From: Fidelibacterota bacterium
GTDB lineage: Bacteria > Fidelibacterota > Marinisomatia > Marinisomatales > UBA2128
Direction: 5' to 3'
Length of the DNA stretch: 39,094 nt
NCBI GenBank assembly: GCA_046861645.1
Contig: JBHHUM010000016.1
Location: forward strand, 1-39,094
Part shown: piece after piece, positions 1 through 39,094 of the stretch
How the letters are laid out: each line of letters starts with the position of its first letter
Numbering within the stretch: position 1 is the stretch's first letter
The notes under the pieces: generated by a model
Seen by the model: only the letters and a program-made list of their open reading frames with translations
Database searches by the model: none
What the model was told of the DNA's origin: nothing
Made by a program: the position numbers and the translations under genes

Positions 1-91
1 GTCTTTTCAGGTCAATGTAATCCGAAACGACATCCAGGATATCAGCAGTGTCACGAATTTGGTCAATGGTTTCCTGTGGAATCCGAGCCAT
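1..91 (-). CDS. dnaG: DNA primase, 5' end (runs off the window)
   Basis: Own translation from ATG at 91: MARIPQETIDQIRDTADILDVVSDYIDLKR, the typical DnaG zinc-binding-domain N-terminus; follows yqeY-cvpA. Confidence 0.85.
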   Translation of the reverse strand, partial: MARIPQETIDQIRDTADILDVVSDYIDLKR

Positions 92-92
92 G

Positions 93-665
93 TTATTTCT
101 TTTTATCCAAAGATAACGATGTTTGTTGAGGTTTTATGATTTCTTTTATTTTCTTCTGTAACCATTCTTCGCTTTTGTTTGCAAGTGGAGTCATTCCAGA
201 AATATTTCTAATCCAGTTTCTATATCCATCTGAGTGATTGTAGAGATAAGAACGACCTTTGAAATCTCCAACAGTTTTCGTATTAGGCAAAATTTCCACT
301 AGCCACAAAAACATTAGAATTATCACTGAGCCACGGAGTAACCCAAAAAGGGATCCTACTGTGCTGTTAGCTAATTCGACCCCCTGTTCAAGGATGACCT
401 GCTGTACCCATCTGGTAACAATACGTATCGTGAAGAGACAGATGATGAGTAGGATAGTAAAACTTACTATTCTTAAAAAGATGTCATCTGTTCTGAGATG
501 GTCCTGAAGCCAGCTGTGGAAAAAGCCGAAGAATCTCATGGAGATGAGTGTGCTTATTATAAGTTCAACCACTCGGGCTACCTCTTCTAAAAAACCGCGT
601 TTGAAACCAATGTAGCCCGAGATCAGCAATAGGGGTATACTAAGCCAGTCGATAGGGTGGGTCAC
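93..665 (-). CDS. cvpA: CvpA (colicin V production) family membrane protein
   Basis: N-terminal D..GFKRGFLEE motif, hydrophobic helices, G.LFG.LRG motif. Confidence 0.85.
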   Translation of the reverse strand: MTHPIDWLSIPLLLISGYIGFKRGFLEEVARVVELIISTLISMRFFGFFHSWLQDHLRTDDIFLRIVSFTILLIICLFTIRIVTRWVQQVILEQGVELANSTVGSLFGLLRGSVIILMFLWLVEILPNTKTVGDFKGRSYLYNHSDGYRNWIRNISGMTPLANKSEEWLQKKIKEIIKPQQTSLSLDKKK

Positions 666-1108
666 GTTGAAAGGAGTTTGCTGACGATCTGCTGAGCTGT
701 TTTGCCGTCGCCCCGGCCAGCGATTTGTTTCATAACTTGCCCCATGACTTTTCCCATTGCTGCCATGGAAGTGGCACCTGTTTCAGCTATTACAGCCTGG
801 ATAATTTCACGCATTTCGGTGGTGCTAAGCTGTTGAGGAAGATACTCTTCAATAATTTTCAGTTCTATTTTCTCTTGTTGGACAAGATCGCCTCTTTTCC
901 CCTGTTTATAAAGTTCAATCGCTTCTCTTCTCTGTTTGGCAGCAGTCTGTAGTACTTTAAGAGCTTCTCCTTCAGATAAATCCTCTCCAGTGGCGATGGA
1001 TCTTTCTTTCAATTTAGCCAACAGGGTTCTTAGTGTTCGTACCCTGTCAACGTCCTTTTCCTTTAGGGCATGCTGTATAGCAGTTTGAATATTGTTGTAT
1101 AAGGGCAT
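662..1108 (-). CDS. yqeY: GatB/YqeY domain protein
   Basis: 148 aa; KQRREAIELY..GKR.DL..E..E...EEYLPQQLS and MGKVMG motifs. Confidence 0.9.
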   Translation of the reverse strand: MPLYNNIQTAIQHALKEKDVDRVRTLRTLLAKLKERSIATGEDLSEGEALKVLQTAAKQRREAIELYKQGKRGDLVQQEKIELKIIEEYLPQQLSTTEMREIIQAVIAETGATSMAAMGKVMGQVMKQIAGRGDGKTAQQIVSKLLST

Positions 1109-1132
1109 TCTTACCTCGAGAAATAACTGACC

Positions 1133-1161
1133 AAATTACGTTCGACGCAAAGTGAAATCAA
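1133..1161 (-). promoter_or_regulatory. Sigma70-type promoter for yqeY-cvpA-dnaG
   Basis: Minus strand TTGATT-N17-TAATTT, about 25 nt upstream of the yqeY start. Confidence 0.55.
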
Positions 1162-1198
1162 GCCGTTTTGAGAGGTTGAAGTAGGATGAAGGGGGGGA

Positions 1199-1326
1199 GG
1201 CCGGTGCCCGAATCTACCGAATGACCATTTCGGCAGGCGAGATTGTCAGGTTAACGGGGTACCTTTTTCAAGTTCTCGCAGATACTGCCAGGTAGAATTA
1301 GAGGGAAATGCCATTGGGCACCGGCC
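1199..1326 (-). ncRNA. Structured non-coding RNA candidate (extended rod-like hairpin, 6S RNA-like)
   Basis: Perfect 11-bp terminal stem GGCCGGTGCCC/GGGCACCGGCC plus nested helices TCTACC/GGTAGA, GGCAG/CTGCC, GCGAGA/TCTCGC; no ORF. Strand inferred from an upstream TTGAAA-N17-TAAAAA element on the minus strand. Confidence 0.5.
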
Positions 1327-1416
1327 CGAAGCTTTGCTTTAATTTTTATTTTACTTATTGACATTTTTCAAGATATGTAGAGTAGGTTGTCTCGTATTAT
1401 TCTAAAAAAAGATGGA

Positions 1417-1863
1417 CTAAATCAGTCCTAACTCCCTCATGATATTGTGTTTGTCGGCTACTCTTTTTGCCAGTTTCTTTAAGGATTCACGAGATAGCAT
1501 ATCATTAATCTCATCCCGGATGGGTTTCCAGCGGTGATGTAGAGGACACGGTTGTTCATCAGCGCATTTATCCAGCCCGAAGATGCAAGGATCCTCAGCT
1601 GGAGGAGGACCATCGATAGCATGAATTATCTCAGGCAAGTAGATTTCGCTCGCTGGTCTGGCTAACTTTATGCCTCCTTTGCGGCCCCGTACCGTTTCAA
1701 GCAAGTAGTGTCGACTGAGGATTTGTGTAATCTTGGCGAGGAATTGCTTAGGGATGTTATATCCTTCAGCAATCTCACCGATCATTACCGGACCTGGGTC
1801 GTTCTTCGAAGCGAGATAAATCATCGCCTGAATGCCGTATTCTGCTGATTTAGAGAATATCAT
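1417..1863 (-). CDS. Rrf2-family transcriptional regulator (paralogue 1, three Cys)
   Basis: SKSAEYG, wHTH, RGRKGG.KLARP and C-x6-C-x5-C-PLH. Confidence 0.92.
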   Translation of the reverse strand: MIFSKSAEYGIQAMIYLASKNDPGPVMIGEIAEGYNIPKQFLAKITQILSRHYLLETVRGRKGGIKLARPASEIYLPEIIHAIDGPPPAEDPCIFGLDKCADEQPCPLHHRWKPIRDEINDMLSRESLKKLAKRVADKHNIMRELGLI

Positions 1864-1869
1864 CTACAA

Positions 1870-1916
1870 GACCTCATTATCACTTTTAAGTTACCCGAAT
1901 AACGTTGACGAGTCAA
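1870..1916 (-). promoter_or_regulatory. Promoter of rrf2-1 with downstream putative Rrf2 operator
   Basis: Minus strand TTGACT-N17-TAACTT (1916-1888); GAT-AATGAG-GTC at 1881-1870. Confidence 0.55.
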
Positions 1917-1941
1917 GAAATTTTATACGATTGATTATTAC

Positions 1942-2597
1942 CCCAAATTCCGACGTTGACGGCAAAAAAGAGAAAAAAACCATCATTGACTGAAGACGGA
2001 GATAGATTTCCAGCGATGTGGAGTTGATTTTCCCGATGGTGATAAACAGACAGGTATTTTTTCACAAAAACATACAGAGAAACTTGTTTTTCAGCGAAAC
2101 AAGATACAACTATCCCTCGGATTTCTGTTTCGTTTCACTAAAAAGTCGTTTATCTTCTTAATATCATCTGTTCCTGCATTTTTACCAAATCGCTGCAGCC
2201 ATTTGCCAACTGCATCGCTACCCGGCATATGTTTCATCTGGATTAATGAACGAAAGCCAACATCGTCTTTTATCCCTTGTATCTCTTCTAAATGTCTTCC
2301 ACCGTCTGTAAAATGGTAAACCAGTGTCCGTACATAATCAGAATAATTTATTCCACGCCCTGAACCAGGTAATGGAAGTTTTTATTCATTACCTTGGTAA
2401 ATTCAACTCCGGTCATAAACTCATCTACCAAAGCTAAATTGCCACGATCTGTTAATTTGGTTTTGGGTTGCTTGACCAAAAATGATAATATTTTTCGTTG
2501 CATATGTTCTCACCTCCAGGGTGTGTATTTGAATGTTTTTAACTAACTGTAATTTACGCACTTAGGGGGTGTTTTTATATTAATGTCGGAATTAGGG
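1942..2597 (-). mobile_element. Internally deleted IS1380-family insertion sequence (non-autonomous)
   Basis: Ends CCCAAATTCCGACGTTGA and (reverse complement) CCCTAATTCCGACATTAA match at 15/18; flanked by direct repeat TATTAC (1936-1941, 2598-2603); carries a transposase remnant. Confidence 0.8.
2091..2503 (-). pseudogene. IS1380-family transposase N-terminal fragment, frameshifted and truncated
   Basis: RBS GGAGGTG then MQRKILSFLVKQPKTKLTDRGNLALVDEF; frameshift in an A-run; then LPLPGSGRG..YV..L......GG.HLEE....DDVGF...MPGSDAVGKWLQRFG; DDE domain absent. Confidence 0.75.
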
Positions 2598-2715
2598 TAT
2601 TACTCTTATCTAGGAATTAAACTAAAGTTAATCTGCTTTTTAAGTGGTATGGTTGAATACTGGATATTAAAACCTGACTGAAGCTGTGGTAAGGCTGTTT
2701 AAAAGAGTATATCAG

Positions 2716-2774
2716 GATGAAAAACTCTTGACTTAGATTGATAAACTACTTAAATTCAGACAAACAGGCCTGAA
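2716..2774 (+). promoter_or_regulatory. Promoter of the rrf2-2/nos operon with flanking putative Rrf2 operators
   Basis: TTGACT(2728)-N17-TAAATT(2751); TTCA-GAC-AAACAG-GCC-TGAA at 2755-2774 and GAT-GAAAAA-CTC at 2716-2727. Confidence 0.6.
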
Positions 2775-2794
2775 TATCTGATACACAAAGTCAA

Positions 2795-3247
2795 ATGTCT
2801 TTAATCTTCAGCAGATCGTGTGAATACGCCCTCCAGTCCATAATATATCTTGCCGCTCAACCTCCCGGAAAACCATCTCTACAACGAGACATTTCCAAAG
2901 CTCTGAATATACCTCCACATTTCCTTGGTAAGATTCTCCAATCTTTAACTCATCATGAAATTGTTTCTTCCCAAAAAGGTAAATCTGGTGGTTTCATTCT
3001 TAACAAACCGGCTGATGAAATTTCTTTGATGACTGTGGTTAAGATAACCGATGGTGACCTATTCCTAGAAAAGTGTGTTATCGGTTTCCCCGGTTGTGAC
3101 GATGATAATGCCTGTCCACTCCACAGTCAATGGAGTGCTGCAAAAAAGATTATTATGCAAATGTTAAAGAACAAGCATGTTGCTGAACTCAGCGAGGAGC
3201 TGAAAACCAAATTAGATTATATTGCAGCCATTCAATTAAATGAGTGA
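2795..3247 (+). CDS. Rrf2-family transcriptional regulator (paralogue 2, three Cys)
   Basis: FSRSCEYALQ, KGKSGGF.L and CVIGFPGCDDDNACPLH. Confidence 0.92.
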   Translation: MSLIFSRSCEYALQSIIYLAAQPPGKPSLQRDISKALNIPPHFLGKILQSLTHHEIVSSQKGKSGGFILNKPADEISLMTVVKITDGDLFLEKCVIGFPGCDDDNACPLHSQWSAAKKIIMQMLKNKHVAELSEELKTKLDYIAAIQLNE

Positions 3248-3336
3248 ATAGGAGCAGGTAGAGGATAATCTAATGAGAGTGATGAACAGGTGGTTATCAT
3301 CGCTTAATGTAAAAATTTCCAATGATAGGTTGATTC

Positions 3337-4089
3337 ATGAAAAAACATCATAAAACTATTATTAGTACTTCCGTTGTCGTAGCGATTCTAGTTACGGGAT
3401 ATTTTTACATCTTATATGACAAGATTTACTTATCTAAGGAAAAGATTGAAATGAAAGATAATCTCAAAATTCAACATTTTGAGGGAGAATTTGATCTTAG
3501 TGTAGATGCCCTATTTTGGCAGGATATCAAAGCGGAACGAATACTATTATATCCTCAAGCAGCGAAATCACCCTACGGTACTTCGGAGAAGGAGTTGTGG
3601 GTAAAGGCGGCTTACAATAAAGAGGAGATTGCTTTTTTGATTGAATTTGAAGACAGCACGCAGGATCTTGGTACTCCTGCTAATCCCGACGCCTGTGCCC
3701 TGCTCCTTGCAGCTGCGGATGCTCCAGCCACAGCTCAGATGATGGGCTACGAAAGTACGGCTAATGTGTGGCAATGGTTGGCAGAAAGAGATGTGGAGAG
3801 ATTTGTCAAGGGTAACACATCTATTAAAGCAGTTCGAGAGTTAATTGCCCATGGACCGGGAACCCAGACCCCTCTTGAGAAACAGAATGTGGAAGGGAAA
3901 GGAATTTACAGTGAAGGTAAGTGGAAGGTAATCTTTAAACGGAAACTCAAGAGTAATCAAGAAGATGAATTTCAGTTGAAGGTGGGTACAAATATGCGTA
4001 TCGCTTTTGCACTCTGGGACGGATCAAAGATGGAGAGTTTTTCCAGGAAGTCGATAGCTATTTTGCGGAAATTAAGCTGGGAGATTTAA
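3337..4089 (+). CDS. Membrane-anchored DOMON-like heme-b protein (ethylbenzene dehydrogenase gamma subunit/EB_dh family)
   Basis: N-terminal TM helix; VKAAYN....F..EF.D, PDACA, MMG, VWQW, G.WKVIFKRKL, IAFALWDG...E...RK; candidate Met/Lys heme ligands as in EbdC. Confidence 0.75.
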   Translation: MKKHHKTIISTSVVVAILVTGYFYILYDKIYLSKEKIEMKDNLKIQHFEGEFDLSVDALFWQDIKAERILLYPQAAKSPYGTSEKELWVKAAYNKEEIAFLIEFEDSTQDLGTPANPDACALLLAAADAPATAQMMGYESTANVWQWLAERDVERFVKGNTSIKAVRELIAHGPGTQTPLEKQNVEGKGIYSEGKWKVIFKRKLKSNQEDEFQLKVGTNMRIAFALWDGSKMESFSRKSIAILRKLSWEI

Positions 4090-5981
4090 TGAAAAGGATA
4101 TTGCTGATATCAACAGTTGTTTTACTCAGTCTTACCACCTTTTCATGCAGCCAAGCGGAAGCCAATGTTTCTTCTAAGGGCAAGGTGAGGCATATTGAAT
4201 TAAGAGCAAAAAGATTTTCTTATACACCCAGTACTATCACTGTCAATAAAGGTGACAAGTTAGTGCTAAAACTAATCAGTGAAGACGTAACTCACGGTTT
4301 TTTCCTGGATGGTTACGATGTTGAATTCTACGTGCATCCTGGTGAAACCAGAGAGGTCATCATTAACGCCGATAAGGCTGGTAAATTCATCTTTCGTTGC
4401 TCAAAAACTTGTGGTGAGTTTCATCCTTATATGGTCGGACATCTAAAGGTTTTACCTAATACCAGGTTTTTAGGGGCAACTCTCCTCGTAGCTTTGCTTG
4501 GCTTGGGATCATTGGGTTTCTCCTTGCGATCGAAAGGTAATCCCAATCCCCATGAGAAGTTGTTTGGTTTGATTCCTCTCAACTGGAGATTCGAGCTTAC
4601 TAAATTCAAAATAGTTAGGCAGCTATTAAAAAGCAGATGGTTCCCCCTAGTCCCAATATTAATAAACTTATTTATCTTTGCGATTATTTTGGTGGCTGGT
4701 TTTGTAGGTGGTTTATCCTCCGGAAACTACAATTTTGGTATCATGATTGTCTGGATACTATGGTGGGTATTATTAATGATTATTATGGTGCCTGTTATTG
4801 GAAGATTCTGGTGTATGGTTTGTCCCTTTCCCCTTTTTGGAGATTGGCTACAGCGATTGAAACTGGTAAAGGTGGGAAGGCAAAAATCCTTTGGGTTGAA
4901 CAAGAGGTGGCCCAATGAAATTCGGAATCTCTGGCCTTTAGTTATCCTCTTTTTTGTCTCCACCTGGTTTTCGGGTTTCTTCACAGTTAGACCCTTTGCT
5001 ACTTTCATCTTTCTGTCAATAATTATTGGTACAGCAACTGTTGTAGCTCTGATTTATGGAAAGCGAACGTTCTGTCTTTTTATGTGTCCGGTCAGTGGTT
5101 TTCAGGGACTTTATGCCAATTTCTCCCTTTGCGAAGTGCGCGTCAAGGATCCAGAAGTCTGTAAGGGTCATACTCCTAAGACATGCGTAGTAGGTAACGA
5201 AAAGGGCTATGGATGTCCCTGGATGGAACAACCTTACGATTTAAACAGGAACACGTATTGCGGACTCTGTATGGAGTGCTTCAAGTCCTGCCCTCATGAT
5301 AATATGGCCTTCAACCTGCGGCCTTTTGGAGCTGATTTACTGGCGGAAAGAAAACGGACGGATGATAAATATCGGCGCCGGGGTTTGGATGAAGCTTTTA
5401 AAGCACTGACTATGATCGGGATTTTCATGGTTTTCTTCACAGCTTTTCAAAGTCCTTCCGGTGAATTCAAAGATATGGTAAGAGCAACCACGCTTAGTGG
5501 TTACTTTTCTTATATCACTGAGGCGGCCTTTGTTGATTTCCTGTTTATTCCCGGTTTATTCCTGTTGTTTGCTTATCTCTCAAAAAAATTCAGCAGGAAC
5601 AGGGAAGTCAAGCTGAAAGATGTATTTGTTAATTTTTCATATTGTTTGGTTCCTATTGGTCTGGGTATATGGGCGGCATTCAGCCTCGGTATTATCTTTC
5701 CTAATGGCAGTTATATTCTTCATATCCTTTCCGATCCATTTGCTTGGGGATGGGATCTATTTGGTACGGCGAAATATCCTTGGTCACCTTTTTTAACTGG
5801 TGCCATGCCCTTCTTACAAATTACCCTGATACTGGCTGGACTCCTGTTTGCACTGGATTATGGTTTTAAATTCGCCAGACAGACTTTTGCTACAATTACT
5901 GAAGCCAAAAGAGGTTGGATACCGATGCTTGTTTTTCTGGTGGGCATCAACATTTTCTTCATGAATCTTTTCGTAGGATAG
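4089..5981 (+). CDS. CuA-cupredoxin fused to a NosH/NapH-like polytopic 4Fe-4S membrane protein (probable lipoprotein)
   Basis: FSC lipobox-like signal; HGF...CSKTCGEFHPYM CuA motif; two CxxxCP motifs (CMVCP-like, CLFMCP); ferredoxin motif CGLCMECFKSCP; about 10 TM segments. Confidence 0.8.
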   Translation: MKRILLISTVVLLSLTTFSCSQAEANVSSKGKVRHIELRAKRFSYTPSTITVNKGDKLVLKLISEDVTHGFFLDGYDVEFYVHPGETREVIINADKAGKFIFRCSKTCGEFHPYMVGHLKVLPNTRFLGATLLVALLGLGSLGFSLRSKGNPNPHEKLFGLIPLNWRFELTKFKIVRQLLKSRWFPLVPILINLFIFAIILVAGFVGGLSSGNYNFGIMIVWILWWVLLMIIMVPVIGRFWCMVCPFPLFGDWLQRLKLVKVGRQKSFGLNKRWPNEIRNLWPLVILFFVSTWFSGFFTVRPFATFIFLSIIIGTATVVALIYGKRTFCLFMCPVSGFQGLYANFSLCEVRVKDPEVCKGHTPKTCVVGNEKGYGCPWMEQPYDLNRNTYCGLCMECFKSCPHDNMAFNLRPFGADLLAERKRTDDKYRRRGLDEAFKALTMIGIFMVFFTAFQSPSGEFKDMVRATTLSGYFSYITEAAFVDFLFIPGLFLLFAYLSKKFSRNREVKLKDVFVNFSYCLVPIGLGIWAAFSLGIIFPNGSYILHILSDPFAWGWDLFGTAKYPWSPFLTGAMPFLQITLILAGLLFALDYGFKFARQTFATITEAKRGWIPMLVFLVGINIFFMNLFVG

Positions 5982-5986
5982 TTCAA

Positions 5987-6370
5987 ATGCGTAAACAAGA
6001 AATCATAGCCGTAATTCTGGTAATTCTCTGTACAGTAGGTACTGTGTTAGCTATCTTCACTTATGAGTCCAGTCGCAAGATACCTGATACAGTGGAACTG
6101 TTGGCTCGCACTCCAGACAGAGGTAATTGGTCTCCAATACTCATCAGAGCAAAGAAGGACCAGGAGATAACACTGATTATAAGGAACGTCGACATCGTCT
6201 CACATGGATTTTACCTTCCCTCGTTTGATGTGATGGTAAGAGAGATCAAGGCCGGAGAAATTGAGACTGTTACCTTCACTCCTGATGAAGTGGGAAAGCA
6301 CCCTTTCTACTGTTCTGTCTGGTGTAGTGATTACCATATGCATATGAGGGGAGATTTAGTTGTTGAATAG
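5987..6370 (+). CDS. Membrane-anchored CuA cupredoxin (COX2-like domain)
   Basis: Start reassigned to ATG 5987 (MRKQEII), just after the previous stop; TM anchor; HGFY...CSVWCSDYHMHM. Confidence 0.85.
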   Translation: MRKQEIIAVILVILCTVGTVLAIFTYESSRKIPDTVELLARTPDRGNWSPILIRAKKDQEITLIIRNVDIVSHGFYLPSFDVMVREIKAGEIETVTFTPDEVGKHPFYCSVWCSDYHMHMRGDLVVE

Positions 6371-6379
6371 GAGGTTTCG

Positions 6380-7054
6380 ATGAACAAAAAACTAAACGTA
6401 TTAATAGGAATTGGAGTGGTTACAGCGATTGCTTTGGTGTTTATAGCATATCAGGAATACCAAGGGAGTCAGAAACCTGCAGCAAAGCTAAATGCTGACC
6501 ATCCAGCTTTGCAGAACCCTGATGTTGCCGGGAAGCAAGTCGTGGAAAGAATCGAACTTTCTACTAAAAAACCAGCCTTCAATTTCAGACTTACTGATAT
6601 GGATCGTACTTTAACACAGCTTGACGATTTTAAAGGGAAACTTGTTTTAGTTGGATTTATCTATACATCTTGTCCTGATGTATGTGGTTTGTTAACACAA
6701 CACTTTCGTTATATACAGAGGGAATTCAAGGATGAAATAGATAAAGATCTGGTATTGGTGTTGATCACGACTGATCCGGAGCGGGATACACCGGAAAGGA
6801 CAAAGGCCTATACTGATGGATTTCAGGGAAGATGGCATTTCCTTACAGGAAGTGAATCTCAATTAAGTGAAGTATGGGATGAATATAAGGTCTTTGTCCA
6901 GGCTAAGAAAAGTGTTGATCTTGTTTACCATAGTTACATGGTGGCGTTGATTGACAGAGATGCAAATATCCGCTACAGATATATCGGATTGGTTGACCCG
7001 GAAGAGGTTATTGTGAAAGACATCAAAAAGCTGCTAAAAGAGCAGGAGGTGTAA
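6380..7054 (+). CDS. SCO1/SenC copper chaperone
   Basis: FIYTSCPDVC (CxxxC), DPERDTP, WHFLTG, conserved His in VYHS; RBS GGAGG. Confidence 0.92.
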   Translation: MNKKLNVLIGIGVVTAIALVFIAYQEYQGSQKPAAKLNADHPALQNPDVAGKQVVERIELSTKKPAFNFRLTDMDRTLTQLDDFKGKLVLVGFIYTSCPDVCGLLTQHFRYIQREFKDEIDKDLVLVLITTDPERDTPERTKAYTDGFQGRWHFLTGSESQLSEVWDEYKVFVQAKKSVDLVYHSYMVALIDRDANIRYRYIGLVDPEEVIVKDIKKLLKEQEV

Positions 7055-7055
7055 T

Positions 7056-7568
7056 ATGAGAAAAAGAATAGCACGTTCATTGCTCCTGATACCTACTCTT
7101 ATAATGATGGTTTCGTGTTCACAGGATGGAGTAGGAGGACTGGCTCAAACAGAGGAATTTGTTCCAGGGGTCAAACGGTGGTCAGGTCCCTATCATAGGA
7201 TATCAGAGCCGTCTAGACGACCAGCTCATGAGTTAGGTAAACCCGATGTGACTATTACAATTGACGTAGTTACTGCTGAATACAGGCCTAATGTTATTCG
7301 TGTGAAACAGGGTCAGGTAGTGAAATTGATACTTAAAGGTGGTGATGACGGTGACTTACCGAAAATAACAGGGTTGACAAACTTCAGTGGACACGGTTTC
7401 CATGTCATAGGACCTTACGATATCTGGATCACAGGATTGAGATCAAATGTCGTCAGGGAGATTGTCTTCGAAGCTACCGTACCAGGGGAGTTTCCCATTG
7501 AGTGTGTCGTGTTCTGCAGTGTAGATCACTACAAGATGCGAGGCAAACTGATTGTTGAACCTGTCTGA
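7056..7568 (+). CDS. Lipoprotein CuA cupredoxin
   Basis: Signal ending VSC; HGFH...CVVFCSVDHYKM CuA motif. Confidence 0.82.
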   Translation: MRKRIARSLLLIPTLIMMVSCSQDGVGGLAQTEEFVPGVKRWSGPYHRISEPSRRPAHELGKPDVTITIDVVTAEYRPNVIRVKQGQVVKLILKGGDDGDLPKITGLTNFSGHGFHVIGPYDIWITGLRSNVVREIVFEATVPGEFPIECVVFCSVDHYKMRGKLIVEPV

Positions 7569-7599
7569 TATGTCAGTCTAGTTAAGAAGGAGACAAGAA

Positions 7600-9504
7600 A
7601 TGAACCTAAAAAAAGCAACTGGACTGTTGTTTTTGGCTGTACTTCTTTTAGGAGGTTGTGCGAAAGATAACCAGTCCGCTTCTAACCCTTACCAGAGGGC
7701 ATATCCGATGCCCCATCAATACTGGCAGGCGAACGATGAGTTCTATGTGTTTACCAGCGGTGGTCAACAGGGAGGGCTCTATGTGTATAGTATCCCATCG
7801 ATGAAATTCCTGCAGGAAATCCCAATTTTTGAACCAACGGCAGCAACCGGTTGGACTACGGCGAATCCTGAAGTGAAAAAGATGTTGACCAATCCAAGAA
7901 CTGGCGAGGTCCTACTTCACGGAGACACTCATCATCCAGCCATTAGCAAAACAGATGGTGTTTACGATGGTCGATGGCTATTTATCAATGATAAGACAAA
8001 CGCCCGTGTCGCTCGTGTTGACCTCTCCATCTTCAAACCCGTAGAAGTTCTCTGGGTACCTAATGTAACAGGTGGAATGCATGGTGCCCATGTCGGTCCG
8101 AATACAGACTTACTGATTGCCAATATAGAGTTGGAACAGTACCCAGTAAAGAAAATCCGGGACTATCTGAAAGTACCTATCGACAAGATGAAAGGACCCT
8201 ATGTTTCCTGTCTGGCAGGATTGGATATTGCAGATAATGGCAGTATGTCAAATGCTTTCCAGGTGTGGGGTCCCTGGCAATTTGATATGGTTCGTGTGGG
8301 CTGGGGAGAAATGGATGGTTGGCTGGTGAATACCGCTTACAATACGGAGCGCTCTACAAACGTTGTCGGGATGTTTGAAAGACCAGAAGATTACCTCTTC
8401 TTCTGGAATATTGAGAGCATCAGGCAAGCAGTAAAGGATGGGAAATATATCACTACCAAGGAAGCTCCAGATGTGCCTGTTGTGGCCTGGAGAGATGTGG
8501 AGGTCTATGCCATCCCTTGTCCATTAAATCCTCATGGAGTAGATATTTCACCGACAGGTACGTATGCTCTCTCCAGTGGAAAGGCGACTACTCTTGTTCG
8601 GGCTTACGACTTCAGAAAAGTAAAACAGGCCATTGCTCAGAAAAGGTTTTCTGGTGAGGAGTTTGGAGTCAAAATCATAGATAAGACATTCGTATCTGTG
8701 GATATTGATGCTGGTCTGGGCCCAACTCACATTGAATACGACAACAAAGGATTCGCATACGTTGGATTCTTTGTGGACTCAGATGTAAAGAAGATTACTT
8801 TAGGTGATCCCTACACTGAGAAGCACGGGATGGAACCATGGCAGGTTGTAGATGTAATACCTGCCCACTATTCTGTGGGACACTTATTGGTGCCGGGTGG
8901 CGATACAGCTTCTCCGTATGGTAAGTATCTGGTAATCATGAATAAGCTTACTAAGGATACTTTTCTCCCTCACGGTCCCATGATTGCCGAAAACCATGAG
9001 TTGTTTTCCATTGAGGAGATGCCAGCACTGATGATTGATCAGATGCCCATTCCACCGGAACCACACTATTCTCAGGCCATCCCTGTTGACCTACTGAAAC
9101 CGATGATTACAACAGTTTATTCCCAAGCGGGAGACTTTGGACAGCCCGGAGTAGAATACGACTACAAGCATAAGGAAGTTCGTGTCAAGATGAGCGCTGT
9201 AAGATCCTTTTTTACACCAGACTGGTTTACCGTGCCAAGTGGCTGGAATGTGAAGATGGAAATTGCCAATGTTGAGGAAGCCCTTGATATCACTCACGGA
9301 ATCGCCTTTACAGGTGGTCATGACGTCATGGAATCTCTGGATCCTGGAGAAATTAAGACCCTAGAACTGAAAGCTGATCATGAGGGGGTCTATTGGTATT
9401 ATTGTCTGTGGTTTTGCAGTGAACTGCATATGGAGATGCGTGGCAGAATGATAGTGATTCCAGCAAACCGTTGGGACAAGAGTAAAGAATGGCAGCCAGC
9501 ATAA
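7600..9504 (+). CDS. nosZ: Nitrous oxide reductase NosZ-family enzyme, Sec-dependent lipoprotein (clade II-like, divergent)
   Basis: LGGC lipobox, no twin-Arg; CuZ His motifs DTHH, GMHG, NPHG, GPTH, VGH, EPHY; catalytic-Lys region MNKLTKD; CuA THG...CLWFCSELHMEM; YDGRWLFINDK.NARVAR. Confidence 0.9.
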   Translation: MNLKKATGLLFLAVLLLGGCAKDNQSASNPYQRAYPMPHQYWQANDEFYVFTSGGQQGGLYVYSIPSMKFLQEIPIFEPTAATGWTTANPEVKKMLTNPRTGEVLLHGDTHHPAISKTDGVYDGRWLFINDKTNARVARVDLSIFKPVEVLWVPNVTGGMHGAHVGPNTDLLIANIELEQYPVKKIRDYLKVPIDKMKGPYVSCLAGLDIADNGSMSNAFQVWGPWQFDMVRVGWGEMDGWLVNTAYNTERSTNVVGMFERPEDYLFFWNIESIRQAVKDGKYITTKEAPDVPVVAWRDVEVYAIPCPLNPHGVDISPTGTYALSSGKATTLVRAYDFRKVKQAIAQKRFSGEEFGVKIIDKTFVSVDIDAGLGPTHIEYDNKGFAYVGFFVDSDVKKITLGDPYTEKHGMEPWQVVDVIPAHYSVGHLLVPGGDTASPYGKYLVIMNKLTKDTFLPHGPMIAENHELFSIEEMPALMIDQMPIPPEPHYSQAIPVDLLKPMITTVYSQAGDFGQPGVEYDYKHKEVRVKMSAVRSFFTPDWFTVPSGWNVKMEIANVEEALDITHGIAFTGGHDVMESLDPGEIKTLELKADHEGVYWYYCLWFCSELHMEMRGRMIVIPANRWDKSKEWQPA

Positions 9505-9541
9505 GTGAGAACCCTCTGATTCTTCCTATCACGCTGGGAGC

Positions 9542-9597
9542 AGTGCAGACGGTCACTCGAGGATGTATTATCTTCGAGTGACCACTTCGTCTGCATT
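9542..9597 (+). other. Strong intra-operonic stem-loop after nosZ (no U-tract)
   Basis: GGTCACTCGAGGAT/ATCTTCGAGTGACC inner stem nested in AGTGCAGAC/GTCTGCATT. Confidence 0.7.
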
Positions 9598-9612
9598 ACG
9601 GGGAGATCAACA

Positions 9613-11076
9613 GTGATCCGCACTAAATATCATGACTATAGGCTGATTCTGGGGATATTAATTCTCTTTACCTTTACTACAGTTTCCGGGCATGAGAGAA
9701 TTAATTTTGAGATTCACTATACAGCTAAAGTATTTAACCTACCCCAATCCGCCCAGAGGGTGAGGATTTGGATTCCATACCCTCAGAGTGACGAATATCA
9801 GCAAATTTATAACATCAAATTATTTTCGAAATATCCAACCTATATTCATTCTGATGATGAGTTTGGTAATAGTCTTTTATACTTGGAAATCGAAAATCCA
9901 ATAGAAAAGGAAATCGAAGTCAGTATGAATATTCTGGCTTCAAGGGTGGATGTGTTGAATCACATTGTAGATGACTTGGTGGGGGAATTAAGTGCTCAGG
10001 AGATACGGGAATTTGAACAATATTTCCGTTCCAATTTGGATAGTAAGGAGCAGAAGCAAGTACAGGAAATAGTAGATAATTTCATTGATAGAAACGCTCC
10101 TTATATTCAAAAGGTACGGGCGCTTTACAATTATGTCTATAACAACATGGACTATCGGAAAGATGTTCCTGGTTACGGCAAGGGAGATGTAGGTAGAGCT
10201 TGCAAAGTGGGCAGTGGAAACTGTATAGATTTTCACTCTCTGTTTGTAAGTCTTGCTCAGGAAGCAGGTGTTGTGGCCACTGAAGTTGGCAACATTGACC
10301 TGCCATTTGAAGAAGGGGTACCGAACTATTGTGCAGCGAACTATCACTGTAATGTGGAAGTATATCTACCCAATTATGGCTGGATTCCTCTGGATATTTC
10401 ACACGCCAAAAAAGGGAAAGGAAGTAAAGACTTTTATTTTGGTTCCCTGGATAATTTGAGACTTAAACTCGGCCGCGGTAGACAGATCAAGCTCAGTCCA
10501 GAGCAAGAAGGGAGAAGAATTGACCGCCTTCTCCACAAACCCTATGTAGAAATTGATGGTGTTGTATTTGAAGACGTCGAGGTGAGTGTATTAGCAGCGA
10601 CCTACGATAAAGGTGACAGACTTAATCGACGTCCTCATCTAATTGCTAAGGGGGAAGCTGCAGTGCCATTCAGTTGGCTCGACGTTGAGGGTACGGTATT
10701 TAATATGGCTGAGTTTTTAGGAAAAAAACCGATGGTGATTAATTTCTTTTCTACTTGGTGTGGAAGGTGTGTGTGGGAAACAGAAGGATTAAACAAAGCC
10801 AGCTATGATTTCAGCCAGATAAAGTTTGTTCGTATTAACTTAATGGAGGACAGTGAGAAAGTTTTTCAGTTTGCTCAAGAGAAACAAATTCCTTATCCTG
10901 TACTTGCCGACGAAAAAGGTGAATTAGCAAGATTATATGGTATCAAGTATGTACCGACCAATATTATCATTGATGCCAATGGTAAGGTCTTTTATTCTGG
11001 AGGACTCCAATCAGAAGAAGAGTTAAGGAATCGTTTGAAACATGTTACAGCAAACCATTTCGCGACTAAAGAGTGA
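9613..11076 (+). CDS. Exported transglutaminase-like domain protein fused to a C-terminal TlpA/redoxin domain
   Basis: Signal peptide; GNCIDFHSLF (Cys), YHC (His), WIPLD (Asp) triad; C-terminal INFFSTWCGRC...YGIKYVPT thioredoxin-like motif. Confidence 0.8.
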   Translation: MIRTKYHDYRLILGILILFTFTTVSGHERINFEIHYTAKVFNLPQSAQRVRIWIPYPQSDEYQQIYNIKLFSKYPTYIHSDDEFGNSLLYLEIENPIEKEIEVSMNILASRVDVLNHIVDDLVGELSAQEIREFEQYFRSNLDSKEQKQVQEIVDNFIDRNAPYIQKVRALYNYVYNNMDYRKDVPGYGKGDVGRACKVGSGNCIDFHSLFVSLAQEAGVVATEVGNIDLPFEEGVPNYCAANYHCNVEVYLPNYGWIPLDISHAKKGKGSKDFYFGSLDNLRLKLGRGRQIKLSPEQEGRRIDRLLHKPYVEIDGVVFEDVEVSVLAATYDKGDRLNRRPHLIAKGEAAVPFSWLDVEGTVFNMAEFLGKKPMVINFFSTWCGRCVWETEGLNKASYDFSQIKFVRINLMEDSEKVFQFAQEKQIPYPVLADEKGELARLYGIKYVPTNIIIDANGKVFYSGGLQSEEELRNRLKHVTANHFATKE

Positions 11077-11636
11077 AAAAGAAATTATTGTTCCTGATTT
11101 CAGGTGGTTTAATCATCTGCTCAACATTTTTACCGTATTTGATTATAGTTTTTACCTCTCCTCAATATCCTGATAGAAATCCGAAGATGTACCTCTATGT
11201 TGATAGACTTGAGGGTGATATGCAAGAGTGGGAACATATGGGGTGGTATATTGGAATCGACGTTACACCTGATCTTCCCGAACTTGAAAACAACACCTTT
11301 CTGGATATATTAATTATTTTGGGTTTGCTTGTCGTCATAACAGCATTTTTAAACAACAGGTTGAAAAAGGCTGCAAGTATTTTACTCCTTACTTGTGGTT
11401 TGGTGATGGCAGGATGGGCACAATACAGGTTATATCTTCAGGGGCACGATTTGGACCCCAAGGCACCCATGCGTTTTGTAGTAAAGCCGTTTACCCCGCC
11501 CTTAATTGGAGTAACTAAGGTGAGTAAAATAAGAATATATCATCTGCCACATTTGGGTTCATTGCTATTTATACTGGGTGCAGGTATTATTTTCTACACA
11601 GCTTGGTGGAAAAAGGATGAATTAAATCAAATGTAA
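11073..11636 (+). CDS. nosB: NosB-like four-TM membrane protein of clade II nos clusters
   Basis: PQYP, GD..E.....YIG, GHDLDPKAP, PPLIG and P..G motifs; downstream of nosZ. Confidence 0.75.
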   Translation: MKKKLLFLISGGLIICSTFLPYLIIVFTSPQYPDRNPKMYLYVDRLEGDMQEWEHMGWYIGIDVTPDLPELENNTFLDILIILGLLVVITAFLNNRLKKAASILLLTCGLVMAGWAQYRLYLQGHDLDPKAPMRFVVKPFTPPLIGVTKVSKIRIYHLPHLGSLLFILGAGIIFYTAWWKKDELNQM

Positions 11637-11706
11637 AAGTAAATCATTTGATTCGTTTTTATCATCTCTCCGAAGATACTCAAAACATAATTTTTATTAA
11701 ATCTAA

Positions 11707-12285
11707 TCATATAGAAGTGACTGGAGTAAATTTACAATACCCAATTTTATCCGATTCTTCCTTCATTGTACTCCAAGTAGAGGGGTCATCTATTACTTTC
11801 AATGCAGCGGGATAGAGCACTTCATTTTCCTTTTTGATATGGGTCCGAAGAATGCGGGCAATTCCTCTGGCATAGAAACCCATTTTACCCAGCATTTCAT
11901 TCCAGTTTTCTTCTATGGCCGCATTGGCGGATGATATCAAACCTTCCTTGTAAAGCTGTAAGGTTTCATGTTCTGAGCGCATGACGTTGGGTGGCCCTAG
12001 GATTCCTCTTTTCTCAATTTCAGGGAATAGAATCTCTTCTTCCCGTTTATGGTGAGATTCAACATCGTGCATAGTCTGAGCCAGTTCTTTCATTTCTTTA
12101 AGTATATCATATTGTTCCGAAAGTGGATGGTAGGGATCCAGAGAATTGGCTAATTCTTCTAGACGATTGAGATAGCTTAGAATAATAATATGTTCCTCGG
12201 CAAGAATTTTTAAGGCGTGCCCATGAGGGAGAGCAGCAAATTGCTTATTCAGTTTATGGGAAGATTCTCTATCAGTTGGGTTCAT
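11707..12285 (-). CDS. Hemerythrin/HHE cation-binding domain protein (DUF438-like)
   Basis: EEH, HHKREEEILFP, GPPNVMRSEH, HIKKENEVLYP, IGYC motifs. Confidence 0.82.
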   Translation of the reverse strand: MNPTDRESSHKLNKQFAALPHGHALKILAEEHIIILSYLNRLEELANSLDPYHPLSEQYDILKEMKELAQTMHDVESHHKREEEILFPEIEKRGILGPPNVMRSEHETLQLYKEGLISSANAAIEENWNEMLGKMGFYARGIARILRTHIKKENEVLYPAALKVIDDPSTWSTMKEESDKIGYCKFTPVTSI

Positions 12286-12712
12286 TTATTACTCGCTTAT
12301 TTTGTGCTTTGTCATTATTCATTATGTGCTCGATAGTTGTCCCTTTAAAGAATTTTATCATCTGGTTTTGAATAGGATTCCATTTGGCATGTACCTGACA
12401 AGGATCTGCGGTACAACATTTTTTTAACCGGATGAGACATTCCGTGAATATTTTATCACTCTCTATAATAGAGACAATATCATAGAGACTTATTGATTCG
12501 GGTGCTATGGCCAAAGCTACTCCACCCAGTGGGCCTCGGGATGACTTTAGTATACCCTCTTCAGTCAGTTTATGAGATATTTTGCTGAGATAATGAAAGG
12601 GTAGACCGGTTTCATCAGCAATCCGGTTCAACCGGTAAAACTTATTACGATCTTTACTGTAGAGGGAGAGCAGAAGTTCTATGGCATATTCCGTGGAGCG
12701 AGTCAGGATCAT
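12272..12712 (-). CDS. Rrf2-family transcriptional regulator (paralogue 3)
   Basis: TRSTEYAI, SSRGPLGGV.LA, CLIRLKKCCTADPCQVH. Confidence 0.9.
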   Translation of the reverse strand: MILTRSTEYAIELLLSLYSKDRNKFYRLNRIADETGLPFHYLSKISHKLTEEGILKSSRGPLGGVALAIAPESISLYDIVSIIESDKIFTECLIRLKKCCTADPCQVHAKWNPIQNQMIKFFKGTTIEHIMNNDKAQNKRVINEPN

Positions 12713-12893
12713 GTTAAAGTATTTGTTAATTCAATGTGATATAGATACAGTCTACAGCAGTTTGCTTTATTCGATTTGTAAAGGAAAATAGAGTGGGAAT
12801 AGGAATTAACATTTCAGGACACCAATTGACTTTGAAGGTTTCTTGTCCTCTTTTAGTGGTGTAATGATTGAAGAAAGTGTTACTGCAATTCCC

Positions 12894-12963
12894 GATCTGT
12901 TTATCCTCTTTCTAAATTAAGTAATCCCCATTGTGTTGTCAAGTACTTTCCGACATTTATATC
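12894..12963 (-). promoter_or_regulatory. Promoter of rrf2-3/hemerythrin with two putative Rrf2 operators
   Basis: Minus strand TTGACA(12942-12937)-N17-TAATTT(12919-12914); GAT-AAACAG-ATC at 12905-12894 and GAT-ATAAAT-GTC at 12963-12952. Confidence 0.6.
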
Positions 12964-13238
12964 CAAATTCTATATTTATGGTGAACAAATCCTTTAGGGA
13001 AATGCTTCGGAAAATGTACATGGTTGGATAAAAAATCCTGTAAAACCTCGGCAAATGACCATTCTTTAGATTAGTATCACCCCCCTCTGCAGAGGGAATA
13101 AAAGGGTCAATAGTGAGTTAATCATTCTCTATTGCACTTAATTAGAGATCACAGTAGATCAGATTTATCAGATTTCAAACTTGAAAAGTAGCGTTAGTAG
13201 GATAAATACTGGGAGATTAAAAGCAACCTAATTATCAA

Positions 13239-13850
13239 TCACTCTTCCACGACGAATCTACCCTTAATTTTCTTTCCCAATCCCAGAACCAGTTCATCTC
13301 CCCCGTGAAGTGAGCCTACTCCGCTGGGCGTTCCTGTGTAGATAAGGTCACCGACTATGAGGGGCAGACGGCTCGAGAAGTAGGCAATGAGTGTTGGGAC
13401 ATCGAACACCATCTGATCCATATTGCCCCGCTGGACTTCTTTACCGTTGAGTGTAAGCCAGAAGTCATGGCTCCAGGCGCTCAAGTCCAGTTGCTCGAAC
13501 TGGGTGATGACCGCTGAGCCGAGGAATGATTTGGCGAGGAACCATGGCAAACGTTTCTCCTTTAATTTCTGCTGCAAGGGACGGTCTGTAAGATCGAGCC
13601 CAAGACAGAGACCGTCCACATGATGCCATGCTTCTTTCACGGGGATATTGCTGCCACCTTTACCAATGGAAGCCACAATTTCCAGTTCGTAGTGGATTTC
13701 TCGACTTTGAGGAAGTTTGATTACAGGATCAGCAGAGAGGCAAACAGATGACTTCTGGAAGAAGATAGGTTCGTCCAAAATCTGGTTCCCCATCTCCTGA
13801 GCGTGAGCAATGTAGTTACGTCCCACGGCGTAAATGTTTGCTGTTTTTAT
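13239..13850 (-). CDS. Fumarylacetoacetate hydrolase family protein
   Basis: IYAVGRNY..HA.E, EP.FF.K, HYELE, GLDLT.R..Q, PWFLAKSF, GDLIYTGTPSGVG; start probably ATA at 13850, not GTG at 13826. Confidence 0.88.
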   Translation of the reverse strand: MKTANIYAVGRNYIAHAQEMGNQILDEPIFFQKSSVCLSADPVIKLPQSREIHYELEIVASIGKGGSNIPVKEAWHHVDGLCLGLDLTDRPLQQKLKEKRLPWFLAKSFLGSAVITQFEQLDLSAWSHDFWLTLNGKEVQRGNMDQMVFDVPTLIAYFSSRLPLIVGDLIYTGTPSGVGSLHGGDELVLGLGKKIKGRFVVEE

Positions 13851-15100
13851 GTCTTTCTTTCCTTTTTTCTTGCCGCCGGAAAGAGGATGTTGTTCAAAAT
13901 CAAACGGTAACCAGGTGAATTGCGGTGGAGGGAGAGATCAGTAGGAGGATCCCCCACGAAGTGTTGATAATCCTCTGGATCATGTCCTCCCAAGAAAGTG
14001 AAAGTTCCATTCCCGAAGTTGCCATGAATATATTTTACCTGCGGTTCTCCTTCCACTTCGCCCAAAATGACAACGTGTTTTTTGATTAAATCTCTACGGA
14101 ATCCTGTGGTTTGTCCCATAAATCCGGAGATAATACCCACGTGATCTTGCGTCAGCATGGTGGGAACGGGATCGTACTTGGCGGAAAATTCGAACAGGGT
14201 AAAGTAGTCCACTTCGGGTCCTCTCAGAACCGGATTATGACTGGGAGGAAAGTCGATATCGGAAAATTCATATACAAAAGGGTCAGTAATAAGGGTAAAG
14301 TTTTCAAAAGCGAGGGAGAATTCATAGTTAAGAAGCTGCTGAAAGTCAGGCTCTGTGGGAGTACCGTCAAAAATACTTTCCACGATGTCCACATCACGTG
14401 TTGCTAAAGCAATGTCCCAGGAATCAGTAGCGGAGCACATGGCAAAGATGAAACCACCAGTACCTACGTAATCCCTGATCTTCCAAGCTACTGCTTTCTT
14501 CTCTTCAGAAACAGTGGTGAAGCCCAAACGATGTGCCATGTCTTCGAACTCTGCTTGCTGCTGCTTATACCAGGAAGCGTTGTGATAGCTACGGTAGAAC
14601 TTACCATATTGACCCGTAAAATCTTCATGATGAAGATGCAACCAATCATATTTCTCTAAACGACCCAAAAGTACTTCTTCGTCCCAAAGAGTTTCGTAGT
14701 CCACCTCGGCATAGGTGAGAGCCAGCGTGACCGCATCATCCCAGGGTTGCTTGTTGGGGGGAGTATAGATGGCAATTTTAGGTGCTTTCTCCAGCAGGAT
14801 CACTTCCATGTTGTTGACATCAATCTCGCCGTAAATGTCCACCACATCTCCATCGGAAACAATTTCGGTTGAAACCCCACGAATACGGCACTCCTGTTCA
14901 GCCCTGGGATAGTAATCGATTAAAAAAGACCCCCCTCGATAATTCAGCAACCACTCCACATTAACATCCTGTTTCAACACCCAGTAAGCGATGCCGTACG
15001 CCTTGAGATGGTCTTTTTGCGTAAGGTCCATGGGGATGAGGATCTTTTCTGCTATTAAGAACTGTGCTGATAAAATCAGGGTAAGGGGTAGCTTCCTCAA
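13847..15100 (-). CDS. Conserved exported FCB-group protein of unknown function (family often labelled 'asparagine synthetase B')
   Basis: HLKAYG.AYW.L, WLLNYRGGSF, QPWDDAVTL.LTYAE, DWLHLHHEDFTGQYGKFY, GGHDPEDY.H.VGDP; family recognised from memory; no AsnB motifs. Confidence 0.75.
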   Translation of the reverse strand: MRKLPLTLILSAQFLIAEKILIPMDLTQKDHLKAYGIAYWVLKQDVNVEWLLNYRGGSFLIDYYPRAEQECRIRGVSTEIVSDGDVVDIYGEIDVNNMEVILLEKAPKIAIYTPPNKQPWDDAVTLALTYAEVDYETLWDEEVLLGRLEKYDWLHLHHEDFTGQYGKFYRSYHNASWYKQQQAEFEDMAHRLGFTTVSEEKKAVAWKIRDYVGTGGFIFAMCSATDSWDIALATRDVDIVESIFDGTPTEPDFQQLLNYEFSLAFENFTLITDPFVYEFSDIDFPPSHNPVLRGPEVDYFTLFEFSAKYDPVPTMLTQDHVGIISGFMGQTTGFRRDLIKKHVVILGEVEGEPQVKYIHGNFGNGTFTFLGGHDPEDYQHFVGDPPTDLSLHRNSPGYRLILNNILFPAARKKERKT

Positions 15101-17016
15101 TTTAATGTGCTCTCTTTGGTTAGCTCTCGAATGCGGTAGCGTACTGGCTCAACTAACAGGCTCTCCTGATATTCATTGAGGACAGTCAGGTACCATTGCA
15201 GAGCATTTTCATGATCTCCAAGTTGCCATTGATAGATTTCTGCGATTCTAGTAGCGGCTTTATCTCCCCAACTGCTGTTACTGAGCTGGGAGAAAGTTGT
15301 AATAGCTTGGTCATTAAGTCCCCTTTGCTGATCGATTTCAGCTACCCGGAAGAGGGCATTATCGGCGATGGGAGTTTCCTGGTAGTTTTCAGCCACCTGT
15401 TGGAAAGCTGCCTGTGCCTCTATTTTTTTCGCCTGACGTAACAACCATTCAGCCTTGAGGTACTCCCGGAAGGCTTCTCTTTCCTTCTTGTTTGCCTGCG
15501 TGTAGTTCTCCTCCACAAATTCCTTAAGTTCCATGACATCGTTAAAGATATCATCGGTAACCCCCAGCTTCTCTAAAAGTAACGTGAGACAATCCTGGGC
15601 AGAGTCAACCTCACCACTGAGAAGCAGAACATGACACCTTTTTACTTCCAGTTCTTCTTTCCATCGTTCAGGAACTGAGGAGATTTTATTTTCCAGAACA
15701 TCCAGTGCAGCTGAGGGGTTTCCCTTAGCCAGATAGACATCAGCCAAGTGAGTTATAGCCGGCAACTTCAAAGTTCTATCGGTAGCCAGATCTGAAGCAG
15801 CCTGAAATGAGGTAAGTGCACCGTCGAAATCCCTGGTGATGCGAAATTTGATCTCACCGATACGAAAGTGAGCCTGTGGTGAGAAAGTGGTAGTGGGTAG
15901 GATCACAAGGATTGAATCGTAGAGCATAAAGGTTTCCTGTAAAGAAGATACATCTATCGTTTTACCACTTACATAGGGATCAGCGAAAAACTGATTGTCA
16001 GGGAAATAGTCAGCTAACGACTGAACCTTGTCCACTGGAGCAATCTGCTGCTCTGATGTCAGCGCTAAACCATAGAGGGCTTCTCCCATGATTTTCCTTT
16101 GTCGGGGTGAAAATTGTGGCAAATTGTTGATAGGTAGTGATCTGAGAATCGTTGCAAAAGCCTCTGCAGATAAGTTCAGTTTCTTCTCCTTCATTAAGTT
16201 GTTGGCCAATGTCAACCATCGCTCAAGGTCGCTAAGGGAGGATATGCCGGCATCGCGATGCTGTTGAACCGCAGCCGCATATTGTCCAATCTTGAAAAGG
16301 AAGTCGGCATAGAGGAGTTTAAGAGGAGTACCTTCAACTTCCAGTCGACGCTTACATTCTGCTTCGATAGCTTGGTGGCTTTCCGTTTCATCGGACATCC
16401 TGAGGAGTTGTCGTGAGATGGTTTTAAGCATACCGGGGTTGTAGTGAAGATAGGTGATATATTCACTGGTAGCTTTGGTAAAATCATGTTTTCGTGAATA
16501 GTACGCCGCTAACTCCAGGGAAAAGAGTTCGGGCTTACCAAATTTCTTTCTACCGCCAGTTACCAAGGTATCTATTTGCTCTTCTATTCCGTGACGAATG
16601 TACTCCTGCAGGACGACCCTGTAGGCTGTTTGAGACATTTGGTTTTTTTCTAAGGTCTTTTTCCAATGCTCTATAGCAGCAGTTTTATTGCCCATTAGTA
16701 AATATACTTTGCCCAGTTCAGCCTGACTCTGGACATCATTTGGATAGACCTTGAGACGATCTTGGATGAGTTTTTCCAGGTCATCGTAGCGTCTCAGCTT
16801 TTGAAAGAGAGCTTTTAATTGGATGTAGGCCCGGGAATTCTTTGGATTGGTCTTCAGCAAATCACGGTAGATAGCGATAGCCTCTTCCTCCTGTTGTGAA
16901 CGCTCTAGCATTAACGCCCTCCGAAAGGTATTTTTATCGGAAGCTGCGTGAGGACGATTGGTCTGTTGAGCTGATACCGTTACGACCAAAAGAAGGATGA
17001 GGATCGATCTATTCAT
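15097..17016 (-). CDS. Exported tetratricopeptide-repeat protein
   Basis: Signal peptide; many TPR-like helical repeats (AELGKVY, AHFRIGEI, ALFRVAEI). Confidence 0.8.
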   Translation of the reverse strand: MNRSILILLLVVTVSAQQTNRPHAASDKNTFRRALMLERSQQEEEAIAIYRDLLKTNPKNSRAYIQLKALFQKLRRYDDLEKLIQDRLKVYPNDVQSQAELGKVYLLMGNKTAAIEHWKKTLEKNQMSQTAYRVVLQEYIRHGIEEQIDTLVTGGRKKFGKPELFSLELAAYYSRKHDFTKATSEYITYLHYNPGMLKTISRQLLRMSDETESHQAIEAECKRRLEVEGTPLKLLYADFLFKIGQYAAAVQQHRDAGISSLSDLERWLTLANNLMKEKKLNLSAEAFATILRSLPINNLPQFSPRQRKIMGEALYGLALTSEQQIAPVDKVQSLADYFPDNQFFADPYVSGKTIDVSSLQETFMLYDSILVILPTTTFSPQAHFRIGEIKFRITRDFDGALTSFQAASDLATDRTLKLPAITHLADVYLAKGNPSAALDVLENKISSVPERWKEELEVKRCHVLLLSGEVDSAQDCLTLLLEKLGVTDDIFNDVMELKEFVEENYTQANKKEREAFREYLKAEWLLRQAKKIEAQAAFQQVAENYQETPIADNALFRVAEIDQQRGLNDQAITTFSQLSNSSWGDKAATRIAEIYQWQLGDHENALQWYLTVLNEYQESLLVEPVRYRIRELTKESTLN

Positions 17017-17041
17017 TGTTTGTTATCAGTATGTTTTCAGA

Positions 17042-17085
17042 GTCCTAACCTGACAGCTCGCCTTGGACCAGTCAGGTTGCAGGAC
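17042..17085. repeat. REP-like palindrome next to the RAYT remnant
   Basis: GTCCT-AACCTGAC...GTCAGGTT-GC-AGGAC inverted repeat; half-site GTCAGGTTGC repeated at 17125-17134. Confidence 0.6.
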
Positions 17086-17170
17086 AGTTACAATTATGTC
17101 AGTTTGTTTGATGGTTTGTAATAAGTCAGGTTGCCGGATTTCCCGATTACCTCCCAAATTTATCAGGTTT

Positions 17171-17757
17171 TCATTTTTCAAATTTCTCAACCTCCATCCA
17201 ATATTTATCTGAAACCATGTATGCTTCCAAATTCTCTTTGTGGAATTGAATAAACTGGTCTGATCCATCGAACCATTTTAGTACCTTCTGCTTCTTAATG
17301 AAAGTTGATTCGTTCTGGAGTAAGACATTATATGAATTGTACTTCTAATCTTCAAATAGACAAGAGTCTTGAAATAAATTTCTCCATCAACAAGGATTCT
17401 CTTGAAAGGCAGATCGAAAAGGTTACCTTTCTTGCCGAGAACTCTGTTGAAAGATTTTGAGTAGCTATTGAAAAAGTTGCTGAAGTGCTGGGAGAGTTTT
17501 TTCAACCAGACAGGACCGGAGAGACCTGTCCGGTTTTCCATAATCTTGTCTTCATTTTTGATCTTTAATAGGAAGTGGAAATAATTAGGCAGAAAAGTAT
17601 AAGCATAGGTCTCTACAACTGGTGATAAAAAGCGTTTGTATTTTTCCAAAAAGATCTGATAATCACGGTCAGCGATACAGATATCTCGATGTCCCACTCC
17701 ATAATTAAAGAGGTGGTAAATTTCATCATATGGAAGCGGTGCTAATGTATCAGTCAT
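17171..17757 (-). pseudogene. REP-associated tyrosine transposase (RAYT, Y1_Tnp) pseudogene
   Basis: IYHLFNYG, YAYTFLPNYFHFL (HUH mutated), FSNFFNSYSKSFN, GNLF..PFKR; YIHxNP segment deleted; C-terminus (YNSY..LL...T.IK...VLKWFDG..QFIQFH) continues in another frame. Confidence 0.75.
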
Positions 17758-20700
17758 TTTAATAGACCTTCATCTTGTATCAGGGCATTAAAATATCGAC
17801 GGATCATCTCCTGATAGTCCCGAGAATAGCCAACCTTAAGAGCCTCATTTAGTGCCTCTATAGCCAGGCTTCGGCGTTGGCCCAGGTCTACCGGGAGGCC
17901 TGCGGGCCCGTCAGAATTGATGACTACCGCTGTCCGCGATTTACGCTTTTCAGAGAGGTCTCGCTGGCGAAGCGATTTCTGGGAGTTGAGCATCCTGGAA
18001 AGAATACGCTCCTGACGTTCAACAGTTGTGCGATTGACCTGTTTTCTGTGAAAATCCTTCAGTACTTCTTCCATCTCATCGGCAATGCCCTGGAGTTCTC
18101 CAGCTTGCCGTGAACCCCTCATCTCCTGGAGTAATTCGTTCAGTGATTTTCTCAACTGACCCTGCTGTTCGCTGAGCCTGCGCATCATTTCCTTTTGTGC
18201 AGAAGCAGTCATCTGTCCCATCAACATCTGTAGAGTTTGGTTATTGATGCCTTGCTGTTGTCCGGTCATCTGTTGCATTCGTTCGAGAAACTGCTGCATA
18301 CCGGATGCCATTCCTGACTCTTGCATTGCCTCCATGGCCGCGATAGTTGCCAGGGCGGCTTCATTCAGGGCAGCCATCGCTTCGGCTTGTTGGCTGGCTG
18401 CTGAAGTTGCATTGCGACCCTCCATTTGACGAAGAGCTTCATTCATTCCGGCCACGGCTCGACCCACGGCCTTGCCCATCTCTGGTGTGACAGCGAATGT
18501 CTGGTGAGATAGCGCCATCATTTCGCTAATGAGTTGAGAGAACTTATCCTTCATCAGCTGCTGACGACTTGCCATTTCTCGTAAACGTGGGCTATTGCGA
18601 GGGAGGTCAGCTGTTTCACCTTGTAATCGCTCCTGTTCTTTGGAGATAGTCAATGTTTTATGGAGAATTTGACGAAATTTTTCTGACATTTCTCCCACAG
18701 ATTGCTGCTGAAAGCTGGCTTGAATATTCTGCATCATCTGCATCATCTGTTGAAGATTCTGGCTGGCGATCTTGGCTGATGTAGAGGCTTGGTTAAAATC
18801 AGATTGCTGAAGCTGTTGGGCTGACTGAGACAATAAATCCGTTGTTTCTTCTGCCAGTTTGGATGTGGCTAAGTCCTGCAAATCATCTGCGGGTTTTTGA
18901 GCGAATGGTTCAATACTTTTGGCAGCCTCGGACATCAGTTCCAGAAGATTCTGGTATTCCTTCTGGTTGCGTAGTTGATCTTCTAATAGACGGGGTGATT
19001 CCTCTGCCATAGTATTTATGTCCACTTGAGAAGCCAGTTCATCCTGATCTTTGGTGAGTTGTTCCAATCGGCGTACCAGCTCATCCATCTGCTGTTCAGC
19101 TCGAATCCGCTCGAAGATGTCAATAAAGCGATCCAGTTGTGCTTCCAATTCCTCTACATTCAACGAAAAATCTTCCAGGGCTACCTGCAAGTCCTCGGGA
19201 GTGATATTCTCCAGTGCTGATTGCATCCGTTCCAGAGCAGCCAACATTTCAGGCGACATGAGATCTTGAAGAAGGTCGTTTAACGTCTCAAATTTATCGA
19301 TCAGTTCCGGTGAGAAAAGTCCGTGTTTTTCTGCCTCCTGGGCAATGGCTTCCATCTGTTCCCGCAATGTTTCGATCTGCTTCAGCTTTTCCTTAACTTC
19401 TACAACAGTCTCTTCCAGTCGCTGATTTTTTTCCCATTCCAGAGACTTGTCTTTCAGGAGTTCCAGTTGAATATCTTCCAGCGTTTCCGCCATTTCTTCC
19501 AGGTCATCAACGATGTCTTCGGCAGAGGTTTGGACTTCATCCTGTTGCTCTTCAGTACGGGCAAAGAGGTCGGCGAGAGATGGAAACTGAGCAGAAAAAG
19601 TAGCAGAAACCGCTTTCTTTGGACCGGAAATGATATCATTATCATAAACCTCGAAATGAAACTGGAGTTCGTCATCCGGCATCAGGCTTAAATCACTTAC
19701 ATCCCACAGGTAGTGGACATCCTGAGCGGTGGCCGTTCGGGAATAGTTACTTAACACTTGAATCCTTACGGATTCTTCCTGCTGCAGGTATTCAGGATGT
19801 TTGACTTCGTGCACAATCTGTAAACCACTAAAGCCGAAGTCGTCTTCTATTTGCAGGTGGACAGGAATAGTGAAATCGCTACCTAATTCTATGACTTCGG
19901 GTGGTCTCAACACCTGTAGCTGGGGATGCAGATCTTCCAGTATGACCAGACGGTACTCGATAGGATCGAGGTTACCAATGCCTCGGGCATCATAAACATG
20001 TGCCATCAGGGAAGCGTCAGTCATCATGGTTATCTCGCCTTTGGCCTGATTGCCCTGTATAGTTAATGGAATTTTTTCATAGCTCTCCAAGTTGACATCT
20101 TGACCAATGCTCAAATGCCCCTTTGCCAAACGTTTGTCAGTCAGGAGGGAAATATTCAGCTTTGACCCTTTGATACCCCGGATTTCCGCTACATTCCCCT
20201 CCTGTTGAATAGGAGCCAATCCGGTGTATGAGGGAGGCACAACTGTTGCTGTAAACTGCTCGATGGTAGGTCGATCGGTAACGTCTATTCTGTAAACAGG
20301 AGATGAAATTTCATCCCACGGTTCCCAGAAATGGGTAGAAGGGATGAAACCCCGGTAGGTATAGTTCTGTAGCACACTTTTCAATTCGTAAGTGTAACAA
20401 GCCTGTGGTGTGCTCTCCAGAGTTAAAATGACATCTCCCTTATCACCCTTAAGTTCCAGTTGGATGGAGGCTGGCAGGTGTTTTCCAGTTGCTGAGAAGG
20501 TAAGAATGGTATCGTCACCACCCATAAGGGACAGGTTGCCGGTAAGACTCTTTAATTCGTAAGGAAGCGGCACTGCAAATTCCGTTTGGGGATGTACCCA
20601 TCTCTGTCCTGCTTTCAATAAGATATTTCCCAAAGAGATCAGCAGGACCATAAGGAAACCAAGGGAAACTAACGTTGTGATCTTCAACTTTTTTTTACTG

Positions 20701-21146
20701 GGAATGGAATAGATATCTTGGGGATGAATTGTTCTTAATTTCTGATTTGTTTTAGCGACAAACTCGTCTGCTAATTCCTGTGAAGTCTGGTAGCTTCCGA
20801 GGGGATAGGATTCCAGTTGATAAGCGTTGATGATTTCGTCATCACGGAGTAAGGCAGCCTGTCCTATTTCGTGGGCGATAGTTTCAAGTTGATAGCGCTT
20901 TACACTGTTCTGGCGGATAAAGAATCCCATTCCAACCAGAGTTGCCAAGAAACCTGTGAATAAAACAAAACCAGATTGCCAGATGCTGTAGCGTACTGAG
21001 GTGGACAACCAGAAAATGGCTTCTAGTATCAGTAAGAGGGTGGTGCTAAAAGTTACAATAGTCAGAGTAATCCATCCCACAGCAAGAAGATCGGTAATGA
21101 TTTTACGGTTGCGGAAACGGACGAGTTGAGATGCAATCTGATTCAT
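17754..21146 (-). CDS. Large membrane-anchored coiled-coil protein (DUF4175-like)
   Basis: N-terminal TMs, Ig-like middle region (PPSYTG), long Gln/Glu-rich coiled coil, RQERILSRML and Y.EMIRRYF end; start set to ATG 21146 after the upstream stop. Confidence 0.75.
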   Translation of the reverse strand: MNQIASQLVRFRNRKIITDLLAVGWITLTIVTFSTTLLLILEAIFWLSTSVRYSIWQSGFVLFTGFLATLVGMGFFIRQNSVKRYQLETIAHEIGQAALLRDDEIINAYQLESYPLGSYQTSQELADEFVAKTNQKLRTIHPQDIYSIPSKKKLKITTLVSLGFLMVLLISLGNILLKAGQRWVHPQTEFAVPLPYELKSLTGNLSLMGGDDTILTFSATGKHLPASIQLELKGDKGDVILTLESTPQACYTYELKSVLQNYTYRGFIPSTHFWEPWDEISSPVYRIDVTDRPTIEQFTATVVPPSYTGLAPIQQEGNVAEIRGIKGSKLNISLLTDKRLAKGHLSIGQDVNLESYEKIPLTIQGNQAKGEITMMTDASLMAHVYDARGIGNLDPIEYRLVILEDLHPQLQVLRPPEVIELGSDFTIPVHLQIEDDFGFSGLQIVHEVKHPEYLQQEESVRIQVLSNYSRTATAQDVHYLWDVSDLSLMPDDELQFHFEVYDNDIISGPKKAVSATFSAQFPSLADLFARTEEQQDEVQTSAEDIVDDLEEMAETLEDIQLELLKDKSLEWEKNQRLEETVVEVKEKLKQIETLREQMEAIAQEAEKHGLFSPELIDKFETLNDLLQDLMSPEMLAALERMQSALENITPEDLQVALEDFSLNVEELEAQLDRFIDIFERIRAEQQMDELVRRLEQLTKDQDELASQVDINTMAEESPRLLEDQLRNQKEYQNLLELMSEAAKSIEPFAQKPADDLQDLATSKLAEETTDLLSQSAQQLQQSDFNQASTSAKIASQNLQQMMQMMQNIQASFQQQSVGEMSEKFRQILHKTLTISKEQERLQGETADLPRNSPRLREMASRQQLMKDKFSQLISEMMALSHQTFAVTPEMGKAVGRAVAGMNEALRQMEGRNATSAASQQAEAMAALNEAALATIAAMEAMQESGMASGMQQFLERMQQMTGQQQGINNQTLQMLMGQMTASAQKEMMRRLSEQQGQLRKSLNELLQEMRGSRQAGELQGIADEMEEVLKDFHRKQVNRTTVERQERILSRMLNSQKSLRQRDLSEKRKSRTAVVINSDGPAGLPVDLGQRRSLAIEALNEALKVGYSRDYQEMIRRYFNALIQDEGLLK

Positions 21147-21147
21147 T

Positions 21148-21825
21148 TCATTGGGTGAGGGCATAGAAGAAAACATTGGTGCCCATTCTCAATGCTGAAA
21201 GGTGCTTTTCTTCCGGATCATTGTGAACATCCGGGTCTTCCCAACCATCACCTAAATCACTTTCGTAAGAGTAAAATACGATTATTCTCTTTCCCTCAAA
21301 CAGGGCCAGTCCCTGTGCCGGTTTACCATCGTGCTCATGTATTTTTGGCAAGCCGTGTTCAAAGTTATAGTAACAGTGATAAATAGGGTGATCGTGTGGA
21401 AGTTCCACCCACTCTTTATCTGGGAAGACGCGTTTCATTTCCCGGCGGAACGATTCATCCATTCCGTAGTTATCATCGGCGTGTAGAAATCCACCTCCCA
21501 TTAAAAATGTTCTCAGGTTGGACACTTCCCTGTCAGAGAAGTGGATATTGCCATGTCCGGTGAGATAAAGGAAGGGGTATCCATAAATTTCCTCATCCTC
21601 CAAGGAATAACGTACTTCAGTGGTGGATACACTGATGTTAGTATTAATCTGGATAAAAGCCAGCAGGTTGGGTAGAGAGCTGGGATCGCTGTACCAATCG
21701 CCACCCCCGGAATACTTGACTCTGCAAATTGTAAAGGTTTCACCATTAGACTCGCCGACAACTGTAGTAGCAAGGGAGGTGAGAAGCACTGTAGTAATGA
21801 ATAGGGTTTGATTGATTACCTTCAT
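21148..21825 (-). CDS. DUF4159 domain exported protein
   Basis: KYSGGGDWY.DP, YPFLYLTGHGN, GGFLHADDNYGMD, GLPKIHEHDG, DLGDGWED; start set to MKVINQ (21825), which gives a signal peptide. Confidence 0.85.
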   Translation of the reverse strand: MKVINQTLFITTVLLTSLATTVVGESNGETFTICRVKYSGGGDWYSDPSSLPNLLAFIQINTNISVSTTEVRYSLEDEEIYGYPFLYLTGHGNIHFSDREVSNLRTFLMGGGFLHADDNYGMDESFRREMKRVFPDKEWVELPHDHPIYHCYYNFEHGLPKIHEHDGKPAQGLALFEGKRIIVFYSYESDLGDGWEDPDVHNDPEEKHLSALRMGTNVFFYALTQ

Positions 21826-22148
21826 GTCTTCGTTACCATTGTGTTGAAAAGTTACAAAATTGATTTGTTCCCAGAGTGTGAAAAAGAGATAACATTTGTA
21901 TTGCCTGATAGGGTAGCGACAGGAACAGGAGGCTGCTGATCTGTCTGTAGTATAGGATGGCAGTAACATACCAGATAAAGAGGAGTTTATCTATCGTCGA
22001 AACGCAGCAGATTTGATTTATCCTGCATCCTGAATTAATTTACCTTGACTCAGAGTTGATCTATCGATAGATTTCAGACAGGGGTATCGGAAAAGCACCA
22101 ACCAGTAAGTTTCCATTAAATAATACTTCCAGAAAAGGAGGAACTCAT

Positions 22149-22580
22149 ATGGATAATACCAATATAGTCAGCGCCCTAATGTCAGCGGTGGAATCAGGAG
22201 ATTACGAAACTGCCTCCAGCTATATGTCAGAGGACTTTACCTTCAGTGGACCTGTTCCCGAACCAGTAAGTGGGGCGGCATGGCTGGATCTTCACAAGAG
22301 ATTAAAGCAAGCATTGCCAGATTTTTCTTTCAACACCAGTGACATCGAGGAGACGGAGTCAGGAGTTAAAATGACAGTGAGTATGACGGGAACACATACT
22401 GGTGACCTTGACCTTACACATTTGGGCATTCCTATTATAAAAGCTACAGAAAAATCTTTGGTCATGCCAAAGGAACATCCTGTTATGACCGTGCATGAAG
22501 GCGAGGTTATCTCCCTGCACGTTGCCGATGTCGGTGCTGATGGAGGTGTCAGAGGTATTGTGAAACAGTTAGGGGAGTGA
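22149..22580 (+). CDS. SnoaL-like/NTF2-like (ester cyclase) protein
   Basis: ALPDF.F, MTGTHTG.L motif; RBS AGGAGG. Confidence 0.75.
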   Translation: MDNTNIVSALMSAVESGDYETASSYMSEDFTFSGPVPEPVSGAAWLDLHKRLKQALPDFSFNTSDIEETESGVKMTVSMTGTHTGDLDLTHLGIPIIKATEKSLVMPKEHPVMTVHEGEVISLHVADVGADGGVRGIVKQLGE

Positions 22581-22770
22581 TTGCTGTAATAAGGTTATCG
22601 AACAAATCCGTCAAGAAAGTATTTATGGTTTTTGACTTAGTAAATAGTGGAATGGTTGGAATTTAGATATTTCTAATCATTGCACATACAAGTAACCAGT
22701 TTTCGGGGGGTAAAGAGGTTGTTAAAATACAGTTAAAAAGAGGAGGGATGAGGGAATAAAAAAGATTATT

Positions 22771-23697
22771 ATGTCTCTTGGTTTATTACTTTGGTTCAGT
22801 TGTACCAGTTTAATCCCTTTAAAAGTGGGGCCTGCTTCAGATATTAAGATTGAGAGAACGTCTGCCAAGCTTTCCAGAGGAAAGTATCTGATGGATAATG
22901 TAGTACATTGTCTCTATTGTCATTCGAAATTTGATGAGCGGTATTATTCTTTCCCACCAGCTCCACGGAGTGAAGGAATTGGAGGTGCTGCATTTGAAGA
23001 AGATTTTGGCATCGTTTATGGTGCTAATATTACTCCCTCAGCCCTTGGTGATTGGTCGGATGGTGAAGTCATCCAAGCAATTACTGAAGGAGTAAATAAG
23101 AAAGGTGAGTCTCTCTTTCCAATTATGTCTTATCCTCAACTCAGGTTCATGTCAACAGAAGATGTTTATTCAGTTGTCTCATATTTGCGCACTCTCGAAC
23201 CCATTTCTAATAAAGTCAGTGCCAAGAAATTAAAATTCCCATTAGGATATATTGAACGCACCTTTCCCAAACCGTGGACACCACAACCCCAACCTGATCC
23301 TGCAAATAAGGTCGCCTATGGCAAATACCTTGCTACGATAGCAAATTGCATTATGTGTCATACACCAACAGATAAAATGGGCAAGCCATTACCTGGGATG
23401 TATCTGGCTGGTGGTCAGAGGTTTAGGTTCCAGGGTGGTGAGGTTTTCTCTACTAATCTAACCCCTGATTTAGAAAGTGGAATTGGGAATCGTTCACAAC
23501 AAGAGTTCATAGATCTTTTCAGGTCCTTTAAAGATCCTATCGTGGTACCACCGGATAAAAAAAGTGAAAATACAGTTATGCCATGGATGGCATTCGCCGG
23601 AATGACAGACGAAGACTTAGGGGCAATATTCGCCTTTTTGAGGTCGGTTAAATCTGTAAAAAATGTCGTAGAAAAGTGGCCTGCTAAAGAAGGGTAA
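22771..23697 (+). CDS. Diheme c-type cytochrome, probable lipoprotein
   Basis: Two heme motifs CLYCH and CIMCH with RGKYL, NITP, G.W, L.P.M, MPW; WFSC lipobox-like. Confidence 0.88.
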   Translation: MSLGLLLWFSCTSLIPLKVGPASDIKIERTSAKLSRGKYLMDNVVHCLYCHSKFDERYYSFPPAPRSEGIGGAAFEEDFGIVYGANITPSALGDWSDGEVIQAITEGVNKKGESLFPIMSYPQLRFMSTEDVYSVVSYLRTLEPISNKVSAKKLKFPLGYIERTFPKPWTPQPQPDPANKVAYGKYLATIANCIMCHTPTDKMGKPLPGMYLAGGQRFRFQGGEVFSTNLTPDLESGIGNRSQQEFIDLFRSFKDPIVVPPDKKSENTVMPWMAFAGMTDEDLGAIFAFLRSVKSVKNVVEKWPAKEG

Positions 23698-23887
23698 TCA
23701 AAAGTAGTCATCGAAAATAACTATCGACTAGTTATCATTACTCTGTTCGGTGCTATTATGAATTCGTCTTATTTATTGAGTAAATAATTTTTCCGTTTTT
23801 TACTGTAGCGAAGAATTGGATTCTATAGCTTGAAGTGTGGATTGGAAAATTAGATTGTTTGGTAAAATGTCAGACTACAGGAATACC

Positions 23888-23922
23888 ATGGCACCATGAT
23901 CAAATATCGACCAAGGTGCCAT
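23888..23922 (-). terminator. Hairpin between convergent cytochrome c and DUF1761 genes
   Basis: ATGGCACC...GGTGCCAT inverted repeat about 12 nt past the DUF1761 stop; weak U-tract. Confidence 0.4.
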
Positions 23923-23934
23923 AACAACGAAAAC

Positions 23935-24363
23935 TTACATGTAGACAATAATCATAGCCACGATCAACAGAGATATAAAATGGTAGCTGGTATTGATACC
24001 AAACAATTTCCATGATCTCTTTTCCCAGGCAACGCTTCCCAAATCTACTGGTAGGAAAAACCCCAACCAGGTGAATAAGGCGGCCTGAAAACCATTGAAG
24101 GAATTAGAGATCTCTTCAACTCCGGGTACGTGATTCCAGGCGGCTATATTGTGAGCAAGAACCCAGGCTAACAAAAAACTCCCTATGACCATGAAGACCA
24201 TCCCTTTGGTAATGGCGGCACCGGACACTTTTTCGTCTGGATCGAATCCCATTTCTACGGCCCAGGTTCGTCCAAAGAGTGGTGTGTACCAAATAAAGCC
24301 TAAAATAAAATTGGCAATTACTGCTATTATCACAGCAAGCATGTTTACTTGAATATCTGGCAT
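23935..24363 (-). CDS. DUF1761 family membrane protein
   Basis: VN.LAV..A..A.F.LG..WY.PLFG..W; WEKRSWKLFGINTSY. Confidence 0.85.
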   Translation of the reverse strand: MPDIQVNMLAVIIAVIANFILGFIWYTPLFGRTWAVEMGFDPDEKVSGAAITKGMVFMVIGSFLLAWVLAHNIAAWNHVPGVEEISNSFNGFQAALFTWLGFFLPVDLGSVAWEKRSWKLFGINTSYHFISLLIVAMIIVYM

Positions 24364-24641
24364 TTGTCTTCCCTCCTTAATATTACCGAGCTGTCAGTTT
24401 TCAGGTTAAAACAAAATAATCACCATTACAATGTAATTGATTACTATCGGATTGATATTTTTTTTACAATACTGTTTATTAGTAACAAAGGTTTTGTTTT
24501 ATGAAAACTGAACGAAGTTATTACTCAAACTGACTAAGGTGAAAAACTTGGATTTCTACATTAATTTTACGCGACGAATAAGTAAGGCGGACAACAATAT
24601 GTTTTTATCTTGTTTTAAAATAGTTATCACTATAAATTTAA

Positions 24642-24665
24642 ATAGTTAAATAATTCCATAACTAT
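24642..24665 (+). promoter_or_regulatory. Putative ArsR/SmtB operator
   Basis: Perfect inverted repeat ATAGTTA-N10-TAACTAT, 9 nt upstream of the ArsR start and just downstream of a TTGTTT-N17-TAAATT promoter-like element. Confidence 0.6.
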
Positions 24666-24674
24666 CAAGATATC

Positions 24675-24971
24675 ATGGACCAGTTTTCACAACAAGCTTT
24701 AAAAGTTTTCAAAGCACTGGCTGACCCCATTCGCTACAGGATCATTCAACTCCTGATTGAAAGAGGGGAACTGGGTTGCTCCGACTTTGCTGAACACTTT
24801 GATATAAGTGCGCCTGCTATGTCACACCACTATCGTATATTAGAAAACTCAGATCTGGTTACAACCAGAAAGTCCGGGCAGCATGTTTTCCTAAATCTAA
24901 ATAAGGAAGTTCTGAACAAGATTGTACCTGGATTTGAAAAGATCCATGTGCATCAGAATATTTTAACTTAA
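24675..24971 (+). CDS. ArsR/SmtB family transcriptional repressor
   Basis: VFKALADPIRYRI..LL, S.PA.SHH.R.L....LV..RK.GQ. Confidence 0.9.
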   Translation: MDQFSQQALKVFKALADPIRYRIIQLLIERGELGCSDFAEHFDISAPAMSHHYRILENSDLVTTRKSGQHVFLNLNKEVLNKIVPGFEKIHVHQNILT

Positions 24972-24998
24972 CATTCGATTAATAGAAGGAGTAACATC

Positions 24999-26393
24999 AT
25001 GAAATTTGGGAAGTTCTCAAGTTTTTTGAAGATCAATAAGATGATATTTATTCTGAGTCTTTTCTTAACTCAATTAATCTTCGCCTATCCAGGTTTTGGT
25101 AAAAAAATAAATCCGGTATTAACTCAATCCTGTAATCAATGTCATGTAGCGTTTCCTAAATTACGGCTTTATGGGCGAACTATCAGAGAGATAGGCTATC
25201 AGGTTCCTGTGGCGGAAGTAGAGGATGAGAGCTTGATAAAATCAATTTATCGCTCTGTTCCTATAGGGGTTAGGGGAAAAATATATTTAGCACATACAGA
25301 TAATGGGAAACCTAGACTTGACTTATTGCAGCTTTTAAGTTCAGGTACTGTCTTCAATAACAAAGTCTCCTGGTGGTATCATAAACATCTTTATGATGTA
25401 GAAGGTGATAAAGATAACAAAGTTATTGATAGTGATAAATTTGTCCCTTTAAATGAAGGGCAACCTCATGAATTATGGTTCCAATACAACTATTCTACTG
25501 CCATTAATTTCAGGGCTGGTATGTTCGAATTACCTTTCTGGCTTTCACCGATAAAGACTAAAATTGGGGAATCTGAATATTTATGTCATGAAGCTACTGG
25601 TAATCCAGACATGACTGGAACTTTGGCTTCTCCCCAATTTGGATTAGCAATAAATGGCTATTTAGGCAAGCGTACAACGGAAGATGATTGGGGTGAGGAA
25701 GAGGAGGAAAATTTCATCGAGGGATATAATTATGCCTTTGCGGTAACCAATGGTAAGGCAGAGTTCCCTAAAGGTTTTGATTTTTTGTCTGATAGCGAAG
25801 GATCGAGTATGGACTTAAATACTTTTTTTGGAAGAGTCACTAAAAAGAATTCTTGGTATGCAGTGGGAATATGGGCTCTGACGGGTAAATCAAAAATTGT
25901 TCATGAAGATGATCATGATACAGGTGACATGGATATGCATGGTGAAACAACAGCCAATCAAAGATACTATCGTTTGGGAACGGATTTTGATCTGTATATT
26001 AGAGGAGATGATGTCAATCTTTATGGAGATTTTGTCTATGGTAATGATGTTAACCGGGACTTTATAGGCTGGCTGTTGGGCTATGATAATTTAGTACTAC
26101 CTAAATTATTAGGTTTGATAAGGTGGACCGGGGTTTCATTTCTGAATGGGGATAATCCGTCGGAGATTCATAACGAACATGAGGGAGAGGATGATCATAC
26201 AGAAGGTGGTGGGCATGTTCATGGAGCCATGATCATGGATAATGCCAGTTCTCTCTCAGCTGGAATTTTTTATCTTATCTACAATAACATTCGGCTGGGA
26301 TTTGAATATGAATACCAGTTGTACGGAGATATTGGGAAGGATATTCATGGTAAAGGAGGACAAGGAATTATTCAAATTCAATTTGGTTTCTGA
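24999..26393 (+). CDS. Cyc2-like outer-membrane monoheme cytochrome-porin fusion with His-rich loops
   Basis: Signal peptide; YPGFGKK...SCNQCHVAFPKLRLYGR.IREIGY matches the Cyc2 N-terminal pattern; amphipathic beta strands; C-terminal IQIQFGF beta-signal. Confidence 0.72.
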   Translation: MKFGKFSSFLKINKMIFILSLFLTQLIFAYPGFGKKINPVLTQSCNQCHVAFPKLRLYGRTIREIGYQVPVAEVEDESLIKSIYRSVPIGVRGKIYLAHTDNGKPRLDLLQLLSSGTVFNNKVSWWYHKHLYDVEGDKDNKVIDSDKFVPLNEGQPHELWFQYNYSTAINFRAGMFELPFWLSPIKTKIGESEYLCHEATGNPDMTGTLASPQFGLAINGYLGKRTTEDDWGEEEEENFIEGYNYAFAVTNGKAEFPKGFDFLSDSEGSSMDLNTFFGRVTKKNSWYAVGIWALTGKSKIVHEDDHDTGDMDMHGETTANQRYYRLGTDFDLYIRGDDVNLYGDFVYGNDVNRDFIGWLLGYDNLVLPKLLGLIRWTGVSFLNGDNPSEIHNEHEGEDDHTEGGGHVHGAMIMDNASSLSAGIFYLIYNNIRLGFEYEYQLYGDIGKDIHGKGGQGIIQIQFGF

Positions 26394-26398
26394 TTTAA

Positions 26399-26455
26399 GA
26401 TAAGAACCCTTCACTATCCTAGACACAACATCTAAAGAGGTTAAGGGTTCTTATC
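26399..26455 (+). terminator. Long hairpin after the cyc2-like gene
   Basis: GATAAGAACCCTT...AAGGGTTCTTATC 13-bp inverted repeat 6 nt after the stop. Confidence 0.55.
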
Positions 26456-26609
26456 ATTATTAATGTTAAACGCTTTAAAGCATCAATTTTTTTATTTGGC
26501 TTTTAGGTATTTGATTCCTTGCGGAGTCCTAAATTTCGAGGGCTACAGTTCTTGTCCCAAATTGGACGATTTTATTGTACATTATCGTATCAAGGGAGTT
26601 AATCAGTGT

Positions 26610-27313
26610 ATGTCTGAACCTTCCTGTCAACAAAACGTTGTGCGTAAGCTGGCTGCTATCATGTTTACCGACATTGTGGGCTATACTGCATTGACGGCTC
26701 ATGACGAATAAAAAGCTTTAGAACTTATTGAGACCCAGCGTGCCATCCTCAAACCGATAGTAGCTAAATTTTATGGGGAATGGTTAAAGGAAATTGGTGA
26801 CCACTCTGGAGAAGGAGAATCCATGCACGCTTTTGGTGAACTATATTTAGAGATAGACGAGTATGAGAAATCAGTTAACCATCTTCAACAGGCTGTTGAA
26901 ATTTTAAAGAAATCGGCGCTAAACAAAACGCGCCATTAGCGCAAGCAAAGATAGCGTTAGCGATGGTGAAAAAAGGTGGCGATCCTCAAGAAGTACTGTT
27001 TTATGCTATTGAAGCTGAAGAAGGTTTGAATATTATTGAAGAGGGGAAAATAGCAACCTTATGGTCATTAGCGCGGGTGTACCGGGAACTCGGAAACATA
27101 AAATCATTGAATATTGTTCTTAAAGAATCCCTTTGGAAAGGATTGACAATTGAAGATTGCAGGAGTAAGTATAGGAACTATCTTGAGCTGGCGTATCATG
27201 AGGTGATGGAACAGGCCCAGAAAATAAAGTCCAGGAAATATAGAAACTCTTTTCTTACAAACGTTCATGTAAACAGGGAAGTGATCGCGGCTTGGGAGAA
27301 AATGGGGAATTAA
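26610..27313 (+). pseudogene. Class III adenylate/guanylate cyclase-TPR protein pseudogene
   Basis: RKLAAIMFTDIVGYTAL..HDE* then in-frame KALELI...GEWLKEIGD, joined directly to TPR-like sequence; internal stop, deletion and frameshift. Confidence 0.78.
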
Positions 27314-27467
27314 ACTTGAAAGTACAGCGCACATCAGAAGTGCGTGGCACTTAGCCAAATAAACTAACTTGGGGTGCACTCCGTGATCATCCTTAGTTTC
27401 AACAAATTTTATAAGGGGGAGAATAATTCTTTGTCTGGCGTCTAGCAATTTAATGAGAGTACAGCCT

Positions 27468-27650
27468 ATGTTTGAGGTACTAAAAACAATCATTTCCAAA
27501 ATTGATACCGACTACGCCGATATCCGCTACGAGATCAAAAAGGAAACGGGGATTGTTTTTCATGGGAACGAACTAATTAGCATCAATACTAATTCCATCG
27601 ATGTCAATATCATCAGGACGCTGAAGAATGTCGGTTTAATCCTCTGTTAG
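27468..27650 (+). pseudogene. TldD/PmbA family N-terminal fragment
   Basis: MFEVLK.II.KI.TDYADIRYE....I...G.EL resembles a TldD N-terminus; truncated at about 60 aa. Confidence 0.55.
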
Positions 27651-27814
27651 TAAATTAATTTTAACTATCTTAAGTACTTTTAGTACCAAGACTTTATTAG
27701 ATTGAAGTGCTATTAGAAATGATATTTCATTAGAGGCATTTGTGGCTTCATTCATTTGAATTTTCATAAAGATTATGTAAGATTTTTTGATGCAGTTACT
27801 GAGGTTTGTACACA

Positions 27815-28585
27815 ATGGAGGAGAAAGCCCTTTTGTATTACAAATATATTTTTGTGTTTGAAAACGGTCGTGAGGTTCCGTTTGAAGTGAACCTCAATCC
27901 TGAAACTCTACAATACATTCCGTCAGGAAATCAGGAAATACCCAGTTGGGCTCGATTTAATCATCTTCCCTGTGAGTTGTGTATTGAATATCATGAAAAG
28001 ATGGACTATTGTCCCATTGCTGTAAATATTGCTGAGGTGATCGATGCTTTTCAAGATGTATATTCCTACGACACGGTGGATGTAACTGTGGAAACCGTTG
28101 ACCGTGTCTATTTTAAGGAAAACATCTCCACGCAAAGAGCAGTAAGCTCACTTCTAGGTATTATCATGGTTACTAGTGGGTGTTATGATCTGGATAAATT
28201 GAGACCACTGGTAAAATATCATCTTCCTTTTGCTACTATAGATGAGACCATCTTCCGATCTGTCAGCATGTATCTATTGGCGCAATATTTCCGTTACAAA
28301 AAAAATTTAAAGCCAGATTGGGAAATGAATGAACTGGTTGAGATATATAAAAGAATTGACTCAATAAATGCTAATCTGTGTAAACGTTTACAGATGGCTT
28401 GCGATAAAGATTCCAGTCTTAACGCCGTAGTAGTATTGGATGTATTTGCTAAAATGATACCTATGAGCATTGAAGATACCCTGGTCGATTTTGAGCATCT
28501 TTTTTCTATCTACTTGGATGAAGAAAAGGACCAACTGAAACCTGATGAAAGCGGGGACGAACAGTATAAAGATGAATCAAAGTAA
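27815..28585 (+). CDS. Conserved Cys-containing hypothetical protein (DUF6901-like)
   Basis: P.W..F...PC..C......CP.A, V.VET..R.Y.K, SLLG..M.TSGC, HLPFA...ET..R; family name from memory. Confidence 0.65.
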   Translation: MEEKALLYYKYIFVFENGREVPFEVNLNPETLQYIPSGNQEIPSWARFNHLPCELCIEYHEKMDYCPIAVNIAEVIDAFQDVYSYDTVDVTVETVDRVYFKENISTQRAVSSLLGIIMVTSGCYDLDKLRPLVKYHLPFATIDETIFRSVSMYLLAQYFRYKKNLKPDWEMNELVEIYKRIDSINANLCKRLQMACDKDSSLNAVVVLDVFAKMIPMSIEDTLVDFEHLFSIYLDEEKDQLKPDESGDEQYKDESK

Positions 28586-28659
28586 TGTTCTGCGATTTTC
28601 GTCAATATTATTTATCAGTTATTCAGGTTTCCCCCTTTACAATCTATTGGTGATATCTC

Positions 28660-28890
28660 CTATCACTCTCGTGATCTACAGCATTCTGGGAAGGTAGGTT
28701 CGTAAATGGCAGCCTGCTCACCGTGGTAGGTAGCAGAAGCAGGATGCAAAGTACTATTGGGTTGCGCGGAATGGGAGGAAGGATATGGGTAAACTGGCAA
28801 GTTCAAGGGTGTATTTATATCGGATTCAAACTCGTCAAAAGGATGACGGGCAACTTTACGATAACGAAAAAGATGCTATTGTTGCTAGAA
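28660..28890 (+). pseudogene. Remnant of a T9SS/FlgD-like C-terminal sorting domain
   Basis: Fragments in different frames: ITLVIYSILGR*VR, GVYLYRIQT, GNFTITKKMLLL. Confidence 0.55.
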
Positions 28891-29019
28891 AGATTGAACA
28901 TAAGAAAGTAATCCTCAAGATTTAACAAATCGATGGTGATCATCACATTATTGTTTGACCACACACTTTAAATAATAATTGGAACTATTATTTCTTCATT
29001 TAAATAAACTTCTCACACT

Positions 29020-29870
29020 ATGGAACGCTCCTATTTATCTGTGATTGAAGAACATTTGGATCAATATAGACAGATGGTTTTCGTCGTCGGACCACGACAA
29101 GTGGGTAAGACAACTCTTTGTAGTAGTTTATATAAAGAGCATCATTATTTTGACTGGGATAATCAGGATCATCAGGCACTGACCATAGCTGGACCTAACC
29201 AGATTGCCAGTTAAATGGGACTTGATCGTTTTTCAGAAAAACCTGCAATTGTTGTATTTGATGAAATTCATAAATATTCAAAATGGAAAATTTTTCTTAA
29301 GGGTCTGTTAGATGTATTTAGTCCAAGTTTAATTATTTTAACGGGAAGTTCAAGGCTGGATATTTTTCAACGGGGAGGTGATAGTCTAATGGAACGTTAT
29401 TTCATTTATCACCTACATCCTCTTTCGGTTCGTGAAATTGTACGACCGTTTCTCAAGGATTGTGAGATACAATAACCGCAACAGAACATTCCTGAATCGT
29501 TTCGTTCTCTCTTTTTGTACGGTGGCTTTCCTGAGCCATTTAATAAGAACAACTTGCGCTTTTACAATCGTAGGAAACATTTGAGGAAGCAATTGTTATT
29601 CCGGGAAGATTTACGTGATGTAACCTGAGTTCAAGCAATTCCTCAAATTGAACTACTTGCAGATATTCTTCTACACCAAGCGGGTCAATTGATCAATTAC
29701 TCAACGCTGGTAAAAAATGAGAGTATCTGTTGACACCATCCGCTGCTGGATTAAAAATCCTCGAATCGATGTACTATTCATTCACCATTCAACCGAGGAC
29801 AACGAATATACCGCAATCACTCCTGAAGCAACCTAAAATTTACCTGTGGGACTGGTCAACAGTTTTAAAT
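29020..29870 (+). pseudogene. AAA_14 ATPase/DUF4143 pseudogene
   Basis: GPRQVGKTT, FDEIHKY..WK, TGSSRLD, GGDSL..RY, GGFPEPF, KQPKIYLWDWS; several in-frame stops and frameshifts. Confidence 0.85.
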
Positions 29871-30114
29871 GGCTATGTTCTAAGGATAAACTGATTTGCA
29901 TATTGTTTACACCACCCTGTTGAAATCCGACGGAGTTCATGTTTACCGTGTTCAGTGCCTTTATAGACATACAATCTCCCGACATGAAGTACGGGACTGT
30001 AAGCCTACGGGATTTTTTATTCATATTTAAACTCTTCGCATTGCCGTATTATCTCTCATAATTAGTGAATGTGTTATTCGTGAATTTATTTCTACGCTGA
30101 ATTATCTTGAATAA

Positions 30115-32016
30115 TTGATTGGACTCAACCAATTTTCCGTTCTGATGAATTCCTCACCTTTTACATCTCGTACCTCCAGCCGACTGATTTTCATGCTGAT
30201 TCTCACCATGATCATCAATGATTCCCTTGCTGAAGGTGTGGAAAAGAAGAAAGACTCCCGTTTCCATTTTTTTCAATCCTTTATTTCTGCAGTCAAGAAT
30301 GGGGATAACCGTTTATTTGAAGCCATCGTGCGACCAATGGAGTTTCGACATCCCATCGTTAGCATACCTGCGGAAGGGAGGTATGGCATTGGCTTTTATG
30401 GTTGGAAGAATTATAATCCGTACAACTTTGATCCTAATCTCATTACCTATGTGGATACTACTGAGGATATATTCCAGAATATTGCTCTATCCGGGAGAAT
30501 AGGTTCTTCAATGGAATTCGATGCTGTACAATCTAATCTCTCTTATCTTTTCTTCAAAAAAAGTTATCTGGATGTGTTAGCTGGAATAGGGGTACGTCGC
30601 TCAGCAGTGTTCAATATTCCCTCTGTTGAATTGTCCAAGAGTATGGTTCTTAGTGGCCCCCCAGATGTACCCAGTTCCTGGACAGAAGGAAAAGTATTTA
30701 CCCCTACTTTTCTGGAAGGGAATCTTTCTACGACGGTAATCATGCAATGGCATCCCAAATGGTTTGTTCAATTTCGCTATGGTTATGGGTTGGGTAAGGT
30801 TCAATTTTACCGGAGTGATAGCCTCGAACCGTTCCCATCAGGAAGAGGGGCAACGGCTATGTATGGGGTGGGAATTAAATTTATTCGGGAGTCTGATACT
30901 GCAGCCCGGTATGCCTGGGGTTTTGAATTACGCCACTACTATGCCAAAGTGGACAATATTAATGACCCACAAGGGATCACACCCATTACAGGTATGCAGC
31001 TTCCTCAGGTGGGAATCTACTTCAGTTTTGGTGCCTTTTACGGCGGAAGTAAGACGGTGGGAGATGAGGCCAAGGAGTACTATTTAAATGACGATTATGT
31101 AACAGCTAAAAGGAAGTTCAACCAGTTTATTAATCAACATCCTGGACATGCCCGTGTCCGCCGAGCGAAAAAGTTGATTGAAATTTGTGATGCTCGTATT
31201 CCCCAGCAGCTTTACTCCGAAGGAAAGAGATTGGAAGCCAGGGATTTACTGGCGGAAGCTCTTGGTAAATATATAGAAGCCGAGCGAACGGCGGTAGAAC
31301 CATTGAAGAAAAAGCTGCAAATGAAGATCGAGATGATTGCGGGCTTCTACATCGAAATTGCCGATAGCTTATTCCTTTTGGGTCGAGACGACGATGCACT
31401 TAATTATGGGCGACGTGCTGCGTCTATCTCCCTACGTGGAGAGGATTTCTTACGACAGTTAGAAGCTCGAATCATCATGCGTCAGGGAGAAGAACTTGCC
31501 TCCCATGGTGTCTACTCCCTGGCACTGGAAAAGTACTCTAAAGCCTTGAGTATGGCTCCAGAATTTCGGAATGAGATCCGTGGTCTGGAGTTGCAGACGG
31601 CGGTGGGTATGCTGGCTGATGTAAATCAGGCTCAGGATGAAGCGGGGTTGCGATTGGCAGTTCTCTCTCTCTACCGAGCCCAGGAGATTCTGGGAAAGAA
31701 GGATGAAGAAATGGAAAATATCCGCTCTCAACTGGAAGCCCAGTTACTGAGATTGGATGCCCTTAAAGTTAATCAGTTGAAGGAATCCTATGCCAACGAG
31801 GCTCGTGTGCAGATTGCTTTGCGCCACCTGCCGAAAGTTGAATTGGGGATGTTGGTTTCTGAGGTGAGCGATATTTTAGGCGAGCCGGAAGAGATCATTG
31901 AAAAAGTGGATGAGAAGGGACGGAATTATCAACTATGGATTTACCATTTTCCTGAACGGGGAGAAGCCTATTTTTCTTTCGAAGATTTTGTACTTTTCAA
32001 GATTGAAGAGAAGTAA
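30115..32016 (+). CDS. Exported hypothetical protein: beta-rich N-terminal half, TPR repeats, C-terminal SmpA/BamE-like domain
   Basis: 633-aa ORF (start uncertain); signal-like LIFMLILTMII; aromatic alternating strands; TPRs; GM..SEV..ILGEP...WIY tail. Confidence 0.65.
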   Translation: MIGLNQFSVLMNSSPFTSRTSSRLIFMLILTMIINDSLAEGVEKKKDSRFHFFQSFISAVKNGDNRLFEAIVRPMEFRHPIVSIPAEGRYGIGFYGWKNYNPYNFDPNLITYVDTTEDIFQNIALSGRIGSSMEFDAVQSNLSYLFFKKSYLDVLAGIGVRRSAVFNIPSVELSKSMVLSGPPDVPSSWTEGKVFTPTFLEGNLSTTVIMQWHPKWFVQFRYGYGLGKVQFYRSDSLEPFPSGRGATAMYGVGIKFIRESDTAARYAWGFELRHYYAKVDNINDPQGITPITGMQLPQVGIYFSFGAFYGGSKTVGDEAKEYYLNDDYVTAKRKFNQFINQHPGHARVRRAKKLIEICDARIPQQLYSEGKRLEARDLLAEALGKYIEAERTAVEPLKKKLQMKIEMIAGFYIEIADSLFLLGRDDDALNYGRRAASISLRGEDFLRQLEARIIMRQGEELASHGVYSLALEKYSKALSMAPEFRNEIRGLELQTAVGMLADVNQAQDEAGLRLAVLSLYRAQEILGKKDEEMENIRSQLEAQLLRLDALKVNQLKESYANEARVQIALRHLPKVELGMLVSEVSDILGEPEEIIEKVDEKGRNYQLWIYHFPERGEAYFSFEDFVLFKIEEK

Positions 32017-32081
32017 TATAGTTTATGGTTAAGATAGGGTAGAAATCCTCTCTATTTACAAAAGAGTTGACTACAAACTAT

Positions 32082-33221
32082 TCACATTAGATGAGCATTA
32101 TTGATTGCCCAGACGCACTCTTTGAACACTACGCGAATAATTCCCGCAGCAGGGACCGCCACCAACATCCCGACAGCTCCCATTACATTGGCACCCACCA
32201 GTAGCGCAATGATAACCAACATGGGGTGCATCCCCACCTTTTCACCCACTACTTTAGGTGTTACCAGGTTATTATCAATCTGCTGTACAATAATGAACAT
32301 CAGGATGATGTCAAGAATAAAGAAGGGTGATGGAATAGGGATGAAATTGAAAAGGGTATGTGAGATAGCTGTTTCATTTTGAAGGTTGTCCATAACTGCC
32401 ACCAGGATTGCGGGAACCATCCCGGCAAAAGGTCCTACCATGGGAATCAGGTTAGCTATTCCAGCTATGATACCGATAAAAATAATGAGAGACAGATTGG
32501 CATTAAACAAAGTGTTTAACAACCAAAGTCCCAAAATAGACAATATAGCTACACTGGTAGCTGCGAGGAGTTGACCTTGAAGATAACCACTCACATGCTT
32601 TTCAATATTACGTACCAGACGGAGTCCCATTTCGAAATAACGATTGGGGACAAAAGTCATCATGGTTCTCTTGAAGCGATGGTATTCATATAACATGATG
32701 ATCGTAAAAATTAAAAGCATTGCTGAAAAGAAAATCAACTTTGCCAGGCTGGAAGTTAGTTGTCCTAAACTGCTGAGAACAGTATCCACGAAACTGCCGA
32801 TCTTATCGGCACTCTGAGACACGTCGGTACTGCTTTCCAGAATATTTTGGGCAAAACCAGGTAGCTTTTCAACCACTGAAGATCGGAGATCTTCAATCGC
32901 TTGAACTAAACCTTCTTTATCAAACTGCTCATAACTGGTGATAGCTTCTTGGGAAAGCTGCACCCCGAAACTACCTAAAAAGAGTCCCATCCCCCCCAGA
33001 AGCATGACCACCGTAATTAGGACGGCTAATGCTCGGCTTTTTATCTTGCCTTCCAACCAATCTACGAACGGTAATAGAACTGTGGTGAAAAGAAAGGCCA
33101 AAACTAAAAGCAGTAGTACATTTGAGATGTAGGGCCAGATGAGATAAAGACAGAAGAGTCCTACGATTAGCAGGGTTAAATGATAAAATTTCAGCAGAGT
33201 ATCCTTGTGATCGATTTCCAC
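32082..33221 (-). CDS. AI-2E family transporter
   Basis: GYLQGQ, AGIANLIPMVGP, VQQIDNNLVTPKVVG..VGMHP. Confidence 0.9.
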   Translation of the reverse strand: MEIDHKDTLLKFYHLTLLIVGLFCLYLIWPYISNVLLLLVLAFLFTTVLLPFVDWLEGKIKSRALAVLITVVMLLGGMGLFLGSFGVQLSQEAITSYEQFDKEGLVQAIEDLRSSVVEKLPGFAQNILESSTDVSQSADKIGSFVDTVLSSLGQLTSSLAKLIFFSAMLLIFTIIMLYEYHRFKRTMMTFVPNRYFEMGLRLVRNIEKHVSGYLQGQLLAATSVAILSILGLWLLNTLFNANLSLIIFIGIIAGIANLIPMVGPFAGMVPAILVAVMDNLQNETAISHTLFNFIPIPSPFFILDIILMFIIVQQIDNNLVTPKVVGEKVGMHPMLVIIALLVGANVMGAVGMLVAVPAAGIIRVVFKECVWAINNAHLM

Positions 33222-33229
33222 TATATTAG

Positions 33230-33718
33230 TCAGGAGCTGGCCTCAGCTAGGAGCTCATTGGTCTTGCGCAGACGTTCCCCAATAACTCCAGCCAGATTCA
33301 GAATGATTTTGACGGCCAGGTCCGGTTTACGCTTGATGAGGGTTTCGAGATCAGGACGGAAAAACCCCAAAAGCTCAGAGTGATCTCTGGCTATCGCATG
33401 AGCGGATCTAGGTTCTTTATCCAGTAAAGAAAGATCACCAAAAAAATCTCCTTCTTCCAGTATGGCCAAGGAATTTTCGTTTTGGTCCAGGATTTCAATG
33501 TTACCTTTGAGAATAATGTACATACCCTCACCAGGTGCATTTCTGCGGAAGACATATTCATCGGGTTGATAGCTGCGATGGTGAACCAGTCGTTTTACCT
33601 GTTCCAGCTCATAGTTATTAAGATTTTCGAAAACAGGGACGTGTTTTAATGCCAGGGCTTCACGGCTCTGTGTTCGGGATTTTCCACTAAAAATATTAGA
33701 CCAGATCGTATTTTCCAC
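33230..33718 (-). CDS. Cyclic nucleotide-binding domain protein
   Basis: PGEGMYIILKG, GDFFGDLSLLDKEPRSA. Confidence 0.9.
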   Translation of the reverse strand: MENTIWSNIFSGKSRTQSREALALKHVPVFENLNNYELEQVKRLVHHRSYQPDEYVFRRNAPGEGMYIILKGNIEILDQNENSLAILEEGDFFGDLSLLDKEPRSAHAIARDHSELLGFFRPDLETLIKRKPDLAVKIILNLAGVIGERLRKTNELLAEASS

Positions 33719-33993
33719 AGTGTTATCCTCCCTCGGAAACGGTGAGTGAGAAAAATAGTGAGAGAGTTCAGAATTATCAAGATAATTAGCCTGTATTAAA
33801 TAAATGATGGGTCAACAGTTGAGCATGAAAAGCAGTAGAGGGAAAAGCTATGACTGCAAGTACATTATTTCTTAGTTATGATTAGTACTACTAACTTCGA
33901 TAGATTACTTAACAATGAATGGCTTCCGACATCAGAAAATCTTCATAAAATTCTTCAGCATGAAAGATAACTCAGACAATACTATGAAAACGA

Positions 33994-35229
33994 TTGCCAC
34001 TGACAACTTCTTCCACCTATTTTCCCGTCGTGAAAACTGTTGGAATAATACTTCTTGTTCTATGTGTATTGATGGCACCGGGGACAACGTACGCTCAAGC
34101 GGAGGATATCGATGAAGATATCAAGTTTCACTCCAGAGAGCTGGATAAACTCCGGCAGGAGATTGAAGACTTTCACAATCGCATCAAGAGTACTGCTGAC
34201 CAGGAAAAAAGTGCTGTCAGAAAAATACAGGAGTTAGACGAGGAGATTGCACTGGTGCGAAACCTCTTATACCGCTTGCGGAAAGAAAAAAAGTCAAAAG
34301 TTAAAGCCATAGCCAAAGCTGAAGCTCTTATTATTGAAAAAGAGAAAGAATTTGATGCCCTTCGAGATCGCTATTCCCGCAGGGTGGTGGATACCTACAA
34401 AACCGGTAGGCCTACTGAATTAGAGATGATCGTCAACCGTCAAAGCTGGCAAGATCGTGTCTATCGGGAAGAGTATCTCCAGGTTATATCACAATATGAC
34501 CGTGAACTGGCTTCCCAAATGAAGAACACTATTATTGAAATAAATAGTGAGAAAAACTCTCTGGAAAGGGCTCTGATTGATATTAAGCGGATTGATGCCG
34601 AGAAGACCGCCCAGAAAGCGTGGCTGGAGAAAAAGAGAAATATGCGCAATCGGGAACTCGTTAATCTCAAAAGGAGCAAAAAGGAGCTATATCAAGAATT
34701 AGAAGACCGCCAGGAAGCAGCCCGGCAGATGGAAGCAATAATCGCCCGGCTCGAAAGGGAGAAAGAGGAACGCATGAAGGAGCTGGAGCGGCGGCGACGT
34801 GAAGATGCCCTCCTGGCAGCGGGTGAATTCTCGGCCATGAAAGGATCTCTTCCCTGGCCAGTAGAAGGATCAATTGTATCTCGTTTTGGAAGTCATAAAA
34901 ATCCAAAATTAAAGACTGTCACAGAAAATACAGGTGTGGATATTGGAACTAAAGTGGGCAGTGAAGTGCACGCAGTGTTCAGTGGTATAGTCACAACAGT
35001 GACCTATATTAGAGGATATGGTAACACCGTCATTATTGATCATGGCAGCGGGTTCTACACGGTATATACTCATGTGGAAGATGTAGAAGTGGTAGAAAAT
35101 GCTTATGTAAGTGCCAGGCAAGTTATTGCCCATGTAAGTTCTCCTGATATAGGTAGTCCCAAGCTGCATTTTGAGATATGGGGTAACCGTAAGAAACTCA
35201 ATCCAGAACATTGGTTGGGCAAAGGATGA
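33994..35229 (+). CDS. EnvC-like murein hydrolase activator (coiled coil plus degenerate M23 domain)
   Basis: Long coiled coil; KGSLPWPVEG, NTGVDI (first Zn-ligand His missing), GYGN.VIIDHG, LHFEIW; start uncertain. Confidence 0.85.
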   Translation: MPLTTSSTYFPVVKTVGIILLVLCVLMAPGTTYAQAEDIDEDIKFHSRELDKLRQEIEDFHNRIKSTADQEKSAVRKIQELDEEIALVRNLLYRLRKEKKSKVKAIAKAEALIIEKEKEFDALRDRYSRRVVDTYKTGRPTELEMIVNRQSWQDRVYREEYLQVISQYDRELASQMKNTIIEINSEKNSLERALIDIKRIDAEKTAQKAWLEKKRNMRNRELVNLKRSKKELYQELEDRQEAARQMEAIIARLEREKEERMKELERRRREDALLAAGEFSAMKGSLPWPVEGSIVSRFGSHKNPKLKTVTENTGVDIGTKVGSEVHAVFSGIVTTVTYIRGYGNTVIIDHGSGFYTVYTHVEDVEVVENAYVSARQVIAHVSSPDIGSPKLHFEIWGNRKKLNPEHWLGKG

Positions 35230-36371
35230 TACAAGACAAGCTGATCGGACAGGAGAAAATTTGGGAGCGTTTACTAGCGGCCTATGAGAGTAACCATATA
35301 GCAGGTGCTTATCTTTTTCATGGGTCTGCAGGAGTAGGGAAAGAGGGTATGGCAATTCGCTTTGCAGCGCTTCTAAATTGTACAGCTGATGGATACTATC
35401 CCTGTGGAAATTGTTCGTCGTGTGTCAAGTTTAATTCCCTTCAACACCCCAATTTGACCCTTATATATCCATTACCAAAAGATAAGGAAATAAATAAAGG
35501 TGATTCGCCGTTAAAGGCTTTGAAAGACGAAACTATTGCTGCAGTAGTGGAACAAATTAAACTAAAATCCAACGATCCCTATATTAAAGTCAGGTTGCCA
35601 CGATCCAACACCATTTTAATCAATTCCATTAGGGAAGTACGGGAAAAAATATATTTGAAAGCCATCGAAGTCGGTAGAAAAGTAGTACTTATTTTTGATG
35701 CAGATTTATTGATGACGGGAGAGGGCTCATCGGCTAATGCACTGCTGAAAATTCTGGAGGAACCCCCCCCTGATTCTACTTTTATCTTAACGACTGATTA
35801 TCCTGAACGGCTGGTGGAAACTATAAGTTCACGGTGCCAGCAAGTCTTTTTCCCCCCAGTGCCCGTTGCAGTGATCGAGGACTACCTGCGCAGTTCAACT
35901 GGTAAGCCGGCTGAAGAAGCACGATTAATTGCTCATCTTGCCCAGGGAAATGTTCGAATGGCTAAGCACTTGTTAAATGAAGATCTGTCAGAAGTTCAGG
36001 ATTTATTAGAATCTCTGGTAGTGTGGATGACTGACCGAACAGAAAAAAGCTGGAGATCATTTACCCATCATGCTGCAGAAACTTTTTGGACCAATCCCCA
36101 GGAGTTGAATTTCCATTTTCAATTATTAAGCTATTGGTTCCGGGATGCTCAGCTTATTAAGAAGATGAATGGCAATGCAGTTATTATCTTAGAAGGGATG
36201 GAGGAGCGATTGCGGAAATTTGTGGCCCAATACCCCCGGGGAGATTTTGCAAGAATTGTTCAGGTTCTTGAAACCTGTTTTGGTGCGCTGGCCCGTAACT
36301 ATAATCTGAATTTGGTAATCACAAACCTACTATTTGATATTCAGGATAGTCTGCAGGGAACAGCAAAGTAG
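35226..36371 (+). CDS. holB: DNA polymerase III delta-prime subunit
   Basis: AYLFHG..GVGK, C...PCGNCSSC, HP, ANALLKILEEPP, TISSRCQ; ATGA overlap with the upstream gene. Confidence 0.88.
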   Translation: MIQDKLIGQEKIWERLLAAYESNHIAGAYLFHGSAGVGKEGMAIRFAALLNCTADGYYPCGNCSSCVKFNSLQHPNLTLIYPLPKDKEINKGDSPLKALKDETIAAVVEQIKLKSNDPYIKVRLPRSNTILINSIREVREKIYLKAIEVGRKVVLIFDADLLMTGEGSSANALLKILEEPPPDSTFILTTDYPERLVETISSRCQQVFFPPVPVAVIEDYLRSSTGKPAEEARLIAHLAQGNVRMAKHLLNEDLSEVQDLLESLVVWMTDRTEKSWRSFTHHAAETFWTNPQELNFHFQLLSYWFRDAQLIKKMNGNAVIILEGMEERLRKFVAQYPRGDFARIVQVLETCFGALARNYNLNLVITNLLFDIQDSLQGTAK

Positions 36372-36377
36372 CGAGAT

Positions 36378-38255
36378 ATGAGCAAATTTTACATAACCAC
36401 CCCCATTTACTACGTAAACGACGAGCCTCATATCGGGCATTCCTATACGACCATACTGGCAGATGTATTGGCTCGCTACCACCGTGAGGAGGGAGACGAA
36501 GTATTCTTTCTCACTGGTACAGATGAGCACGGACAGAAAGTTTTTCAGGCAGCTACTGAGCGAGGTATTGAACCTAAAAAACATTGTGATGAAATGGTCC
36601 TTCGTTTCCGGGATCTGTGGCAGAAACTCCACATTGAATACGACTATTTCATACGGACAACCGATGATGATCATAAGGCAGTAGTCAGGGAAATCCTGCA
36701 ACGGATTTATAACAATGATGAAATCTATTTCGATGAATATACAGGTCTTTACTGTTTGGGCTGTGAACGATTTTATACAGAGAAAGAATTAGAAGGTGGA
36801 AAATGTCCCCAACATCAAAAGCCCCTCAAGGAAATAAAGGAAAAGAATTATTTCTTCCGTATGGGTAAATATCAGCAACGATTGATAGATTACATTCATG
36901 ATCATCCTGAATTCATACAACCCAAAGTGCGTAAGAATGAAGTTCTTGGTTTTTTACGTCAACCATTGGGTGACCTCTGTATTTCACGGCCGAAAACCCG
37001 CCTCTCCTGGGGAATAGAGTTACCATTTGATGCTGATTATGTTACCTATGTCTGGTTTGATGCCCTGCTAAACTATGTGAGCGCTATTGGTTCCACAGTT
37101 AACGAAAACGAGTTCAAAAGGTGGTGGCCGGCAGATTACCATCTCATTGGTAAGGATATACTCACTACTCATTGTGTTTACTGGCCGACCATGCTTTTTG
37201 CCGCCGGGATTCCACAACCCAGGACGATCTTTGCTCACGGTTGGTGGTTAAGTGAAGAGTATAAAATGTCTAAATCATTGGGGAATGTCGTGAAACCACT
37301 TGAGTTGATCGACAGGTATGGGGTAGATCCTCTACGTTACTTCCTCATGCGTGATATGGTTTTAGGTCAGGACAGTAATTTCTCCCTGGAAGGATTCGTT
37401 CGTCGCTATAATAGTGACTTGGCTAATGATCTGGGGAATCTAGTGGGAAGAATCTCTACTCTGGTGCGTCATCATTTTGCAGGTAAAGTTCCCGAGTTAG
37501 TAGGGAAAACAGAGGAAGAGTTGCGGCTTGTGGAAGCCGGAAACTCTCTAGCAGATAAAGCAATAAATCTGATACACCAGATGAGGATGAATGAAGCTGT
37601 GGAAACTGTGATGCAGTATATCCGTTCTATTAACCGTTACATGGAGAAAAAGATGCCGTGGAAACTGGTTAAATCTGACCTGAAAACCGCTGGTTCAGTT
37701 CTCTATCACGCTGCCGAATCCTTGCGGATAGCGTTGCAACTGCTCCACCCCATTATGCCACTGAGGACAGCGAAAGTATTAGGGATGATTGGTGCGAATG
37801 TAAGAGAATTAAAATCATCCTGGGGACAACTCCAACCGGGTAGTGATCTGGGACCTTTTGAAGTCCCTTTTCCCAGAATTGAATTAAATCAAGAAACAGA
37901 ATTAGCTGAGGAGGAAAATATGACTGTTGATCTGATCTCTATTGAAGATTTTACTAAAGTGGATCTAAAAACGGCTGAAATACTGGATGCTGAAAAAGTG
38001 GAAGGGACGGATAAACTATTAAAGCTTCAGATTAAAGTGGGGGAAGAAAATCGTCAGATTGTCGCAGGCATCGCTGAATATTACAGTCCGGTTGAGTTGG
38101 TGGGGAAAAAGATTATCGTAGTGGCTAACTTAAAACCAGCAGTTATCCGAGGAGTGGAATCCAAGGGGATGCTTTTAGCAGTCAGGACTTCGGATTCAGT
38201 GGTATTACTTACACCTGATGATACCGGAGTACCCAGTGGATTGAAAATCTCGTGA
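36378..38255 (+). CDS. metG: Methionine--tRNA ligase with C-terminal tRNA-binding domain
   Basis: FYITTPIYYVN, HIGH, YVWFDAL, KMSKS, C-terminal OB domain VANLKP..RGVES.GMLLA. Confidence 0.97.
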   Translation: MSKFYITTPIYYVNDEPHIGHSYTTILADVLARYHREEGDEVFFLTGTDEHGQKVFQAATERGIEPKKHCDEMVLRFRDLWQKLHIEYDYFIRTTDDDHKAVVREILQRIYNNDEIYFDEYTGLYCLGCERFYTEKELEGGKCPQHQKPLKEIKEKNYFFRMGKYQQRLIDYIHDHPEFIQPKVRKNEVLGFLRQPLGDLCISRPKTRLSWGIELPFDADYVTYVWFDALLNYVSAIGSTVNENEFKRWWPADYHLIGKDILTTHCVYWPTMLFAAGIPQPRTIFAHGWWLSEEYKMSKSLGNVVKPLELIDRYGVDPLRYFLMRDMVLGQDSNFSLEGFVRRYNSDLANDLGNLVGRISTLVRHHFAGKVPELVGKTEEELRLVEAGNSLADKAINLIHQMRMNEAVETVMQYIRSINRYMEKKMPWKLVKSDLKTAGSVLYHAAESLRIALQLLHPIMPLRTAKVLGMIGANVRELKSSWGQLQPGSDLGPFEVPFPRIELNQETELAEEENMTVDLISIEDFTKVDLKTAEILDAEKVEGTDKLLKLQIKVGEENRQIVAGIAEYYSPVELVGKKIIVVANLKPAVIRGVESKGMLLAVRTSDSVVLLTPDDTGVPSGLKIS

Positions 38256-38337
38256 TTCTTAAATACAATCGACTGTATTCTGGGAATCAAGGTGGCTCTA
38301 GCCCAATGCTCTCTAGTCGAAAATAATCTATAGTATT

Positions 38338-39094
38338 TTGTTCATCGACACACATGCTCACCTTTACTATGTTGACTTAAAAAATCAACTTGATGATGTA
38401 ATTCGCCGTGCTGCTGAAGCTGATGTGGTACAAATTATCTGTGTAGGTACTGATCTTGAATCATCAAGGGAATCCATCGCTATTGCTGAAAAGTATTCCA
38501 ATGTTTTTGCAACAGTTGGAGTTCATCCCCATGATGCTAACGATGCGTCCTCGGATTTCATCGAGGAAATCCGGGAATTAGCTAAGCACACTAAGGTAGT
38601 AGCAATCGGTGAAATGGGCCTCGACTTCTACCGGAATCTCTCACCCCCGGAAATGCAGAGAACTGTTTTTCGGCAGCAGCTCGAACTGGCTGAAGAATTG
38701 GAACTTCCGGCTGTGATTCACAATCGTGAAGCCCACGAAGCGTTATTGACAATTTTAGAAGAAATCATGCCTAGGCGTGGTGTGGTCCACTGTTTCTCCA
38801 GTGATGTGGAAACAGCGAAAGAGATACTTAATTTGGGATTGAAGATCTCCTTCACAGGGACGATAACATTCGTGAAGAACAATAGTGATTCAGTCTTGAA
38901 GTACATTAATTTGGATGATTTTATGCTTGAGACAGATTGCCCATTTCTTGCGCCGGTTCCAAATCGAGGGAAATTAAACGAGCCGGCTAATATCATGCAT
39001 ATCGCTCGGCGTGTAGCAGAGATAAAAGGTGTCTCTATTAAAGAAGTAGCCGAGAATACCTCCCGAAACGCACAAACGTTTTTCTCTCTCCCCA
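38338..39094 (+). CDS. tatD: TatD-family deoxyribonuclease (3' end at the window edge)
   Basis: Own translation from TTG 38338: FIDTHAHL, VGVHPHDA, AIGEMGLDFY, IHNREA, GVVHCFS, LETDCPFLAP..RGK.NEP. Confidence 0.92.
   Translation, partial: MFIDTHAHLYYVDLKNQLDDVIRRAAEADVVQIICVGTDLESSRESIAIAEKYSNVFATVGVHPHDANDASSDFIEEIRELAKHTKVVAIGEMGLDFYRNLSPPEMQRTVFRQQLELAEELELPAVIHNREAHEALLTILEEIMPRRGVVHCFSSDVETAKEILNLGLKISFTGTITFVKNNSDSVLKYINLDDFMLETDCPFLAPVPNRGKLNEPANIMHIARRVAEIKGVSIKEVAENTSRNAQTFFSLP

Follow-up and report, generated by a model that had tools for sequence, protein, structure and literature searches.

A Fidelibacterota Operon with Four CuA Motifs Probably Encodes a Divergent N2O Reductase Matured Without NosDFYL

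Results and Discussion

Gene Content of the Operon

The analysed stretch of DNA (the window) comprises 39,094 nucleotides of a Fidelibacterota bacterium (contig JBHHUM010000016.1). Its positions 3337–11636 hold eight open reading frames in one orientation and, with an Rrf2 gene upstream, form a run of nine co-oriented genes separated by 89, −1, 5, 9, 1, 31, 108 and −4 nt, in sequence. The initial annotation had described a single tightly packed operon, which the gene order and gap lengths bear out. The features are as follows (some proteins are named below by the first position of their gene):

1922..13227, no strand: island with the whole operon, approx. 11.3 kb, boundaries approximate (comparison with congeners)
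2795..3247, plus strand: Rrf2-family regulator with three cysteines (PF02082, 98 bits)
3337..4089, plus strand: EbdC/NxrC-like heme-b protein with N-terminal membrane anchor (PF09459, 91 bits)
4089..5981, plus strand: exported CuA domain fused to a NapH/NosH-like polytopic Fe-S membrane protein (Cupredoxin and Fer4_5)
5987..6370, plus strand: membrane-anchored CuA cupredoxin (C109–M120 motif with H73; transmembrane segment 6–24)
6380..7054, plus strand: Sco1/SenC copper chaperone, C98-x3-C102 and H184 (PF02630, 98 bits)
7056..7568, plus strand: CuA cupredoxin (motif with H113 and from C150 onward)
7600..9504, plus strand: NosZ with lipoprotein-type signal (C20); CuZ histidines 111/112/161/312/377/428/489 and CuA intact
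9542..9597, plus strand: stable stem-loop 3' of the nosZ stop (z −4.7)
9613..11076, plus strand: fusion of an exported transglutaminase-like domain and a TlpA-like thioredoxin, 487 aa (PF01841 and AhpC-TSA/Redoxin)
11073..11636, plus strand: NosB-like membrane protein (assigned by alignment to the clade II gene that follows nosZ)
11707..12285, minus strand: hemerythrin/YtfE-like di-iron protein on the island (PF01814, 70 bits; weak YtfE/RIC matches)
12272..12712, minus strand: second Rrf2 regulator on the island (PF02082, 101 bits)

The congeners G272 and G212 match the window at 6–1921 and 6–1170, respectively, and again from 13228–13259 onward within about 160 and 75 bases, while the operon has no match in any of three congeners. 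A broken ORF at about 2094–2505, which in our view resembles a transposase remnant, was rejected as such for want of a Pfam match, and a promoter and terminator scan gave results at chance level (26 versus 27.3 expected). YtfE/hemerythrin genes flank the operon in the window and in two related loci (L081 and L083). The upstream Rrf2 protein is probably the regulator of the operon, and its gene is found at the matching position in L011, L014, L019 and L134. The gap 3' of nosZ carries a stem-loop also in L011 (z −4.1) and L081 (z −3.3), with differing sequences, and it is possible that this is an mRNA-stabilising or attenuating element.

The complete CuA motif (C-x3-C-x3-H-x2-M) is present four times in the operon, each copy with an upstream His, in the 4089, 5987 and 7056 proteins and at the NosZ C-terminus, just as initially annotated. 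The ligands are H69, C104, C108, H112 and M115 in the 4089 protein, and H566, C602, C606, H610 and M613 in NosZ. Since a six-frame scan of the 2.5-Mb genome found nine such motifs in total, the clustering of four of them in one operon is not due to chance. None of the nine operon proteins contains a CxxCH motif, in agreement with the same annotation. The Pfam and NCBIfam assignments (EB_dh, cupredoxin with Fer4_5, SCO1-SenC, nos_propeller) also support the SCO chaperone and the EbdC-like heme-b protein it had named; its NosB, with no family match in Pfam or NCBIfam, is supported by alignment, with 26–29% identity to the gene 3' of nosZ in clade II clusters (26%, E 3e-8, for Deinococcus ficus).

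The EbdC-like protein matches 7b04_C and 2ivf_C, and its M136 and K238, presumably the Met/Lys heme ligands, are invariant (7/7). In the transglutaminase-TlpA protein, which the initial annotation had passed over, the triad C204, H245 and D261 is invariant (9/9), followed by the thioredoxin motif C383-x2-C386; in L083 and L085 an in-frame TGA replaces the first CxxC cysteine, probably encoding selenocysteine. The 7056 cupredoxin is probably a lipoprotein, and in the ESM Atlas it fell into generic cupredoxin clusters only. As judged by inspection of hydropathy and lipobox, most parts of the system appear membrane-tethered, as had been proposed for all of them, while the transglutaminase-TlpA protein looks soluble.

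Copper Sites and Placement of NosZ

NosZ scores below all three NCBIfam cut-offs: 497.9 for clade II (TIGR04246, cut-off 625), 352.3 for clade I (TIGR04244, cut-off 625) and 138.2 for clade III (NF052460, cut-off 700). Four of its relatives reach 430–514 on the clade II model (cut-off 625). The AlphaFold model of NosZ (pLDDT 90) resembles solved N2O reductases, with a seven-bladed propeller and a CuA cupredoxin domain (Foldseek TM 0.78–0.81), and the domain match is Pfam nos_propeller, with no Lactonase match. By alignment, no CuZ histidine (seven in all) or CuA ligand is missing (H161 is matched in the HMMER alignment and shifted by one column in the MAFFT one), and K449, E487 and E559, which we take to be second-sphere and proton-coupling positions, are invariant in 32/32 sequences. 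The export signal is lipobox-like by inspection, and a twin-arginine motif is absent.

In phylogenetic analysis, NosZ and about 80 relatives from several phyla form their own branch (support 100/100, IQ-TREE, 50 rows), which is again separate in a FastTree tree of 100 rows. The branch lies outside the clade II crown (99/99), and in the IQ-TREE tree only it is sister to clade II (97/91). Mean identity of the lineage is 31% to clade I and 35% to clade II, while clades I and II share 36%; grouping with clade III and its relatives was rejected by the AU test (p = 0.0097). Its sequence thus places this NosZ as a separate lineage of clade rank, neither clade III nor ordinary clade II.

Absence of NosDFYL and Conservation of the Gene Set

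The operon itself lacks nosDFYL, as initially annotated. Searches of this genome, which is 94.5% complete, recovered no NosL, NosY or NosG and no NosD match exceeding the cut-off, nor did they reveal a canonical nos cluster elsewhere. For NosF no call is possible, as generic ABC ATPases align with it at about 36%. NosD exceeded the cut-off in two of 14 genomes carrying this nosZ, each of which has, next to nosD, a second nosZ of the canonical kind (a second nosZ was searched for in 8/14), and NosL was found in the same two.

It could be argued that NosD and NosL were missed through incomplete assemblies, and that the system is an ordinary divergent clade II one, as the carriers are MAGs or contigs throughout (completeness 92–94.5% for the 4/14 with a value) and two of 36 control genomes (same phylum, clade II) had no NosD match either. 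However, NosD is present in the other 34 controls, NosD and NosL are absent from all 12 genomes in which this lineage is the only nos system detected, and none of the 40 loci of the lineage carries nosD, nosY or nosL, whereas canonical nosD lies within a few kb of nosZ in control genomes. We regard this explanation as very improbable.

Regarding the gene set, a CuA gene stands directly 5' of nosZ in all 31 loci with at least 300 nt upstream, its CuA ligands are invariant in 26/26 proteins of the 7056 type, and nosB follows nosZ in 32 of 34 loci; no second CuA motif was found in 32 clade II control loci. The 7056 CuA protein is the constant partner of this NosZ lineage, and the core conserved across phyla consists of the upstream CuA protein, nosZ and nosB, usually with Sco (Sco family in 23/40 loci) and thiol-redox proteins. 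The four-CuA "wire" of the initial annotation is present here, but it is one of two architectures: the CuA-NosH fusion occurs in 8/40 loci and EbdC in 7/40 (many loci are short), and Chloroflexota-type clusters have neither, carrying PCuAC and a CcdA-like protein. In the present genome, a search for PCuAC was negative. Other members encode a DUF318/ArsP permease; this family (F13) was also considered as a YeeE-type sulfur transporter, and rejected as such, being ArsP_1/DUF318 with a weak match to a Cu/Zn efflux family.

This nosZ was carried by two of 401 sampled Chloroflexota genomes and four of 401 same-phylum genomes, so the lineage is rare among the genomes searched. In a plasmid collection, only clade I and II relatives were among the matches listed (50 of 254). 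Thermoflexus was rejected as a cultured carrier, its cluster being given as nosZDYL in the accessible text of PMC8129789.

Two other functions for NosZ have to be weighed. According to the first, the protein is a NosZ-fold enzyme with a different, possibly sulfide-free multi-copper cluster, acting on another substrate (NO, O2) or performing other N2O chemistry. Consistent with this are the absence of NosDFYL and of any candidate for sulfur delivery, the 36 lineage-specific conserved residues (including the extra histidines H409 and H458), H466 as His in 32/32, and a genome in which no nirK, cd1, NapA/NarG or Nor-like genes that would make N2O were found. On the other hand, the first and second spheres wholly match canonical N2O reductase, NosB is kept, and in one locus (L080), the sole one of 40 beside nap/nir genes, two genes with cytochrome-d1 domains and napA lie immediately upstream of the operon; moreover, nosZ-only N2O reducers are numerous, as stated in the available part of PMC10359470. 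We hold this possibility to be rather unlikely.

According to the second, NosZ carries CuA only, with an empty CuZ pocket, and serves in electron transfer or copper storage within a CuA redox chain formed by the operon. The accessory genes are indeed CuA-assembly factors, a CuA/NosH-like/CuA trio without nosZ occurs on contig C165 of this genome and in five other genomes examined, and 12 of 76 relatives covering the sites have lost one or more CuZ histidines with CuA kept, so the catalytic site can be lost in parts of the lineage. Yet the seven histidines are complete in the other 64, at 50–60% identity, which an empty pocket would not need, and three degenerate copies apparently co-occur with an intact one, suggesting paralogs beside a working enzyme. 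This second function is improbable, more so than the first.

Electron Supply

The 4089 protein shares 22% identity with clade II NosH (E 6e-11), and its CuA ligands, Fe-S cysteines and CxxxCP motifs are conserved in 7/7 sequences, with His361 occupying one cluster position. Its 42% paralog lies on contig C165, where a CuA/NosH-like/CuA-diheme-c module precedes a Rieske-cytochrome b-8-heme complex; the paralog of the 5987 protein there is the fusion with the diheme cytochrome c.

CcoG is a cupric reductase, and the 4089 protein might be a CcoG-like reductase or maturation factor, with NosZ receiving its electrons from c-type cytochromes encoded elsewhere. Fer4_5 spans several functions, the NapH model (TIGR02163) gives only 24 bits against a cut-off of 213, the genome is rich in c-type cytochromes, and Chloroflexota-type clusters do without the 4089 protein. 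Nevertheless, the paralog shares a gene run with the Rieske/cytochrome b complex and the CuA-diheme-c protein, the fused CuA is an electron-transfer site, and a maturation factor would be expected in every member, which leaves this role a minor, though not negligible, likelihood. Such a role would bear only on the donor path, and N2O reduction could still take place.

The initial annotation had also suggested a heme-c-independent module. This was not established, as the genome has 43 ORFs with CxxCH, the paralogous CuA module lies beside a Rieske/cytochrome b/multiheme-c complex, and c-type cytochromes adjoin the operon in four loci (L011, L083, L085, L093).

Complex prediction for NosZ and the 7056 protein gave 0.49 versus 0.01 for the best control, with contacts agreeing at least 52% and partner pLDDT of at least 71. 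Of the solved pairs, 116 of 157 reached the mark, as did two of 215 mismatched pairs; at scores up to 0.60 it was reached by only 18 solved pairs and both mismatches. The result lends weak support to the complex; the pass might also stem from the resemblance of the 7056 protein to the CuA domain of NosZ itself.

Proposed Mechanism and Significance

Taken together, the ligands, fold and gene neighbourhood suggest that the NosZ of this operon is probably a genuine N2O reductase. Its lineage, of clade rank and seemingly undescribed, would receive electrons from CuA proteins and mature its enzyme without NosDFYL. To hypothesize, the NosH-like membrane domain would draw electrons from the quinol pool and hand them to the fused periplasmic CuA, which in this architecture would replace NosG; from there they would reach the anchored CuA of the 5987 protein, possibly with the heme-b protein; the 7056 CuA lipoprotein would be the direct donor to the CuA of NosZ in place of cytochrome c, and the Rieske/cytochrome b complex of contig C165 may feed the same chain. 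We infer this order of carriers by analogy.

The CuZ site would be built without NosD, NosY or NosL in a NosZ lineage near clade II. Copper may be loaded by a cytochrome-oxidase-type kit (Sco and TlpA kept reduced) together with NosB, to which PCuAC, the CcdA-like protein and the DUF318/ArsP permease would be added in other members. To our knowledge, Sco, TlpA and PCuAC serve CuA alone, and the analysis identified no candidate for a sulfur carrier to CuZ. In the accessible texts, NosB is a usual clade II accessory gene (PMC11409646), and TlpA, ScoI and PcuC assemble CuA of cytochrome oxidase (PMC6669012). The available part of PMC13685413 states that in clade I loss of nosD, nosF or nosY yields a CuZ-free enzyme, that CuZ reconstitution, in vitro or in a foreign host, has not succeeded in the absence of accessory proteins, and that the entry of sulfur and copper into CuZ is still an unresolved question. 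A canonical-fold NosZ with all ligands and no NosDFYL would make CuZ assembly testable with a small defined gene set (the CuA protein, nosZ, nosB, Sco and a thiol reductase).

The host seems to consume N2O without denitrifying. We give roughly even chances to a broader reading, in which the lineage makes up a fourth family of N2O reductases at clade rank, present in eight or more phyla and frequently annotated as "hypothetical protein". This family would use a NosDFY/NosL-free route to CuZ and dedicated stand-alone CuA donors, some members perhaps being heterodimers of a catalytic and a CuA-only subunit. If true, such donors would open a new route for electron entry, one for which the literature searched gave no description.

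Biological removal of N2O depends mainly on N2O reductase. Several NCBI records label members of the lineage "hypothetical protein", while JGI records label them "nitrous-oxide reductase" (KO). Because the lineage falls below every NCBIfam cut-off and often lacks a name, clade-based surveys may miss or misfile it, and it may be an uncounted sink for this greenhouse gas; should the enzyme not reduce N2O to N2, KO-based counts would overestimate the sink.

Comparison with Known Systems

No description of the gene set was found in the literature searched, most subscription journals being outside its reach. Term searches found no matching clade in the accessible part of PMC12569097 and no matching passage in that of PMC11148229. 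A Nitrospirota NosZ-like clade was rejected as the same lineage, being lactonase-type in the available text of PMC11033732. NosZG7 from cold-seep metagenomes is likewise sequence-divergent, NosZ-like in structure and placed with clade II in the accessible part of PMC11828985, and may be the same branch; the two were compared by description alone, that text describes no nosD-less cluster, and "transglutaminase" had no match in the available part of its xlsx supplement (term search).

With clade I (Tat) NosZ structures of P. stutzeri, M. nauticus and P. denitrificans, the protein shares the fold and all copper ligands, but identity is 31%, a Tat signal is lacking, and the operon has neither nosR nor nosDFYL; NosPQ goes with clade I, according to the available part of bioRxiv 10.64898/2025.12.16.694761.

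Clade III lactonase-type enzymes (NF052460) also lack nosDFYL, as already reported in the accessible parts of PMC13685413 and PMC13477213, and the former makes clade III a precedent for N2O reduction without these genes. Unlike them, the present NosZ has the nos_propeller domain and keeps H112, which is Glu in 4/4 clade III rows, and its operon is without clade III-type MacB/ABC or cytochrome b genes.

Clade II clusters (Deinococcus ficus pDFI2, same-phylum loci L110–L113) share the Sec/lipoprotein-type export, nosB after nosZ, a NosH-like Fe-S membrane protein and an Rrf2 regulator, and clade II gives the best HMM score and is the likely sister group. In contrast, this operon has no nosD, nosY, nosL or nosG, mean identity is 35% with a score below the TIGR04246 cut-off, a CuA protein replaces cytochrome c beside nosZ, and Sco and TlpA are inside the operon.

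Finally, CuA assembly of aa3 oxidase (TlpA, ScoI, PcuC), as described in the available part of PMC6669012, shares the Sco CX3C motif with His and the TlpA-like CxxC thioredoxin, but here these factors are encoded with NosZ and up to three more CuA proteins, and TlpA is fused to a transglutaminase-like domain.

The NosZ lineage

The window NosZ is a separate lineage, taken here together with about 80 relatives. It scores below all three NCBIfam cut-offs (498 of 625, 352 of 625 and 138 of 700), and its predicted fold is the N2OR fold. Among the best 120 homologues of 2917 passing sequences, 83 share 46–100% identity with it; in the rest, which are clade II wherever named or tested, identity falls to 35–40%. 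By source names, the members come from Fidelibacterota, Chloroflexota (including Dehalococcoidia, SAR202 and Anaerolineales), Spirochaetota, Acidobacteriota, Planctomycetota, Aminicenantes, Bacteroidota and one Thiogranum MAG.

When placed in a phylogeny of clades I, II and III with IQ-TREE (LG+G4 without a mixture model, 50 rows out of the 100 assembled), the lineage formed its own group (support 100/100) with homologue P0081 as its sister; the two together were sister to clade II (97/91), which was monophyletic without the lineage (99/99). FastTree on all 100 rows also placed the lineage outside clades I and II, yet on the same side of the root as clade I, so the two trees disagree on the sister relation of the lineage. 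Grouping with clade III and its relatives was rejected by the AU test (p = 0.0097, 33 rows). P0081, P0122, P0126, P0143, P0275 and P0288 are further deep-branching NosZ sequences that miss both the clade I and the clade II cut-off. Additionally, a small lactonase-type group (P0160, P0269-P0273), whose scores on the model for clade III are near 400 against a cut-off of 700, is placed by its branching between that clade and clades I/II.

The operon and its island

The initial annotation described one packed, co-oriented operon with four CuA motifs and no CxxCH, and this description holds: there are nine plus-strand genes, four complete CuA motifs (of nine of the operon type in the whole genome) and no CxxCH in the operon proteins.

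Gene order of the operon
2795 onward, plus strand: Rrf2 regulator, EbdC-like heme-b protein, CuA/NosH-like Fe-S membrane fusion, anchored CuA protein
to 11636, plus strand: Sco, lipoprotein-like CuA protein (the 7056 protein), NosZ, transglutaminase-like/TlpA fusion (TGase-TlpA), NosB

The window corresponds to contig C43 in a genome (G000) of 94.5% completeness; the closest named relatives, at 78%, are Fidelibacterota (Marinisomatota) MAGs. An island of about 11.3 kb carries the operon; two congeners lack this island at the matching site, and in a third the operon was not found. At the left edge of the island lies a broken ORF (2094-2505, minus strand) whose DNA matches contig C59 at 72%; it resembles a transposase remnant but has no Pfam match. 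Three Rrf2 regulators lie inside 11 kb of the window (1417-1863, 2795-3247, 12272-12712), the rest of the genome has four or more others, and a diheme cytochrome c gene (22771-23697) is found 11 kb downstream of the operon, off the island.

Conserved neighbours

A 7056-like CuA protein is encoded immediately 5' of nosZ in all 31 lineage loci long enough to show it. Of 34 loci, 32 have nosB downstream; of the other two, one breaks off at a contig end and the other has sco as the following gene. Among 32 control loci of clade II, four being duplicates and most covering flanks of 1.5 kb, none showed a second CuA motif. Of the gene set proposed as a unit, the core is conserved, but the accessory genes split into two architectures. 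In the window type, the additional genes encode EbdC, the CuA-NosH fusion, another CuA protein and TGase-TlpA. Clusters of the Chloroflexota type carry a CcdA/DsbD-like membrane protein (19 loci), an ArsP/DUF318 permease (8) and a TlpA on its own (4), and often a pair of Sco genes and a two-component system; PCuAC, otherwise of the Chloroflexota type, occurs in six loci, one of them window-type. Locus L080, whose operon comes after cytochrome-d1-domain genes and napA, has a window-type upstream half and carries the CcdA-like protein and permease where TGase-TlpA would stand, which suggests that the two sets are equivalent in role.

Absence of NosD, NosY and NosL

The proposed lack of nosDFYL was borne out genome-wide for the proteins searched: G000, with a single nosZ, has no NosD match over the cut-off and no NosL match at all, and tblastn with NosD, NosY and NosL proteins of canonical clusters returned nothing. 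Neither nosD, nosY, nosL nor nosG occurs within 40 lineage loci, a set including short or near-duplicate loci (L013, L088, L090; L014 with L018). Among 14 distinct carrier genomes (G000, G001-G012, G767; kin among them are not independent, and 10 have no completeness figure), NosD and NosL occur only in G011 and G012, each of which holds a second, canonical-type nosZ adjoining nosD. The lineage nosZ itself is interrupted in assembly in G008 and G012. In a same-phylum control of 36 genomes carrying clade II nosZ, 34 had NosD (E below 1e-20), and the same search found it in none of three lineage carriers of 92–94% completeness (identical with G001, G002 and G004). Six genomes of this phylum (G107, G172, G183, G021, G076, G080) combine a long clade II NosZ (frames of about 770–830 aa) with two NosD copies.

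Heme c and a paralogous module

Although the operon lacks heme c, as the initial annotation stated, the heme-c independence of the system was not borne out, owing to a module elsewhere in the genome. Contig C165 (862-12858, locus L133) carries a split paralogue of the CuA module without nosZ: a trio of a CuA protein, a NosH-like protein (42% identical) and a CuA-diheme-c fusion, followed 3' by a GltD-like flavoprotein, a Rieske protein, cytochrome b (split) and a cytochrome with eight hemes (these later labels come from inspection and homology). The trio recurs in genomes G127, G315, G288 and G330, with the full run in G315, and immediately 5' of clade II nosZ in loci L110 and L113 there is a related Rieske/cytochrome b/multiheme set. 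Therefore, the trio seems to be a general-purpose, quinol-linked CuA module recruited to nosZ. Large multiheme cytochromes of G000 include one with 32 CxxCH (C142:11877-16144) and a 955-aa frame with 17.

Proposed mechanism

In the simplest account, N2O would be reduced at an ordinary CuZ/CuA dimer that receives its electrons from the stand-alone CuA protein, and an oxidase-type chaperone set would supply the copper. All seven CuZ histidines are present in the window NosZ and in 64 of 76 relatives covering the sites; the other 12 (P0058, P0061, P0063, P0064, P0070-P0075, P0010, P0013) have lost at least one and keep CuA where covered. In three pairs of a degenerate and an intact copy (P0070/P0405, P0061/P0027, P0013/P0006), the longest contig is of equal length for both, a coincidence that may hint at heterodimers.

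The suggested docking of the 7056 protein on NosZ is weakly supported by the complex prediction (0.49 versus 0.01 for the best control), a score that may reflect the resemblance of 7056 to the CuA domain within NosZ. According to PMC6669012, TlpA maintains the cysteines of Sco and CuA in reduced form, and CuA is loaded by Sco and PcuC. Two relatives have an in-frame TGA at the first Cys of the TlpA CxxC with homology continuing beyond (L083:10687-11133, L085:13380-13826), so these domains are probably selenoproteins, and a selenocysteine at this position would fit a redox role of the TlpA domain.

CuZ assembly is the weak point of this mechanism. In clade I, CuZ is gone once nosD, nosF or nosY is lost (PMC13685413, section 9). 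There is no obvious sulfur carrier among the operon genes of the lineage, and by elimination NosB, the transglutaminase-like domain and the permease are candidates for this role. No nirK, cd1, NapA/NarG or Nor-like oxidase was found in G000, which would make the host a scavenger of N2O produced by other organisms.

Comparison with known systems

A 2026 review names three NosZ clades, of which it gives only clade III as being without nosDFYL (PMC13685413); a lake study reports cytochromes and transporters as clade III neighbours (PMC13477213). NosZG7, a divergent branch reported from cold seeps (PMC11828985 and preprint), is described in the text covered here without its gene neighbourhood and may overlap with the lineage. 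No account of this gene cluster was found in the literature within reach of the search, which excluded most subscription journals. The cluster is a real and conserved variant of the N2O reductase system, apparently an undescribed one, and the lineage likely functions as an N2O reductase. Mean identity within the lineage is 59%, whereas to clades I, II and III it is 31%, 35% and 26%, respectively, compared with 36% between clades I and II.
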